This document shows positions 1-64,000 of a stretch of DNA of 64,000 nucleotides, piece after piece. The first letter of the stretch is position 1, and every line of letters starts with the position of its first letter. Under the pieces are notes generated by a model, which was not told the DNA's origin, did not search any database, and saw only the letters and a program-made list of their open reading frames with translations. The DNA lies in assembly GCA_963783305.1 (NCBI GenBank), contig CAWAMW010000002.1:512001-576000 (forward strand), read 5' to 3'. Origin of the DNA: an uncultured Gemmatimonadales bacterium (GTDB lineage Bacteria > Gemmatimonadota > Gemmatimonadetes > Longimicrobiales > RSA9). The position numbers were made by a program, and so were the translations under genes.

Positions 1-138
1 CTGGCTCTCATGGGCACCATCGCGAAGCGGCTCACGGAGGAGGATTCCCGAGGGGTGGCGGTGTACCTGGCCAGTCTCGTCCCGGCGGGTGGGGGTGCCT
101 CGGACAACGGCGACGGCGCCACGGGAGGCCCGCGATGA
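1..138 (+). CDS. tsdB: C-terminal end of a c4-type cytochrome, probable TsdB (truncated by the window edge)
   Basis: Frame 1 reads LALMGTIAKRLTEEDSRGVAVYLASL...*, a typical cytochrome c4 C-terminal helix with an axial Met. Its stop overlaps the tsdA start (ATGA). Confidence 0.65.
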   Translation: MALMGTIAKRLTEEDSRGVAVYLASLVPAGGGASDNGDGATGGPR

Positions 139-1019
139 GGGCCGGCAGAGGGACGGCGGTCGCTCTGGGGCTCGGGTTGCTTCTCGCGCTCACGGGGTGC
201 GGCGATGCCGGAGACGAGGGGGCGGCGGCATCCGCAGAGGGCGTGGGCACCGGCGACGTCGCCTTCACCCCGCCCTCCGAGGACAGCATCCCGGACGGCC
301 CCTACGGCGACATGGTCCGCCAGGGCCGGGACCTGTTCGTGAACACCCAGCAGCTGAAGGGCACGTACGTGGCCAACGACCTGTCGTGCGGGAACTGTCA
401 CCTCGGCGGCGGCCGGCTGCGGAATTCGGCGCCCTTGTGGGCCGCGTTCCCCATGTACCCCGCCTACCGCGGCAAGAACGACAGGGTCAATACCATGACC
501 GACCGGATCCAGGGGTGCTTCCGCTACAGCATGGACGGGACCCCGCCACCGGCCGACAGCGACGTCATGACCGCTCTCCTCACGTACATGGGATGGATGT
601 CACGGGGTGCGCCCGTGGGCGAGGCGCTCCCGGGACGCGGCTACCCGGAGCTCGACGACCCGGCCCGCAGCCCCGACCCGACGCGGGGCGCCGAGGTCTA
701 CGCCGCGAAGTGCGCGCTGTGCCACGGAGAAGACGGGCTGGGCCGCAGCTCGGCCGACGGCACGGTGGTCTTCCCTCCACTCTGGGGGGACGCCTCGTTC
801 AACTGGGGCGCCGGCATGCACCGGATCAACACAGCCGCGGCGTTCATCATGGCCAATATGCCGTTCAGCCAGCCGGGCACACTGACCGAGGAGCAGGCGT
901 GGGACGTGGCCGCGTTCGTGAATGGCCACGACCGGCCCGAGGATCCGCGTTTCACCGGTAGTGTGGCGCGCACGGACAGCCTCTTCCACGACCACATGTG
1001 CCGGTACGGGGAGCGCTGA
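135..1019 (+). CDS. tsdA: Thiosulfate dehydrogenase TsdA (diheme cytochrome c, lipoprotein)
   Basis: Lipobox LTGC; two heme motifs CGNCH and CALCH; RIQGCFRYSMDG with the catalytic Cys; PPLWG and SFNWGAGM motifs. Confidence 0.88.
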   Translation: MRAGRGTAVALGLGLLLALTGCGDAGDEGAAASAEGVGTGDVAFTPPSEDSIPDGPYGDMVRQGRDLFVNTQQLKGTYVANDLSCGNCHLGGGRLRNSAPLWAAFPMYPAYRGKNDRVNTMTDRIQGCFRYSMDGTPPPADSDVMTALLTYMGWMSRGAPVGEALPGRGYPELDDPARSPDPTRGAEVYAAKCALCHGEDGLGRSSADGTVVFPPLWGDASFNWGAGMHRINTAAAFIMANMPFSQPGTLTEEQAWDVAAFVNGHDRPEDPRFTGSVARTDSLFHDHMCRYGER

Positions 1020-1087
1020 GTACCGGATAGAGGAAGCCAGACTCGGATAAGCAGGACCGATTCAGGACCTCCGCCCGTTGTCGTTGG

Positions 1088-1279
1088 TCAGGCCAGGGCC
1101 GCCTCGATGGCGGCGAGCTCGTCGGCGGCGAAGGCCGGGGCGTCGAGGGCGGCAATGTTGGACTCGACCTGGGCTACGCGGTCGAGGGCCCCGTGTTCGC
1201 GAGCGGCGCGGGAGTCGGAGGGGATGGCGTCGAGACAGCGGTCTGTAAGTAGGCCCTGGGCGCGGGGGGAGAAGACGAT
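1088..1279 (-). pseudogene. Aldo/keto reductase (YghZ-like) remnant
   Basis: The minus strand reads IVFSPRAQGLLTDRCLDAIP, then after a frameshift DSRAAREHGALDRVAQVESNIAALDAPAFAADELAAIEAALA*. This matches the AKR SPLAQGLLT motif and C-terminal helix. There is no N-terminus. Confidence 0.65.
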
Positions 1280-1358
1280 CCGACGAGCGCGACAGGTATT
1301 CTGGACCGGGGGAGCTCCGGCGACCCGCCGGGCCGGCAGGGCGGGGTTTGCCCCGGTC

Positions 1359-1616
1359 CTACGAAGCCGTGGCGGCCTCGGCAGCCAGCAGCTTCTTCAC
1401 CTGCTCGACGGACAGCAGGTGTCCCGATGACTTCACGTCACCGTCCACCGCCAGGGCCGGCGTCATGGCCACGCCCATCCGGGCGATGTCCTTGATCTTC
1501 TCCACCTTCTCGATCTCGGCGGCCAGGCCGAGCTCGGCGATGGCCTTTTCGGCGTTGGCCGTGAGGGCCTTGCACTTGGGACAGCCGGTTCCGAGGATCT
1601 GCACCTTCATGGTCAT
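1359..1616 (-). CDS. Small redox-active disulfide protein (thioredoxin family)
   Basis: MKVQILGTGCPKC...GVAMTPALAVDG, a family usually found with ArsP permeases. Confidence 0.88.
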   Translation of the reverse strand: MTMKVQILGTGCPKCKALTANAEKAIAELGLAAEIEKVEKIKDIARMGVAMTPALAVDGDVKSSGHLLSVEQVKKLLAAEAATAS

Positions 1617-1659
1617 TCTCCGTGCGTGGGTATCGTATGTGGGCTCAGCCACGACCGCC

Positions 1660-3072
1660 TCAGACGATCGCGCCGTAGATCATCCCGGCCGTCGTAGCCA
1701 TGACGATCGTGAGGGCCAGGAAGGCCAGCGTCTTCTTCGTGCCGATGAAGCTCCGGATCACCAGAATGCTCGGGAGCGAGAGCGCCGGGCCGGCGAGGAG
1801 CAGGGTCAGGGCGGGACCGTCACCCATCCCGGCGCCCATGAGACCCTGGAGGATCGGCACCTCCGTTAGGGTGGCGAAGTACATGAACGCGCCCGCCACG
1901 GAGGCGAACAGGTTCGCGCCCAGCGAGTTCCCGCCTACGGCCTCCGCCACCCACGCCGACGGGATCAGCCCTTCATGGCCGGGGCGCCCCAGGAGCATCC
2001 CGGCGATCAGGATCCCGATGAACAGGAGCGGGAAGATCTGCTTCGCGAACCCCCACGACGCGTCGAACCACTCCCCCGCCTCGCCCCCGCTGGTGCTGGC
2101 GGCGATGGACAGCCCCACGGTGGCCGCGCCAAACGCGATCAGCGGCTCGTGGGGGAAGAGGAGGGCGAGGGCGGCGGTCACCACCGTTGTCGCCCCGACC
2201 TCGAGGGCGCTCATGCGGATCCAGCGCACCAGCGCATACGCCAGGACGAGCCCGGAGGCGGCCGTGATCTTCCACTTGGCGCCGTAGAGCGCGAACCAGA
2301 AGCCTTCCGTGGTGTCGGGCGCGCCCCAGTTGGCGAATACGAGCACGGCCACCATGGCGCCGAAGAAGGTGGCGGTCTGCCAGAGGGGGCGAGCGTCACC
2401 GGCGTCGTCGTCCGGCCCCACCATCCACTGGCGCGACCGCTCCAGCTCCGAGCGCCGGAAGATCAGGTGCATGAGCAGGCCGATCATCAGCGCGAAGACC
2501 ACGGCGCCCACCGCGCGCGCGATTCCGATCTCCACGCCCAGCACGTTCGCCGTCAGAACAATGGCCAGCACGTTGATGGCCGGACCCGAGTAGAGGAACG
2601 CCGACGCGGGGCCCAGGCCGGCACCATTCGCGTAGATTCCGCCGAAGAGGGGCAGCACCGTGCACGAGCAGACCGCCAGCAGCGTCCCCGAGACCGAGGC
2701 CACACCATAGGCGACAGGCTTCGGCGCCGTCGGGCCCAGGTATTTCAGCACCGCCTGCTGACTCAGGAACACCGATATGGCGCCAGCGATGAAGAACGCC
2801 GGCACCAGGCACAGCAGCACGTGCTCCTGCGCGTACCACTTCGTCAGCGCCAGCGCCTCGGTCACCGCGCTATCGAAGCGGGCGTTCCCCACCGGGAGGA
2901 AGTAGAAGACGAGGAAGACGCCGGCGATCCACGCCAGCGGCTTCCATTCCGAGCCCCAGTCCGTGGCGCCCGGCTCCGCTCGCCGCCGCGCCCACCACTG
3001 CGCCAGAGGGCGGCTCAGCGACGCACCAGCCCCCACCGCAGCCCGCTCCTCAACCCGCCCCCGCACGCTCAT
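1660..3072 (-). CDS. arsP: ArsP/DUF318-family permease
   Basis: Many TM segments; motifs LAVCSCTVLPLF, FLYSGPAIN, YFATLTEVP and LLAGPALSLP. A GAGGAGG RBS precedes the ATG at 3072. Confidence 0.85.
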   Translation of the reverse strand: MSVRGRVEERAAVGAGASLSRPLAQWWARRRAEPGATDWGSEWKPLAWIAGVFLVFYFLPVGNARFDSAVTEALALTKWYAQEHVLLCLVPAFFIAGAISVFLSQQAVLKYLGPTAPKPVAYGVASVSGTLLAVCSCTVLPLFGGIYANGAGLGPASAFLYSGPAINVLAIVLTANVLGVEIGIARAVGAVVFALMIGLLMHLIFRRSELERSRQWMVGPDDDAGDARPLWQTATFFGAMVAVLVFANWGAPDTTEGFWFALYGAKWKITAASGLVLAYALVRWIRMSALEVGATTVVTAALALLFPHEPLIAFGAATVGLSIAASTSGGEAGEWFDASWGFAKQIFPLLFIGILIAGMLLGRPGHEGLIPSAWVAEAVGGNSLGANLFASVAGAFMYFATLTEVPILQGLMGAGMGDGPALTLLLAGPALSLPSILVIRSFIGTKKTLAFLALTIVMATTAGMIYGAIV

Positions 3073-3085
3073 CGCTGACCCCTCC

Positions 3086-3487
3086 TCACCGGACCGCTGA
3101 CGCCATATCGCCCGACCGATCGCTGCGCCGGGCCGCGTCCTCCGCCGACCGCCCTTCGGCTCTCGCGGACCGGATCCTGACCAGCAGCGGCGCTGAATCC
3201 GGCAGAGGACGATTCGCCAGCAGCCCCCGGAGCAGGACCAGGATCGCCGACAGGTCCCCATCCGGAACCCGCGGCAACCGGTAGTTCACGATCAGCCCGT
3301 CCCGCTCGTCCTCCAGCACCCCGGCGTCCCGCAGGTACCGCAGGTGCCGCGAGGCCTTCGGCTGTGTGATCCCCAGGATCTGCTCCACCTCGCAGACGCA
3401 CAGGGATTCGTGCCGGAAGATGAGCCCCATGATCCGGAGCCGGGTCTCGTTCGACAGCGCCTTGAAGATCTGGTCCAGACGTCGCAT
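3086..3487 (-). CDS. arsR: ArsR/SmtB metalloregulator
   Basis: FKALSNETRLRI...LCVCEV...QPKASRHLRYLR winged HTH with a CVC box. Confidence 0.9.
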   Translation of the reverse strand: MRRLDQIFKALSNETRLRIMGLIFRHESLCVCEVEQILGITQPKASRHLRYLRDAGVLEDERDGLIVNYRLPRVPDGDLSAILVLLRGLLANRPLPDSAPLLVRIRSARAEGRSAEDAARRSDRSGDMASAVR

Positions 3488-3495
3488 GGCCCCTC

Positions 3496-3513
3496 TAATC
3501 GAATAGTCGATTA
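3496..3513. promoter_or_regulatory. Probable ArsR operator
   Basis: AT-rich inverted repeat TAATCGA-N4-TCGATTA immediately upstream of the arsR start. Confidence 0.65.
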
Positions 3514-3587
3514 AAGGATGGGACGACTCCGGCCTCGGGGAAGTAGGGTAATCCCTGATTTTCGGCCTGAGGGTTTCCCCACACCCT

Positions 3588-4106
3588 CTACCAGCCTGAT
3601 GTTCCCGGCGCCCCCTTGATCGGGCCGGTGAGGTTCGGGGTCACCCAGCCGCCATAGAAGCCACCGGGCTGCGGCTCCGCGCGCATCGCCCCTACCCACG
3701 CCTCATCGACCCTGCCGGCATAGAACGCGACCCACCCGGCGATCGGGCGAAAGGAAGGCGTCGGGTCGGGGTAGCTCCACGCGATCTGCCGGACCGGGTC
3801 GGCCCCCTGTTCCAGTGTCCAGTATCGTGCGCGCCCCTTCCACTCGCAGACGGAGCCGTGCTCCCCCGGCGTCAGCAGGTCCATCCGCACGTCCTCCGGC
3901 GGGAAGTAGTACACCGGTGCTCCTGCTGTCTCCACCACGCGTCGCCCCCGTGAAGTGCGGGCCAGTTCTTCGCCGCGCCGAATCACCAGCAGATCGGCCT
4001 CCACCGTCTCGATGCGCGGCGGTCGAGGATAGTCCCAAACGGACTCCTGGCCCGGCCCCGGCTCCTCCGCCCACGCCGGACGCTCGATCCCGATCCAGCG
4101 CCACAT
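3588..4106 (-). CDS. DUF427 domain protein
   Basis: ESVWDYPRPP, YYFPPEDV, SVCEWKGRA, AWSYPDP and GFYGGW motifs. Confidence 0.85.
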   Translation of the reverse strand: MWRWIGIERPAWAEEPGPGQESVWDYPRPPRIETVEADLLVIRRGEELARTSRGRRVVETAGAPVYYFPPEDVRMDLLTPGEHGSVCEWKGRARYWTLEQGADPVRQIAWSYPDPTPSFRPIAGWVAFYAGRVDEAWVGAMRAEPQPGGFYGGWVTPNLTGPIKGAPGTSGW

Positions 4107-4112
4107 TCGGCT

Positions 4113-4877
4113 CTACTCCCCCGTGGCCCGGAGCGTGAGGAGCCAGCGGCACTCGCGATCGAGATCGTCCAGGGAGCGGTAGCCCATGGTGCGGATGGGG
4201 CCGCCATCCAGGAGGATGCGGGCGCCGCGGTTGAGCCATGCGCCGGGAGCATCGCGGGCGACGTCGTCCAGGAGGAGTCTGAGGTTGGCCTGGCCCTGGT
4301 AAAGCATGCGGTCGCCCAGGCAGGAGAAGTCGAAGTGGCCAGGGTCGATGCGGAGGCGCCGGGCGGGGTCCTCGTAGTAGAGGTCCGCGTGGAACGACAG
4401 CTTCTGCTCGTCCCGGGTCCCCTCCACCGGCCGCTTCCTGCCGCCGATCTTGATGGGCAGCCCGGTGGTCATCATGATGGCCGCGCTGGCGGCGCGCTGG
4501 CTCCCGGTCGGGCCGGCCCCTTCCCTGGGCGCGGTCGTGGTAGTGACCGTGACCGCCGCCACGGCGACGAGGACCGGGGCGTCGGCCGGGAGCGCGCCGG
4601 CTGTCCGGACGGGCTCGGGCTCCGGCAGTCGCGGCAGGCTTCCCATCCGCGCCAGGCCGACGCGAACCCCCGCCGACGTGAGCGCATGCCCGAGCGAACG
4701 GGCGGCCGCTTCCGGGAGCCCCTCCGCCACGATCCCCCACGCGGACCGGGCTTCCAGCACCTGGTCCTGGACGGGCGTGCTCCGAGCCTCCGCCAGCGCC
4801 CGGGCGAGGTCCATGGGGTCGGCGTCGCGGTCGAGTTGGAGGAGCGCGAAGCGGTGGGCAGAATCTTCGTGGGTCAT
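4113..4877 (-). CDS. Hypothetical protein
   Basis: Protein-like ORF with a GGAGG RBS, co-oriented with its neighbours. Confidence 0.6.
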   Translation of the reverse strand: MTHEDSAHRFALLQLDRDADPMDLARALAEARSTPVQDQVLEARSAWGIVAEGLPEAAARSLGHALTSAGVRVGLARMGSLPRLPEPEPVRTAGALPADAPVLVAVAAVTVTTTTAPREGAGPTGSQRAASAAIMMTTGLPIKIGGRKRPVEGTRDEQKLSFHADLYYEDPARRLRIDPGHFDFSCLGDRMLYQGQANLRLLLDDVARDAPGAWLNRGARILLDGGPIRTMGYRSLDDLDRECRWLLTLRATGE

Positions 4878-4944
4878 CACGCCTCCTGGCATGTCACTGA
4901 AAAGGGGCATGGAGCGCGCACAGCGCGGGGGGCCCGTGGGGGGA

Positions 4945-5337
4945 TCACCCTGCGCCAATCTGCTCCTCGAACAGCTCCCTGAGCGTGCGGGCGGGGTCGA
5001 GGGTGAGGCCGCTGTGGACGGGCGACGCCTGGATCACATCGGAGCGGGGGGCCGTGAGCCAGTAGAACCGTTCGGGTGGGCTCAACAGTGCGATCTCACC
5101 GGCCGATGCGTCTCCGTCGGCGATGGCCACGCACGACCGGAGGTAGCGGGCCAGAAGCTCGATGTCCGCGTCGGGCGCCAGCGCCCGCAGCCGGTCCTCG
5201 TCGGTGAGGGCGCGGAGGCCCACGAACTCCGCCGGCCGAGAGTGGAGTACCACGCCGACGTTCGCGAACGCCCCGGTATACGGATGCGGCACCACGCGCA
5301 GGAGCGCGAAGCTGTACGGCAGCCGTGGCGCACTCAT
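4945..5337 (-). CDS. DUF3037 domain protein
   Basis: YSFALLRVVP...FANVGVVL...ERFYWLTAPRSDVIQASPVHSG. Its start overlaps the kinase stop. Confidence 0.85.
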   Translation of the reverse strand: MSAPRLPYSFALLRVVPHPYTGAFANVGVVLHSRPAEFVGLRALTDEDRLRALAPDADIELLARYLRSCVAIADGDASAGEIALLSPPERFYWLTAPRSDVIQASPVHSGLTLDPARTLRELFEEQIGAG

Positions 5338-6161
5338 CGCCGGATCTCCAGGCGACGGGGTGGAGCCGCCAGCTTCTCGAGCCGAGCCACCTCCGCGGTC
5401 TCCACGAACGTCCGGGGTCCATCGAGCCGCTCCTCCAGGTAGCGGACGTAGCGGGCGCGGGCAGCGTCGGCGTCGGTGAAGTCGCCCCGGGCCAGCGGGT
5501 CCATGAGGAGAGAATCGGGAACGGCGGCCACGACCTCGCGCAGCACCTCGGCCGTGAGGCGCGGGGCCAGGCGAGCGTCCGCTTCCGGCAGCTTCTCCGC
5601 CAGCAGCAGGAGCACGTGGTCCTTGATCAGCGGGAACGGTGTGCGTGTCCGGTCGGTGTCCACGCTTCCCCACGCATGTTGGGCATACAGCGCCGAGCCG
5701 TGATCGATGAGCCACGGCCGCCGCTCCCAGACCAGCAGGTTCGGGTTCCGGGGGGTCCGGTCCGGGTTCGTCAGGTACGCGTCGAGCCAGACCACAGACG
5801 CGGCGAGATCAGCCTCTATCAGGTCGCCCGCCGCCCGGCCGTCGTAGTTGAATGCACCATCCAGGTAGCGGAGCCCCACGTTCGGTCCGCGGCTCGCCGC
5901 AAGCAGGTCACGGATTTCCGGGTCCGGCTCATCGGCGCCAAAAGGCGGCGGGACGTCCACCAGAGCCAGCGCCGGGAGGGGCAGCCCCAGCGCTTCCGCC
6001 ACGCCCCCCACAATGAGCTCGGCGATGAGGGCCCGCGGCCCCTGCCCCGCGCCGCGAAACTTTACCACGTACAGGCCGGCCTCCGTCTCTACCACGGCCG
6101 GCAGGGAGCCGCCCTCGCGGAGAGGCTGAAGGTAGCGGAGCGCTGTGAGCGTCGGGAGCAT
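5334..6161 (-). CDS. HipA-like kinase (HipA_2 type)
   Basis: PLREGGSLP Gly loop, VVKFRGAGQG, NPDRTPRNPN catalytic loop and LIDHG. Confidence 0.85.
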   Translation of the reverse strand: MLPTLTALRYLQPLREGGSLPAVVETEAGLYVVKFRGAGQGPRALIAELIVGGVAEALGLPLPALALVDVPPPFGADEPDPEIRDLLAASRGPNVGLRYLDGAFNYDGRAAGDLIEADLAASVVWLDAYLTNPDRTPRNPNLLVWERRPWLIDHGSALYAQHAWGSVDTDRTRTPFPLIKDHVLLLLAEKLPEADARLAPRLTAEVLREVVAAVPDSLLMDPLARGDFTDADAARARYVRYLEERLDGPRTFVETAEVARLEKLAAPPRRLEIRR

Positions 6162-6377
6162 GGTCGTTCGAGTGCGAGCCGGAGTTCGAGCTGGACGGGC
6201 AAGATCGGGAGGAAGGCGGCGCGGGGAAAGGTGCGCGGCGCGCACGGAGAGGCCCGCAGCAGGGCACACCCGGGATGAAGTCAGCCCCGCCGTCCGGGAC
6301 CGATTCGGTCGTCGGTTCCTTACGGGGGGCTGAACCCTTCGGTCCTTCGCTCACGCTGTTCGAGCGCGCGTCCGGCC

Positions 6378-6920
6378 CTACTGCGCCTTCGCTTTCATCG
6401 ACTCCGGCAGCACCACCGTGTCGATCACGTGGATCACCCCGTTCGACGCCTCCACGTTCGCCTGCACCACCGTGGCGTCATCCACCTTCACCTGGCCGTC
6501 GATAAACCGCACATTCAGCGACTCGCCCTGCACCGTCACCGGACGCACCTCCCCCGCGTCCACCACGTCCTTGGCCATCACCCTGCCCGACAGCACGTGG
6601 TACGTCAGCACCGCCGTCAGCGCCTCTTTGTCCTGCAGCAGCGCGGCCAGCGTCCCCTCCGGCAGCTTCGCGAAGGCGGCATCCGTCGGCGCAAACACCG
6701 TGAACGGGCCCTCCGAGCTCAACGTCTCCACCAGACCCGCCGCCGTCACCGCCTTCAGCAGCGTCTCGAAGCTACCCGCCTCCACCGCCACGTCCACGAT
6801 CGTCTTCTTCGCCATCGCCTCATCTCCCTTGTTGTGATACTGCGCCGCCGCCTCGGTCGGCGCGCCCAGGGCGGCCACCACGGCCACCGCCACTGCCATT
6901 GCCTTCAGCTCGTCGCGCAT
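6378..6920 (-). CDS. Secreted fasciclin (FAS1) domain protein
   Basis: Signal peptide; GPFTVFAPTDAAF, LTYHV and NGVIHVIDTV motifs. A GGAGGA RBS precedes the ATG at 6920. Confidence 0.92.
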   Translation of the reverse strand: MRDELKAMAVAVAVVAALGAPTEAAAQYHNKGDEAMAKKTIVDVAVEAGSFETLLKAVTAAGLVETLSSEGPFTVFAPTDAAFAKLPEGTLAALLQDKEALTAVLTYHVLSGRVMAKDVVDAGEVRPVTVQGESLNVRFIDGQVKVDDATVVQANVEASNGVIHVIDTVVLPESMKAKAQ

Positions 6921-6955
6921 CTCGTCCTCCTGTTGCTCGAGTTCCATTCCGCCCG

Positions 6956-7043
6956 TTTGTATAGCCTTTGTACATGGACAGTACCCTGCGATGGCCCCTT
7001 TGTCAAGTGTTTGTACAGGCATGGTATTGACAATAGCTGTACA
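6956..7043. promoter_or_regulatory. Divergent promoters with CarH-type 11-bp-periodic TnnACA operator repeats
   Basis: TTTGT pairs at 6956/6967 and 6999/7010 (TnnACA on the minus strand); TTGACA at 7027 and TGTACA at 7038 on plus. The minus-strand TTGACA (7001-7006) is followed after 17 bp by TACTGT. Confidence 0.7.
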
Positions 7044-7061
7044 GGCTGCCACCGTTACTCC

Positions 7062-8015
7062 ATGAACGGAACAGACGACACACCACGGCACCCCATCGGC
7101 GTGGCCAGCACGCGCTCGGGCGTGAGCCCGGATTTGATTCGGGCGTGGGAGCGACGCTACGGTGCGACGGAGCCGGCGCGGGACGCGGCGGGACAGCGCC
7201 TGTACAGCGATGCGGACCTGGAGCGGCTGCGCCTGCTGCGTCTGGCGACGGAGGGGGGTCGAACCATCAGCCAGGTGGCGGGGCTCGATCAGGAGTCGCT
7301 GTCGGAGCTGGTGCGTGGGGACGAGGCGGCGCGGGCGGAACGAATCGCGGGCGGTACGGGCGCGGGCGGGGCGGGTGTCGGGGCGTCGCGGGAGGGGGAG
7401 GAGGTGGTGGCGGCGCTGGAGGCGCGAGCCCGGAGCCTGGACGGTGAGGGTCTGGAGGCGGCGTTGCGGGGGCGGCTGGTGGAGCTGGGCTTTGTGCGGT
7501 TCGTCGAAGAGGTGGCGGCGCCGCTGCTGCGGCGGTTGGGGGACGGGTGGCACGCGGGGGTGGTGACGCCGGCGCAGGAGCACCTTGCGACGGTGGCGGT
7601 GCGTCGGAGCCTGGAGGGGGCGCGGGAGGCGGCGCCGGCGGGGGGCGAGGAGCAGAGGGTGGTGGTGGTGGGGACGGTGGCCGGCGAGCGTCACGAGGCG
7701 GGAGCGTTGGCCGTGGCGGCGGCGGCCCGGCTGGCGGGGTGCCGGGTGGTCTACCTGGGAGTGGACCTGCCGGTGTCGGATCTGGCGGACGCGGCGCGGG
7801 CATCCGGAGCGGACGCGGTCTGCGTGAGCGGGACATACCGGTCATCGGGGGCGGGACCGGTGGAGCGGCTGCGGGCGCTGCGTGTGGCGCTCCCGGCGGC
7901 GGTAGAACTGTTCGCTGGGGGTGCGGCCGTGGCGGAGGCGCGGGAAGAGCTGGAGGGGCTGGGGATCCGGTGCCCGGCAGGGCTGGCGGCGTTGACCGCT
8001 GCGCTGCGGGAGTAG
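7062..8015 (+). CDS. carH: CarH/LitR-type B12-binding MerR photoreceptor repressor
   Basis: MerR HTH (IRAWERRYG); W-x9-EH motif (WHAGVVTPAQEH); ExH B12 motif (GERHEAG) and YLGVDLP. Confidence 0.85.
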   Translation: MNGTDDTPRHPIGVASTRSGVSPDLIRAWERRYGATEPARDAAGQRLYSDADLERLRLLRLATEGGRTISQVAGLDQESLSELVRGDEAARAERIAGGTGAGGAGVGASREGEEVVAALEARARSLDGEGLEAALRGRLVELGFVRFVEEVAAPLLRRLGDGWHAGVVTPAQEHLATVAVRRSLEGAREAAPAGGEEQRVVVVGTVAGERHEAGALAVAAAARLAGCRVVYLGVDLPVSDLADAARASGADAVCVSGTYRSSGAGPVERLRALRVALPAAVELFAGGAAVAEAREELEGLGIRCPAGLAALTAALRE

Positions 8016-8118
8016 ACGGCGGGGCCGCCGGAATCCGGGCGTCAGCCGGCCGCTATCCTTCTATCGGGCGCTGCGCCTGACGGGGCGACTATTCAAGGGG
8101 CGACGGAGGTCGATCGAC

Positions 8119-8649
8119 ATGCAGCTCAGCGAGGCGCAGGCGGATCTGCGGCGGGCATACGTGGACGGCGGTCCCGGCACCGTGATCTCCGGGCTGATCT
8201 GGATCGCTGCCGCCATGGCGCAGGCCCGGGAGGGTGTCGGGACCGGTTTCGCGGTCCTGTTCTTCGGGGGAATGCTGATCTTCCCGCTCAGCCTGCTGGT
8301 GAACCGCGCCCTGATCCGACGGGCCAGCGAAGCGACGGAGAACCCGTTCGGTCGGCTCGTGCTGGAGAGCACCGTCGCGATGATCGGGGGGCTATTCGCA
8401 GCGTGGCTCTTCCTGGGTCACGCCCCCCACCTCGTCATGCCGCTCGCGGCCCTCGCCGTCGGTGCGCACTACTTCGCGTTCAGGACCGCGTACGGCCTCC
8501 TGGTCTTCTGGGGCCTTGGCGGGGTGATCATGGCCATGAGCGTGGGGGCCATCTACGGGGTCCTTCCGATGGCCGGGTTTCTCGCGCTTGCTGTCGGCGT
8601 GGTGGAGATCGCCTTCGGGCTGGTCCTCACGGTCCGCGCGCTGATGTGA
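8119..8649 (+). CDS. Hypothetical multi-TM membrane protein
   Basis: About six hydrophobic helices, a GAHYF motif and a GGAGG RBS. Confidence 0.7.
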   Translation: MQLSEAQADLRRAYVDGGPGTVISGLIWIAAAMAQAREGVGTGFAVLFFGGMLIFPLSLLVNRALIRRASEATENPFGRLVLESTVAMIGGLFAAWLFLGHAPHLVMPLAALAVGAHYFAFRTAYGLLVFWGLGGVIMAMSVGAIYGVLPMAGFLALAVGVVEIAFGLVLTVRALM

Positions 8650-8748
8650 CGGGATGCAGTACCTGATCACCAACGTGGCCGGCGGATCCGCTGAAGGTGC
8701 GGTGCGTGGCTCCCTCGTAGGACCCGGCAGCGCGGCGGGCGGGCCCGA

Positions 8749-9213
8749 GTGACTTCCGGAGTCCCGGGTCGAGCGTCGGACACGCTGGGCCTCCGTCGCT
8801 ACGTGCTGGCTCGAACCGGCGTGCCGATCGGCGCCTCGGGCTCGCTCCGGAACATGCTCAGGCGTTCGCTGGGCGCCTCCAGCTTCGCCGGGTTCTGGCG
8901 GTACTGGAATCCGATCTGGGGCTACTATCTCGGCAGGTACGTCTTTCGACCGTCGAAGCGGCTGCTGCCGCGGGCACTTGCGGTGGTCGTGACGTTCACG
9001 GTGAGCGGCGCACTTCACGATCTTGCGACGTCGGCCGCGCGGGGGTCGGCTGCGTTCCTGTTCACCCCGTGGTTCTTCCTCATGAGTCTCGGACTGCTCC
9101 TGGGCGAGGCCCTGCACATGGACCTTTCCCACCAGCCGTGGATCTTCCGCGCGGCCACGAACCTCACGTACGCCGGCGTCTGCCTCTGGATCGCGCTGAT
9201 GCTGAAAATCTGA
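8749..9213 (+). CDS. Small MBOAT-like membrane protein
   Basis: SFAGFWRYWNP and TFTVSGALHD resemble the MBOAT FWxxW and SGxxH motifs. Start uncertain. Confidence 0.6.
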   Translation: MTSGVPGRASDTLGLRRYVLARTGVPIGASGSLRNMLRRSLGASSFAGFWRYWNPIWGYYLGRYVFRPSKRLLPRALAVVVTFTVSGALHDLATSAARGSAAFLFTPWFFLMSLGLLLGEALHMDLSHQPWIFRAATNLTYAGVCLWIALMLKI

Positions 9214-9347
9214 GTGACGCGCATTCGGCTCGGAGCGGCCGTGGTCGGCGCGATCTCAGCTGTTGGAACTGCGTCGCGCGATGATCGGCGCCATGATCGG
9301 AGCATTGACAATGGCGTGTTCAGACGCGATCGAGAGGAGTAGCGGCC

Positions 9348-12299
9348 GTGAGCGGCGGCGCTCCTCCCCCCCTCCAAGACAGACCGGTGAACAAGCCTCT
9401 CGATCCCGACCGTTGGGCCCGTGTCGAAGCGCTGTTTGAAGAAGCCATGGCGCGTCCCGCCGCACAGCGCGCCGCCTTCCTTGCCCGGACGTGCGGCGAC
9501 GACCTCGACCTGCTGGAGGAGGTGAAGAGCCTCGTAGTCGCTGCGGGTGCCGGAATAACTGAGCGCCTCAAGATCGTGGATCGCGTCGCCGACGATCTCA
9601 TGGCCGCGACGGGCGCCACGGCGGTCGGGCAGCGGCTCGGGCCGTATGTGCTCGAGGAGGAGGTCGGCCGGGGCGGCATGGGCGTGGTCTATCGCGCCGT
9701 CCGCGCGGACGACGCGTTCGACCAGACGGTGGCGGTGAAGGTGCTCCCCGGCGCTCTCTTCAGTGCCGGGGCGACGGCCCGATTCAGCAACGAGCGGCGC
9801 ATCCTGGCGGGGCTACAACACCCGAACATCGCCCGACTCCTCGACGGAGGGAGCACGCCCGCCGGCGTTCCATACGTGATCATGGAATACGCCGATGGCG
9901 TTCCGGTCGACCGCTTCGCGAACGAGGAAGGGCTGGGGCTGGAGGCGCGCATCCGGCTCTTCCTCGCGCTCTGCGAAGCGGTGCACTACGCTCACCGAAA
10001 CCTGGTGGTCCACCGGGACCTCAAGCCGTCCAACATCCTGGTCACCAGCGACGGCGCGCCCAAGCTCCTGGACTTCGGTATCGCGAAGCTGATGGAGCCG
10101 GGTGATGAGCCGGCCGCTCCACTGCCCACGGCGACGCGGCTGATGACGCCGGGCTTCGCGAGCCCCGAGCAGCTACTGGGCGAGCGCATCGGGATCGCGA
10201 CCGACGTGTATAGCCTGGGCCTCCTCCTCTACCTGTTGCTTGCCGGCGTCGACGCCCGGGCCGCGGCTGTCCCCGGCGGCCGTGGGACCGGCGTTTCCGA
10301 CGGGGACCCCGATGCCACGCCCTCCAGCCCGAGCCACGCGGAGCTGATCCGATGGGTCATGGAGGAGGAGCCGGTCGCCCCCAGCGTAGCCGCTGCGGAC
10401 CCCCGGCTCCGAGGCGATCTCGATACCATCGTGCTCGAGGCCCTTCGGCGCGACCCGGAGGACCGCTACGAGTCGGTCCGTGCCCTCGCCGACGACCTGG
10501 AGCGCTACCTGGCCGGCAAGCCGATCCGGGCTCGGCCGCCGACGGTCGGCTATCGCGCCCGTAAGTTCGTCAGGCGGAACCGCGCCCCGCTCTTCGCGGC
10601 CGCTGCCGCCGTCCTCCTGCTGGCGACGCAGACCGGCGTATTCATGAACCGGCTGGCACAGGAGCGTGATCTCGCCCGACGCGAAGCGGGGCGGGCGAAC
10701 CAGACTCTGGAGTTCCTGACGGACATGTTCCGTGGGGCCGATCCCTTCGTGTCCGCGCAGCCAGACCTGAGTGCGGCCGAGCTTCTGGCACGCGGCACGA
10801 GCCGGCTGGAAGAGCAACTGGCGGCGCAGCCCGCCGTGCAGGCCGAGATCCTCGATGTGGTCGGCACGGTCTATGAAAATCTGGGCATGCTGGACAGCGC
10901 CCGCGCCGTCCTCGAGCGGAGCCTGGCCGTGCGGGAGGCGACGTTCGGGCCCGAAACACCCGAGACCGCCCTGGGGATTTCGAGGCTCGGCGGCGTCTTC
11001 CTCCGACTGGACGACGTCGACCGCGCCGACTCCCTCCTGCTCCGATCCCTGTCCATCCGTCAGGCGACGCTCCCGGCCAACCACGCCGACATCGCCGCCG
11101 ACATCGGCCAGCGCGCGCACCTCGCCCACCGCGCCGGGGATCCCGCCGCCGCCGACACCCTCTATGCCGCCGCGGTGGCGATCATGGAGGACCCGGCCGA
11201 GCCCCGGGACCCCCTTCGGGCCACGCTCCTGAGCAACTACGGAGTCCTCCTGACGGAAATGGACCGCCTGGAGGAGGCCGAGACGACGCTGAGAGCCGCG
11301 TTGGCCCTGGAGCGCGGGCTCTACGGCGACAGGCACCCCCAGGTGGCCGTCACGCTCAACCACCTCGCACGGGTCCGCTACGTCGCCGGTGACCTGAGTG
11401 AGGCGCTGACGCTCTTCCAGGAGCTGCTCGCGTGGGCGCCGGACGTGCTGGGCGACGAGCATCCGTTCGTCACGACCTGGCGCGCCAACCTGTCCGCGGT
11501 GCTGAAGGACCTCGGCCGCAACGAGGAGGCCCTCGAGATCCAGGAGCGCGTCCTCGAGCAGCGGCGGCGGCAGTACGGCGAGGTCAGCGGCGAGATGGGG
11601 GTGGCGCTGAACAACATCGCCAATCTGTACGGCAACCTCGGTCGGTTCGATGAGGCGGAGGCGGCGCTCCAGCAGGCGCTCGACACCTACCGCGCCTTGT
11701 ACGGTGGTGACACTCCGGCCGTGACCACGAGCCTCAACAACCTCGCGACGCTCATCTGGCGGCGCGGCGACTACACACGGGCCGCCGCACTGCAGGAACG
11801 GGTGCTCGACATGGACCGTCGCCAGCTGGGGCCCACCCACGAGTACGTCGCCACGGACCTCACCGCCCTGGGACAGTACTACCTTTACGCGGGCCGCCTC
11901 GAGGAAGCCGTCGACCGGCTGAGGGAGGGCTACGAGCTCATCCGCGAGGTCCGCGGCCTCGACAATCCCAACACCGCCAACGCCGCCGCGAGCTACGCCG
12001 ACGCCCTCATCGCCACGGGCCGACCCCACGAAGCGGAGGCGCTGGCCCGCCAGTCGCTGGAGACCCGGCTGACGACCTTCGGCGAGGAGCACGCCACCGT
12101 GGCGCTGTCGCGTTCGACCCTCGGCGCCGCACTCGCGCTCCGCGGCGAGTTGGCCGAGGCCGAGGCCGAGCTCACCCGCGCACGTGACCTCATGGCGAGC
12201 TCCGTCCTCGAAGACGATCCAGCACGACTGCGCAACGACGAGCGGTTGGCGGCGCTGTACCAGTCCATGGGACACACGCCCCCTTCCGCTCAGCTGTGA
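9348..12299 (+). CDS. Hanks-type Ser/Thr kinase with a TM helix and C-terminal TPR repeats
   Basis: GRGGMGVVY, VAVK, HRDLKPSN, DFG and ASPEQ motifs; one TM helix; many HPxVAxxLNNLA-type TPRs. Confidence 0.95.
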   Translation: MSGGAPPPLQDRPVNKPLDPDRWARVEALFEEAMARPAAQRAAFLARTCGDDLDLLEEVKSLVVAAGAGITERLKIVDRVADDLMAATGATAVGQRLGPYVLEEEVGRGGMGVVYRAVRADDAFDQTVAVKVLPGALFSAGATARFSNERRILAGLQHPNIARLLDGGSTPAGVPYVIMEYADGVPVDRFANEEGLGLEARIRLFLALCEAVHYAHRNLVVHRDLKPSNILVTSDGAPKLLDFGIAKLMEPGDEPAAPLPTATRLMTPGFASPEQLLGERIGIATDVYSLGLLLYLLLAGVDARAAAVPGGRGTGVSDGDPDATPSSPSHAELIRWVMEEEPVAPSVAAADPRLRGDLDTIVLEALRRDPEDRYESVRALADDLERYLAGKPIRARPPTVGYRARKFVRRNRAPLFAAAAAVLLLATQTGVFMNRLAQERDLARREAGRANQTLEFLTDMFRGADPFVSAQPDLSAAELLARGTSRLEEQLAAQPAVQAEILDVVGTVYENLGMLDSARAVLERSLAVREATFGPETPETALGISRLGGVFLRLDDVDRADSLLLRSLSIRQATLPANHADIAADIGQRAHLAHRAGDPAAADTLYAAAVAIMEDPAEPRDPLRATLLSNYGVLLTEMDRLEEAETTLRAALALERGLYGDRHPQVAVTLNHLARVRYVAGDLSEALTLFQELLAWAPDVLGDEHPFVTTWRANLSAVLKDLGRNEEALEIQERVLEQRRRQYGEVSGEMGVALNNIANLYGNLGRFDEAEAALQQALDTYRALYGGDTPAVTTSLNNLATLIWRRGDYTRAAALQERVLDMDRRQLGPTHEYVATDLTALGQYYLYAGRLEEAVDRLREGYELIREVRGLDNPNTANAAASYADALIATGRPHEAEALARQSLETRLTTFGEEHATVALSRSTLGAALALRGELAEAEAELTRARDLMASSVLEDDPARLRNDERLAALYQSMGHTPPSAQL

Positions 12300-12375
12300 C
12301 CGCCGCGCCCTCTGCGGCAACATCTCGGCGGGTCGCCCGAAGACGGCCCGCCGGAGAAGTCGCACGCGCGGGTCC

Positions 12376-14487
12376 CTAGTTCACCTTCAGCGCTTCGAGC
12401 ACGGACTCCCAGACCACTTCTGCCCACGTGGACACCTGCATGTCCGACACCGCGCCCGCCTGGTAGCGCCGGCCGTCGATCACCGCGAAGGCGTGGAACC
12501 CGCGCCGGTCTTCGGCGTGGACGTAGACGAAGCCGAGAGTTCCCAGGTCGCCGACCGCCACCAGTCCGTCCTGCAGGTCGTCGCGAATCTGCTCGAACAG
12601 CTCACGGTCGGGCACCTGATCGTAGACCTGCTGGAGGCTGAGCTTCCGGTTCGAGGTCTCGGTGATCATCGGAACGTGGCTCGCTGCCTCCAGGAGCTTG
12701 CCGGCGTTCGCGTCGGAGAGGATCCGACGGCTGATGCTCTTGCTGTAGAGGGTGGCGCCGAAGATGGGGTCCTTGATGGTGATCGTGGCGCGGAAGATCT
12801 TCCTCGCCGCCACGTCCCGTAGCGCGCTCTCGATGGCGGCCCGGGTGGCGGCGTTGTCGGTGGCTCGCTGCGCCTCCGTCTTCAACCGGGCCAGGGCGGC
12901 GTAGTAGGGCGCCGTCTTCTTGTCGACCTCATTCTTCAGCGTGCCGTAGTAGACCTTGCCCCGGTGCGGGTTGAGCTCCGCCGCCACCGCGTCATCGAGC
13001 GCCTTGCGGGCGGCGTCCGCGATCCCGGGCAGCTGGGTACGGACGCCCCGAAGGCTGAGCTCGAACTCGTAGTCGGCGGTGGCCTCCTCGAGGTCCTCCC
13101 ACGCCGCCTGCGCGGAATCGATGCGCGGCAGGACCTCGTCGTTGATGTTGGTCGTCACCGCTTCCGTCAGCGACGAGGGGTAGTCCAGCGTGGCCACGGT
13201 GGAATCCACCGTCACGAGCGCTGAGACGCCGAAGGTGTCCGCGGCGCTCAGAATACTGCCGCTCACCCCGAACGCTTCGTCGCTCAGCGACACCGCGCCA
13301 CCCATCCCGACCACTCCAGCCGGGAACTCCCAGCCGTACTGGCCGGCCAGCCCCACCTCGAAGCGCCCCTCATCGGTGACGAACGCCTCCACGTCCAGAG
13401 TGCTCGCGGGCTTTGCCGGGCTGAACGACGGGTACCACGAGAAATCGCGCGTGGATACGCCGACGCCATAGGCGTGTCCTTTCAGCCCCTCCGCCGTGCT
13501 CGCGTCGGCGAAGATCCCGCCGCTCCCGTCGGCCACGGGAATGACGATCCCGCCGACATCCTTGATGGACAGGTCCAGATCGAACTGGCCGTTCCACCCC
13601 TGCTGGAAGCCGGCACGCAGCTCAGAGGCGAACGGGTCCTCCTCCGCCAGGTGGAGCTCGGTGTAGTTGTTGTCCACGGTCTCCCCCGTGATCGAGAAGA
13701 CCTTGAAGATCGGGAACGTGCCGGTGCGGATGGTCTTGCCCTGGAACGACCCCAGCTCCGACACGGGCCGGTTTGGCTCGAACGGGATACGACCATTGAG
13801 CGACCAGCCCATCCCGGCCGCGCCGATCAGGTCCTGCTCACCATAGATGAAGTACATGGGATCGTCGTAGTCGATGATCTCCACGATGCGGCCGCCCACG
13901 GGGAGCTTGACGGTGATCGGCCGGGTCGCCTCATCGCCCGTCTCGCCGGTGGCGATGTCCATCCCCACCGAGACCCCCACGTCGAAGACGAAGTAGTCCT
14001 GGTCGTCGCGTAGGAGGATCCCCAGCTCGCGCTCCTCGTTCAGGTAGGAGCCCCGGAAGAATCCGACATCGGCCTTCACCGGGTCGTGGAACCGGACCCG
14101 CGGGTGCGGCGATGGGATCCGAGCGGTGCCGCTGATGGCGACCACGCGGTTCTGGTCGTCGAAGCGCACCCTCAGATCGGCATCGAGGAAGGTGACGCTC
14201 GTGGTGTCGCTCGTCCTCAGCCCCAGAGCGCCAGAGACCGTGTACCCGTCGGAGGTCTCCGTCACCGTGCCGTCCGGCGACAGCTCCGAGCGCGTGAGGT
14301 TCGTGGCCGGGTAGACCGCGGCGGTGTCCTCGGGAGGGAGATCTCCATCGCCGGTCGGGCCTTCGGGGCCGGTGGGGCCGTCACCACAGGCGGCCGGGGC
14401 AATGAGGAGGGCAAGGAGCAAGTGGAGCGGACGACGGGCTTCGCTCCCTCGGATACCTCGGCGCGTAGCGTTCAGGGAGGCGATCAT
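12376..14487 (-). CDS. Large hypothetical lipoprotein (beta-rich N-terminal part, helical C-terminal part)
   Basis: 703-aa ORF with lipobox APAAC and a GGAGG RBS; no family recognised. Confidence 0.75.
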   Translation of the reverse strand: MIASLNATRRGIRGSEARRPLHLLLALLIAPAACGDGPTGPEGPTGDGDLPPEDTAAVYPATNLTRSELSPDGTVTETSDGYTVSGALGLRTSDTTSVTFLDADLRVRFDDQNRVVAISGTARIPSPHPRVRFHDPVKADVGFFRGSYLNEERELGILLRDDQDYFVFDVGVSVGMDIATGETGDEATRPITVKLPVGGRIVEIIDYDDPMYFIYGEQDLIGAAGMGWSLNGRIPFEPNRPVSELGSFQGKTIRTGTFPIFKVFSITGETVDNNYTELHLAEEDPFASELRAGFQQGWNGQFDLDLSIKDVGGIVIPVADGSGGIFADASTAEGLKGHAYGVGVSTRDFSWYPSFSPAKPASTLDVEAFVTDEGRFEVGLAGQYGWEFPAGVVGMGGAVSLSDEAFGVSGSILSAADTFGVSALVTVDSTVATLDYPSSLTEAVTTNINDEVLPRIDSAQAAWEDLEEATADYEFELSLRGVRTQLPGIADAARKALDDAVAAELNPHRGKVYYGTLKNEVDKKTAPYYAALARLKTEAQRATDNAATRAAIESALRDVAARKIFRATITIKDPIFGATLYSKSISRRILSDANAGKLLEAASHVPMITETSNRKLSLQQVYDQVPDRELFEQIRDDLQDGLVAVGDLGTLGFVYVHAEDRRGFHAFAVIDGRRYQAGAVSDMQVSTWAEVVWESVLEALKVN

Positions 14488-14539
14488 CGGATCCTCCGGC
14501 TTTGGGGGGGCTTCGGGCGATGGATTCGCCCTTCACCCT

Positions 14540-14570
14540 GTAGAGCGTAAGATCGATGGGAGCTCCCTCA
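14540..14570 (-). promoter_or_regulatory. Putative ECF sigma promoter, copy 1
   Basis: TGAGGG-N17-CGCTCTAC on the minus strand, upstream of the 703-aa lipoprotein. Confidence 0.7.
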
Positions 14571-14648
14571 CGGCTCCGGGCGGCCCCCGTTCTGAGCTGC
14601 CGGGCATGCTCCGCGGGACGGGGCGGCCTGCGGCTGTAGGACGACGCC

Positions 14649-15449
14649 TCAGCCGAACAGCCGGCGCGCCGCCTTGTCGATCCGCTCCAGGACCCGCACG
14701 CCTCGCAGCAGCCACGGGTGACGGGTCGGCCGGGAGAGGATGACGCGGGCGAGCACCGCCGCCTGGTCGTCCAGGGCCCGGCGGAGGAGTGTCCGCTCGG
14801 CGCTGGAGCGTGAGCCGGTAATGGCGACGGCGAATCCCCAGGCGTGGTCCCGCGCCTTCGGGATGCTGAAGGCGGTGAGCTCGTCATCGAGGGTGCCGGC
14901 GGCACGGTCCAGTCGATTGAGCAGGGGCGCGTACATCGTTCCGACGCTCTCCTTGAGCTCGGCCGTGGCGCGCCCGAGCACCTCGTTCACCCGCGTGTGG
15001 TCGGCATAACGCGTGGCGCGATCGGGGTCGATGCCAACCTCGCCGAGGGCCACCGCCAGGTCGTGGTTGATATGAGCGTTGATGCCGAGGACGAGGTGCT
15101 GGATGACCAGCCCGGTGCCGTCGCGGGCCGCATCGAAGGCGATGCGCCACGCCTTCGGGACGGCCGGTCGGTCGCCGAGCTCGTACGCGAGCAACGCTCG
15201 CCGGTAGAGGTTGGCGAAGCAGACCAGATACCGGGCCATCCAGTCCGGATCACGAAAGCCGGCGGTCTCCATCTCGGAGTCCAGGGCGCGTGTGATCCGG
15301 AGGTACGCCGTGCAGAAGATGCCGCGGCGGTCCCGTCGCGGCAGGCAGTAGGCTTCGACCGCTTCCAGGCTCGCCGCGACCTCGGCCGTCGTCGCGTACT
15401 CCGCCTCGAGCAGCGCGCGCAGGCCGTCACCGGATCCGGCGTCGGTCAA
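14649..15449 (-). CDS. DUF5995-like protein
   Basis: FCTAYLRIT, FANLY, AWRIAF and LGINAHINHDL motifs; TTG start with a GAGGAGG RBS. Confidence 0.75.
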   Translation of the reverse strand: MTDAGSGDGLRALLEAEYATTAEVAASLEAVEAYCLPRRDRRGIFCTAYLRITRALDSEMETAGFRDPDWMARYLVCFANLYRRALLAYELGDRPAVPKAWRIAFDAARDGTGLVIQHLVLGINAHINHDLAVALGEVGIDPDRATRYADHTRVNEVLGRATAELKESVGTMYAPLLNRLDRAAGTLDDELTAFSIPKARDHAWGFAVAITGSRSSAERTLLRRALDDQAAVLARVILSRPTRHPWLLRGVRVLERIDKAARRLFG

Positions 15450-15623
15450 TGGGAGTCCCTCCTCGGCATTGGAGACGTGGGCGGTCGGGGCGAGAGTGGC
15501 GGTGGACCCGGTGAACGTGTGCGGCCGCGAGCGCAAAGTCCAGGCAGGCGTGCCAGGGGCGGCCGCTGATCGTACGGTTCGGGGCCGCGCCGGCGAGCCC
15601 ACTCCTGCCGAACCGCGCGGCCA

Positions 15624-15654
15624 TGAGGGCGAGCCCCCGTTTTCCCCGCTATAC
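15624..15654 (+). promoter_or_regulatory. Putative ECF sigma promoter, copy 2
   Basis: TGAGGG-N17-CGCTATAC upstream of the 15716 lipoprotein. Confidence 0.7.
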
Positions 15655-15715
15655 CGGATGTAGGCACCCCCGTGGCGGGCCCGCCGCCGCGGAGCCATCC
15701 GACCAGGGAGGAAGC

Positions 15716-16720
15716 ATGGAAATCACGCGCACCGCCACCGCACGGCCCCCCCGAGGGCTGCAGTCGACCGAACCCGTTCCCGGGCGAGCGTCCACCCCGG
15801 CGCCTCGCCCGTTCCGCCGCGCAGGGTGCCTGCTGGCGCTGGCGTCGTTCGCCGCCGGGTGTGCTGGCGATGGCGGCACGGGGCCCGCCGAGCAGACGCT
15901 GGACCCCGGGAGCCTGACGGCTTCCGCCGCGGATGGCGAGCCGGGGCAGCCCACGGACCTGGTGGTGGAGGCGCGGGATACCGAGGGTCGGCCCTTCATG
16001 GGACCGCTTCCGGGTCTCCAGCTGGAGGTCCGTGGCACGAACCGCGGGACCGTCACCGACGCGGTCGCCGGCGGAGACGGGTCCTTCACGCTGTCGTATA
16101 CGCCGGCGGAGATCGGCTTCGACACGCTGGTTGCGACGCTCGACGGCTCGACCATCGCCGGGACCCCTGTCGCCTCGCGCGTCCGGACCGTCTGGGTGGC
16201 CGCCTCCGGTACGGCGGGAATCGACGGAGTGGCGTCACCCGGGGAGTGGGACGCGGCGGAGGAGTACACCGTTTTCGGCGGTCCGACGCTGACCGGCACC
16301 ACCGTGCGGTTCATGGCTGATGCCGCGAACCTGTACATCCTCGTCAGCTACCCGGATTCCGTGAACAGTGTCGGTGTTCGCTTCGACAACACCCTCGACC
16401 TGGTGCTGGACGGGGACGATCTGATCGGCGGCGGCACCTCTGGCCTCGGCGACCGGGTGTTCGAGGGCGGCAGCTATGTCCGTGACGATGTGGAGCACGG
16501 GGAGGCCGCGGGTACGGTCACGTCGAGCTCCGCCATCCACGAGCTGAGCCATCCGCTCGACTCGGGCGACCCGCAGGACATCGCGGTGGGCGCGGGTGCT
16601 CGCCTCGGGGTGTGTCTGGGTGCCGGGATCGGCGGGACGGCAGGCGACATCTCGGCGCCCGGTGCCTGCATCCTCATCTTCACCCAGCAGGAGCGGTACG
16701 CGGAGCTTCAGCTCCCCTGA
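15716..16720 (+). CDS. Lipoprotein with an Ig-like domain and a DOMON/CBM9-like domain
   Basis: Lipobox FAAGC; GDGSFTLSYTP (Ig/filamin-like); IDGxxSPGEWDAA and DAANLYI (CBM9/DOMON-like). Confidence 0.65.
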   Translation: MEITRTATARPPRGLQSTEPVPGRASTPAPRPFRRAGCLLALASFAAGCAGDGGTGPAEQTLDPGSLTASAADGEPGQPTDLVVEARDTEGRPFMGPLPGLQLEVRGTNRGTVTDAVAGGDGSFTLSYTPAEIGFDTLVATLDGSTIAGTPVASRVRTVWVAASGTAGIDGVASPGEWDAAEEYTVFGGPTLTGTTVRFMADAANLYILVSYPDSVNSVGVRFDNTLDLVLDGDDLIGGGTSGLGDRVFEGGSYVRDDVEHGEAAGTVTSSSAIHELSHPLDSGDPQDIAVGAGARLGVCLGAGIGGTAGDISAPGACILIFTQQERYAELQLP

Positions 16721-16847
16721 TCCATCAGCGGCGCCTGCCTCCCGGAGGAACGCCCGTCGTTCCTCCGGGGGGTCCTCCGCGGGCGCTCGGATACGCGGGC
16801 GAAAAGCTCCTCGACGCCGCCCGGCGCCCCGGGCGGCAGCCGCGCGG

Positions 16848-17459
16848 TCATGCCTCCGCCTCCGACAGCGCCCGCGCCAGCCACGCCCGCGCCATCCGCA
16901 GGTCGCGATCCACCGTCGCCTCCGAGATTCCGACGGCTTCCGCGATCTCGCGGTAGGTCAGACCGCCGAACACGTGCGCCTCCATCACCCGGGCCTTCCG
17001 GGGGTCCTGCTCTTCCAGGTCCCGGAGCGCCTGGTCCAGGGCGATGATCTCCACCGTGTCCCCGCGCTCGGCGGCCGGATCGACGCCCGTCCGGTCGAGC
17101 GAAACGATCTCCACTCCCGCTCCCCTTCGCTCGGCGCTCCGTGCGCGGGCGTGGTCCACGAGGACCCGTCGCATGGTGGTGGCGGCCAGGGCGAAGAAGT
17201 GGGCGCGATCCTGCCACTCCACCTCCGACCCCACCAGCCGTACGTACGCCTCGTGGACGAGCGCCGTAGCCTCGAGAGTGTGGCCAGCGCGCTCCCGTCC
17301 CAGCCGCCGCCGCGCCACTACCCGCAGCTCGTCGTACACGATGGGCAGGAGCAGGTCGAGGGCGGAGCGGTCTCCATCGCTCCAGCGGTGCAGCAGGCCG
17401 GTGACCTCGTGGGTCCCGACGCGATGGCCTTCTCCGGGGGGGGCGGTGTCGCCATCCAT
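16848..17459 (-). CDS. ECF sigma factor, Ser/Thr-kinase-associated type (TIGR02999/ECF43-like)
   Basis: VYDELRVVA, HTLEATALVHEAY, DRAHFFALAA, MRRVLVDHAR and TVDRDLRMARAWL motifs. Confidence 0.9.
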   Translation of the reverse strand: MDGDTAPPGEGHRVGTHEVTGLLHRWSDGDRSALDLLLPIVYDELRVVARRRLGRERAGHTLEATALVHEAYVRLVGSEVEWQDRAHFFALAATTMRRVLVDHARARSAERRGAGVEIVSLDRTGVDPAAERGDTVEIIALDQALRDLEEQDPRKARVMEAHVFGGLTYREIAEAVGISEATVDRDLRMARAWLARALSEAEA

Positions 17460-17525
17460 GGGCCCAAGGTGCACTCCGACGCCCGGCGCGTCCAGCAATA
17501 TCTCGGCGGACGCGCCGCCCCGACT

Positions 17526-17556
17526 GTAGAGCGGAAGACATGGAGGAGATCCCTCA
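17526..17556 (-). promoter_or_regulatory. Putative ECF sigma promoter, copy 3 (autoregulatory)
   Basis: TGAGGG-N17-CGCTCTAC on the minus strand, upstream of the sigma gene. Confidence 0.7.
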
Positions 17557-17643
17557 GCCTTCGGGCCGCGGCCGTCCGGGACTGCCGGAGGGTGGGATCG
17601 ATGGCGACGTGGTGAGGTCCGGGAGTCGCGTGCCCGCGGCGCT

Positions 17644-18417
17644 CTATTCCCGCACCGCGCAGTACCGGAGACTCTTGCGGGGCTTGCCCCGGCTCAGGTC
17701 CACCACGTCCACCACTCGGCCGCCGCCCTCCCGCACAGCCTCCTCCACCCGCGAGCGGGCCACGTAGTGCATTTCGTAGGGCTCCCGCCCCCGTAGCCGC
17801 TGCAGCGCCTGCCGGAGGTGGCGGCGGTTGAGGGTGTAGAGCCAGCCCCGGGGCCCGGCGAAGCGGAACCGGGGGCCGTTCCGTGTCTGGAGCACCGCCA
17901 CCCCACCCGGCCGCAGCACGCGCATGAACTCCCGGATGTAGGAGAGCTGCGCGCGTGGCGGGATGTGCTGGAGTACCTTGTTCGTGTAGACGAAATCGAA
18001 CGAGCCGTCCTCGAACAGGGCGAGGTCCGGGCGCGTGTTCAAGCAATACTGGACGCGATCCCCGTGGCGGTTGTGCTCGCGCGCCGCTTCGATCATGCCC
18101 TCCGCGATGTCGACGCCGACCACGTCCTCGAAATGGTCGCCGAGGGCCTGCGTGAGCCGGCCGATGGCGCAGCCGAAGTCGAGTGCGCGAGAGCGCCCCG
18201 GCTCCAGCTCGAGTGCGTCCACGTACTCCAGGACGCTGGCGATCTCGTCGCGGCCCACCGCGAAGAACTCGTCAGGGTCCCAGCCCCGATTCTCACGCCC
18301 GGACCGGGTGAGCGCCGCGTACATGGGATCGCGGCGGGCGAACTCCTCGAACGCCTTCTTCACGGGGCCGAGCTCTTCGGTCGCGCTCACGTCCACCTTT
18401 TTCCCGCTCCGAGGCAT
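17644..18417 (-). CDS. Class I SAM-dependent methyltransferase
   Basis: ALDFGCAIGR, VGVDIA, FDFVY and RVLRPGG motifs. Confidence 0.9.
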   Translation of the reverse strand: MPRSGKKVDVSATEELGPVKKAFEEFARRDPMYAALTRSGRENRGWDPDEFFAVGRDEIASVLEYVDALELEPGRSRALDFGCAIGRLTQALGDHFEDVVGVDIAEGMIEAAREHNRHGDRVQYCLNTRPDLALFEDGSFDFVYTNKVLQHIPPRAQLSYIREFMRVLRPGGVAVLQTRNGPRFRFAGPRGWLYTLNRRHLRQALQRLRGREPYEMHYVARSRVEEAVREGGGRVVDVVDLSRGKPRKSLRYCAVRE

Positions 18418-18552
18418 GAAATCCAGACACCCTTTCGGGCACGTTCGGCAGCATAGCCCGCGGCGGATCGGCGGGTCAAGGCGCCCGCCCCGCTGGCCAC
18501 CGCCCGCGCCCGGCGGTTATTGGACCGCGAAGGAACCGCCAGGAAGAGAGAG

Positions 18553-19600
18553 TCAGCGGGCGGCCGGATCCCACGCCGCGGCGCCACCGTAGAACCGGGC
18601 CATCTCGCGCAGCGCCCGCTCCACGAGCTCCGGGGCCGGCCAGTCGGCGCTCTTCCGGATGTCGTCGAGCTTGTAGCGCTGGACGTACATCGGCCAGACC
18701 ACCAGGACGTCATCCCCCACGATCAGGGCGTGATTGACGTAGCTCGAGACCACCACGGGGCGGGTCTCCTCCAGCGGGCCGAAGAGGTTCACGCCGTTGC
18801 TGTACTCTTCCGGCGCACCTCCGCAGCCTCGGTCACGGCTGACCCGGCGCGGTGTCGCAGGAGACATCGGCCAGGGGGTACACGAGGGAGCGCCGTTCGC
18901 CATCGGTGCCGTCCGCCTCCCGGATGATGCCCAGCTGCCCACCGTACTTCTGCGCGTTCTGATGCGACGTGACGGGGTAGTAGAAGGGGAGCTCGGGAGT
19001 GATCGATGTGATCCGGACGTCGTTCGCCTCGTAGGCAGCGATATGAAGCGTCTGGCTCGCCGTGAAGGCCAGAACGGCCACCGCCGCCAGCCCGATCGCC
19101 CACGGCTTCCGGACCCGCACCCGACCCGCCAGCCGGAAGACCCACCACTCGAGGGCGATGACCACGGCCAGCAGCGCCAGCGCCGCGACCACTTCCATTA
19201 CGCCTATCCCCACCCCACCGAAGGTCGTGAACAGGTACTGCAGCCAGAACGCGTCGATGTGCATCCTGAACACCCGGTACATCAGGCCCTCCAGGACGAA
19301 GTAGTAGAGGACGAGCGCCAGCAGAGCGCCGCTCGCGCCCACGAACAGGCGCACGCGGACGCCGAGCGCCAGCAGCAGCGCGGCCAGGAGCACGAGGAGG
19401 ATCAGGACGTAGTAGCCCAGGAAGACCAGCCCCACGTACACACCGCCGAGACCGCTCCAGTTCAGTCCCTCCGGGTACCGGCTGAGCGCCGCCACGAGGA
19501 ACGGGATGTTGAAAAGGAGCGCGACGACCACCAGGCCGTACGCTCTGATGCGGGCCGCGAGGACGCGACGTATGCGGGCAAGGATCTCGGAGCTGCTCAT
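18553..19600 (-). pseudogene. YejM/PbgA-like (DUF3413 + sulfatase) gene with an internal deletion
   Basis: 18833-19600 encodes the TM domain and linker (LPFYYPVT...YPLADVSC) and then stops. Another frame continues directly with the extreme C-terminus (GCGGAPEEYSNGVNLF...LREMARFY). The sulfatase core is absent. Confidence 0.7.
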
Positions 19601-19731
19601 TGCTGTCTGGAGCGGGTTACACCCGACTCGAGCCCAGGTGCCGCCGCGGGAGGATCGAACGCGAAAGGGGCGAGCCGCCCTCGGGCAGCCCGCCCCCGTT
19701 CACGTCGAGCGAACTCAGTGGATGCGACGCG

Positions 19732-20250
19732 TCAGACGTCTTCCCCCGGCCGGCGCCGCCGCGCGACTGCCGCAACCCCGAACAGCCCGGTGGCGAGGAG
19801 CAGGAGCGATGCCGGCTCCGGCACGGCCGTCCCCACCTGCGCGGCGGCGAACACGCCCTGGTTCAGCCCTGTGACGAACAGCTGCGAAGTGACGTTCGCC
19901 ACCGCCGCCATGGAAAGGAGGTTGTTCCCGTTGTTCGCGTAGATCGTGGAGACGCCGTTGAAGAGGATGCCGCCAAACGGTCCCTGGCTCGCGAACGCCG
20001 TGGTGTTCACGTCCCCGGTGACGCTGTTGTACGATGTCCCCTGCATCTCGATGCCGAAGGCACTCAGGAAGACATTGTTGTAGGCGGCCTCGACCGCGGA
20101 TCCGCCCGTGCCGGTCCCGCCGATCGCCAGCACGTTCCCGCCGCCCTGGACGTAGCTTGCCAGAGCACCGCCGGTGGCGGTCAGGTTCGAATTGCCCCCC
20201 GTGAACACGGCATCATAGCCGGCGAAGCTCGCGGCACTCGATGTCCTAGA
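19732..20250 (-). pseudogene. PEP-CTERM protein, 5'-truncated
   Basis: C-terminal VPEPASLLLLATGLFGVAAVARRRR. The frame is closed by a stop near 20250, with no signal peptide or good start. Confidence 0.7.
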
Positions 20251-20335
20251 TCACCGCAGTCCTTCCTGATCCTCGGGGGCGCCAATGCGGCCACCCACGT
20301 CCGGCGGCCCCACATCCGGGAGAGGCATGAGAGGC

Positions 20336-20737
20336 ATGAGTGAGACGGACACACCGGTCCCCCGCGGACTGCGCATCGCGTTCCTGCTGAACGCCGTCAT
20401 CGCCGGGATCGTGGGCGCCCAGCACCTGCTCGCGCCGCGAGTGTGGACCGATCTCGCCGGGATCGCAGTGGACGACACCGGCCTGTGGCGCCTCATCGGA
20501 GCGGCCGTGCTCGGCTACGGCGTCGTCGCCGGCCTGGCCTGGCGGCGGGGAGCCTGGGCGCAGGTCCGGATCGTCGTGACGATGCAGGCGGTCTGGTCGC
20601 TGGTCGGCGCGGCCGTGGTCGTGTGGGCGATCGTCTACGAGGATCTCCCACCGCTGGAGTGGCTGAATGCCGCGCTTCTGGCGGTATTCGGGGTCGTCTA
20701 CTCCTACTATCTCGTCTCCGGAGGCGACCGCTCGTGA
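20336..20737 (+). CDS. Hypothetical 4-TM membrane protein
   Basis: Four hydrophobic segments; purine-rich RBS. Confidence 0.65.
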   Translation: MSETDTPVPRGLRIAFLLNAVIAGIVGAQHLLAPRVWTDLAGIAVDDTGLWRLIGAAVLGYGVVAGLAWRRGAWAQVRIVVTMQAVWSLVGAAVVVWAIVYEDLPPLEWLNAALLAVFGVVYSYYLVSGGDRS

Positions 20738-20817
20738 TCCTGGTGGACCGGACACAGCTCGCCCGGCCCGGCCCTTGCCCGGCGCTGGCCGGCCTCCCAC
20801 GTTGCCGGTGACAGAGC

Positions 20818-20868
20818 GGCGAAGGAGTTCGCCCGGACCCGCGGCCCCGAGCCGCTGATGACTCCTCC
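20818..20868 (+). ncRNA. Fluoride riboswitch (crcB motif)
   Basis: GGCGAAGGAGTTCGCC (P1), GCGGC/GCCGC (P2) and GCTGATGACTCCT (pseudoknot with GGAGTT), directly upstream of crcB. Confidence 0.92.
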
Positions 20869-20899
20869 CAGCGGCCGCGGCCGATCGGGAGGCTTTTTT
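20864..20899 (+). terminator. Riboswitch-coupled intrinsic terminator
   Basis: CCTCCC..CGGCCG/CGGCCG..GGGAGG stem followed by T6, overlapping the aptamer 3' strand. Confidence 0.85.
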
Positions 20900-20910
20900 A
20901 TGGGGGTGCC

Positions 20911-21294
20911 ATGATCTGGCTGTACATCGCGGCGGGAGGAGCCGCCGGGGCGATGGCCCGGTACGGCCTCGCGGGCTGGGTGCAGGACCGGGCCGGGTTC
21001 CAGTTCCCCTGGGGGACGCTCCTGGTCAACGTCCTGGGCTCCGCTCTGATCGGGGCGGCGCTGCGCTACCTGGAAGCCGCGCCAGCGTCGGCGGAGGTCC
21101 GCGCGCTCGTGACCGTCGGGCTCCTCGGTGCGTTCACCACCTTCAGCACCTTCAGCTACGAGACGGTCGGCCTCCTCGAGGACGGCGCGTTCGGGAGAGC
21201 GGTGGGGTATTCCCTGGGAAGTGTGCTGCTCGGCGTCCTCGCCGTGTATGGCGGGATCGCCGCCGCTGGCATCATCATCCATGTGAGGGGGTGA
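20911..21294 (+). CDS. crcB: Fluoride channel Fluc/CrcB
   Basis: GGAAGAMARY, FPWGTLLVN and GLLGAFTTFSTF motifs. Confidence 0.96.
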   Translation: MIWLYIAAGGAAGAMARYGLAGWVQDRAGFQFPWGTLLVNVLGSALIGAALRYLEAAPASAEVRALVTVGLLGAFTTFSTFSYETVGLLEDGAFGRAVGYSLGSVLLGVLAVYGGIAAAGIIIHVRG

Positions 21295-21668
21295 CCATGA
21301 CCCACAGGTTCGAGGGGGAGCGGACCCTCATGCGCATCTTCATCGGAGAGTCCGACCGCTGCCAGCACGGGCCCCACGAGGGCAAATCGCTCTACGAGGC
21401 GCTCCTGGGTCTCTTCCGCGAGCGCGGCTTCGCGGGCGCGACCGTGCTCCGGGGAATCGCCGGCTTCGGGGCTAGCGCGAAAGTCCACACGGACCGGATC
21501 CTCCGACTGTCGCTGGACCTGCCCATTGTCGTAGAGGTCGTGGATACCGAGGAGCGGATCCAGGGGATCATGCCGGAGCTCGACGGCATGATCGGCGGGG
21601 GACTGATCACTCTGGAACGCGCGCACGTGATCCTCTACCGGCCCGGTAGCGCAGGAGACAGCCCGTGA
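21291..21668 (+). CDS. DUF190 (PII-like) protein
   Basis: LMRIFIGESD, GATVLRGIAGFG and LSLDLPIVVEVVD; overlaps the crcB stop. Confidence 0.9.
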   Translation: MTMTHRFEGERTLMRIFIGESDRCQHGPHEGKSLYEALLGLFRERGFAGATVLRGIAGFGASAKVHTDRILRLSLDLPIVVEVVDTEERIQGIMPELDGMIGGGLITLERAHVILYRPGSAGDSP

Positions 21669-21844
21669 GGAACGGCCCGTACCCCCCGATTCCCGCACGG
21701 GTCCGAAAGAGGCACCCCGCCGGGGCGTACACGTGAGCTGGCGGTACTAGCGACGGGGGCGAGCCCTGCCCGCAGAGCGACCTCGCACGCGAGTTGCGCG
21801 ACCCAGGGTACAGGGCAGGAGCTCACCGCAACCACAGAACCGCC

Positions 21845-23518
21845 ATGAGCAGGCATCCCAGCACAGCACCTCTCCTCCTCGCCGTCGCTCCCGCGTCCAT
21901 CGCCGTCCGTCTCGCGCGGACCCTCGCGGGCGCGGTCCTGGGCACCGCCCTCGGCCTGGCCGTGAGTCTCGGCGTCGTGGTATACGAGGCCCGGGTGGAT
22001 AACCGGTTCCTGGAGTCCACGGACGACATCATGAGCCTCCGGGCGGTGCCGATCCCCGCGGGGTTCCTGGCTGGCGCGATCGGGGGTTGGGGCGGGCCCG
22101 TGCTCCTGGCCGCCGGCGGCGCCGGCGGCGTGGCTGGCGGGGTCCTGGGCGCATTGGCCGGCGCGGCGGTCGGAGATATGGCCACAGACGCGCGCTCGGG
22201 CCCGTGGGCTGGCGGGGTCATGGGGAGCGCGGTCGGAGTCCTGCTGGGCATGGCGGCCGGCCTGATCTGGGCGCGCGCCCGCCGGAGGCGCGATCCTCCC
22301 GGAGCCCCCCGGGCCGCCGCGTCAGCGGCTCTGCTGCTGGCCGCGTCGGCCGCGTGGCTGACCGGGTGTGGCGGCGAAGCGCCAGCGCTGCCGGAGGTGC
22401 CGGCGGCGCCACCGGTGGGCGGTGAGGACGTGGCGAGCGTCCTGTTCCTCTTCGGCGACCCGGGCAAGGCGCGGTATTTGAAGTATCCGATCCTGCCGAA
22501 GCTGGCGCGGGAGGTCGATACCTGGAGCGCGCGGCTCGATCGCGATTCTTCCGTGGTCGTGGTCGCTCTGGGCGACATCATCTACCCTGACGGGATGCGG
22601 GATCCGGACCCGGCGTCCCCGGCCTTCGAGATCGACTCCCTCCGGGTCGAGAGTCACATCGACGTCGTTCGCGGCGCCGGGGCCAGGAGCCATGGTGCGC
22701 GGCTCTATTTTCTCGCCGGCAACCACGACTGGGGCCTGGCTGAGGATCGCGTGGGCACGACGCATCTGAAGAACCTGGGGCGGTTCATCGATCGGGCGCG
22801 GGCGCGCGACGACGTGAACGTGGACCTGGTGCCGGAGGCCGGGACGGGGATGCCGTACGTGGTGGATCTCGAGCACGTGCGCCTGGTGCTGCTGGACACC
22901 GCATGGTGGATCTTCGACGCGGAGCCGAATCGCAAGGAAGCCATGCTGGAGCGCGTTGCGGAGGCCCTGGCCACGGCGGGGGAGCGCGAAGTGATCATCG
23001 CCGCGCATCACCCGTACGCCTCGGCAGGCCCACACGGTGGCGAGACCACGGTGTGGAAGGACCTGGGGATCCGCTTTCTGATGGCCCGGAGCGGCGCCAT
23101 GCTGCAGTCGCTGGACTCCCGAGTCTATGGCGAGCTGCACGCCGGGCTCCAGGACGTCTTTGCGCGGGTCGAACGTCCGCTGGCGTTCATCGGGGGGCAC
23201 GAGCACTCGCTCCAGGTGATCCGGGGTGACTCGGCCACGGCTCCGCGCTACAGCATGGTTTCCGGCTCGGCCAGCAAGCTCACTCCCGTCGGGTGGCTGC
23301 CGGGAATGCTCTACCGGCGCTCCGCGCCCGGCTACATGCGGGTGGTCGTGCGGAAGAGCGGCGCGGTGGACCTGTACGTGGAGGCCGCTCCGGAGCAATT
23401 CCTCGTCTGCCCGGATGATCCGGACGCGGCCATGGACTGGGAGCGGTGCATGGAAGAGGGGGTCGCGAGCTACGAGACCGTGTTCTCCATGCGGCTCAGC
23501 GAGCCCGGCGGCTCCTGA
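21845..23518 (+). CDS. Calcineurin-like metallophosphoesterase with an N-terminal Gly-zipper membrane region
   Basis: GDPG, LGDIIYP, GNHDW, HHP and GHEHSLQ motifs; internal lipobox-like WLTGC. Confidence 0.85.
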   Translation: MSRHPSTAPLLLAVAPASIAVRLARTLAGAVLGTALGLAVSLGVVVYEARVDNRFLESTDDIMSLRAVPIPAGFLAGAIGGWGGPVLLAAGGAGGVAGGVLGALAGAAVGDMATDARSGPWAGGVMGSAVGVLLGMAAGLIWARARRRRDPPGAPRAAASAALLLAASAAWLTGCGGEAPALPEVPAAPPVGGEDVASVLFLFGDPGKARYLKYPILPKLAREVDTWSARLDRDSSVVVVALGDIIYPDGMRDPDPASPAFEIDSLRVESHIDVVRGAGARSHGARLYFLAGNHDWGLAEDRVGTTHLKNLGRFIDRARARDDVNVDLVPEAGTGMPYVVDLEHVRLVLLDTAWWIFDAEPNRKEAMLERVAEALATAGEREVIIAAHHPYASAGPHGGETTVWKDLGIRFLMARSGAMLQSLDSRVYGELHAGLQDVFARVERPLAFIGGHEHSLQVIRGDSATAPRYSMVSGSASKLTPVGWLPGMLYRRSAPGYMRVVVRKSGAVDLYVEAAPEQFLVCPDDPDAAMDWERCMEEGVASYETVFSMRLSEPGGS

Positions 23519-23604
23519 CCACTGCGCGCGACCGGCCGCCCGCTTCCGGCGCGCCCGGGGCCGGCCATGCGTAGCACCGCCGACCCGCCGGTGCTACTGG
23601 CCTG

Positions 23605-24084
23605 TCAGCAGCCCGAGAAACCGTGGTACCCGAGCTCATTGGGCTCGCCCTCCAGTCGCAGGACGAACTCGGCCGGGAACGGCTCGTCACCTTCCGGGTC
23701 CTCCAGCGGGCGGACAGTCACGCTCACACCGCCATCCGCGTACACGCCCCCGCCGCGGGCCACCAGCGGCACCAGCTTTCCGTTCAGCTTGATTACGCCG
23801 GTCTGCGGGCCATAAATGACGATGGGGAGTCCCACCCGGGTGTACCGGAACACGCAGGCCTCGCCCGCGTCGGGGACGTTCCGGACATCCGCCTCGGTCA
23901 TCACCTCTGCCACGAGCAGGTGGGTGCCCACGCCCGTGAGGGCCTCGCTTGCGCTCGCCAGCTCCGCCGGCAGCGATGGCGGGTCGAGCGACGCCTCGCG
24001 GTCGTTCCCCGGAGCGGTGTTCTCCACGCAGCCGGTCACCAGGGCCGTCAGAACCAGGAACGGAAGGAAGCCGACGCGGATCAT
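23605..24084 (-). CDS. Hypothetical lipoprotein
   Basis: Lipobox VTGC and GVIKLNGKLV; overlaps the DUF305 stop. Confidence 0.7.
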   Translation of the reverse strand: MIRVGFLPFLVLTALVTGCVENTAPGNDREASLDPPSLPAELASASEALTGVGTHLLVAEVMTEADVRNVPDAGEACVFRYTRVGLPIVIYGPQTGVIKLNGKLVPLVARGGGVYADGGVSVTVRPLEDPEGDEPFPAEFVLRLEGEPNELGYHGFSGC

Positions 24085-24563
24085 GGCGTTGCCTCCTCTC
24101 CGGAAGAAGTCCGGACCCCTTCGGCCTCGATCTTGGCGATGAGGTAGCGCATCTCCGCGATCTCACGCCGTTGCGCCGTGATGATCCCCTTTGCCAGCTC
24201 CCGGGTCCGGGGGTCACGGATGTGGGCCCGTTCGCTGGTCATGACCGCGATGGAGTGGTGCGGGATCATGGCTTTCATGTACGCGACGTCGTCAATGGTC
24301 TGCTGGCTCCGCACGAGCCACAGCGCGCCCACGAAGACCACGACGGACCCGATGTAGATGGCCGCGTTCTTCATGGGATCCTTGTACATCCCCAGCATGA
24401 ACGAGAGCATGATGAGCGCCATCGACGCGCCCATGACGAACGCCATCCAGAACCGTGTCTCGCTCCAGAACACGTGGTCCCAGGCGAACGTGTTCAGGTA
24501 CATGAGACCGAACATGACCGCCGTCGATGTCGCGATCATGGCGAGGAATCGTCGATACTTCAT
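24081..24563 (-). CDS. DUF305 domain membrane protein
   Basis: Three TM helices, then YMKAMIPHHSIAV...AQRREIAEM. Confidence 0.85.
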   Translation of the reverse strand: MKYRRFLAMIATSTAVMFGLMYLNTFAWDHVFWSETRFWMAFVMGASMALIMLSFMLGMYKDPMKNAAIYIGSVVVFVGALWLVRSQQTIDDVAYMKAMIPHHSIAVMTSERAHIRDPRTRELAKGIITAQRREIAEMRYLIAKIEAEGVRTSSGEEATP

Positions 24564-24799
24564 CCCACCCTCCGACATGTCCACTCCTGTTCCGGTTGCG
24601 TTTCCCACATTCACGTGCCGGTCCGCGGCCGCGGTGGGGGGCTCAGCGGCCGCCCACCTGAATTCGCCGCGCTTTTGACCGCAGGAGCCACGCCACTGCC
24701 GGGATGCACGGGTGCGCCTACCCTCACGCGAGGTTCAGCGCCACCGAACCCGCGATCGAGGCCACGGCCGTGTCCAGCGCCGATTCGCGCCGCGGACGT

Positions 24800-25582
24800 T
24801 CACCTCTCCAGAAGCTGCGCGTCCGGCGGCACGAGCACGAGCCGGACGCCCATGCTGAAGTGGGGGGCGTACTCCAGCGGAACCGGATAGAGCGGCTGAA
24901 TCGGCTCGCCATTCGACCGCTGCCAGCCATAGAGGGCGGTGGCGAGGCTGTCCCCACTGGAGTCCGCCAACCGCACGACGTCGATCTTGTGGCCGGCCAC
25001 GAACTCGCCCGGCGGTGAGCCCGGCTGCCGCTGCGCCTGCACGAGCCGGCTGTGCCGCTCGAAATACCGCACACTGCCCATGTGCTCATCCGGCCGGATC
25101 CGGATCGGGACCAGCCGGGTGTCGGCCGCGGCCCAGATGGCGTCCACGAGCTGCGGCGTCGGCAGCGAGCCGCCCACCAGCCGGGCCACCCGAAGAGCCG
25201 TTCCCGGCGAGAGCGGCGTGTACAGGAAGTCTTCATCCGACCCCACGGCCAGGTAGTCCCGGGTGACCCAGAACGCCGCCGGCCGCGCGTCCGCGCCGCT
25301 GTCCACAGCCAACTCTACTCGTTCGAGCGGACGCAGCCAGTCCGGGACGTTCCCGCGTGCCAGCTCGGCGTAGATCCTCTCCTCCCGCGCCTCCACGCCG
25401 AGCTCCCCGATCTCGTCGGCCACCTGCCTGCCGCCCGGCGCATCGGCCGGCCTCGGCGGCAGGTCGAGCGTGGGGCCGGCCGCGGTTCCTGGGCCGCCCT
25501 CGCAGGCCGCGGACCCCACCACTGCGAGAAGCACCAGGGCCGCGCCCGCGAGGGAGCGCAGCCGGGGGGCGCGGCCGGTCAC
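24800..25582 (-). CDS. Conserved hypothetical lipoprotein
   Basis: Lipobox GSAAC; GNVPDWLR, DYLAVGSDEDF, LPTPQLVDAI and YGWQ...PIQPL motifs. Confidence 0.7.
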   Translation of the reverse strand: MTGRAPRLRSLAGAALVLLAVVGSAACEGGPGTAAGPTLDLPPRPADAPGGRQVADEIGELGVEAREERIYAELARGNVPDWLRPLERVELAVDSGADARPAAFWVTRDYLAVGSDEDFLYTPLSPGTALRVARLVGGSLPTPQLVDAIWAAADTRLVPIRIRPDEHMGSVRYFERHSRLVQAQRQPGSPPGEFVAGHKIDVVRLADSSGDSLATALYGWQRSNGEPIQPLYPVPLEYAPHFSMGVRLVLVPPDAQLLER

Positions 25583-25585
25583 CCG

Positions 25586-27136
25586 CTATACCGCCCGGCG
25601 GACCGGCGCCCAGAGCGGCCGCGAGACGGCCACGAGCGCCAGAGCCAGAGCCAGCGCCAGCGCCAGCCAGGTACCCCTGCCCCAGGACGACCAGGTGGCC
25701 GCGTTATTCGCGGCCGCCCGGGGCGCCGGCGTCTCGTCATCAACCTTCCACGCGGTCCAGCTCTTTCCGGCGAACTCGGGTTCCCGCTCGTCCACGCGTA
25801 TCGCCATCTTCACATCCTCCCCCGCGCGGTGGAACGCGACGGTGTACGGGCCCCTCAGCATGAAGAACGTGGTATCGGACTCCGCGAACAGGCGCGTCCG
25901 CACCTTCCCCCGCGGCTGGTACGTCAGGTAGCCCTCGTTCTCGAGTCGGATGAAATAGTGTCTGCGCTCGGGCGCCGCGGTGTACGTCCCGACTCCGGAC
26001 TGGTAGGTCCCTGCGTAGCGCCCGAGCACCGCCGGATCCACCGTGACCGATCTCGCCGAGGACGGCGGGTCAGGGAACAGAAGGTCCCTTCCGATCCAGT
26101 CGGCGAACCCCCGCGTGTTCGCGAGCAGGACCGTACCGATGCCCGCCGCCGGGTCGAGGGACATCAGCGCACTGAACCCCGCGGTGCCCCCGGCGTGCGT
26201 CAACAGCGGAGGCTGCCGCGCGACCGTGTACGTCCGCCAGGAGAAGCCGTAGCCCTCGTCCTCTTCGGGAGTCCCGCGCTCCACCCGGATCTCCTGGGCC
26301 AGCCGCACCGCCGGAGCCAGCTCCGTCGTGGCCGGGCGGGCGTTCGCCTTCAGGAACTTCAACATGTCCCCGGCGCTCGACCATAGACCGGTGGCTCCAC
26401 GCATCACGTCCGTGGACTCCGAGTACGGCACCACGTCCCCGTCCACGTGGCCACGAGCCCTCCGCCCCTCCGCCCCGCCCTCCAGCGCGTAGCCCGTCTG
26501 TTCCATGCCCAGCGGCTCCAGGACCCGCTCGCGCAGCAGCTCCGCGTACCCGCGCCCCGCGGCCCGCGACAGCGCCTCGCCCAGGAGAGCGTAGCCGATG
26601 GTCGAGAACCGATAGACTCGCCCCGGCGCCCGCTCGAGCGCATGATCCGACACCCGCTCGTACAGCTCTTCCCGCGTCACATCCCCTTCCCCGGCCGCAG
26701 GGCCCGCCGGAAGCCCCGACCAATGCGTCGCCAGGTCGCCGAGGGTGACCTCATGATCGCCGAACGAGGGGACAGTCACGTCTGCCGGAAGGTACTTCGC
26801 CACCGGGTCATCCAACGCAACGACTCCCCGGCTCACCATTTCCCCCAACAGCGTCCCCGTGAAGGTCATGGTGAGCGCACCCAGCTCGAACAGCGTGCCC
26901 GGGCCCAGCTCACCTCCACCCGGCCCAGCGCTCCCGTAGGCGACCATGCTCGTGGTCCCGTCCACGTCCAGCACCCCCAGCACGATCCCCGGCGTCTCGC
27001 CATCTTCCACGAGGTACCGGAGCATCGTCTCGAGGTCGTCGTCGGGAGGGAAATGCTGCGCGCCGGCCGCGCCCGGTGAGAGCACGAGCCCGCCCACCAC
27101 GATCAGACCGCATGCTGCGATGGCCGCTGTCTTCAT
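25586..27136 (-). CDS. AmpC/PBP-fold serine-hydrolase homologue with a degenerate active site and a C-terminal TM anchor
   Basis: Scaffold motifs LDDPVAKYLP, LATHWSGLP, LEPLGM and GLWSSAGDM are present. SxxK reads ALTM and YxN reads FST. Confidence 0.8.
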   Translation of the reverse strand: MKTAAIAACGLIVVGGLVLSPGAAGAQHFPPDDDLETMLRYLVEDGETPGIVLGVLDVDGTTSMVAYGSAGPGGGELGPGTLFELGALTMTFTGTLLGEMVSRGVVALDDPVAKYLPADVTVPSFGDHEVTLGDLATHWSGLPAGPAAGEGDVTREELYERVSDHALERAPGRVYRFSTIGYALLGEALSRAAGRGYAELLRERVLEPLGMEQTGYALEGGAEGRRARGHVDGDVVPYSESTDVMRGATGLWSSAGDMLKFLKANARPATTELAPAVRLAQEIRVERGTPEEDEGYGFSWRTYTVARQPPLLTHAGGTAGFSALMSLDPAAGIGTVLLANTRGFADWIGRDLLFPDPPSSARSVTVDPAVLGRYAGTYQSGVGTYTAAPERRHYFIRLENEGYLTYQPRGKVRTRLFAESDTTFFMLRGPYTVAFHRAGEDVKMAIRVDEREPEFAGKSWTAWKVDDETPAPRAAANNAATWSSWGRGTWLALALALALALVAVSRPLWAPVRRAV

Positions 27137-27199
27137 GGCGTCTCCTTTCGAGGGAGGCGTTCAGGACGTGGGAGCAACGTATCCGGCCCGGCCCATCGG

Positions 27200-27223
27200 T
27201 GTCAACTAAACACTTGGTTGACA
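27200..27223. promoter_or_regulatory. Probable BlaI-type operator with back-to-back -35 hexamers
   Basis: TGTCAACTAAACACTTGGTTGACA inverted repeat, with TTGACA on both strands, between divergent genes. Confidence 0.7.
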
Positions 27224-27279
27224 GGGGGCCAACCCTCCCACACGTTGCCCACAGCCATCCACACACACACGGAGCCGCA

Positions 27280-27651
27280 ATGGAGATCCAGTTCACCGAG
27301 CGAGAATCGGACATCATGGCGGTGCTGTGGGAGATGGGCCCGGCCACGGTGGCCGAGGTACGGGGGCGTCTGACGGACGAGCTGGCGTACAACACGGTGC
27401 TGACGATGCTGCGTATCCTGGAGGAGAAGGGATACGTGGGTCACGAGGAGGAGGGGCGGGCCCATCGTTTTCACGTGCTCGTGAAGCGGGAGCAGGCGAC
27501 GGAGAGCGCGGTGCGGAGCGTGGTGCGGAGGCTGTGCGGCGGCTCACCGTCGCTGCTGTTGACGCAGCTCGTCCGTCAGCGGGACCTTCCGGACGAGGAG
27601 CTGAAGAGGCTGAGGGCGCTGATCGACCAGCGGCTGGAGGGCGGATCGTGA
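27280..27651 (+). CDS. BlaI/MecI/CopY family repressor
   Basis: TERESDIMAVLW, LAYNTVLTMLRILEEKG and GRAHRF motifs. Confidence 0.92.
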   Translation: MEIQFTERESDIMAVLWEMGPATVAEVRGRLTDELAYNTVLTMLRILEEKGYVGHEEEGRAHRFHVLVKREQATESAVRSVVRRLCGGSPSLLLTQLVRQRDLPDEELKRLRALIDQRLEGGS

Positions 27652-28625
27652 TGGGCGCCTGGATGCTCTACGCGAGCGGTGTGGGGGGTGTGCTGGCGGT
27701 TGCGGGCATGCTGGCGGAGCGGGGGCTTCGCCACCTGGGGCTGCCGGTACGGTGGGTCTGGGTCGCCGCGATGGCAGGGACGATCACCGTGATGACCGGG
27801 CTCACTGGCACGACCGTCCTCACTGTGGCGGCCGGCGCGGTAATGGGCCTCGGTACGTTGTCGGACCGGCTCCTCCTGCTCGGCTGGGCGGTGGGTGCCC
27901 TCGTGCTGACGGCGAACCTGCGGCTCTCGGCGTGGACACTGCGACGGAACCAGCGATCGTGGGGGACGCGCCGGCTGGAGGGAGGGACGGTTCTGGTGTC
28001 GGCGGACTTTGGCCCGGGGGTGGTGGGGGCGTCGCGCCCGCGGATCGTGGTCCCGGGCTGGGTGCTGGGCTCGGGATCGTCGCTGGAGCGGTTGATCATG
28101 ACGCACGAGCGGGAACATGTGCGGGCCGGCGACGCGCGACTGCTGTTGTTGGGGAATATCCTGCCTGCGCTGATTCCGTGGTGCCTGCCCCTCTGGTGGC
28201 AGCGGTATCGGTTGCGGAGCGCGGTGGAGACGGACTGCGATGCTCGCGTTCTGCGTGCAACAGGCCGCCCCCGGGAGTATGCCCGCGCGCTCGTCGACGT
28301 TGCCGGGCGGACGGGGCGAGGGTTTGCGCCGGTGCCGGCCCTTGCCCCGGCGCGGGCCGAGCTGGAGCGCCGGATCCGGCTGATCACCGCGAGCGCCGCG
28401 GACCGGTCGAGATCGGCGGCCCTCCTGTCGCTGACGGCTGCCGCGGCCCTGGTTTTCTCCCTCGTGGCGGTGCCCAGGCCGGCTCCGGACGTCCGGTCGC
28501 CAGACGGCCGGTACGGCTCCCCGGGCCACAGCGCTGCCACCGCACCCGTTGATGCCGAGGCACCCAGCGCGGTGGTGCTCTTTTCCGTCCCCGGGAACTC
28601 GAACGCTCCGAACCGTTTACATTAG
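27651..28625 (+). CDS. BlaR1/M56 family membrane metallopeptidase (no C-terminal PBP sensor)
   Basis: GPGVVG..RPRIVVP, HEREH, PWCLPLWW, ETDCDARVL and LERRI motifs. Confidence 0.88.
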   Translation: MGAWMLYASGVGGVLAVAGMLAERGLRHLGLPVRWVWVAAMAGTITVMTGLTGTTVLTVAAGAVMGLGTLSDRLLLLGWAVGALVLTANLRLSAWTLRRNQRSWGTRRLEGGTVLVSADFGPGVVGASRPRIVVPGWVLGSGSSLERLIMTHEREHVRAGDARLLLLGNILPALIPWCLPLWWQRYRLRSAVETDCDARVLRATGRPREYARALVDVAGRTGRGFAPVPALAPARAELERRIRLITASAADRSRSAALLSLTAAAALVFSLVAVPRPAPDVRSPDGRYGSPGHSAATAPVDAEAPSAVVLFSVPGNSNAPNRLH

Positions 28626-28740
28626 CTCAGCCCGGGCAGAGGGCCCGCGTCCCGGTGTGGCTCGGAACGTCTCCGTTCCGGCGCAATTCCTGCCCTACGA
28701 TGATTGATTGCTGAACCCTATCTCCGTCCGAGGACTACAG

Positions 28741-29292
28741 ATGGCTCTTGATCCCCACGATCCCGAACGCGTGCGGCACGCCGAGCTGCCACTCGAGCGC
28801 GACCTGTTCCTGCGCTCGCTCCTGCGGGAGCTGTCCGGCACGCTGGAGGACGTGGTAGGGCTGCAGGAAGCGAGCGGATTCGTCTCGGTGGTGGGGCAGC
28901 GGATCGGGGACCAGATCAACCGGGACTACCGTACCGCCCTGCGCGTCGATCGCCTCACGCGGGAGGAGGTCGCCCGTGTCCTGGTGGACCTGAAACGCCG
29001 GATCCAGGGCGATTTTTACATCATCGAGGAGAGCGACGAGCGGATCGTCCTCGGGAATCGGGCGTGCCCCTTCGGCGACAAGGTGAAGGGGCGCCCGTCG
29101 CTGTGCATGATGACGTCGAACGTATTCGGGACCATCGCCGCCGAGAACACCGGGTACGGGAAGGTGGAGCTGAAGGAGACGATCGCCTCGGGGGCCCCGG
29201 AGTGCCGCGTCGTCGTATATCTGGAGCCGACCGAGGAGGCGGACGCCGCCCCCGGTCGCGAGTACTTCGAGCTGCGGGACGCGACGCCGTGA
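28741..29292 (+). CDS. Methanogen output domain 1 (MetOD1, V4R-like) protein
   Basis: [35 protein letters not shown] and CRVVVYL motifs. Confidence 0.8.
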
Positions 29293-31382
29293 ATCCGGCC
29301 GATTTCCGTGCCTTTGCCCACCTCCTCCCGGATGCCTGCCTGCTCGTCCAGGCCGACGGAGAGGTCCTGGGCGTCAACCCGGCGGCCGAGCGACTCCTGC
29401 GAACGAGCCGCGAAACCCTCGAGGGCGGGAACCTGCAGCGGCTCGTGGCCGGCGCGCTCGACGACGTCCGCAGCTACCTGGAGTCGGCGTCTCGCACCCG
29501 CGGGCCGGTCTCGGGCGGGCTGACCTTCCGCGGCGAGGAGGAGATCGCGTGTACGTGCCTCGGCGGGCTGGTCGCGCCGCCGCGGGAGGGTGAGCCGGCC
29601 CTGCTCCTCCTGCGCATGCAGGAGCGCGGGGCCTCCACCAATCGGTTCCGACTGTTGAACGAACAGGTGGACCGCCTGAGCGCAGAAGTGCGCCGCCGGC
29701 AGCGGGCGGAGCGCGAGCTGGAACAGCGGGCCAGGCAGCTCGAGGAGATCACGGCTCGGCTGGAGCGGAACCGGGCGCTGCTCGAGGAGTCGCAGCGGAG
29801 CGCCTGCGTCGGTAGCTGGGAGTGGGACGTCGGGACCGGGGCGCTCACCTGGTCGGAGGAGCTGTACCGGATCTACGGCCTGGACCCCGCCGCCGGCGAG
29901 ATCACCTTCGATCGCTTCCAGTCCCTGATCCACCCCGAAGACCAGGACCGGGTCCGGGAGATCATCGCAGGGGCGATCGAGAGCGGTGAGCCATTCTCCT
30001 TCGAACACCGGATCGTGCGGCCGGACGGCGCCATCCGCACGCTCCACGGCCGCGGCCGCGGGATCACAACGCCCGACGGCCGGGTCACCCGGATGCTGGG
30101 CAGCGGTCAGGACATCACCGGGCGGAAGCGGGAGGAGGAGCGGGCTCACTTTCTCGCCGAGGCCGGCCACCTGCTCACGACATCGCTGGACTACCAGGAG
30201 ACGCTCCGGCGGGTGGCGGAGCTGGCGGTGCCGCACATCGCTGACTGGGCCGCCGTGGACGTGATCCATGACGGCGAGATCCGTCGTCTGGCCGTAGCGC
30301 ACCCCGACCCCGCCAAGCTCGCCATCGTCGAGGAGATCGCCCGCCGCTGGCCGGAGGATTCGCAGAAGCCCGGTGTCATCACCCGGGTGCAGCGCACGGG
30401 GGAGGCAATCCTGCTCCCGGAGATCCCCGGGTCCATCCTGGAGGAGAGCGCGCAGAGCGAGGAGCACCTGCGCATGCTGAAGGAGCTCCGGCTGCGGTCG
30501 GGGATGATCGTCCCCCTGGAGGCCCGCGATCAGATTCTCGGCTCCATCACGTTCATCGCCTCGGACTCCGGCCGCACCTTCGGGGAGCCCGACCTGAACC
30601 TCGCTCGCGAGCTGGCCGACCGCGCCGCACTCGCCGTGGACAACGCGCGCCTCTACCAGGAATCACAACAGGCGAGCCGGGCCCGCGACGACCTGATGGC
30701 CATCGTCTCTCACGACCTCCGTAGCCCGCTGAACGCCGTCCTCGCCGGGGCCAGCCTCCTCCTCGACGTACCGCTGAGCCAGGAGAAACGCGAGCGCCAG
30801 TACGCCTCGATAAAACGCTCCGCCGAGCGCATGGAGCGGCTCACCCGCGATCTTCTCGATATCACACGGATCGAGTCGGGACACCTGAAGGTCGAGCCCC
30901 GGTCCGAGGACGTGCGGTCGCTGGTGGCCGAGGCGCTCGAGGCCGCCACCTTCGCCGCCGGACGCACCGGCGTGTTCCTCTCCGCCGAGGTGCCCGACAA
31001 CCTCCCCCCGGCACGGGCCGACCACGCGCGCGTGCTGCAGGTACTGGACAACCTCCTGTCCAACGCCATCCGCCACACGCCGGAGGGTGGACGGGTTACG
31101 GCGGCCGTGGACTCCCTGCGGGACACCCTCCGGTTCCGCGTGAGCGACACGGGGGGTGGGATACCGGACGAGCTGCGGGACCACGTCTTCGACCGCTACT
31201 GGCAGGGAGAGCACGCGGACCACGGGGGCGCCGGTCTCGGTCTGCCCATTGCCAAAGGCATCGTGGACGCGCACGGAGGCCGGATCTGGCTCCAGACCAC
31301 CCCCGGACACGGCACAACGTTCTACTTCACCCTCCCTATTGCCACCGGTCAGGACGAGGAGGACGGCTCCGCCGTCGCCTGA
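29289..31382 (+). CDS. Soluble PAS-PAS-GAF sensor histidine kinase
   Basis: PAS ([18 protein letters not shown]), GAF, H-box [20 protein letters not shown] and GLGL motifs; GTGA overlap with MetOD1. Confidence 0.93.
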
Positions 31383-31399
31383 TCAGGGACCGCGCCCGC

Positions 31400-31954
31400 T
31401 CAGTGGCCGGAACCCGTGGTGTCGCTGGGAGCCGGTTCCACGGGGAGCATGAGGTCCTCGAGGAAGAACGCCGCCAGCTCGGCCCGACCGGACAGCGACG
31501 CCTTGCGGTAGACCGAGGCTGCATGCTGCCGCACCGTCTGGTCGCTCCGGTCGGTGCTGCGAGCAATGGACTTGTGGCTGTGCCCCTTCATCAGTAGCAG
31601 CGCCACCTCGCGCTCGGCGGGCGTGAGCTCCCACCGCGAGAACTGCTCGCTGATGGCCCGGCCGAACCCGTGGAGGGCGTGCTCCGCGCTGTCCCGGAAC
31701 GCATCCCGCTCCGCCTTGCGCGCCTCCAGGGACCGACGCAGCTCACGCACGGAACGGGCACTCCGCCACCAGCCCAGCCAGAGCGTGGTCGCCATGAGCA
31801 TGGCGCCCGTGAGCATCAGCGTCTCGAACACGACGTGGAAGCTGAGCCAGCTCTCCGGCTGATCCAGCATCAGGTCGATGGTCCCGCCGATGATGATCGA
31901 GGCCAGGGCGATGGTCAGAACGCCCCTCAAGCGGCCCGAGGTCAGATCGTCCAT
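31400..31954 (-). CDS. Membrane-anchored LuxR-family regulator (2 TM + HTH)
   Basis: Two TM helices containing HVVFE, then WELTPAEREVALLLMKG...TVRQHA..VYRK. Confidence 0.88.
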   Translation of the reverse strand: MDDLTSGRLRGVLTIALASIIIGGTIDLMLDQPESWLSFHVVFETLMLTGAMLMATTLWLGWWRSARSVRELRRSLEARKAERDAFRDSAEHALHGFGRAISEQFSRWELTPAEREVALLLMKGHSHKSIARSTDRSDQTVRQHAASVYRKASLSGRAELAAFFLEDLMLPVEPAPSDTTGSGH

Positions 31955-32088
31955 TCTCCCGATCTACATCCGTTGCACCCCTCCCCCCCGGGCGCCGCTC
32001 GCGGGGTGGAGGATCATACATATGTTGGATAGCGGCCGTGAGCTCCGTCAGGCACATTTGGCGGGACTACTATCAACAAGGAGCGCGC

Positions 32089-32604
32089 ATGCTGCCCGAC
32101 CCCCTGCATCCCGCCGTGGTTCATTTTCCGATTGTCCTGTCCGCCCTCCTGCCAATCTTCGCGCTGGGCGCTCTCTGGGCAAATCGGCGGGGTGCCCATT
32201 CCCGATGGACCTGGGCGATCCCGCTGGCCCTCTCGGCCGTCATGACCCTGAGCGGTTGGGTCTCCGTGGAGGCCGGTGAGGATCAGGGGGAGAGGGTGGA
32301 GGACGTCGTGGGAGAATCGGCGCTGCACGAGCATGAAGAGGGTGGCGAGCGGTTCCTCGTCCTCTCCGGCCTCCTCCTCTTCGTCGCTGCGGCGGGTCTG
32401 ATCGGCGGCACCGTGGGCACCGCCGGTCGGTACCTGACGACGGCCGGGTCGCTGGTCGTGCTCTGGGCAGGGGTCGCGGTGGGCAGCTCGGGCGGAGCGC
32501 TCGTGTATGAGCACGGCGCCGCCGCGGCGTACGTCACGTCTCCGTCAGGGAACGCTCCGACGGCGGCCATTCAGGAAAACCACGAAGAGGAGGACGAACG
32601 ATGA
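32089..32604 (+). CDS. DUF2231-like 4-TM membrane protein
   Basis: LHPAVVHFPI, HEHEE and GGALVYEHG motifs; AAGGAG RBS. Confidence 0.78.
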   Translation: MLPDPLHPAVVHFPIVLSALLPIFALGALWANRRGAHSRWTWAIPLALSAVMTLSGWVSVEAGEDQGERVEDVVGESALHEHEEGGERFLVLSGLLLFVAAAGLIGGTVGTAGRYLTTAGSLVVLWAGVAVGSSGGALVYEHGAAAAYVTSPSGNAPTAAIQENHEEEDER

Positions 32605-33839
32605 TCGGATTCCGACTGCCCGCCCCACTGACCCTGGCTGCATCCGCCACGGTCGTAACCCTTGTCGCGATCTTCCTCCTGCTCGCGAGCCCACCGCGCG
32701 ACGCGGAAGCCATCCCGGCCTTCGCCCGCCAGTACAACGTCTCGTGCTCCCTCTGCCACGCACCGGCGCCGCGCCTCACGGAGTTCGGCGAGCAGTTCGC
32801 CGCCAACGGATTCCGCCTGGCGCTCGAAGAAGAGCCGACGAAGGTGGTCGACACGGGCGACCCGCTCCTCCAGCTGATGGAAGATCTGCCGCTCGCGATT
32901 CGGTTCGACGCGTACTTCCAGGCGCGCGCCGGCGGGGTTGGCCCCGAGACCGATTTCCAGACGCCCTGGGCCATCAAGCTGCTCTCCGGTGGCCGGGTCG
33001 CCGAGAAGGTCAGCTACTACATGTACTTCTTCATGTCCGAGCGCGGCGAGATCGCCGGACTGGAGGACGCGTTCATCCAGTTCAGCGACGTGGGCGGCAG
33101 CGGTGTCGACCTCCTCGTTGGCCAGTTCCAGGTCTCGGATCCCCTCTTCAAGCGGGAGCTCCGGCTGGAGTTCGAGGACTACCAGGCGTACCGCGTTCGG
33201 GTCGGTGAGACCCGCGCGGACCTCACCTACGACCGCGGGCTCCTGGCTGCCTTCTCACCATGGGAGGGCGCCGACGCATCGCTCCAGCTCCTCAATGGCC
33301 GCGGAATCGAACCCGCGGGTGAGCACCGGACCTACGACTCCGACAGCGGTAAGACCCTCGCCGCACGACTCTCCCAGGACCTTGGGACGTTCCGCTTGGG
33401 CGGCTTCGGCTACTACGGCGAGGAGACGACCGACGGGGTTCGCAACCGCATCCGCGTGCTCGGCCCCGACCTGAGCGTGGCGCTCGGACCCACTCTCGGG
33501 CTGAATGCACAGTACCTCTGGAGGGCAGACGACCGGCCGTTCTTCACCGATGCCGCCCCCACCGATACCGACGTCCAGATGGGCTTCGCCGAGCTGCTCT
33601 GGGCCCCGCAGGGGAACGCCGGGCGCTGGTTCTTCACCGCCCTCTACAACCATGTTGAGGCCGATTCACCGCTCTTCACGGTCCGACAGGGGGAAGCGGG
33701 GCTTCTGGAGAGCTACCGGTCCGGCGCGCTCGGAGCGAACTTCGTCATGGCCCGCAACGTTCGACTCACCAGCGAGATCCAGTACGACCTCGACCGCGAC
33801 GCCGCCCGCTTCGTGGCCGGCTTCATGTCCGCATTCTGA
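32601..33839 (+). CDS. Cyc2-like monoheme cytochrome fused to an outer-membrane beta-barrel
   Basis: Signal peptide ending AEA, then IPAFARQYNVSCSLCHAPAPRLTEFGEQFAANGF; amphipathic beta strands; C-terminal Phe. Confidence 0.78.
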   Translation: MIGFRLPAPLTLAASATVVTLVAIFLLLASPPRDAEAIPAFARQYNVSCSLCHAPAPRLTEFGEQFAANGFRLALEEEPTKVVDTGDPLLQLMEDLPLAIRFDAYFQARAGGVGPETDFQTPWAIKLLSGGRVAEKVSYYMYFFMSERGEIAGLEDAFIQFSDVGGSGVDLLVGQFQVSDPLFKRELRLEFEDYQAYRVRVGETRADLTYDRGLLAAFSPWEGADASLQLLNGRGIEPAGEHRTYDSDSGKTLAARLSQDLGTFRLGGFGYYGEETTDGVRNRIRVLGPDLSVALGPTLGLNAQYLWRADDRPFFTDAAPTDTDVQMGFAELLWAPQGNAGRWFFTALYNHVEADSPLFTVRQGEAGLLESYRSGALGANFVMARNVRLTSEIQYDLDRDAARFVAGFMSAF

Positions 33840-33858
33840 CCGACTGCAGGAGGATACC

Positions 33859-34236
33859 ATGCGACTCTACACGATGCTCACCGCGCTCTCGATCGGCGCT
33901 CTCCTCGCGCTGCCTGGACTCGGCACGGCGCGGACCGCGGCCACGCAGGACCCCGGCGGTGAAAAGATCTTCCGGGGGAAGGGCAACTGCTTCACCTGCC
34001 ACGGCCCCGCCGGAAAGGGGACGCCGCTGGCTCCCGACCTGACCGACGATGTGTGGCTGGAGTTCGAGGGAACGCCCGCCCGCGCGGATATCGAGGACCT
34101 GGTGCGGCGCGGAGTGCCGCAACCGGTCCGCCATCCGGCCCCCATGCCCGCCATGGGCGGCGCACGCCTCAGCGATGACGAGATCACCGCGGTGGCCGAA
34201 TACGTCCTCTCTCTCAGCGGAGCTCCCGATGCATAG
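33859..34236 (+). CDS. Periplasmic monoheme class I cytochrome c
   Basis: Signal peptide, CFTCH, APDLTD and PMPAMG (axial Met); AGGAGG RBS. Confidence 0.9.
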   Translation: MRLYTMLTALSIGALLALPGLGTARTAATQDPGGEKIFRGKGNCFTCHGPAGKGTPLAPDLTDDVWLEFEGTPARADIEDLVRRGVPQPVRHPAPMPAMGGARLSDDEITAVAEYVLSLSGAPDA

Positions 34237-34765
34237 CTGGACCCGGGCCATTCCTGCCCTGCCCGTCCTGCTGGCAGTCGCTGTCACGGGCGCCGCGTGC
34301 GGCAGCCCCGATGAGGCCCCGGAGATGGAGACGGCGGAAGTCACCAGGGTCGACTCGGGGAGCATCGCGGCCACCGGGGCGATGGACACGGCGGCGGCGG
34401 GGACGCGGGCAGCCCTTCCCTCCCTGTTCACCATCATGCTGGGCCTGCAGGGGGACCTCGACCGGATCAGCCACGGCCTCTGGACGGAGAGCTACGACAG
34501 CATCGCCGCGGCCGCCACGGGCGTGGCGGACCACCCGAGGGTCCCGCCCGAGGAGGCGTCCCTCATCGCGGGGATCCTCGGCTCGGACATGGCCCGCTTC
34601 CAGGCGCTGGACAGGGAGGTGCACGACCTCTCGGTGCAACTGGCCGAGCAGGCGCGAGCGCGGGACCTCGAGGCCGTTCTCGAGACCGACGCCCGGCTCC
34701 GCACGGGATGCGTAGAATGCCACACCACCTTCCGCGAGCGCCTGCGGGCAGGAGTGGATCGGTAG
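34229..34765 (+). CDS. Cytochrome c'-like (class II) lipoprotein
   Basis: Lipobox GAAC, helical body and C-terminal CVECHTTFR. Confidence 0.8.
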   Translation: MHSWTRAIPALPVLLAVAVTGAACGSPDEAPEMETAEVTRVDSGSIAATGAMDTAAAGTRAALPSLFTIMLGLQGDLDRISHGLWTESYDSIAAAATGVADHPRVPPEEASLIAGILGSDMARFQALDREVHDLSVQLAEQARARDLEAVLETDARLRTGCVECHTTFRERLRAGVDR

Positions 34766-35919
34766 CCAGGGCAAGGGCCGCCGCCCCGCTGCTCTTCCTG
34801 TTCCTCGGAGGCGCGGCGGCGTGCGACCGCGACGGGACTCCCGACCGGGACCCCGCTTCGAGCGCCCCGGCCGCCACGGTCGCCACGGGCGACAGGAGCC
34901 CCGACGCCGCCACTCCCGGCTCTCCGCCGCGCCACGTGCTCATTCGGACGCCGGACGGCCCGACCGCCCGGGGTCTCGACAGCGCACACCTCGCCCGCGC
35001 CCTGGCGCTGGCCGACACGCTCCCGCGCCTGCGCTGCCTCATGATCGCGCGGCACGGGGAGACGCTGACGGAGCACTGCAGGCCGGGGTACGACCCCGCC
35101 GCTCCGGCGAACGTGAAGTCCGTATCGAAGAGCGTGCTCTCGGCACTGGTGGGGATCGCCATCGACGAGGGACACCTCGCCGGTGTGGAGCAGAGGCTGG
35201 TGCCGCTCCTGGAGTCCCATCTGGATACCCTCGCGGACCCGCGCAAGCGGGACATCACCATCGGGCACCTGCTGTCCATGCAGTCCGGTCTCGAGCGTAC
35301 CTCCGGTCGGAACTACGGTGCGTGGGTCAGCAGCCCCGACTGGGTGAGGGACGCCATCCGGCGACCCATGGAGGCGGATCCCGGCGGACGAATGCTCTAC
35401 AGCACCGGCAACTACCACCTCCTCTCCGCCATCCTCACGGACGCCACCGGGTCGAGCACCTGGGAGTATGCCCGGTCCCGGCTGGGCGACCCACTCGGGG
35501 TCCGCGTCCCGCGCTGGCCTACGGACCCTCAGGGCATCTACTTCGGGGGCAACGACATGCGGCTCTCTCCGCGCGCCATGGTCGCCTTCGGTGAGCTCTA
35601 CCGGAACGGTGGACGTAGCGGAGACGATCAGGTCGTGCCGGAAGACTGGGTCCGTAGTTCCCTGGAGCCCCGCACCCGCTCCCCCTGGAGCGGCAACCGC
35701 TACGGCTATGGCTGGTTCCTGGCCCGGGCGGGGCGGCACCCGATGTTCTTCGCCTGGGGCTACGGCGGCCAGTTCATCTTCGTGGTGCCGGACCTGGAGC
35801 TGACGGTCGTCACCACCTCCGACCCCGCCGCGCCCCGCGGGGGCGGCCACCTCCGCGCGATCCATGACCTGCTGGACAATGAGATCGTCCCGGCGGCCGA
35901 GGTCGGAAGCGGGGACTGA
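34708..35919 (+). CDS. AmpC/NylB-family serine hydrolase lipoprotein (intact active site; start uncertain)
   Basis: SVSK (SxxK), LLSMQSG, YSTGN and AWGYGGQ motifs. Confidence 0.85.
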   Translation: MRRMPHHLPRAPAGRSGSVARARAAAPLLFLFLGGAAACDRDGTPDRDPASSAPAATVATGDRSPDAATPGSPPRHVLIRTPDGPTARGLDSAHLARALALADTLPRLRCLMIARHGETLTEHCRPGYDPAAPANVKSVSKSVLSALVGIAIDEGHLAGVEQRLVPLLESHLDTLADPRKRDITIGHLLSMQSGLERTSGRNYGAWVSSPDWVRDAIRRPMEADPGGRMLYSTGNYHLLSAILTDATGSSTWEYARSRLGDPLGVRVPRWPTDPQGIYFGGNDMRLSPRAMVAFGELYRNGGRSGDDQVVPEDWVRSSLEPRTRSPWSGNRYGYGWFLARAGRHPMFFAWGYGGQFIFVVPDLELTVVTTSDPAAPRGGGHLRAIHDLLDNEIVPAAEVGSGD

Positions 35920-35954
35920 GATCCGACCACGGCTGGGCACGTTGCGTACTTCCT

Positions 35955-38906
35955 CTACCTGGAGGAGGCCGCCCCCGAGCGCAGCTCCTCGAAAAGCGCC
36001 GTCGTCTCCGCTTCGGGCTCCGCCTCCAGTTCGCGGCTCAGCAGTTCCACCACACGCGCATAATGACGGAGTGCCCGGGTCCTCTCTCCCGATCGGGCCC
36101 ATGCCGTCATGAGCCTCCGATGGACCTCCTCGTCCAGCTCCTCGCGCGCCGCAAGCGCCTCGTACACGCGGGCGGCCGCCGCCGGGTCGGTGGCCTCCAG
36201 CGCGGTGCCGAGCGCCAGGTGCAGCTCGACGGATGCCCGGCGGACGCCGTCACGGTGGGGATCGATCCAACGACCGACCGCCTCTCCCTCCAGCAGTTCG
36301 CCCCGACACAGCGCCAGCGCGTCCCGGATGGCATCCGCGTCAGCGACAGAGCGCTTCGTGACACGGGCCCTGGCCGTAAACTCCTCCACGTCGAAGCGGA
36401 TCCGCAGATCCGGCGAGAGCCGATATCGCTCCCCCTCCAGCACGATCCACTCGGGGTGCCTCAGCGCCTTCCGGAGATGGTGGAGCGTGACGTGGAAGCT
36501 GTTCTTGACCTTCGACCGCGGGCCCCCCGGCCAGAGCGCCTCGCCGATCTGGTCCCGGCTGCCGCCGAGCGGGTTCAGGAGCAGGTAGATCAGTAGCTCG
36601 CGGGGCTTTCCGTACGTGAAGCGCTCCGCCTCCAGCTCCTCTCCCTCCACACGCACGACGAGCGGCCCGAGCGCGTCCACCCGGAGCGCCGGCGATTCCT
36701 CGGTCTGCGGCGCGCGTCCCGCCTCCACACCGCCAGCCTTCACGCTCGCCGCGCCTTCGGACCGCGCCCCGTTCCCCCCGGAACGGGCACCAGCCGCCGT
36801 CGCAGTGGAATCGGAGCCGAACGGCTTTGCGTCCTCTGTACCCGCGACCAGCTCACCGAGGACGTCGTCCAGCGACAGCCGTCGCCCTTCCTCCCAGACG
36901 CGCTCGATTTCGTCGGCTCCCGCCGCCGCCTTCATCCGCACCACAGTTGCCGCGGCGCGCCGTGCGTCGAGGGGGAACGGGGTCGCACCGATCAGCTCAC
37001 GCGCCGCCTCGGCGGCTCCCATGAGCCGCGCCGCTTCCACCACACGACCCCGGCCTGCCGCGATCTCACCCATATAGGCGATCCCGATGGTGAGGAAGTA
37101 GAAGGAGGGATCGCGGCGGGAGGCCGTCAGGGCTTCCCGCACCAGCGCCTCGGCCTCTTCCAGTCGGTTTCGGGTGATCTGCACACCGGCCAGGTTCTGG
37201 AGCGCCACGGCAAGCTCCCGCTCCGCCCCGAAGAGCCGGGCCAGTCGAACGCCCTCACGGTTCAGCTCTTCGGCACGCTCGTATTCACCCCGGCCCATGG
37301 CACTGCTCCCCTGCAGCAGTGCGGCCAGGCGGAGCCCGTAGAGGTCGTCGTGGTCGCGGAACCAGGAGGCCGCCCGGCCGCAGAGGTCCATGGCGCGGGA
37401 ATCGCCCTCGCCGGCGTAGGTCATCCCCAGGTAGTTCGTCGCGTACGCCTCGAGACGCCCGTCACCCGCTTCCGCGGCCAGCGCTACGGCCTCCTCCAGG
37501 TCCGGGCGCGCCTCCGCCGCCCGGGCGCGCAGCGCAGCCAGCGCCCCGGCCGCGAAAAGCAGCGAAGCCCGCGCGTGGCCTCGCTCCGCGGCCTCCGGGA
37601 GCGCCCGCGCTCCGCGGATCCACCGGCCGGCCTCGGACCAGTGGCGGGTCGAGAACCAGAACCACCACAGCTTCCCGACCAGTCGGACGTGAAGCCCGCT
37701 ATCGTGATCGAAGCTCCACGCCAGCGCGGACCGGACATTGTCCATTTCCGGCTCCAGCCGCTCCACCCAGAACCGGCGCTCTCGCCGGATCAGGTGCGGC
37801 TCGGCCTCCACCACGCGCTCGAGCATGTACTCCGCGTGCCGGTGCCGCGTCTCCGCCTCTTCGCCGGCGCCCTTCAGCTCCTCCGTGGCGTACTGACGCA
37901 CCGCCTCCAGCAGGTGATAGCGCGCGAACCCGCCGTGCTCACGGACCACGAGCATCGAGCGGTCCACCAGGTGGGCGACCAGGTCGAGCACCTCCGGGCC
38001 CTCGATCTCACCCGCAGCCCCGACTCGCTCAGCTCCCTCCAGGCCGAACCCGCCCCGGAAGACTGCCACCCGCCGTAGAAGGACCCGCGCAGGCTCCCGC
38101 AGCAGGTCGTGGCTCCACTCGATCGTCGCCCGCAGCGTCCGATGCCGCGGCACCGCGATGCGGCTGCCCGACGTGAGGACCCCGAACACGTCGTCCAGCC
38201 GGGCCAGCAGGTCCGCCGGGCCCAGGACCTTCACCCGCGCCGCCGCGAGCTCGAGGGCCAGCGGAATGCCATCCAGACGGCGGCAGATCTCCGCCACAGC
38301 GCCAGCATTATTGTTATCGAGCGCGAAACCGGGCGCAACGTCACGGGCCCGCTCCACGAAGAGGCGCACCGCCTCCGAGCGCTCCGCCGCCTCGAGGGGC
38401 TCTCCGGTCCTGCCGTCCTCCGGCAGGGAGAGGGGCGGGACCAGCCATGCGCGCTCCCCCGGCACGCCCAGCGCCTCGCGGCTGGTGGCCAGCACCGCGA
38501 GGCCGGGGCAGCTCAGCAGCAGCTGGTGAACCGCCTCCGTGCAGGCGTCCACCAGGTGCTCGCAGTTGTCCAGCACCAGGAGCCCCTCATGGTCGCGGAG
38601 CAGACGCGCCAGGTCGTCCAGACCTCCCGCGCCCAACTCCTCGGCTCGCCGCACCGCCTCGGCGATCGTGGGCACCACCAGCGCGGGCTCACGAAGCGCC
38701 GCCAGCTCGACCCAGTCCACCGCACTCGACCAACGCGGGTCGCTTACCAGTGCCAGCGCCAGCCGCGTCTTTCCACTCCCGCCGGCGCCCGTGAGCGTGA
38801 CCAGCCTCGAGCGCGCGACGAGCTCCGCGATCTGCTCCAGCTCGGGCCCACGGCCGATGAAGCTGGTCAGCTCCGTGGGAATTCCGTACGGGTGTCGCTG
38901 CTTCAT
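35955..38906 (-). CDS. STAND NTPase-TPR regulator with a C-terminal wHTH/BTAD (SARP) module
   Basis: FIGRGPEL, GAGGSGKT, LVLDNCEH and GIPLAL motifs; TPRs; then ALGPLVV, KPRELLIYL, ALWP, DEEVHRRLM and EPEAET. Confidence 0.9.
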   Translation of the reverse strand: MKQRHPYGIPTELTSFIGRGPELEQIAELVARSRLVTLTGAGGSGKTRLALALVSDPRWSSAVDWVELAALREPALVVPTIAEAVRRAEELGAGGLDDLARLLRDHEGLLVLDNCEHLVDACTEAVHQLLLSCPGLAVLATSREALGVPGERAWLVPPLSLPEDGRTGEPLEAAERSEAVRLFVERARDVAPGFALDNNNAGAVAEICRRLDGIPLALELAAARVKVLGPADLLARLDDVFGVLTSGSRIAVPRHRTLRATIEWSHDLLREPARVLLRRVAVFRGGFGLEGAERVGAAGEIEGPEVLDLVAHLVDRSMLVVREHGGFARYHLLEAVRQYATEELKGAGEEAETRHRHAEYMLERVVEAEPHLIRRERRFWVERLEPEMDNVRSALAWSFDHDSGLHVRLVGKLWWFWFSTRHWSEAGRWIRGARALPEAAERGHARASLLFAAGALAALRARAAEARPDLEEAVALAAEAGDGRLEAYATNYLGMTYAGEGDSRAMDLCGRAASWFRDHDDLYGLRLAALLQGSSAMGRGEYERAEELNREGVRLARLFGAERELAVALQNLAGVQITRNRLEEAEALVREALTASRRDPSFYFLTIGIAYMGEIAAGRGRVVEAARLMGAAEAARELIGATPFPLDARRAAATVVRMKAAAGADEIERVWEEGRRLSLDDVLGELVAGTEDAKPFGSDSTATAAGARSGGNGARSEGAASVKAGGVEAGRAPQTEESPALRVDALGPLVVRVEGEELEAERFTYGKPRELLIYLLLNPLGGSRDQIGEALWPGGPRSKVKNSFHVTLHHLRKALRHPEWIVLEGERYRLSPDLRIRFDVEEFTARARVTKRSVADADAIRDALALCRGELLEGEAVGRWIDPHRDGVRRASVELHLALGTALEATDPAAAARVYEALAAREELDEEVHRRLMTAWARSGERTRALRHYARVVELLSRELEAEPEAETTALFEELRSGAASSR

Positions 38907-38933
38907 TCAGCGGCTGGCTGCCTGAAAGGGAAA

Positions 38934-38954
38934 GGGGAGGCTGAGCGCCTCCCC
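38934..38954 (-). terminator. Hairpin, possible terminator
   Basis: GGGGAGGC-N5-GCCTCCCC, followed by TTTCCCTTT on the minus strand. Confidence 0.45.
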
Positions 38955-38995
38955 CCGTGCATCGCCTCCAATTTCGTTCGGACGCGGATCCGCGG

Positions 38996-39466
38996 TCAAT
39001 AGTCTTCTGACCCGGCGTTGAGCGCGATTCTCAACGCGGCGCACACCTTCTCCGGGTCGCCCCATTCGAGCCGGACCACCGGCCCGGCCCGGCCCGGATC
39101 ACTGCGCGCGAATTCCTCCGCGCGCTGCGCGAACGTGCCGTCGGCGGCCAGAGCGGGGCGGTCGAGCCCCAGCCCGTCGATCACGCCGCGGATCCACCCG
39201 TTCCATTCGTGCCCCGGAGTCCGAGCCGTCGCGTCCCCGAGTGGCGAACGCGGGGTCTCCGGCTCCACCACCCGGAACTCCAAGGCCAGTCGCATGAAGA
39301 GTCGCTCCCTCTCGCCCGCGCCGGCGGAGCCCAGCAGGAGCAGGACCGGCCACCCCGTGCCGGCCCTGCGGTACGGCGTCTCGGCCGCAGCCGTCTGCAC
39401 CACTGCGGCGACCACCCGCACCGGCTCTCCGACTTCGCCCACCGGACCTCCCGACGCGGTCGTCAC
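38996..39466 (-). CDS. Degenerate alpha/beta-hydrolase-like protein
   Basis: YRRAGTGWPVLLL, FRVVEPE and VIDGLGLDRP; no GxSxG motif. Confidence 0.55.
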   Translation of the reverse strand: MTTASGGPVGEVGEPVRVVAAVVQTAAAETPYRRAGTGWPVLLLLGSAGAGERERLFMRLALEFRVVEPETPRSPLGDATARTPGHEWNGWIRGVIDGLGLDRPALAADGTFAQRAEEFARSDPGRAGPVVRLEWGDPEKVCAALRIALNAGSEDY

Positions 39467-39475
39467 TGCGCCGCC

Positions 39476-40009
39476 TCACCACCCAACCCGGGTCAACGCC
39501 CTCGACATCCCGGTTGCCGGCACCGCCACGAAGCTGCCCTCCGCCTCGATCTCCCACCCGGGTCCGCCAGGCATGCCCATCGCGCTGAACTCGAACGTGC
39601 CGCGTACCACCCGCGCGCTGGACTCCGTGATCCGGATCGTCGCGCTTTCCGGGACGAAGAACTCCACCAGATCCTCGCCTTCTGACACGATGTGGAGGAT
39701 CGTCCACTCGCCGGCGTCGCCAGCCCCACCGATGGTGTAGCTGCCGGTCGCGGGTCGACTGGCTCCCGCCCTGCCGATGACCACCAGGTGTCGGGACTCC
39801 TCGTCACCCAGGACCGTCGCCCAGATCGGGTCGCCTTCCTCGTCCAGATCGCTGCCGAACACGGCCGGCCCTTCCACCGACTCCTCTATCGATCCGGTCA
39901 CCTCCATCTCGAACGCCGCCGTGATCAACTCCGGCTCGCTCGGATCGTCTCCGCACCCGACCACCACCGCCGTCAGTAGCACCATTCCCGCGATATGCCT
40001 GCGCATCAT
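39476..40009 (-). CDS. Hypothetical lipoprotein
   Basis: Lipobox VVGC; beta-rich, including VRGTFEFSA. Confidence 0.72.
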   Translation of the reverse strand: MMRRHIAGMVLLTAVVVGCGDDPSEPELITAAFEMEVTGSIEESVEGPAVFGSDLDEEGDPIWATVLGDEESRHLVVIGRAGASRPATGSYTIGGAGDAGEWTILHIVSEGEDLVEFFVPESATIRITESSARVVRGTFEFSAMGMPGGPGWEIEAEGSFVAVPATGMSRALTRVGW

Positions 40010-40169
40010 GAGCCCCCCGCAAAAAGGTTCAGCCGGCCCGCCAGGGCCGCCGGTTACGACATGAAGCTTGCACCCTGGCGATTAACGGCCGCTTAAACCC
40101 CGGCTCCGCCGCGGTGAGCGGCGTGGAACCTGCACTCCGGCGCGTGGACATTTACCGAACGAAGAACCC

Positions 40170-42875
40170 ATGACGCATACAGAAGCCACCGCGCTGCCGC
40201 GCCGCCGCAGAGCCGGCCCGCTCTCCCTCGCCCTGATCCTGCTGCCGCCTTTTTGGGTGGCGCTCCTCGCGGAGCCCATCGCCGGGCAGGTCCGGCCGTC
40301 GCCGCCGCCCGCGTCCGCGGCGGGGGACACGGTGACGCTCGTGCCGGCTCCCGAATACCAGGCCAGCGACCTGAAACGCACCCTCCTCGGATCCGGCTGG
40401 CGATCCCTGTGGACCACACCGGTCGATGTGCAGGTCCTCGACTTCGACGCGTACGCGGGCGGCGTGGACTGGACCGAGCGAGGGGGCGGGAACCAGAGCA
40501 TCACACTGCACCTGGAATCGGAGCAGGGCTGGCGCGAGTACATCTTCCGGTCGGTGAACAAGTTTCCGGAACAGGCGCTGCCGGAGGCGCTCGCCGGCAC
40601 CACCCTCGGCTGGGTCGTGGGCGACCTCATCAGCGCCATGTACCCTGCGGCGCCACTGCTCGTCCCGCCGCTCCTGGACGCCCTCGGCCTCCTGCACGTC
40701 GAGCCCGTGCTCCGCGTCATGCCCGACGACCCCCGGCTCGAGGTCTATCAGGACACGTTCGCCGGGATGCTCGGGACCGTCGAGCTTCGGCCGAACGAGG
40801 GGCCGGATGACACCCCCGGCTTCGCGGGATCATCGAAGATCAAGGGGACGGAGGAGTTCTTCAACGACCTCGACGCGAGTAAATCACACCGGCTCGACGA
40901 GCGGGAGTTCCTGGCCGCGCGGCTCCTCGACTTCATGATCAACGACACCGACCGGACCATGGACAACATGCGCTGGGCCCGGTACGGCACAGAGGACGAC
41001 TTCCACTGGAGGCCACTGCCTGTGGATCGCGACTGGGCTTTCGTGAACGCCGATGGCTGGGTCGGCAAGATCGCCACCGGCATCTATCCCAAGTTGGTGG
41101 AGCTCGGGCCCACGTATCCGGACATCGTATCGCTCACCTTCAGCTCCCACATCATTGACCGCAGGCTCCTCCAGCGCCTGACCCGCGACGATTTCGCCGG
41201 GGTGGCGGAGCTCGTCCAGGCCGCCATCACCGATGAGGCGGTGGAGACCGCGATCTCCCGCATGCCCGATCGCTGGCGCACTACCACCCACGCGCCCGAT
41301 CGAATCCGCGAGGTGCTGGAGGGTCGGCGCCAGCGCCTTCCGGACATCGCGGAGGATTTCTACGAGTATCTGGCCACCGATGTCGACATCCGGGGCACCG
41401 ACGAGCCGGACCTCGCGATCGTCGAGCGCCACGGCGATGGTCGCATCCGCGTCACACTCACCTGGCCGGAGGGCGACGCCCGCTCGGGCGAGCCCTTCTT
41501 CGACCGCACGTTCCTCCCGGCCGAGACCGGCGAGGTCCGTGTGTTCCTCCACGGCGCGGATGACGAGGCCCGCGTAATCGGCGCCAGCTCCGACGCCATC
41601 ACCGTGCGCGTCATCGGCGGCGGTGGCGATGATCGCTTCGTGGATGAAGCGGGCGGCGGGGCCACGCGCTTCTACGACGCGAACGGCGACAACGAGTTCC
41701 GGACGGCCCGCGGAACGAGCGTAAGCACCCGCCCCTGGGACCCGCCCACCCCCACCGAGGGGATGCGCCTCGGCGGCGCATGGGTCCCCGACTGGGCGGG
41801 CGGAAGGAAGTGGAGCCCCACCGTCGATTTCGGCGACGTGGCCGGCCTGGTGATCGGGGTCGGGCCCACATGGACCTCATACGGGTTCCGCCGCCTCCCC
41901 TACCACTGGACGCTCGCCGCCCGGGCCCTGTACTCCTTCGGAACAAACAGCCCCGGCGTCGAGCTCTCCGGCGACTACCGCCTCGAGAACTCCCCCCTCG
42001 CCCTCACTCTCGACGCTCGCGCCACGGACTTCGAGTCGTTCCGCTTCAACGGGTACGGCAACGACAGCCCCGATACGGGTGACGCGGGACTGATCCGGCA
42101 GGACCGGGTGGTGGTCTCACCCGCTCTCCGCTGGCACATCGGCTGGCGCCAGCGCGAGAGCGATCAGTTCCTCGTGGGCGCCGCCAAGCTCCAGGAGTCT
42201 GCCGGAGACGTCCGACCGCTCGTGGGGACGATGGACGTCGGGCCCACCTTCCTCTGGACCGACCCCGAGGCCGACCCCGGCTCGCCCGTCGCCACGGCCG
42301 ACTCCTTCAGCGCAGGCAGCCTCACAAGGCTCGGAGCCCGCACCGCTCTCGACCTGGACCGCACCGACAGGGACGGCGTGCCCCACCGCGGCTGGAAATT
42401 CCACGCGGGCGCCGCCGGGTACCCCGCATGGGCCGGGCTGCCCGACGCGTTCGCAGAAGGCTCGGCGGAGGCCAGCGCCTTCGTGCCGCTCATCGATACG
42501 GGCCTCCACATGGCCCTGCGTGCAGGAGGCAGTGGCGCGATCGGCGCCTTCCCCGTCCAGCACTCGCCCTTCGTGGGCGGACGCACCACCCTGCGCGGCT
42601 ACCGCTGGCAACGGTATCGCGGCGACGCCGCCGCGTTCGGCTCCGCGGAGCTGCGCGCGCCACTCGTGCCGGTCGAGCTCCTCATTCGCTGGAACACCGG
42701 CGTCTTCGGGCTCGCCGATGCCGGCCGGGTCTGGGTCGATGGCGAAAGCCCCGGCGGCTGGCACACCGCCTTCGGCGCGGGCCTCTGGCTCGAAGCCCTC
42801 GACAACGTCGTGAGCGCTGCGTGGGCACGGGGCGACGAGGACCGCTTCTACCTCCAGGTGAACACAGGCTTCTAG
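40170..42875 (+). CDS. Omp85/BamA-TamA-family outer-membrane protein with a large N-terminal kinase-like region
   Basis: Signal peptide; C-terminal barrel with LRGY..QRYRGD, AELR, DAGRVW and terminal GF. Confidence 0.8.
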   Translation: MTHTEATALPRRRRAGPLSLALILLPPFWVALLAEPIAGQVRPSPPPASAAGDTVTLVPAPEYQASDLKRTLLGSGWRSLWTTPVDVQVLDFDAYAGGVDWTERGGGNQSITLHLESEQGWREYIFRSVNKFPEQALPEALAGTTLGWVVGDLISAMYPAAPLLVPPLLDALGLLHVEPVLRVMPDDPRLEVYQDTFAGMLGTVELRPNEGPDDTPGFAGSSKIKGTEEFFNDLDASKSHRLDEREFLAARLLDFMINDTDRTMDNMRWARYGTEDDFHWRPLPVDRDWAFVNADGWVGKIATGIYPKLVELGPTYPDIVSLTFSSHIIDRRLLQRLTRDDFAGVAELVQAAITDEAVETAISRMPDRWRTTTHAPDRIREVLEGRRQRLPDIAEDFYEYLATDVDIRGTDEPDLAIVERHGDGRIRVTLTWPEGDARSGEPFFDRTFLPAETGEVRVFLHGADDEARVIGASSDAITVRVIGGGGDDRFVDEAGGGATRFYDANGDNEFRTARGTSVSTRPWDPPTPTEGMRLGGAWVPDWAGGRKWSPTVDFGDVAGLVIGVGPTWTSYGFRRLPYHWTLAARALYSFGTNSPGVELSGDYRLENSPLALTLDARATDFESFRFNGYGNDSPDTGDAGLIRQDRVVVSPALRWHIGWRQRESDQFLVGAAKLQESAGDVRPLVGTMDVGPTFLWTDPEADPGSPVATADSFSAGSLTRLGARTALDLDRTDRDGVPHRGWKFHAGAAGYPAWAGLPDAFAEGSAEASAFVPLIDTGLHMALRAGGSGAIGAFPVQHSPFVGGRTTLRGYRWQRYRGDAAAFGSAELRAPLVPVELLIRWNTGVFGLADAGRVWVDGESPGGWHTAFGAGLWLEALDNVVSAAWARGDEDRFYLQVNTGF

Positions 42876-42922
42876 ACCGGGACGCTCGCTGTTGGAACCT
42901 CCCTGCTCACGGGGAGCGATAG

Positions 42923-43259
42923 CAGGCTGCTGAAGAAGGCGCGGGAGTCGAGGGTCGAGGGTCGAGGGTCGATCCCTGCGGTCGCTCCGCTCCCTTCGGG
43001 ACCCGCTGGCGCGGGGGGTCGATCGCCCGCGCTGCGCGCGAGGCGACCGCGCTGCGCGCGGCGTCGACGGGACGGGGCACGCGCGTGTGCTTTTCCTTCC
43101 GGCTATGGCGGCGAGACATGCGAGTAAAAACGGAGCGCCGCGGAGATCGACCAGCGAGGCCGCAGGCCGAAGCGGTCGACCAGCGAGCGAAGCGACGCGA
43201 TCGACAGGGAGCGCGAGCGACCGTCCGCTTCCCCGCCTTCACCCTTTTTCAGCGCCCTG
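42923..43259. mobile_element. Non-coding MITE/REPIN-like element
   Basis: Imperfect 17-bp terminal inverted repeats (CAGGCTGCTGAAGAAGG / CCTTTTTCAGCGCCCTG), inner inverted repeats and no credible ORF. Confidence 0.5.
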
Positions 43260-43503
43260 AGAGCGCTTTCGCCAGATCTCCCCCCAACAGGGAGGGCGAA
43301 GCCCGACCGACCCGACAGCGCCCCGCAGGGGTGCGACCCAACGCTGGCGCGAAGCGCCGCATTCGCCGGTGAGTGGGAGGACCCCCTACGTTTATTCGCC
43401 TCTTGTAGTTACCATGGTTGTGTCACCCTCCCCGGGGACCGCCGTAGACCCTGGCCGTCAGGCCGAGGATCTCATTTGGAAACCAAGCGAGAGATAGCGA
43501 CGA

Positions 43504-44265
43504 ATGCTGCAGCTCCCTTCCAGGATCATCCTGTTTTCCTGTCTTATCACCCTCGCCACTCTGGCCACCCCACCTGATCTCCGGGCCTCCGAAGCGTCCC
43601 GCTCCGTGGCCGCCTCCACGGACCGCGCCCTCGGGGCCCTCGCCCGCCACGTGGAGAAGCAGAGTCACCCCGACGCCCTGCGGCTGGCATTCCGTGCCTA
43701 CTACGCATTCGCCGCGGAGCACCCGGACCGGCTCCGGAACCCGTACCTGTTTTACGTGGACTACGGCCTCGACAACCGGACGGCCCGCGGTTACGTCTTC
43801 GACATGGACCGGATGGAGCTCGTGGAGGGGCCGTTCACCGTCGCCCACGGCAGCGGCTCATCGAAGCGCAGGAACGCGGTCCCCACGCGGTTCTCCAACC
43901 GCGCCGGGAGCTATCAGTCCTCCCTCGGGCTCTACCTGGCCCAGGAGACCTACGCTTTCCGGGGTCGGTCGGGAGGGCGGCGGTATACGTCCGTCGGGCT
44001 CCGCCTGAAAGGGGTGTCCGGCGCGTTCAACGACGCCGCGCGGCGGCGCGGGATCGTTTCGCACGGGGCGCCATACGTCTCCGCCGGCGATGCCGGCCGG
44101 AGCCAGGGCTGTCCGGCCATGGAGGAGCACCGGGCTCGCCGGCTGCTTCCCATGATCGCCAACGGCGGGATGGTTTTCCTGTTCTCGCCCAGCGACACCC
44201 GGTGGCTGCGCGAGGACCCGTGGATCAGAGCGGGGAGGGCCGTACTGGCCGGAGCCGGGTCCTAG
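43504..44265 (+). CDS. Murein L,D-transpeptidase (YkuD_2 family)
   Basis: VAHGSGS, FSN..GSYQSSLG, GLRLKG, HGAPY and GRSQGCPA motifs. Confidence 0.9.
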   Translation: MLQLPSRIILFSCLITLATLATPPDLRASEASRSVAASTDRALGALARHVEKQSHPDALRLAFRAYYAFAAEHPDRLRNPYLFYVDYGLDNRTARGYVFDMDRMELVEGPFTVAHGSGSSKRRNAVPTRFSNRAGSYQSSLGLYLAQETYAFRGRSGGRRYTSVGLRLKGVSGAFNDAARRRGIVSHGAPYVSAGDAGRSQGCPAMEEHRARRLLPMIANGGMVFLFSPSDTRWLREDPWIRAGRAVLAGAGS

Positions 44266-44687
44266 TCGCCCCGGGAGCTGCCGATGCTGGCCACGATGGC
44301 GCTCGCGATCTCCTCCGGCTGACGCCCCTGGATCTCACCGCGCTCGAGCATTCCCACCAGCTCGCCGTTCCGGAAGAATCCGATGGACGGGGACGATGGC
44401 GGATACGGCTGGAGCCGCTGTCGCGCACGCTCCGTGGCCTCGAGATCCGCGCCAGCGAATACCGTCCCGAGCCGGTCGGGCCTCACCCGGTCCAGTGCAG
44501 CCTTCAGCGCCGGGCGCATCGTCCCCGCGGCGCAGCCGCACACTGAGTTCACCACCAGCATCGCGGTGCCCCCCTCCGACCCGTCCACGAACGCGTCCAC
44601 GCTCTCCGGACTTCGGAGCTCCTCGGCCCCCAGGTCGGTGAGCTCGGCGCGCATGGGCGCGATCATCATCTCGGGATAACGGTGCAC
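44262..44687 (-). CDS. BrxA/BrxB-family bacilliredoxin
   Basis: VNSVCGCAAG, TVFAG and PPSSPS motifs. Confidence 0.92.
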   Translation of the reverse strand: MHRYPEMMIAPMRAELTDLGAEELRSPESVDAFVDGSEGGTAMLVVNSVCGCAAGTMRPALKAALDRVRPDRLGTVFAGADLEATERARQRLQPYPPSSPSIGFFRNGELVGMLERGEIQGRQPEEIASAIVASIGSSRGD

Positions 44688-44839
44688 TGTGCCTCCACTT
44701 CGGTGCGTTTCCTACTGCCCTGCGTTGCTGGCGCTGCCAACCTCCGCTACCGTGCCCCTCGACGCAAGAAACGCTCGCACGCCCGGCCCCTTCGTTATCT
44801 TCCACGGATGATGCTGTCACTGACCATCCCGGGCCCTCC

Positions 44840-47008
44840 TTGAAACGGACTCTCGACCTCCCCATCCGGGGCATGGACTGCGCTTCCTGCGCCGCGCACG
44901 TGCGCTCCGCCCTCGAGCGCGTCGATGGCGTGGATTCCGCCGATGTCCGCGTCGCCGCGGAGAAGGCCGTGGTCGAATACGACGACAGCCGCACCCGCTT
45001 CGACGACCTCGCCCACGCGGTCGTTTCCGCCGGATACTCCGTCGCTGCCGATCGACTGCCCCCGGGCATGCCGGACGGCGAAGATGGCGCGTCGGGTGCC
45101 GCAGCCGAGCGCGCCGCGGAGGCACGGGGATTCACTCGCCGCGCGCTCGGCGTGACCGGGCTCCTCTTCGGCTTCATCCTCGTCGTCGTCGTCGCGGGCG
45201 AGTGGCTCGGCCTCTTCGACATGGCCACCGAACGCGTGCCGTTCCCTCTTGGCGCCGCCATCGTCGCCCTGGTGGGCTGGCCGGCGTTCCGGGGAGTCAT
45301 CCGCTCCGCGCTCCGCGGCCGCGTCATCTCCCACACCCTCATGACCGTCGGGGTCGTGGCCGCCCTCCTCATCGGACAGTGGGTGACCGCCGCCGTCGTC
45401 GCCTTCTTCATGCGCGTCGGCGACTTCGTCGAGGGCTACACCATGGACCGGGGCCGCGACGCGCTCCGGGAGCTCGAGGCCCTCGCCCCCACCACAGCCA
45501 GGGTGGATCGGGACGGCGCCGAGGAGGAGATCCCCGTCGCCTCCGTCCGCCCGGGCGACCTTGTCGTGGTCCGACCCGGGGAGCGTATCCCCGTGGACGG
45601 CCGCGTCCTAGACGGCAGCGCCTCCGTCGAGCAGGCCACCATCACCGGGGAGTCCATGCCCGTCGACGTGACGGCAGGACACGACGTGTTCGCCGCCACC
45701 ATCGCCCGGGGCGGCGCGCTTCGCATCGAGGTCACCCGCGTCGGCGCTGATGCGACCTTCGGCCGGATCATCAGGATGGTCGAGGACGCCGAGGGGCAGC
45801 GAGGGCGCGTACAGAGCTTCGCCGACCGCTTCAGCACCTGGTACCTGCCGATCGTGGGCACCATCGCCCTGGCCACGTACCTGGTCCGGGGCGACGTCCT
45901 GGCCACCGCCGCCGTCCTCGTCGTCGCCTGCTCGTGCGCCTTCGCCATCGCCACACCCGTGGCCATGCTCGCCTCCATTGGCACCGCCGCCCGCCGCGGG
46001 CTCCTCATCAAGGGCGGCGCCTACATCGAGGCCCTCGCACGCGCCGACGTGGTGCTGGTGGACAAGACCGGCACGTTCACCGCGGGACGACCCAGCGTGG
46101 CCGAGATCGTCGCGCTCGACGGCTCCGAGCCCGACGAGGTGCTCCGCCTCGCCGCCTCCGCCGAGCGCGATTCAGAACACCCTCTCGCCGCCGCCATCCG
46201 CCACGAGGCCACCCGCCGCGGGCTCAGCCTCTCCGCACCCGCACACTTCCGCGCACTCGAGGGCGCCGGCATCGCGGCCGAGGTCGAGGGTCGACAGATC
46301 CTCGTCGGAAGCGCAGAGATCGCGCTCAGAACGGACGTCCCGGCCTCCCGGCCACCCGAGGCGGCTCCGACCGAGATCGAGAGGCTACGGGCCTCCGGAA
46401 TGACCGTTGCCCACGTCCGTCGCGACGGTCAGCTCATCGGCGCGCTGGGGCTCCGCGACGAGATCCGCCCGGATGTTCCCGCCGCCGTCGCCGAGCTGCG
46501 GGAAATGGGATTCCGCACCATTGAGCTGCTCACCGGCGACCACGAGCAGGCCACCGCGCCCGTGGCAGGAAGTCTGGGGGTCCAGCACCGCGCGGGGCTG
46601 CTCCCGGAGGACAAGATCCGGATCGTGCGAGAGTACCAGGAGCGCGGCCACACCGTGGTCATGATCGGCGATGGCGTGAACGACGCCCCCGCCCTCGCCC
46701 AGGCCGACGTGGGCATTGCCATGGGCGCCGCCGGTACCGACCTCGCCCTCGAGGTCGCCCACGTCGCCCTCCTCCGCGACGACTGGAGCCTCGTCCCCGA
46801 GGCTTTCCGCACCGCCCGGCGCACCATGGGCATCGTGAAGGGCAACTTCGGCCTGACGGGCGTCTACAACGTGGTGGGCCTCACCCTCGCCGCCACCGGC
46901 ATCCTACCCCCCATCCTGGCCGCCGCCGCACAGTCCATCCCCGACCTAGGGATCCTCGGGAACTCGGCACGGCTACTGAAACGACGGGACCCCCCCGGCC
47001 GGGGGTGA
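44840..47008 (+). CDS. Heavy-metal P1B-type ATPase
   Basis: HMA GMDCASC, TGES, ACSCA..IATP, DKTGT, SEHPL and GDGVNDAP motifs. Confidence 0.95.
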   Translation: MKRTLDLPIRGMDCASCAAHVRSALERVDGVDSADVRVAAEKAVVEYDDSRTRFDDLAHAVVSAGYSVAADRLPPGMPDGEDGASGAAAERAAEARGFTRRALGVTGLLFGFILVVVVAGEWLGLFDMATERVPFPLGAAIVALVGWPAFRGVIRSALRGRVISHTLMTVGVVAALLIGQWVTAAVVAFFMRVGDFVEGYTMDRGRDALRELEALAPTTARVDRDGAEEEIPVASVRPGDLVVVRPGERIPVDGRVLDGSASVEQATITGESMPVDVTAGHDVFAATIARGGALRIEVTRVGADATFGRIIRMVEDAEGQRGRVQSFADRFSTWYLPIVGTIALATYLVRGDVLATAAVLVVACSCAFAIATPVAMLASIGTAARRGLLIKGGAYIEALARADVVLVDKTGTFTAGRPSVAEIVALDGSEPDEVLRLAASAERDSEHPLAAAIRHEATRRGLSLSAPAHFRALEGAGIAAEVEGRQILVGSAEIALRTDVPASRPPEAAPTEIERLRASGMTVAHVRRDGQLIGALGLRDEIRPDVPAAVAELREMGFRTIELLTGDHEQATAPVAGSLGVQHRAGLLPEDKIRIVREYQERGHTVVMIGDGVNDAPALAQADVGIAMGAAGTDLALEVAHVALLRDDWSLVPEAFRTARRTMGIVKGNFGLTGVYNVVGLTLAATGILPPILAAAAQSIPDLGILGNSARLLKRRDPPGRG

Positions 47009-47047
47009 CAGCCTCACGATGGAATGGCAGGCGGGTGAGATCGTCGG

Positions 47048-47872
47048 TCAGTCGACGGACCTCGGCGCATTCGGGTGCTCCTCCACCACGGTCCGCGGAT
47101 CGTACGACACGCGGGAGTGCGGGGGAACGCTCCGGAGCAGCCACACGCTGCCGCCGATGACGCTGCCGCGGCCCACCACCGTGTCACCCCCCAGGATCGT
47201 GGCGCCGGCATAGATCACGACGTCGTCCTCCACCGTCGGGTGCCGCTTCGTCCGGGCCATGCTCTTGTCGACGCTGAGCGCCCCAAGCGTCACGCCCTGA
47301 TACAGCTTGACGTTGTTGCCGATGTGCGTGGTCTCACCGATCACGATGCCGGTGCCATGGTCGATGCAGAAGCGCCGACCGATCACCGCCCCCGGGTGGA
47401 TGTCCACTCCGGTACGCGCGTGCGCACACTCCGTCAGCACCCGCGGCAGCACCGGCACTCCCCGGCTGAACAGATGGTGGGCGATCCGGTAGATCGCGAT
47501 GGCGAGGAACCCCGGATAGCTGCGGATGACCTCGGCGAGGTCGGTGGCGGCCGGGTCGCCGGCGAAGATGGCGTCGGCGTCCTCGAGCAGCAGCGCCTTC
47601 ATCTGCGGCAGTCGTGCCTCCAACTCCTCCGCGAGGGCCTCGGGCGCGTCGGGCAGGCTCCCCTCCAGAGGTCGGAGCAGGTGCGTGAGACGATTCCTGC
47701 TCGCCCCCCACCGGTCCTTGAACTCGTCGAAGCTCGTGGGTCGGCCCCGGGCCATCTCCGGGAAGAGCAGGTGCAGCAGGTCGCCGACCCACGCCCGCAC
47801 CTCATCGGGGGACGCGCCGGGGGGCGCGGTCCGATGATTCTCGAACAGGCGTCGCAGCTCCGCTTCGTCCAT
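47048..47872 (-). CDS. cysE: Serine O-acetyltransferase
   Basis: GDPAA, SYPG, GVDIHPGA, IDHGTGIVIGET and KRHPT motifs. Confidence 0.93.
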   Translation of the reverse strand: MDEAELRRLFENHRTAPPGASPDEVRAWVGDLLHLLFPEMARGRPTSFDEFKDRWGASRNRLTHLLRPLEGSLPDAPEALAEELEARLPQMKALLLEDADAIFAGDPAATDLAEVIRSYPGFLAIAIYRIAHHLFSRGVPVLPRVLTECAHARTGVDIHPGAVIGRRFCIDHGTGIVIGETTHIGNNVKLYQGVTLGALSVDKSMARTKRHPTVEDDVVIYAGATILGGDTVVGRGSVIGGSVWLLRSVPPHSRVSYDPRTVVEEHPNAPRSVD

Positions 47873-47908
47873 CGCTCTCCTCCGGTGTGGCTCCGCGTCG
47901 GCGCCCGG

Positions 47909-48889
47909 CTACTCCAGCACGGCCTCGAGACCGTCCGGCAGTGACGGCTCCACCGCCTCGGTGTACAGCGGGTTCGACAGGTAGCGCTCGCCGAAGTCGC
48001 ACACGATGGAGACGATGAGCTTCCCCTCGTTCTCCGGCCGCGCCGCCAGCTGGAGCGCTGCCCACGTGATCGAGCCGGAGCTGATCCCGGAGAAGATCGC
48101 TTCTTCCCGCGCCAGCCGGCGCGCGGTGGCGAAGGCGTTCTCGTTGGAGACGCGGATCACCTCGTCGTAGATGTCAGTGTCCAGCACCTCCGGGATGAAC
48201 CCGGCGCCGATCCCCTGCTGCTTGTGCGGTCCGGGCGACCCGCCGGAAAGCACGGGGCTCTCCTCCGGCTCCACCGCCACCACCTTGAGCTCCGGCTTCT
48301 GTTCCTTCAGATAGCGACCCGCGCCCGTCACCGTCCCACCGGTCCCCACCCCCGCGACGAAGAGATCCACCTCGCCGTCGGTGTCCTCCCAGATCTCCGG
48401 ACCCGTGGTGCGATAGTGCACGCCGGGGTTCGCCGGGTTCCGGAACTGGCCGGGCATCCAGCCCCGGTCGCCGAGTCGCTCCGCGATCCCTTCCGCCCTC
48501 TGGATGGCTCCCGGCATCCCGTCCGCGGCCGGCGTAAGAACGAGTGTCGCACCCAGCGCCCGCAGGAGCTGCCGCCGCTCCACCGTCATGGAGTCGGGCA
48601 TGGTGAAGATGCAGGGGAAGCCGTACGCCGTCGCAGCGAACGCCACGCCGATCCCGGTATTGCCGCTGGTGGGCTCCACCACGACCATCCCCTCCCTCAA
48701 AGCGCCGCTCTCCAGCGCCTCCTCCACCATTGCGACGCCGATCCGGTCCTTCACCGATGCGTACGGGTTGAACCCCTCGTGCTTGACCACGATCCGGGCG
48801 CCCAGCCCCTCCCCCAGCTTCCGGAGCCGTATGAGGGGTGTGTCCCCCATGGTCTCCGTGATCCGGTCGTACAGCCGTCCTCTCGCCAT
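47909..48889 (-). CDS. cysK: Cysteine synthase A
   Basis: SVKDRIG, EPTSGNTG, GVGTGGT, QGIGAGF and GERYLS motifs. Confidence 0.96.
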   Translation of the reverse strand: MARGRLYDRITETMGDTPLIRLRKLGEGLGARIVVKHEGFNPYASVKDRIGVAMVEEALESGALREGMVVVEPTSGNTGIGVAFAATAYGFPCIFTMPDSMTVERRQLLRALGATLVLTPAADGMPGAIQRAEGIAERLGDRGWMPGQFRNPANPGVHYRTTGPEIWEDTDGEVDLFVAGVGTGGTVTGAGRYLKEQKPELKVVAVEPEESPVLSGGSPGPHKQQGIGAGFIPEVLDTDIYDEVIRVSNENAFATARRLAREEAIFSGISSGSITWAALQLAARPENEGKLIVSIVCDFGERYLSNPLYTEAVEPSLPDGLEAVLE

Positions 48890-48913
48890 CCGCTCCTCCT
48901 GGTCCGCGTGTCG

Positions 48914-51607
48914 TCAGTCGTCCCCACCCAGCTTCTTCCGCAGCAGCTCTTTCGCCAGCTCCGGGTTCGCCTTCCCCCCCGATGCGCGCATGACCTGACC
49001 CATGAAGAAGCCCAGCAGCGCCGGGCGACCCGAACGGTACTCCTCCACCTTCGAGGGATGCGCCGCCAGGACCTGCTCGACGACCGGCTCCAGCGCCGCC
49101 GCGTCGCTGATCTGCCGCAGCCCCTTCCGGTCCACCACCGCGCTCGGCGCTGCACCCGTCTCCACCATCTCCACCAGCACTTCGCGGGCCGTGCTGCTCG
49201 ACAGCGTCCCGTCCTCCAGCAACCCCACCATCTCGCCGAATTCGCTCCCGCCGAACGGCAGGTTGGCCAGCGTGCGGTCGCCGATCTCCCGCGGCAGCTC
49301 GTTCACCACCCAGTTCGCCACTCTCTGCGGCGATCCGCCCCCCTCCAGCGCCGCATCGAAGAAGTCCGCCAGTGCGGCCTCCCGCGTGATCAGCTCCGCA
49401 TCCTCCGCGTCCACACCCAGCTCCCTTTCCATCCGACGACGGCGCGCCTCGAGCTCCCGCGACCGCTCCGGCGCCGCGGCCTCCCGCAGACGACGGTGCT
49501 CTTCCACGGACAGCTCGGGGCCGCCCTTCCCGGAGCCACTCCTCCGGGCGTCTTCCCCCCCGGAGCCGCCGAAACCCCCGCCGACACCGCCACCGCCAGC
49601 GCCGCCGCCACCGCCGCCACCGCCGCCACCGCCGCCACCGCCACCACCGGCGACCACCGCCACGTCGCCCCCCCGCGCGCGCCGCGCCCAGGTATCCCGC
49701 AGCGTTACCGTACGGTTGAACACCAGCCGCTCAGCGGTGGAGTCCTCCGGGTCGCTCATGAAGTAGCCGAGCCGCTCGAACTGGTAGCGGCTGCCGGGAG
49801 GATCGGCCTCGACCGACGGCTCGATCCGGGCGTTCTCAACCACCACCAGCGAGTCCGGGTTCAGGAAATTGGTGAACTCCCGCCCGCTCTCGGCGGCCTC
49901 CGCGTCCGGGTCGGGCACCAGGAAGAGGCGGTCGTAGAGTCGGACCTCGCACGAGAGCGACCGCTCGGCGTCGACCCAGTGGATCGCGCCCGCTGGCTCC
50001 CACCCCTCCGGCGCCGCGCCCGCCGCGCTCTCAGGGGAGTAGCTGCAGCGGAGCTCGCGGATCGCTCCGGCGTCATCGCGTACCACGTCGTCGCAGCGGA
50101 TCACGTAGCCGTGGCGCAGCCGCACAGCGCGTCCGGGCGCCAGCCGCCTCCAGTCCGCGGGCGGGTCCTCGCGGAAGTCCTCGTCCTCGATGAAGATCTC
50201 ACCCGAGAACGGCAGCGGCCGCGTCCCCTCGCGCGGCACGTCACGAGGCCATGAATCCGCCTCGATCTCCTCGCTCTCACCCTCCGGGTAGTTCGTGATC
50301 ACCACCCGAACCGGGTGAAGCACGCAGAGGACCCGCGGCGCGCGGTGGTTCAGGTCGTCGCGGATGGCATATTCAAGCTTGCCCACGTCCACGCGGCTGT
50401 CCGCCTTCGTGATCCCCAGCATATCCCAGAACGCGCGCACCGCCTCGGGCGTGAAGCCGCGCCGCCGAAGCCCGGCGACGGTCGGCATCCGCGGGTCGTC
50501 CCACCCGCTCACCCGGCCCTCCCGCACCAGCGTGAGCAGCTTCCGCTTGCTCATCACCGTGAAATCCAGGTTCCCGCGCGCGAACTCGTACTGCCGGGGT
50601 CGCGTCGCCAGCCCGCTGTTCTCCACCACCCAGTCGTAGAGCGGCCGGTTGATCTCGAACTCCAGTGTGCACAGCGAGTGGGTGATGTCCTCGAGCGCGT
50701 CCTCGATCGGGTGCGCGTAGTCGTAGAGTGGATAGATGCACCACTCGTCGCCCGTCCGGTAGTGGCTCGCATGACGGATCCGGTAAAGCACCGGGTCCCG
50801 CAGCAACATGTTCGGCGACGCCATGTCGATCCGGGCCCGCAGCACGTGCGCCCCGTTCGGAAACTCCCCCGCCCGCATCCGCCGCAGCAGGTCCAGGCTC
50901 TCCTCCGCCGGGCGGTCACGATACGGGCTCGCCGTCCCCGGCGCCGTTACCGTCCCGCGACCCTCCCGTATCGACTCCTCGTCCTGGCTGTCGACGTACG
51001 CCTTTCCCTCCCGCACCAGGTGCTCCGCGATCTCGTACATCCGCGGGAAATAGTCCGAGGCGAAATAGAGGTGCTCTCCCCAGTCGAACCCGAGCCACTC
51101 CACGTCCCGCTTGATGGCCTCGACATAGGCCATGTCCTCCGTTTCCGGATTCGTGTCGTCGAACCGCAGGTGACAGCGGCCACCCGGCACCTCGCCCGCA
51201 ATCCCGAAATTCAGGTTGATCGACTTCGCGTGGCCGATGTGCAGGAACCCGTTCGGCTCGGGCGGGAACCGCGTGACGACTCGCCCGCCATGCCGACCCT
51301 CCCCGAGGTCCCTGGCCACGATGGTCCGGATGAAATCCCGCCCCTCCAGGGCCGCCGCCGCGCTCGTGGGCGCACCTGCGCCACCGGCCACGTAACCGAC
51401 CGCGCCAGGATCCGCACCGCCAGCCGCACCGCCAGCCGCACCGGCATCCGCACCGGCATCCGCACCGGTATCCGCACCGGCATCCGCACCGGCATCCGCA
51501 CCGGCAGCCGCACCGGCAGCCGCACCGCCGGCCGCACCGCCAGCCGCACCGCCGCCTGCACCGCCAGCCGCTTCCGACCCGCCTCGTCCGGTCCCGCTCG
51601 CCTTCAT
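48914..51607 (-). CDS. glnS: Glutamine-tRNA ligase with a C-terminal GatB/YqeY domain
   Basis: TRFPPEPNGFLHIGH, VMSKR and FERLGYF motifs; C-terminal GFFMGQVMRASGGKANP. Confidence 0.95.
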   Translation of the reverse strand: MKASGTGRGGSEAAGGAGGGAAGGAAGGAAAGAAAGADAGADAGADTGADAGADAGAAGGAAGGADPGAVGYVAGGAGAPTSAAAALEGRDFIRTIVARDLGEGRHGGRVVTRFPPEPNGFLHIGHAKSINLNFGIAGEVPGGRCHLRFDDTNPETEDMAYVEAIKRDVEWLGFDWGEHLYFASDYFPRMYEIAEHLVREGKAYVDSQDEESIREGRGTVTAPGTASPYRDRPAEESLDLLRRMRAGEFPNGAHVLRARIDMASPNMLLRDPVLYRIRHASHYRTGDEWCIYPLYDYAHPIEDALEDITHSLCTLEFEINRPLYDWVVENSGLATRPRQYEFARGNLDFTVMSKRKLLTLVREGRVSGWDDPRMPTVAGLRRRGFTPEAVRAFWDMLGITKADSRVDVGKLEYAIRDDLNHRAPRVLCVLHPVRVVITNYPEGESEEIEADSWPRDVPREGTRPLPFSGEIFIEDEDFREDPPADWRRLAPGRAVRLRHGYVIRCDDVVRDDAGAIRELRCSYSPESAAGAAPEGWEPAGAIHWVDAERSLSCEVRLYDRLFLVPDPDAEAAESGREFTNFLNPDSLVVVENARIEPSVEADPPGSRYQFERLGYFMSDPEDSTAERLVFNRTVTLRDTWARRARGGDVAVVAGGGGGGGGGGGGGGGGAGGGGVGGGFGGSGGEDARRSGSGKGGPELSVEEHRRLREAAAPERSRELEARRRRMERELGVDAEDAELITREAALADFFDAALEGGGSPQRVANWVVNELPREIGDRTLANLPFGGSEFGEMVGLLEDGTLSSSTAREVLVEMVETGAAPSAVVDRKGLRQISDAAALEPVVEQVLAAHPSKVEEYRSGRPALLGFFMGQVMRASGGKANPELAKELLRKKLGGDD
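49580..49660 (-). repeat. Poly-Gly linker (GGY repeats) between the GlnRS core and YqeY
   Basis: Runs of CCG/CCA on the plus strand. Confidence 0.85.
51411..51570 (-). repeat. 12-bp in-frame tandem repeat encoding GADA/GAAG in the GlnRS N-terminus
   Basis: About 13 imperfect copies of CCGCACCG(G/C)CA(T/G). Confidence 0.85.
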
Positions 51608-51719
51608 CCGGTCTCCTCGTTTCACGCTCCAGGCCGCTCCCACTCACCGCCGCTCTGGCGGGCGCTCGGGCTCATGAAGGTAATGTGCCACTCTGCGGGT
51701 GGGGAGGTCGGCGCCGGGC

Positions 51720-52685
51720 TCACGCCGGCTCCGCACGGCTGGCCAGCGCGCGATGATCGAGCGCCCGGGCCAGACGCACCAGCGTCGCCCGCTCCTCCTC
51801 TACGAGCTGCCGCCACGTCACACGGATGACCTGTACCCCCGCCGCCGCCAGGTCCATGTCCCGGCGGCGGTCGGCCTCGAAGCGGACGCGCCCCCTGTGG
51901 AACCGGAAGCCGTCCACCTCCCCGACGACCCGAAGCCCGGGCCAGAAGAAGTCCACTTCATACCCGGCGACCCTCACGTTCACCTCAGGCACCGGCAGAC
52001 GAGCCTCCCGGACCATCTCCAGAAACCGCCCCTCCGCCTCGGATCGGGTGAGCGCCGGCCCACCCTCCCGCTCCAGCACCGTCCGCAGAGCTCGGCTGCC
52101 GGGACGGCCGGCGTGCCTCGCCAAAGTGGCCGAGAGGCGAGTCTCCGTGACGATGCCCGACCGCAGAGCCCTCGCGACCGCCCTCTCCAGCACCCTCAGT
52201 TCCTCGCTGGCAGCCAGGTCCATCAGCGTTCGAGCCGGCGCCGTGACGGGAATGCCGGACACCCGCGCGATCTGCGCCTCGGGCATCGAATCGACCCGGT
52301 GCGGCCAGATGCCCGGCCTGCGGCCGCGGTTACCACCCACCACCGTCACGTGGACCAAACACCGACCCTTCGCCCGGGCCAGCATCTCCCACAGGCCGGC
52401 GCCCGTCCGGTGGCTGAGGCACGACCCCGGACCGCACGCCAGCAGCGCCGCTCGCTCCCGCACCCACGGCGGGACGACCACACCCACCAGATAGACGCCA
52501 CGCTGCAGCGGCCGGAGACGCGCCGCCTTCAGTCGGCGGTCAATCGACGACGCGCTGAGACCCACCTCCTCCATCAGCTGAGCGCGCGTGACCAGCCCGT
52601 GCTGCCGCTTCGCCAGCCGGGCGATCCGCTCGGCCTCGGGCACGGCCCCATCAGCAGTCCCTCTCCCACGATGTGAATCCGCCAT
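51720..52685 (-). CDS. AbiEi-like N-terminal domain + DUF559 (Vsr-like nuclease) protein
   Basis: QHGLVTRAQL, RGVY, SHRTGA, VTAPARTLMDL, EVDF, EVDGFRFH and DRRRD motifs. Confidence 0.85.
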   Translation of the reverse strand: MADSHRGRGTADGAVPEAERIARLAKRQHGLVTRAQLMEEVGLSASSIDRRLKAARLRPLQRGVYLVGVVVPPWVRERAALLACGPGSCLSHRTGAGLWEMLARAKGRCLVHVTVVGGNRGRRPGIWPHRVDSMPEAQIARVSGIPVTAPARTLMDLAASEELRVLERAVARALRSGIVTETRLSATLARHAGRPGSRALRTVLEREGGPALTRSEAEGRFLEMVREARLPVPEVNVRVAGYEVDFFWPGLRVVGEVDGFRFHRGRVRFEADRRRDMDLAAAGVQVIRVTWRQLVEEERATLVRLARALDHRALASRAEPA

Positions 52686-52833
52686 CCGTCACCGTCCCAA
52701 TCTCCGGTTCCCGATTACCCTCGCCGATCGGGGGTTAATCCCATCCCGCGGCCCCCCTCCACCGCCAGTGCGCATTCTCCCCCGTATAGCGAGGGCAATC
52801 CGCCAGCGGACAGAGCCAGCCGCCCCCGTTCAT

Positions 52834-52950
52834 CAGCCGAACCCACCAGCCGAACCCACCAGCCGAAGGCACCAGCCGAACCCACCAGCCGAACCCACCA
52901 GCCGAAGGCACCAGCCGAACCCACCAGCCGAGCGCCCCAGCCGAGCGCCC
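52834..52950. repeat. 13-bp tandem repeat, 9 units with higher-order structure
   Basis: CAGCCGAACCCAC (A), CAGCCGAAGGCAC (B) and CAGCCGAGCGCCC (C) in the order AABAABACC. Confidence 0.9.
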
Positions 52951-53162
52951 CATCAGGCAAAGTCCAGCAGCCAAAACCACCAGCCGGGAACCCGCCGCCG
53001 AAGTCCACCCATCCGGATGCCCGCCGCCGACCCTCCGGGTCCCGCCTCCGCGCGTCCACCAGCCATATCGCGGCGCGGGGAGGGCATGTCCATGGCAGGA
53101 TCGGCCGCCGCACCTCCCGCCAACCCGACGCCGAGACCCACCCGCACACCGTCTGGAACTCG

Positions 53163-53390
53163 GCGCGCCACCTCCCAACCGCACCACCTCCCAACCGCAC
53201 CACCCGACCGCGCCACCTCACGACCGCGCCACCCGACCACGCCGCAGCCCGATCGCGCCACCTCACGACCGCCGCACATCCCGACCGCGCCACCCCCCGA
53301 CCACGCCCCCCCCAACCGCGCCACCTCCCGACCCGCGCCACCTCCCGACCCGCACCACCTCCCTACGCCGCACCCGCACCCCCGACACCT
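53163..53390. repeat. Degenerate C-rich ~16-bp repeat tract
   Basis: Multiple CCGC(G/A)CCACCTC(C/A)C(G/A)A variants. Confidence 0.7.
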
Positions 53391-53438
53391 CAGCGCCCGG
53401 CGGATTGCCAGCCCCGGAGTCACTCGCCACCTTCGGGC

Positions 53439-54866
53439 ATGCCGAACCGCCCTGTTACCTCGACCCGAACATCCCTCCGCCGGGCGCTCATCGTCGCCGC
53501 GGTGTGCGCGACCGCCCCGGCTATCGGCACCCTGGCCACCGCCGCCCTGGCCACCACCGCCCTGGCCACCGCCGCCCCGGCCACCGCCACCCTGGCCACC
53601 GCCGCCCCGGCGACCGCTCTCGAGGCGCTCCCGGCGGCGGGCACCCAGCGCGCGTCGACCACCGCCACCCCCCGGGACTCCCTCCGCGTCTACCACCTGA
53701 CGTTCGGTCCTGGGGCGGCGGTATGGGAGCGGTTCGGCCACAACGCCCTGTGGATCCACGATCCGGTGGCGCGCTCGGATGTCGCGTACCATTACGGGCT
53801 GTTCGACATGAGCGAGGACGGCTTCCTTCTCCATTTCCTGCAGGGGCGAATGTGGTACTCGATGGGCACGGCGCCCGCCGGGTGGACGATCGAGGCGTAT
53901 CGCCGGGTCGGCAGGGATGTGACGGTCCAGGAGCTTCGGCTCTCTCCCGACCAGGTGCGGCGGCTCCAGGACTTCCTCGAGTGGAATATGCGCCCGGAGA
54001 ACCGGGTGTATCGCTACGACTATTTCCGCGACAACTGCTCCACCCGGATCCGGGATGCGCTGGACCGTGTTATGGACGGCGCGCTCCAGGAGGAGCTTTC
54101 GCGCCGCCCCTCACCGGTTACCTACCGCGGTCAGGCGGTGGCACTCACGGCCGAGGACGAGCTGCTGACCACCGGCATGGACTTCGGCCTGGGACCGCTC
54201 GCTGATCAGCCCATCACCCGCTGGGAGCTGGCCTTCATCCCCATGCGACTGAGCGACGACCTCCGCGATATGACGATCGAGCGCGAGGGCCGCACCGTGC
54301 CCCTCGTCGTCTCCGAGCGGCACCTCCCCGCAATCCGGGTGGGTGAGCCGGACCTCGCCGTCCCGCCGTCGGAGACCTCACCGCCGACGCGCGCGCCGGG
54401 GCTCCTGCTCCTCGGAGTCCTGATCGGCGGGATCATGGTGGGAGCCGGGGAGCTGACGCGGCGCGAGCGGACCTCGGGGCGCACCCGGTCCGCCGCGCGC
54501 TGGATCCTCGCGGCGAGCGGGACGCTGTGGGCGCTGCTGACCGGCGTGCTGGGGACGGTGCTGCTCGCGCTCTGGACGCTCACCGACCATGAGTTCGCCT
54601 GGCGCAACGAGAACCTGTTCCAGGCGAATCCGCTGGCGCTCGCCCTCGTCGTGCTCATCCCGCTGGCGGTCATCGGGGGGCGTCGGCGCGACGGGGCTCG
54701 GGTCGTGGCGCTGGTCCTCGCCTCGCTCTCGATGCTGGGGCTGCTCGTCCACCCGCTCCCGCTCACCCCGCAGAGCAACCTGCCGGTCATCGCGCTGGCG
54801 CTCCCGATCCACCTCGGGCTCGCGTGGGCGCTCCGGGCGGCGAGCCGCGACGAGCCGACCGCGTAG
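53439..54866 (+). CDS. DUF4105 / Lnb-like membrane protein
   Basis: FGHNAL, YHYGLFD and YRYDYFRDNCSTR motifs, then four TM helices; 15-bp ALATA-type repeats near the N-terminus. Confidence 0.82.
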   Translation: MPNRPVTSTRTSLRRALIVAAVCATAPAIGTLATAALATTALATAAPATATLATAAPATALEALPAAGTQRASTTATPRDSLRVYHLTFGPGAAVWERFGHNALWIHDPVARSDVAYHYGLFDMSEDGFLLHFLQGRMWYSMGTAPAGWTIEAYRRVGRDVTVQELRLSPDQVRRLQDFLEWNMRPENRVYRYDYFRDNCSTRIRDALDRVMDGALQEELSRRPSPVTYRGQAVALTAEDELLTTGMDFGLGPLADQPITRWELAFIPMRLSDDLRDMTIEREGRTVPLVVSERHLPAIRVGEPDLAVPPSETSPPTRAPGLLLLGVLIGGIMVGAGELTRRERTSGRTRSAARWILAASGTLWALLTGVLGTVLLALWTLTDHEFAWRNENLFQANPLALALVVLIPLAVIGGRRRDGARVVALVLASLSMLGLLVHPLPLTPQSNLPVIALALPIHLGLAWALRAASRDEPTA

Positions 54867-54911
54867 ACCGGCCGACCGCGGGACGCGCGGGCACAACGGG
54901 GGTCGCGCCGC

Positions 54912-56207
54912 CTAGAGCGGCTCCTGCGCCCGAACCACCCGGACCTCCTGCACGCCCCGTCCTCGCACGGCCGTGACCTCCAGCTCCACCCCTTCGTGCT
55001 CCACCCGGTCGCCCACGACGGCCGGGCGGCCGAGCGTGGCCAGGATCAGCCCGCTGATGGTGTCCACTTCCTCGTGCTCCAGGACCAGGCCGAGCGCCTC
55101 ACCGAGCTCATCGAGACGCGCCGTCCCCGCCACCCTCAGGGTCCCGGTAGCATCACGGCGCACCGGGATCTGCTCCGCAGCGTCGCCGATCTCGCCCACC
55201 ACTTCCTCGAACAGGTCCTCGAGCGTGATGATGCCATCGGTGCCGCCGTGCTCGTCCATGACCACCGCCATGTGGGCCTTGGTCCGGCGCATTACCGCCA
55301 GCACCCGGTCGAGAGGATCGGTGGCGGGGATGAAAGGCACCTCACGGAGCATCTCCCGGTCCAGCGTGCCGCGCCTGGGCAACGCGTCCAGCAGGTCCTT
55401 CACGTGCACCACACCCAGGATCCGGTCGGGATCGCCGTCGTGCACGGGGTAGCGCGTGTGCCGATCGTCCACCACGAGGGAGTGGACCCTCTCGAGATCG
55501 GCGCCCAGCGGCAGCGCGGTCATGCCCGTGCGGGGCACCATCACCTCTCCCGCCGTGAGCTCGCCGAACTCCAGGAGCTCCTGGACCACACGCGCAGGCT
55601 CGTGCGCCAGCAGCCCCCCCGCGCGACTCTCCGCGACGATGAAGCCGATCTCGTCACTCGTGCGCGTCGCTTCCTCGCCGCCCACCGTCCGCTCGATCCC
55701 GAAAAGGGCCAGGAGCAGGTTGCCGATCCCGTTCAACGCCAGCACCAGCGGATAGAAGATCAGCTCGATCATCCGCATGGGCGCCGCCACGGCGACGGCC
55801 GTGTCCACCGGTGACTGCAGCGCTATGGCCTTGGGCACCATCTCCCCCAGCACCACGTGGAGGTAGGTCAGGAAAGTAATGGCGAGAGCGCTCGCCACCG
55901 CGTGCACGCTGATCCACCCTACGTCTCCCACGATCTCCAACTGGTGCGCCAGCCACTCCGCCAGCATGTGCTCCCCGTACATGCCGAGCGCCAGGCTGGC
56001 GGAAGTGATCCCCAGCTGGGCCGTAGCGATGTAGCGATCCTGCTCGCGCGCGTCCTGCACCACCCGGTTCACCAGCTTCGCGATACGATGACCCCCCGCG
56101 GCGCGGCGCTCCACCGCCATCCGCGGTGCGCCCACAATGGCGAACTCCGCCGCCACGAACAGCGCGTTCAGCAGGATCAGCCCCGCCACGATGAGGACCG
56201 GGGTCAT
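54912..56207 (-). CDS. CNNM/CorB (hemolysin-family) DUF21-CBS-CorC protein
   Basis: NALFVAAEFA, QLGIT, GEMVPK, VMVPR and DEHGGTDGIITLEDL motifs. Confidence 0.92.
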   Translation of the reverse strand: MTPVLIVAGLILLNALFVAAEFAIVGAPRMAVERRAAGGHRIAKLVNRVVQDAREQDRYIATAQLGITSASLALGMYGEHMLAEWLAHQLEIVGDVGWISVHAVASALAITFLTYLHVVLGEMVPKAIALQSPVDTAVAVAAPMRMIELIFYPLVLALNGIGNLLLALFGIERTVGGEEATRTSDEIGFIVAESRAGGLLAHEPARVVQELLEFGELTAGEVMVPRTGMTALPLGADLERVHSLVVDDRHTRYPVHDGDPDRILGVVHVKDLLDALPRRGTLDREMLREVPFIPATDPLDRVLAVMRRTKAHMAVVMDEHGGTDGIITLEDLFEEVVGEIGDAAEQIPVRRDATGTLRVAGTARLDELGEALGLVLEHEEVDTISGLILATLGRPAVVGDRVEHEGVELEVTAVRGRGVQEVRVVRAQEPL

Positions 56208-57547
56208 GGCTCTCTCCCGGGGGCCGTGTCCATCTCCGCGGGGCCGATGGGGCGCGCCAGGACCGACCGGACGGCGAACTGCTCCACGTCCTCCACCTCG
56301 ACCTCCACACCGTCCAGCAGCAGCGTCTCACCCGACTCCGGCACCCGCCCCAGGTGCTCGACCACGAGCCCGCCCACCGTATCGGACTCCCCTTCCCACA
56401 GCACACCCACCCAGCGCGGCGTGTGGTAGAGCGGAAGTCGTCCCGGCAGGCGGACGCGGCCGTCCGGAAGGCGGCGCGGCCGCTCGTCATCGCGTTTGAA
56501 CTCGTCGCCGACATCACCCAGCAGCTCCGTCAGGATGTCCTCCGTCGTGACGATGCCGGAGGTGCCGCCGAAGTCGTCCACCACCACCGCCATCACGCCG
56601 TGCTGGTCGCGCATCAGCGACAGGACCCGGTCGGCCGTGACCATCTCGTGCACCGCGAGGATCGGGCGCATCAGCGACGCAATCGATGGCGGGTCCTCGC
56701 CCGCGCCAGCCCCCGCCAGCCGCGCCACCATCAGGTCCTTGGCGTGGACGAAGCCCACCACGTCGTCCAGCGACTCGCCGTACACCAGGAACCGCGTGAA
56801 GGGCGAGGCCGACACCGCGCTGGCCGCCTCGTCGAACGCCAGGTCCCGCGACAGCGCCACCACCTCCGTGCGGGGGACCATGAGCTCCCGGGCCGTACGC
56901 TGCGTCAGTCCCAGCGCCCGGTTCAGTCGACGCTGCTCTTCCGGCTGCAGGTACCCGCCCTCCCGGCTCTCGGCGATGAGGAATCGGATCTCGTCCGGGG
57001 AATGCAGGTGCTGGTGCCCCACCGTGTTCACCCCCAGCAGCCGCAGCACCGCCCAGCCACTCCCGTTGAGGATCGCCACGAACCACGACAGCAGCCGCTT
57101 GGACCAGCGCATGGGGACCACGGTCAGGAGCGCGAGCCGGGTCGGATACTGGAGCGTGACCGACTTCGGCACGAGCTCCCCGAACACCATCTGCAGCGTG
57201 GTGAGACCCACGAGCACCACGGCCGCCGACGCCGACTGCGCCGCCACCGCCTGCATGTCGCCCCAGCGCTCGAACGCGGGCACCAGCGCGGTCCCGAGTG
57301 TCGCCTGGCCGTAGGCGCCGAGCACCAGGCTCGAGATGGTGATCCCCACCTGGCAGGCGGCGATGTAGGCGTCGAGCCGCTGACCGTCCTCGAGCGTCGG
57401 GAGGAGCTCCCGTGCCATCCGGTCCCCCTCCTCGGCCAGCTGGCGGATTCGGCTCCGGCGCACGCTCACGGCCGCGAACTCGGCGGCGACATACAGTCCG
57501 TTGAACGCGATCAGCATCGCGATGACGAACCAGGTGAAGAGCGTCAA
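56204..57547 (-). CDS. Second CNNM/CorB-family paralogue
   Basis: NGLYVAAEFA, QVGIT, GELVPK, LMVPR and DDFGGTSGIVTTED motifs; overlaps the next gene by ATGA. Confidence 0.92.
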   Translation of the reverse strand: MTLFTWFVIAMLIAFNGLYVAAEFAAVSVRRSRIRQLAEEGDRMARELLPTLEDGQRLDAYIAACQVGITISSLVLGAYGQATLGTALVPAFERWGDMQAVAAQSASAAVVLVGLTTLQMVFGELVPKSVTLQYPTRLALLTVVPMRWSKRLLSWFVAILNGSGWAVLRLLGVNTVGHQHLHSPDEIRFLIAESREGGYLQPEEQRRLNRALGLTQRTARELMVPRTEVVALSRDLAFDEAASAVSASPFTRFLVYGESLDDVVGFVHAKDLMVARLAGAGAGEDPPSIASLMRPILAVHEMVTADRVLSLMRDQHGVMAVVVDDFGGTSGIVTTEDILTELLGDVGDEFKRDDERPRRLPDGRVRLPGRLPLYHTPRWVGVLWEGESDTVGGLVVEHLGRVPESGETLLLDGVEVEVEDVEQFAVRSVLARPIGPAEMDTAPGREP

Positions 57548-57659
57548 GGCCTCTCGGGAACAGGTGTGGACAGTCCTGCGATGGTAGTCGGAGGAGCAGC
57601 GCGGAACAAGCGGTGCCGCCCGGCGAGCGGGTGAGCGCGGCGGCCACCGCGGCGAGAGA

Positions 57660-59597
57660 TCAGATCAGCCAGTTCGCGGCCCAGGCACCCACGTACGCCA
57701 GGAACAGCATGTAGCCGAACTGGAGCGCGGGCCATTTCCACCCGGCGGTCTCACGCCGCATCACCGCTACGGTCGACATGCACTGGAGCGCGAAAGCGAA
57801 GAAGATCAGGAGCCCCACGGCAGCGCCGAGATCCAGCTGCTGGCGCAGGTTCTCCATCAGCGTGAGCGAATCCTCGCTCGCGTCCTGCACTCCGTAGATC
57901 GTGCCCAGCGTCCCGACGATCACCTCGCGCGCGGCCAGCGACGAGATCAGCCCCATGCCGATCTGCCAATCGAACCCCAGCGGGGCGATGGCCGGCTCGA
58001 TGACGTGCCCCACCTGTCCGAGCACACTCTCCTCGATGGGCGGCGGACCGTCCGGCGAGCGCGGGAACTGCGTCATGACCCACAGCACCACCGTCACCGT
58101 GAAGATGATCCGGCCGGCACGCCGCAGGAAGATCCGGCTCCGGTCCAGCAGCCGGATGCCGAGCGACCTGAGAGACGGGAGACGGTACGGCGGCAGCTCC
58201 ATGACGAAGCTGGTGGACTTACCCCTGAGCAGCGTCCGCTTCAGCAGGAAGGCGGTCACCACGGCCGCGATCGCCCCGAGGGCGTACAGCCCCAGCAGCG
58301 TTGCCGCTCGTGTACCCATGACCGGCCCCAGCACGGGGCGCTCTGGGATGAACGCCGCGATGAGCAGAGCGTACACCGGGAGCCGCGCGGAGCACGTCAT
58401 GAACGGCGTGACGAATATGGTCGCCAGCCGGTCCCGCTCGTCCTCCACCGTGCGCGCGGCGAGGATCGCCGGCACCGCGCACGCGTAGCCGCTCAGGAGC
58501 GGAAGGAAGGCCCGTCCCTGCAGCCCCACCCGGTACATGAGCCGGTCGGCGATCACCGCCGCTCGGGCCATGTAGCCCGAGTCCTCCAGGACCCCCAGGA
58601 ACAGGAAGAGGATCAGGATCTGAGGCAGGAAGACGATCACCGACCCCACGCCCGAGAAGACGCCATCGATCACCAGCGATCGGATCCACCCGTCCGGCAG
58701 CCGCGGCGCCAGCCACTCCCCGGATGAGGTGATCAGCCACTCCGTGCCGTCCATGAACGGCGTCGCCCAGGTGAAGATTGCCTGGAAAACCAGCACGACC
58801 ACCGCCAGGAACACCAGCGGACCGGCCACACGGTGCAGGAGGACGCTGTCCAGCGTGTCGCTCCACCGCGACGGCCCCGGCGACCGATACTCCGCCGAGC
58901 CCACCGCCGCTCGCACCCGCTTCCGGCGCGCCTGGAACGCGTCCACCACCGGCAACGGCGTCCGCTTCGAGACGTTGCTCACCGTCCCCGCCGGTCGCGC
59001 CGGGCCCCGTCCCCGATCCGCCGCCGCCAACAGCCACGCCCGCACACGGTCCACCCCCGCGCCCGAGCGCGCGTTCGTACGCACCACCTCCACCCCGAGC
59101 GACGACGCCAGCTCCTCGTCGCTCACCGCCCCGCCCCGCGCCTCCAGCTCGTCCGCCATGTTCAGGACCAGCAGCGTGGGCAGATCGAGCTCCAGCACCG
59201 GCTCCGCCAGCATCAGCTGACTCTCCAGCCGCGTCGAGTCCACCACCAGCACCACCGCGTCCGGGGCCCGCAGACCCGCCACTCGCCCTTCCAGCACGTC
59301 CCGCGTCACCCGCTCGTCCAGCGTGCGCGCAGAAAAGCCGTTCACACCCGGCAGATCGACCAGGTCCACTTCCCGGTCATCCGCCAGACGCGCACGGCCC
59401 ACATGCTTCTCTACCGTCACTCCCGGATAGTTCGCCACCTTCTGACGAAGGCCCGTGAGCTGATTGTACAGCGTCGTCTTTCCCGCGTTCGGCGGGCCCA
59501 CCAGCGCGACCAGCGCCGCACCGCCCCCCGTCTCGATACCCTCGCCCGGCACCCGCCCGCGCACCGGCCGGGCAGGCGCGCTCACTCCCTCCACCAC
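57660..59597 (-). CDS. feoB: Ferrous iron transporter B
   Basis: GPPNAGKT, NYPGVTVE, DLPG, LEDSGYMAR, CSARLPVY and ELPPYR motifs. Confidence 0.96.
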   Translation of the reverse strand: MVEGVSAPARPVRGRVPGEGIETGGGAALVALVGPPNAGKTTLYNQLTGLRQKVANYPGVTVEKHVGRARLADDREVDLVDLPGVNGFSARTLDERVTRDVLEGRVAGLRAPDAVVLVVDSTRLESQLMLAEPVLELDLPTLLVLNMADELEARGGAVSDEELASSLGVEVVRTNARSGAGVDRVRAWLLAAADRGRGPARPAGTVSNVSKRTPLPVVDAFQARRKRVRAAVGSAEYRSPGPSRWSDTLDSVLLHRVAGPLVFLAVVVLVFQAIFTWATPFMDGTEWLITSSGEWLAPRLPDGWIRSLVIDGVFSGVGSVIVFLPQILILFLFLGVLEDSGYMARAAVIADRLMYRVGLQGRAFLPLLSGYACAVPAILAARTVEDERDRLATIFVTPFMTCSARLPVYALLIAAFIPERPVLGPVMGTRAATLLGLYALGAIAAVVTAFLLKRTLLRGKSTSFVMELPPYRLPSLRSLGIRLLDRSRIFLRRAGRIIFTVTVVLWVMTQFPRSPDGPPPIEESVLGQVGHVIEPAIAPLGFDWQIGMGLISSLAAREVIVGTLGTIYGVQDASEDSLTLMENLRQQLDLGAAVGLLIFFAFALQCMSTVAVMRRETAGWKWPALQFGYMLFLAYVGAWAANWLI

Positions 59598-59607
59598 CTG
59601 CTCTCCG

Positions 59608-59910
59608 CTACGCCGCGTCCACCGTCAGCCGCACGCACAGGCACGACGCCATCTCGCGCCGCAGCGCCAGCAGCGTTCCCTCCACGTTCACGATCGGATC
59701 CCCGAACGGCGACATCCGCACCGGACAGAGACGACACCCCGGCAGCACACCTCGCTCCAGCAGCGCCTCCATGTCCGACTCCGGCAGCTCCATCTCCTCC
59801 AGCTCCACCTCCTGGCCCAGCGGAACGTCCGCCAGCCGAAGCCGCCTAGGCTCCACCCCCGCCACCCCGTCGATCACTCCTCGCTCCGCCTGCGCGTATA
59901 CTGTGGCCAT
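59608..59910 (-). CDS. feoA: FeoA
   Basis: LLERGVLPG, SPFGDPI and LALRRE motifs; immediately upstream of feoB. Confidence 0.9.
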   Translation of the reverse strand: MATVYAQAERGVIDGVAGVEPRRLRLADVPLGQEVELEEMELPESDMEALLERGVLPGCRLCPVRMSPFGDPIVNVEGTLLALRREMASCLCVRLTVDAA

Positions 59911-59925
59911 GGGCTCGATGGTTGA

Positions 59926-59946
59926 GATTGAAACTGATTCTCAATC
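59926..59946. promoter_or_regulatory. Fur-box-like palindrome
   Basis: GATTGAAACTGATTCTCAATC, an AT-rich inverted repeat about 15 bp upstream of feoA. Confidence 0.8.
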
Positions 59947-60124
59947 AAGGTAACCCGCTCGTTCCCCGATGAAAAGGGCGCACCGCGCCTCCGCTCCACG
60001 TGGGCACGCGAACGCGCAGTATCGAAGGGGGCTCCGGGAAGGGGGCTCGGAAGAAGCTGGCGGGCGGCCGACCTGTGCTCGTTCGAGCGACGGTGCACGG
60101 CCAGCCCGTCGCTGTGGCCTCCGC

Positions 60125-61669
60125 TCAAGCCTCAGGGCTGCCGAGGGCCATGGCCTCCGTCCATTTGCGGAGCCTGTCGGCCTGGAGGGGGTGGGTGAGG
60201 AGGCTGGCGATCTCCGCCGACGCGAGGGCCGGGTGCGCGCCGCGCAGGCGTTCGAGAACCTTCCGGGCGAGATCGGCGTCGACGTGTGGCAGGACCAGCA
60301 CCACATCGCCGTCCGGGAGGAGCGCGAACAGGTCGCCGTCAGCGAGTCGGAGGCGAGACCGTGCGGCCTGCCAGAGGGAGTCGGGCGCCGCGCCCATCGC
60401 TGGGCGAAGCCGGGCCACCGCGAAGAACGGGGACGGCGTCCCGTCTCCGAGGCGCGCCATCGCTTCCGCCAATTCGAAAGCGTCCATGGGCCGGATTTCG
60501 CCGTTCTGACCCACCGGCTGCAGCGGGCGCTCCCGCGGTATCGGGCCGGGATGACCTGCGTGGCCGAGGGTGGCGGTCGCTTCGATGCGCGCGACGATAT
60601 CGGCGGCGGGCAGCTCGGAGATGATGAAGTCGTCGGCGCCGATCCGTAGTGCGCGGGCCCGGGTTGCGCTCCGGAGCCCGCGACTCGGTGACAGCAGCAC
60701 GATGGGCGCGCCGTTCCCGGACTTTCGGACGGTGTACATGAGGTTGAACACCCGCTCCGGGTCGTACGGGTCGAGGGCCAGGACCAGCATTCCGTGGCGG
60801 GCGTCCAGGAGCGGGATGAGAGACTGAGAGAGATCGGTGTGAACGTCCACGTCGCGTTCGGCTTGGAGCAGGGCCAGCACCTCCCCCGGCACTGTACCTT
60901 CCTCGTCCAGGACGACGACGCGTTCCCTCAGGGACCCGTCCACCTCTCGCTCGTACGACGGGAGGTCCTCGGAGAACCCGCCGCCCGGGCGCAGCGCGTA
61001 GAGGAAGGGCTCGGTGGAGAACGCCGCCTGGCGCACTTCGACGAAATTGAGGGCGCGGCGGCCCCGGCCGGCGGCGTCGAGGCGGATCACCGCGGAGGCG
61101 GATCGGGAGACGGGCTCCAGGTATCCGCTCCAGAAGGACCGGTGCACCGCGGTGGAGGCGAGCAGGTACGAGGTCGCGCCGCTCTCGTCGAGGAAGTGAT
61201 CGAGCTCCCGGATCAGCCTGGCCGGTGAGGCGGTGCACCGGACGAGTTCCTCGATGTCGTCCACCACGATGCGGCTGAAGCGCTCCTCCCGAGCGAGCCG
61301 CCGGAGCACCGCCACGGGTTGGTTGCGATACACGATGTCGTGGGACTCACCGGAACTACGGGTGTTCAGGACCCGGAGGTGCGGGCTGCTGGAGATCGGG
61401 CCGGGGCTGTAGCCGACGAGCTCGCCGAGTTCTTCGAGCACCGCGCCGCCGCCGGCGGTCACCAGCAGGCATCTCTCCTTCCGCTGCAGCCCGGCCATGA
61501 GGAAGTGGAGTCCCAGGGCGGTCTTGCCGGCGCCATCGGGGCCCGATACCACGAACCGGCCCCCGACCTCGATCCCGCCAAGGCGAGAGTCCAGCGCCTC
61601 GACCCCGGTAGACAGCATGCTCCGCCCGCGAGTGGTGGCGCTCGACGCGGCCGTGGAGTCGCGGCTCAC
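60125..61669 (-). CDS. KaiC/RAD55-like ATPase + receiver-like + degenerate GGDEF-like protein
   Basis: LSTGVEALD..LGG and GPDGAGKT; then APIVLLS...ALRIGADDFI; then RLRLADGDLFALLPDGDVVLVLP. GTG start overlaps the upstream stop (ATG at 61618 is an alternative). Confidence 0.72.
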   Translation of the reverse strand: MSRDSTAASSATTRGRSMLSTGVEALDSRLGGIEVGGRFVVSGPDGAGKTALGLHFLMAGLQRKERCLLVTAGGGAVLEELGELVGYSPGPISSSPHLRVLNTRSSGESHDIVYRNQPVAVLRRLAREERFSRIVVDDIEELVRCTASPARLIRELDHFLDESGATSYLLASTAVHRSFWSGYLEPVSRSASAVIRLDAAGRGRRALNFVEVRQAAFSTEPFLYALRPGGGFSEDLPSYEREVDGSLRERVVVLDEEGTVPGEVLALLQAERDVDVHTDLSQSLIPLLDARHGMLVLALDPYDPERVFNLMYTVRKSGNGAPIVLLSPSRGLRSATRARALRIGADDFIISELPAADIVARIEATATLGHAGHPGPIPRERPLQPVGQNGEIRPMDAFELAEAMARLGDGTPSPFFAVARLRPAMGAAPDSLWQAARSRLRLADGDLFALLPDGDVVLVLPHVDADLARKVLERLRGAHPALASAEIASLLTHPLQADRLRKWTEAMALGSPEA

Positions 61670-62322
61670 GGGTTCCCGCTGGCGTCGCCGGCGGGCGCCC
61701 CGGCCGACTCCTCCAGCTCCGGCCACCAGAACGTCGGGGTGCCGGTGGCGGACAGGCCCAGCGCCGCCCGGGCCCCGCCGTTGGCATCCGCGAAGAGGAG
61801 CGAGGCGGCGTCCCCGGCGGACATCCCCAGAACCGCGCGGGTGGTGCCGACCGCGTCGGCGAAGGCCAGGCTGCTGCTACGGTCGGAGAGGTGGCTGAGC
61901 ACGACGCGGTTGGCGCCCTTCTCATCGGCCATGGAGAGCCCCTGCTCGCCGTCCGCCCGTACGGTGAGCCGCATCCGCTCTACGCCGTTCGGATCGACCA
62001 GCACCAGGCGAGCGGCGCCCTGTTCGTCCACGGCCCAGTAGCCGCGCTCCACGCCCTGTCGGTCCACCAGCACCACCTCGCGGGCCCGGAGCGACGTGGC
62101 CGTCAGCAGCGGCAGGTCCTGGTGGAAGGCGAAATAGAGGAGGCCGCCCGTGCTTACGGCTGCCGCCAGCGCCAGGATCAGGGCGCTCCACCCCAGGACC
62201 CGGGCGCGACGCGACCGCCGGGCCTCCGCACGGAGCCGGTCGTCCATGCGCTGTCTGAAGTCGTCGAGAGTGCCCTGGATGGACGACACAATGGATTCCT
62301 GGCGGATCGTGGTCTCGCTCAT
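61666..62322 (-). CDS. Single-TM protein with short beta-repeats
   Basis: One TM helix, then repeated L.D..G..R..L units; ATGA overlap with the upstream gene. Confidence 0.72.
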   Translation of the reverse strand: MSETTIRQESIVSSIQGTLDDFRQRMDDRLRAEARRSRRARVLGWSALILALAAAVSTGGLLYFAFHQDLPLLTATSLRAREVVLVDRQGVERGYWAVDEQGAARLVLVDPNGVERMRLTVRADGEQGLSMADEKGANRVVLSHLSDRSSSLAFADAVGTTRAVLGMSAGDAASLLFADANGGARAALGLSATGTPTFWWPELEESAGAPAGDASGNP

Positions 62323-63773
62323 GCTTCTCTCGGCTTGGTGGTCATCCGGGCCCGGGTCTGAACGGCGTCGGGGGCCATGATGAGGAAGTAGGTCGCGCAC
62401 GCCCGCTCCAGCATATCGCCCTCCGGCCGGGGCTCCCGCCCCTCGTAGCGAGCGATGTCCTCCACGTGCTCCATGACGTCACGGGGGTGGCAGCCGCGTG
62501 GCTCGACGCCCCGGTCGTAGTACTCCTGGTAGAGAAAGTCGAGGGCCGACTCCAGATAGGGGATCTCCCGGCTCTCGCACTCCCGGCGCATGATCTCCCG
62601 CAGCGCCCGCCGGTCGGGGCTGGTCATCTCGATCTTGTACTGGATCCGCCGCAGGAACGCCTCGTCCACCAGGTCCTCGGGCTGGAGGTTGGTGGCGAAG
62701 ATGAGGAGCGCGTCGAAGGGGACGCGGAACTTCACGCCGGTATGGAGCGTCAGGTAGTCCACCCGCTTCTCCAGCGGCACGATCCAGCGATTCAGCAGGT
62801 CGTCGGCCGCCGCGTGCTGGCGACCGAAGTCGTCGATGATGAGCACGCCACCCGCGGCCTTCAGCTGGAAGGGCGCCTGGTACATGCGGGTCTTGTAGTC
62901 GTACTCCAGGTCGAGCTGGTTGAGCGTGAGCTCGCCGCCCGCCGTCACCACCGGCCGACGGATCCGCACGAAGCGCCGGTCGTGGGGCACCTCCCGCCGC
63001 AGCCACTCCGGCCCGCCACCGCCCGCCTCCTCCTCGACCTCCACCGGCACGTGGTGCGAGAGGTCGTACAGGATCATGGTCTGACCCGTGATGTCCACCG
63101 CGTGGGGGATGTAGACGGAGCCGCCCAGCAGGCGCGCGATGATCCCCGCAGCGTGCGTCTTCCCGTTTCCGGGGTCGCCGTGGAGGAAGATGGACCGGGC
63201 GGAGTTCACCGCCGGCCCCAGCACACGGAAGATCTCTGGATCCAGCACCAGCTCTCCGAACTCCTCCTCCATTCGCTCCGGCGTCACCCGCACCCGTCGG
63301 AGCGACTGCCGGGCGATCCAGTCCTCGTAGACCGCAAGCGGGACCGGCGCCGGCCCCACGTACTGACTCACCTCCATGGCCTCCCGGGCACGGTCCCTCC
63401 CCGCCTCCGTCAGGTTGAACCGGTAGCTCCCCCGGTTCGGGCCGGTCGTCCCGGTGACTTCCAGCAGGCGACGCTGCTGAAGCATCACCAGCCGCTCGTC
63501 CACGATGGCGAACGGGAGCGCCATGGACTCCGTCACCTCCCGACCCGTCCGCGCCCCCTGCACGTACAGCGTCTTCAGCAGCAGCTCGTCCACCGCCTCC
63601 CCCGTGAGCCCCGTCTCCTCCAGCGTGCGCGGCGCGGGCGGCGCCGCCGCGACTTCCATGACCTCCGCGACCTCCGCGACCTCCGCGACCTCCGCGACCT
63701 CCGCGACCTCCACCTCCTCCGGCGCCACCGGCGGGTCCAGGCGCTGCGCCGCGCTCCGCTCGAGACCGCTCAT
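62319..63773 (-). CDS. AAA+ ATPase with an N-terminal winged-helix-like region
   Basis: YVGPAPV, GDPGNGKT, LIIDDFGRQ, LLNRWIVPLE and DEAFLRRI motifs. Confidence 0.88.
   Translation of the reverse strand: MSGLERSAAQRLDPPVAPEEVEVAEVAEVAEVAEVAEVMEVAAAPPAPRTLEETGLTGEAVDELLLKTLYVQGARTGREVTESMALPFAIVDERLVMLQQRRLLEVTGTTGPNRGSYRFNLTEAGRDRAREAMEVSQYVGPAPVPLAVYEDWIARQSLRRVRVTPERMEEEFGELVLDPEIFRVLGPAVNSARSIFLHGDPGNGKTHAAGIIARLLGGSVYIPHAVDITGQTMILYDLSHHVPVEVEEEAGGGGPEWLRREVPHDRRFVRIRRPVVTAGGELTLNQLDLEYDYKTRMYQAPFQLKAAGGVLIIDDFGRQHAAADDLLNRWIVPLEKRVDYLTLHTGVKFRVPFDALLIFATNLQPEDLVDEAFLRRIQYKIEMTSPDRRALREIMRRECESREIPYLESALDFLYQEYYDRGVEPRGCHPRDVMEHVEDIARYEGREPRPEGDMLERACATYFLIMAPDAVQTRARMTTKPREA
63650..63718 (-). 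repeat. 9-bp in-frame tandem repeat (EVA)n
   Basis: GACCTCCGC tandem copies. Confidence 0.85.
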
Positions 63774-64000
63774 GCCATCCTCTTCTTTCTTCTCCAGCTG
63801 GTGTGCCTGTCGTTCGTCACGTCCCGGGACCGCGATGGCTCTCCGGTGGCGCTGCCCCAGGAGAGCTCGTCGCCGATCTCCGTCCGCGTCACCGTCAGCG
63901 TCCCCACCGGCAGCTCGAGGGCGTGGGCGGCATGGCGGTGGAAGGGGGTCCAGCGCCAGGGCCGCAGGTCCGGGTGGGCGGCCACGACCTCACCCGCCTC
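63770..64000 (-). CDS. DUF192-like protein, C-terminal part (truncated by the window edge)
   Basis: LRPWR...HALELPVG...IGD pattern. Confidence 0.65.
   Translation of the reverse strand, partial: EAGEVVAAHPDLRPWRWTPFHRHAAHALELPVGTLTVTRTEIGDELSWGSATGEPSRSRDVTNDRHTSWRRKKRMA

Follow-up and report, generated by a model that had tools for sequence, protein, structure and literature searches.

A Cyc2-family cytochrome-porin gene cluster beside a conserved LuxR-DUF2231 gene pair in a soil Gemmatimonadota genome

The locus lies in a window of 64,000 nucleotides (the whole stretch of DNA analysed here) from a soil Gemmatimonadota genome of 4.35 Mb that is 96% complete. An ORF check confirmed, at the places given, all five genes originally predicted between positions 31400 and 34765; the original prediction had described four tightly spaced genes divergent from a LuxR regulator with two transmembrane (TM) helices. 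The LuxR gene, on the minus strand, faces four packed plus-strand genes encoding a DUF2231-like protein, a porin-cytochrome, a class I cytochrome c and a lipoprotein cytochrome. The intergenic region shared by the two divergent units also carries a conserved box. The features are as follows:

31400..31954, minus strand: LuxR/GerE regulator, 184 aa
32016..32032, plus strand: candidate operator box, ATACATATGTTGGATAG
32089..32604, plus strand (the ORF opens at GTG 32038): DUF2231-like 4-TM protein, 171 aa
32601..33839, plus strand: Cyc2-family cytochrome-porin, 412 aa
33859..34236, plus strand: class I monohaem cytochrome c, 125 aa
34229..34765, plus strand: lipoprotein class II (four-helix) cytochrome c, 178 aa
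34708..35919, plus strand: beta-lactamase-fold lipoprotein, PF00144 at 2.3e-27

The start of the porin gene (ATG) and the stop of the 4-TM gene share 4 bases, a gap of 19 bases separates the porin stop from the cytochrome c gene, and the latter overlaps the lipoprotein cytochrome gene by 8 bases. The Cyc2, cytochrome c and four-helix cytochrome genes are predicted to be co-transcribed; the locus was sought in RNA runs, none of which contains it. Whether the operon extends into the beta-lactamase-fold gene, which overlaps the 3' end of the lipoprotein cytochrome gene, is uncertain. A tblastn search of 80 related loci with this gene gave a hit at a single one, on the opposite strand some 2.5 kb downstream and non-adjacent.

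The 412-aa porin carries a signal peptide followed by AIPAFARQYNVSCSLCHAPAPRLTEFGEQFAANGF and ends in a C-terminal F. Its motif reads A37-I-P-A-F-A-R-Q-Y45, three residues (NVS), C49-S-L-C-H53, A-P-A and P57-R-L59, with C49-S-L-C-H53, located after the hydrophobic leader, as the sole CXXCH of the protein. Residues C49, C52, H53, P57 and L59 are invariant in 27 aligned relatives, and because both the Cyc2 motif and its spacing are unvarying across these relatives, the match is not attributable to chance. As given in the available part of PMC8406198, Cyc2 proteins are recognized by AXPXFAR[Q/K][T/Y] upstream of CXXCH, PXL four residues after it, a length limit of 365 aa and a 16-strand porin domain resembling OprO/OprP. 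The window porin exceeds that length limit, and its AF2 model (pLDDT 72.8) contains a barrel of 16 long strands plus one 3-residue strand over residues 99-411. The top Foldseek match of the model is OprP (2o4v, 4.4e-12), with OprO (4rjw) at 6.7e-11; both are named as templates for Cyc2PV-1 in the same excerpts of PMC8406198. Of the barrel with a haem plug that structure prediction was expected to return, the barrel of about 16 strands was recovered, while the haem domain was modelled with low confidence (pLDDT <50 at residues 31-54). Pfam and NCBIfam models gave no match to the porin. A profile search with the porin family retrieved 3030 clusters at E<=1e-3, and among 44 full-length representatives 31 had the strict motif, 11 had near variants and 2 lacked a CXXCH.

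BLASTP aligned the porin over its full length (400 residues, 36% identity, E 3e-57) with a protein from a Gallionellaceae MAG that has the same motif-to-CXXCH spacing and that we infer to be a Cluster 1 Cyc2. Proteins from Acidiferrobacterales, Thiobacillaceae and Nitrospinota MAGs belong to the same clade as this homologue. In a quick tree in which clusters 1-3 are unlabelled, a Gemmatimonadota clade was split from the Gallionellaceae-containing clade with an SH-aLRT of 97%. The window porin thus resembles Cyc2PV-1 of Mariprofundus ferrooxydans and the Gallionellaceae Cluster 1 Cyc2, as far as these are described in the available text of PMC8406198, in its signal peptide, AXPXFARQY-CXXCH-PXL spacing, length (~410-440 aa) and 16-strand OprO/OprP-like barrel, but differs from them in belonging to a separate, well-supported Gemmatimonadota clade. 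Judged by its motif, length, single haem site, OprP/OprO-like fold and Gallionellaceae homologue taken together, the 412-aa protein is a Cyc2-family fused monohaem cytochrome-porin, in agreement with all testable published criteria and with the Cyc2-like barrel protein originally proposed from the motif.

It is an ordinary further member of this family, and published work already describes Cyc2 homologues from heterotrophic members of the phylum. Two surveys of the FeGenie type cover genes of this kind from Gemmatimonadota: the accessible portion of PMC9769843 lists 17 phyla that have Cyc2 homologues, Gemmatimonadota being one of them, and describes most of the carriers as putative heterotrophs that do not fix carbon, and that of PMC11316326 reports Cyc2 homologues as widely annotated in marine Gemmatimonadota. 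These portions contain no analysis of gene neighbourhoods or regulators, and neither the LuxR-DUF2231 pair nor the box appears in them.

Oxidation of dissolved iron is a likely, though not a provable, function of the Cyc2 porin. A different substrate or a reversed flow would make the iron-oxidation label wrong, with electrons passing outward to Fe(III), Mn or humics, or with some other small reductant being oxidised. The available excerpts of PMC8406198 allow for other Cyc2 functions and treat function as uncertain away from the characterized clades, those of PMC11316326 regard oxidation and reduction as indistinguishable from the annotation of Gemmatimonadota homologues, and those of PMC9769843 report family members from many phyla of heterotrophs. 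However, Fe(II) oxidation was seen with each of the three family members assayed biochemically, and the narrow 16-strand, one-haem pore would need dissolved Fe2+ inside (both from the excerpts of PMC8406198), and we regard another substrate or direction as quite unlikely.

The protein encoded downstream of the porin has a signal peptide, one CXXCH (CFTCH) and a later PMPAM stretch, the Met of which is a putative haem ligand. It scored over the cut-off against the Pfam models Cytochrome_CBB3 (5.2e-12, 46.3 bits) and Cytochrom_C (6.5e-11, 43.8 bits), and its closest solved relatives are CcoP haem domains (1.4e-11). The prediction of a periplasmic cytochrome c accompanying the porin was borne out by the wider family: among 72 related Cyc2 loci with downstream room, 39 have a homologue of this gene (38 of them adjacent and on the same strand), and in the other 33 none was found downstream of Cyc2.

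The lipoprotein cytochrome has a lipobox Cys24, an invariant Met70 in the first helix and a C-terminal C161-V-E-C-H165. It matched PF01322 (Cytochrom_C_2) at 21.8 bits, below the cut-off of 26.5, and only 29 homologues were present in 5.8 billion clusters, two of them with a precomputed PF01322 assignment. Its AF2 model (pLDDT 81.9) consists of four helices, and the best fold matches were cytochrome cb562 and cytochrome c' (E 0.02-0.1, TM up to 0.68 on the target), none of them at E 0.001 or better. In the model, the protein would be a four-helix bundle with a C-terminal CXXCH, the arrangement by which cytochromes c' are recognized. Cytochromes c' have a five-coordinate haem that lacks a sixth ligand from the protein, whereas Met70 could be such a sixth ligand here, as in b562/c556-type proteins. 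This c'-like gene is present at one of 80 Cyc2 loci.

Apart from the cytochrome c gene, the Cyc2 neighbourhood is not conserved, which would favour an accidental adjacency of genes without a common function. Against this stand the gene overlaps of 4 and 8 bases and the recurrence of the LuxR-DUF2231-Cyc2 order at four further loci (L006, L020, L029 and L033), where the Cyc2 proteins are 54-59% identical; it is hard to believe that chance alone placed these genes together. Cyc2 itself appears to be accessory, since of 301 genomes sampled across the phylum 64 were found to have it, and it was not detected in the same-genus genome.

The metabolic context of the host was addressed by searches of the 96%-complete genome, which found neither a RuBisCO large subunit nor the cbb3 oxidase subunit CcoO; full-length matches to haem-copper oxidase subunit I occur at at least six loci. 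Classical neutrophilic iron oxidisers differ in having both RuBisCO and a cbb3 oxidase. In contrast to Cyc2PV-1 and the Cluster 1 proteins, the window porin belongs to a host in which neither was found. Pfam scans of the flanking genes detected no cupredoxin, dihaem Cyc1 or oxidase in the cluster. The rus operon of Acidithiobacillus ferrooxidans is composed of cyc2, cyc1, coxBACD and rus. The two systems are alike in combining an outer-membrane Cyc2 with periplasmic c-type cytochromes in one transcription unit (predicted for the window), but the window cluster lacks genes for rusticyanin or another cupredoxin, for a dihaem c4-type Cyc1 and for an oxidase, and its partners are instead a monohaem class I and a four-helix class II cytochrome.

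The remaining two genes form a unit of their own. The LuxR protein has a C-terminal GerE HTH (PF00196, 35 bits vs a cut-off of 23.5), matches the NCBIfam LIC13292-family at 6.6e-20, below the cut-off, and, as read from its sequence, has two N-terminal TM helices joined by a periplasmic loop of ~8 residues. Within this TM/loop part, D27, D31, H40 and E44 are invariant in 24 aligned homologues. The 4-TM protein likely starts at ATG 32089 (its homologues begin MLPDPLHP). It scored 16.2 bits against Pfam DUF2231 (PF09990), for which the cut-off is 26.4; its nearest Atlas clusters are 62-73% PF09990, and a paralogue in the same genome, 60% identical, exceeds the cut-off at 31.5 bits. Across 24 homologues, residues H7, H12, H82 and E71 do not vary, and the topology read from the sequence places conserved His and Glu on the predicted periplasmic face.

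At 29 DUF2231 loci in other genomes of the phylum, a LuxR homologue adjoins the gene in 27 and Cyc2 in none. A second LuxR-DUF2231 pair, with no cytochrome gene downstream, is present in the genome of the window. By these comparisons, LuxR and DUF2231 are a separate, self-standing conserved two-gene unit that in this lineage stands directly before Cyc2. The DUF2231 protein had been proposed as the inner-membrane end of an electron-transfer wire; because it is paired with LuxR at nearly all of these loci and with Cyc2 at none, and is present at only 4 of 71 Cyc2 loci, this role finds no support, and it is more likely the partner of the regulator. The broader proposal of a four-gene wire under LuxR control therefore survives for the Cyc2-cytochrome c pair and fails as a single unit, the locus being two modules side by side.

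The proximity of signalling and Cyc2 genes could also be read in the opposite sense, with the Cyc2-like porin and the cytochromes acting as a sensing device rather than an energy pathway. They would then signal Fe(II) or the redox state outside the cell to the LuxR-DUF2231 pair, whose place a hybrid histidine kinase would take in other lineages, and gene expression would change in response. Such a role also fits because a hybrid kinase/receiver/Hpt protein of ~1020 aa is encoded directly downstream of Cyc2, in place of the cytochrome c, at 9 of 80 loci, and LuxR accompanies Cyc2 at 5 of 71. It is likewise consistent with the translational coupling of DUF2231 to Cyc2 at the window locus, with the invariant Asp, His and Glu in the membrane/periplasmic parts of both proteins and with the lack of autotrophy genes in the RuBisCO search of the genome. 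We nevertheless consider it unlikely: the commonest Cyc2 partner is a plain soluble cytochrome c, a regulator beside an operon normally controls the operon and is not fed by it, and LuxR-DUF2231 needs no Cyc2 input, given that all 29 other DUF2231 loci are without Cyc2.

The box between the divergent genes is a degenerate copy of the consensus GTCRnA-TGTCGGAT, made of tandem heptamers, and reads toward the DUF2231 gene, ~58 nt before ATG 32089. Its core ATGTCGGAT (<=1 mismatch, forward) was detected in 31 of 34 LuxR-divergent intergenic regions vs 0.57 of 34 in shuffles. The 12-mer box pattern occurs once in the window (0.08 expected), and the window box is the third-best PWM match in the 4.35-Mb genome (19.5); it differs from the consensus at two places, both of them almost unvarying across 39 sites. 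Regulators of the NarL/FixJ type (GerE HTH) bind heptamer repeats, and we interpret the box as a candidate operator of the LuxR protein, which shares with these regulators the GerE HTH and, in this interpretation, an operator of two tandem heptamers. It differs from them in lacking a receiver domain, in its two-helix membrane anchor with invariant Asp/His/Glu and in its obligate 4-TM DUF2231 neighbour.

The top genome-wide box match scores 23.3 by PWM and follows the consensus almost perfectly. It precedes a CCP_MauG peroxidase gene (G000:C2:510008-511084) by ~110 nt, and a second site is found 49 nt from it. One regulator might accordingly drive both Cyc2 and a di-haem cytochrome c peroxidase as a defence against oxidants or Fe(II)/peroxide, removing both Fenton reagents, or Cyc2 might feed outside electrons to the peroxidase. 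Yet this is a single site in a single genome, with the peroxidase gene 33 kb from the Cyc2 gene. In addition, 29 other genomes that have a LuxR-DUF2231 pair contain 14 exact box matches at a distance from it, none of them beside a peroxidase or cytochrome gene. We regard a defence regulon as very unlikely.

For DUF2231 itself, a literature search turned up a database paper only. Tentatively, and aware that this may well prove wrong, we suggest that LuxR and DUF2231 might constitute an undescribed two-protein sensor, in which a shared site of invariant His, Asp and Glu, placed at the periplasmic face by the topology read from the sequence, would bind metal or haem and report periplasmic Fe(II) or redox state, the pair acting through an operator of tandem GTCGGAT heptamers. 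In this lineage, the sensor would have captured the Cyc2 electron-uptake operon, and possibly the cytochrome c peroxidase, as its regulon.

The explanation we favour for the whole locus, in which we place about as much trust as doubt, is a Cyc2-family porin with co-transcribed cytochromes that takes electrons from Fe(II) and is switched by the separate LuxR-DUF2231 pair. The porin would likely be reduced one electron at a time by dissolved Fe(II), or by some other small reductant, that enters the pore, a donor and a direction of flow that we infer. The electrons would then pass, by a presumed hand-over, via the cytochrome c and the lipoprotein cytochrome to the haem-copper oxidases, and the sensor-regulator pair would likely switch the operon through the tandem-heptamer box GTCRnA-TGTCGGAT. 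As no RuBisCO was found in the genome, the pathway would provide supplementary energy or Fe(II) detoxification rather than support autotrophic growth.

Microbial iron oxidation is usually recognized in genomes by Cyc2, and many surveys take the Cyc2 homologues of heterotrophic phyla to mark iron oxidisers without regard to context. The window locus offers a well-defined case from Gemmatimonadota, with a recurrent cytochrome c partner and neither RuBisCO nor cbb3 oxidase found, and is a reasonable candidate for asking whether the Cyc2 homologues of heterotrophs oxidise Fe(II). The LuxR-DUF2231 pair with its candidate operator is the more useful lead, since it gives DUF2231 a testable role and provides a handle on the signal that turns on the Cyc2 operon.

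The source genome (4.35 Mb in 17 contigs, approximately 96% complete) has its closest protein relatives in Longimicrobiales and other Gemmatimonadota MAGs, and the window has a GC content of approximately 70%. The open reading frame (ORF) list and the family scans place the five genes of the original prediction where it had put them, followed by a sixth, and its description of four tightly spaced genes divergent from a LuxR regulator is correct:

31400–31954, − strand: LuxR/GerE regulator with two N-terminal hydrophobic helices (ORF list and family scans)
32089 (probable ATG start; the ORF opens at GTG 32038), + strand: 4-TM DUF2231-like protein, 134 nt after the LuxR gene
32601–33839, + strand: porin-cytochrome, 412 aa, its ATG overlapping the stop of the 4-TM gene
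33859–34236, + strand: cytochrome c, 125 aa
34229–34765, + strand: lipoprotein cytochrome, 178 aa, with an 8-base overlap with the cytochrome c gene
start inside the 3′ end of the lipoprotein cytochrome gene: beta-lactamase-fold lipoprotein

The ATG at 32089 is the likely start of the 4-TM protein because its homologues begin MLPDPLHPAVVHFP. Along with the layout, two labels had been proposed, DUF2231 and cytochrome c′, which are both sub-threshold in Pfam and draw their support from other evidence. For the 4-TM protein (DUF2231 score 16.2 vs a cut-off of 26.4), this consists of Atlas neighbours and a paralogue in the same genome that scores above the cut-off. The beta-lactamase-fold lipoprotein had a tblastn match in 1 of 80 related loci, at a different place. 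Consensus scans of the locus revealed nothing promoter-like; the two terminator-like sites they returned are both on the opposite strand and close in number to chance expectation. The three sequencing runs listed with the locus are all DNA and come from one study, with no RNA run among them.

Among the features by which Cyc2 has been defined are a signal peptide, one CXXCH, an AXPXFAR[Q/K][T/Y] motif upstream of it, termed unique to Cyc2, a PXL motif four residues downstream, a length of at least 365 residues and a 16-strand porin part structurally like OprO and OprP (Keffer et al., PMC8406198). The 412-aa protein reads A37-IPAFARQY-NVS-C49SLCH53-APA-P57RL59, with these positions invariant in 27 relatives; conserved loop residues also lie at 174–205. 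The outer-membrane barrel that had been predicted for it was supported by an AF2 model (mean pLDDT 72.8) with 16 long strands across residues 99–411, whose best Foldseek matches were OprP (2o4v, 4.4e-12) and then OprO (4rjw); the haem region was modelled with low confidence, as expected since the cofactor is absent. Pfam and NCBIfam contained no model matching the porin-cytochrome, in Pfam even at E≤10, and the PDB sequence search gave a single match at chance level. The family profile reaches 3030 clusters (50% identity), and among the 44 listed representatives of at least 365 aa, a strict motif pattern of our own definition was found in 31, near variants in 11 and sequences without CXXCH in 2. 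For ten divergent representatives, the names of cluster members yielded one useful label, a Gammaproteobacteria MAG, and in the Atlas other phyla appeared as unnamed clusters only, plus one with 20% Porin_O_P.

Through one representative, P0208, we reached a Pseudomonadota clade whose proteins carry the labels Gallionellaceae, Acidiferrobacterales, Thiobacillaceae, Chromatiales and Nitrospinota. The window protein aligned at 36% identity over 400 residues (E 3e-57) with the Gallionellaceae MAG protein of this clade, which is presumably a Cluster 1 Cyc2; each cyc2-bearing iron-oxidizing Gallionellaceae genome is reported to encode at least one Cluster 1 copy (PMC10734462). In a quick tree of unlabelled sequences, those from Gemmatimonadota formed their own clade (99% SH-aLRT), and a branch with 97% SH-aLRT parted them from the group containing Gallionellaceae. 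Confidence in Fe(II) oxidation depends on where the protein falls among Cyc2 clusters 1–3, and Cyc2 function away from the characterized clades is described as needing verification (PMC8406198). By its operational definition, the Cyc2 family very probably includes this gene as a new member.

The distribution of Cyc2-like genes across the phylum is patchy: at E≤1e-10 they were detected in 64 of 301 sampled genomes. Of six other genomes in the family, three have such a gene, and none was found in the genome from the same genus; the genome studied here carries one copy. Across 80 related Cyc2 loci from species genomes, cytochrome c is a recurrent partner of this gene family: of the 72 loci that extend 700 bases or more downstream, 39 carry a homologue, directly adjacent on the same strand in 38 cases. 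Where 1500 or more upstream bases were available (71 loci), LuxR was detected in five and DUF2231 in four, and the c′-like gene was found in 1 of the 80. Nine loci have, directly after Cyc2, a hybrid kinase/receiver/Hpt protein approximately 1020 aa long. This sensor kinase (L015, L026, L029, L039, L056 and four other loci) combines a multi-TM N-terminus with two receiver domains plus one Hpt domain, and lies on the same strand about 58 bases after the Cyc2-like gene, replacing cytochrome c.

Positions 28708–29292 encode a MetOD1 (methanogen output domain 1) protein, followed at 29064–31382 by a PAS-PAS-GAF histidine kinase; both are on the + strand, convergent with the LuxR gene. This kinase had tblastn matches in 16 of the 80 Cyc2 loci, the strongest at 41–43% identity in L030, L051 and L061; because kinases are so common, such recurrence means little. 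At 35955–38906 (−) lies a 983-aa STAND/AAA-TPR-BTAD regulator, and L051 carries a 38%-identical homologue, about 3.2 kb downstream of its Cyc2-like gene.

The lipoprotein cytochrome scored 21.8 against the Pfam cytochrome c′ cut-off of 26.5. Its predicted fold is four-helix, with weak best matches to cytochromes cb562 and c′ (E 0.02–0.1). Because Met70 is invariant among its homologues, a six-coordinate b562/c556-like haem would be as likely as a true c′ type. The family is small: 5.8 billion clusters yielded only 29 members. One homologue, P0428, has a long N-terminal extension resembling the end of a class I cytochrome c, and the adjacency of cytochrome c and the c′-like gene therefore recurs on its contig, as a read-through or fusion call.

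DUF2231 had been proposed as the inner-membrane end of an electron-transfer wire, a role that the distribution of its gene does not support. Of 301 genomes of the phylum, 61 carry homologues, and none was found in the family's six other genomes. In 27 of 29 loci analysed, a LuxR homologue is divergent from and adjacent to DUF2231, and a Cyc2-like gene lies within 1.5 kb in 0 of the 29; downstream of the pair, no genes are conserved in other genomes. A second LuxR (−)/DUF2231 (+) pair is located at G000:C2:494396–495547 of the source genome (contig numbering), about 17 kb before the window start, with 64% (LuxR) and 60% (DUF2231) identity to the pair in the window and no cytochrome gene downstream. 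DUF2231 therefore belongs with LuxR as a unit of its own, a probable regulator pair that here stands in front of Cyc2. The LuxR membrane part, with a very short outer loop, has invariant D27, D31, H40 and E44, and the DUF2231 protein has invariant H7, H12, H82 and E71. These residues are predicted by the positive-inside rule, applied by eye, to face the periplasm, a placement that points to a possible joint ligand site. For DUF2231, the literature search returned one unrelated database paper, and for LIC13292 nothing.

The intergenic regions of these pairs share a candidate operator. Its core ATGTCGGAT (≤1 mismatch) was found in 31 of 34 regions, always toward DUF2231, compared with 0.57 of 34 in shuffles, and the wider consensus G-T-C-R-n-A-TGTCGGAT resembles two tandem GTCGGAT heptamers. 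Several regions contain two boxes 38–59 nt apart, and the second pair of this genome has its own two. Despite some degeneracy, the window copy (32016–32032, +) ranks third among PWM matches in the genome, where the 12-mer pattern occurs 8 times vs 1 for the reversed control and PWM matches above 14 number 52 vs 5. Just outside the window, a di-haem cytochrome c peroxidase gene (CCP_MauG 7e-50) has the best match of all about 110 nt upstream of it; other top matches, inside genes, were discarded as chance. The peroxidase is part of a cytochrome-rich stretch (G000:C2:506000–513200) that extends into the window and encodes:

weak Porin_O_P-like protein, 338 aa
CCP_MauG/TsdA-type multihaem protein, 640 aa
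di-haem cytochrome c peroxidase, 358 aa, then a small two-CXXCH ORF
c4-like dihaem cytochrome
window 135–1016: SoxA/TsdA-type dihaem cytochrome

In 29 other genomes, 14 extra box matches were found, none near peroxidase or cytochrome genes, so the link between box and peroxidase is a lead confined to this genome.

Elsewhere in the window are an HMA-domain heavy-metal P-type ATPase (44840–47005, +), 11 kb downstream of the operon, an FeoB ferrous-iron transporter (57663–59597, −), 24 kb downstream, and a fusion protein of a MerR HTH and B12-binding domains (6429–8012, +), presumably a CarH-like light- or B12-dependent regulator.

Neither the RuBisCO large subunit nor cbb3 CcoO was found in the approximately 96% complete genome, and at least six loci match haem-copper oxidase subunit I over its full length. 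On this evidence the organism would be an aerobic heterotroph, in agreement with the description of Cyc2-bearing Gemmatimonadota and other phyla as mostly putative heterotrophs (PMC9769843). Cyc2 homologues are widely annotated in marine Gemmatimonadota, and the direction of the iron chemistry is not readable from annotation (PMC11316326). The most likely function of Cyc2 in this bacterium would be Fe(II) oxidation that supplies the aerobic chain, and for this mechanism as a whole we consider the balance to be about even.
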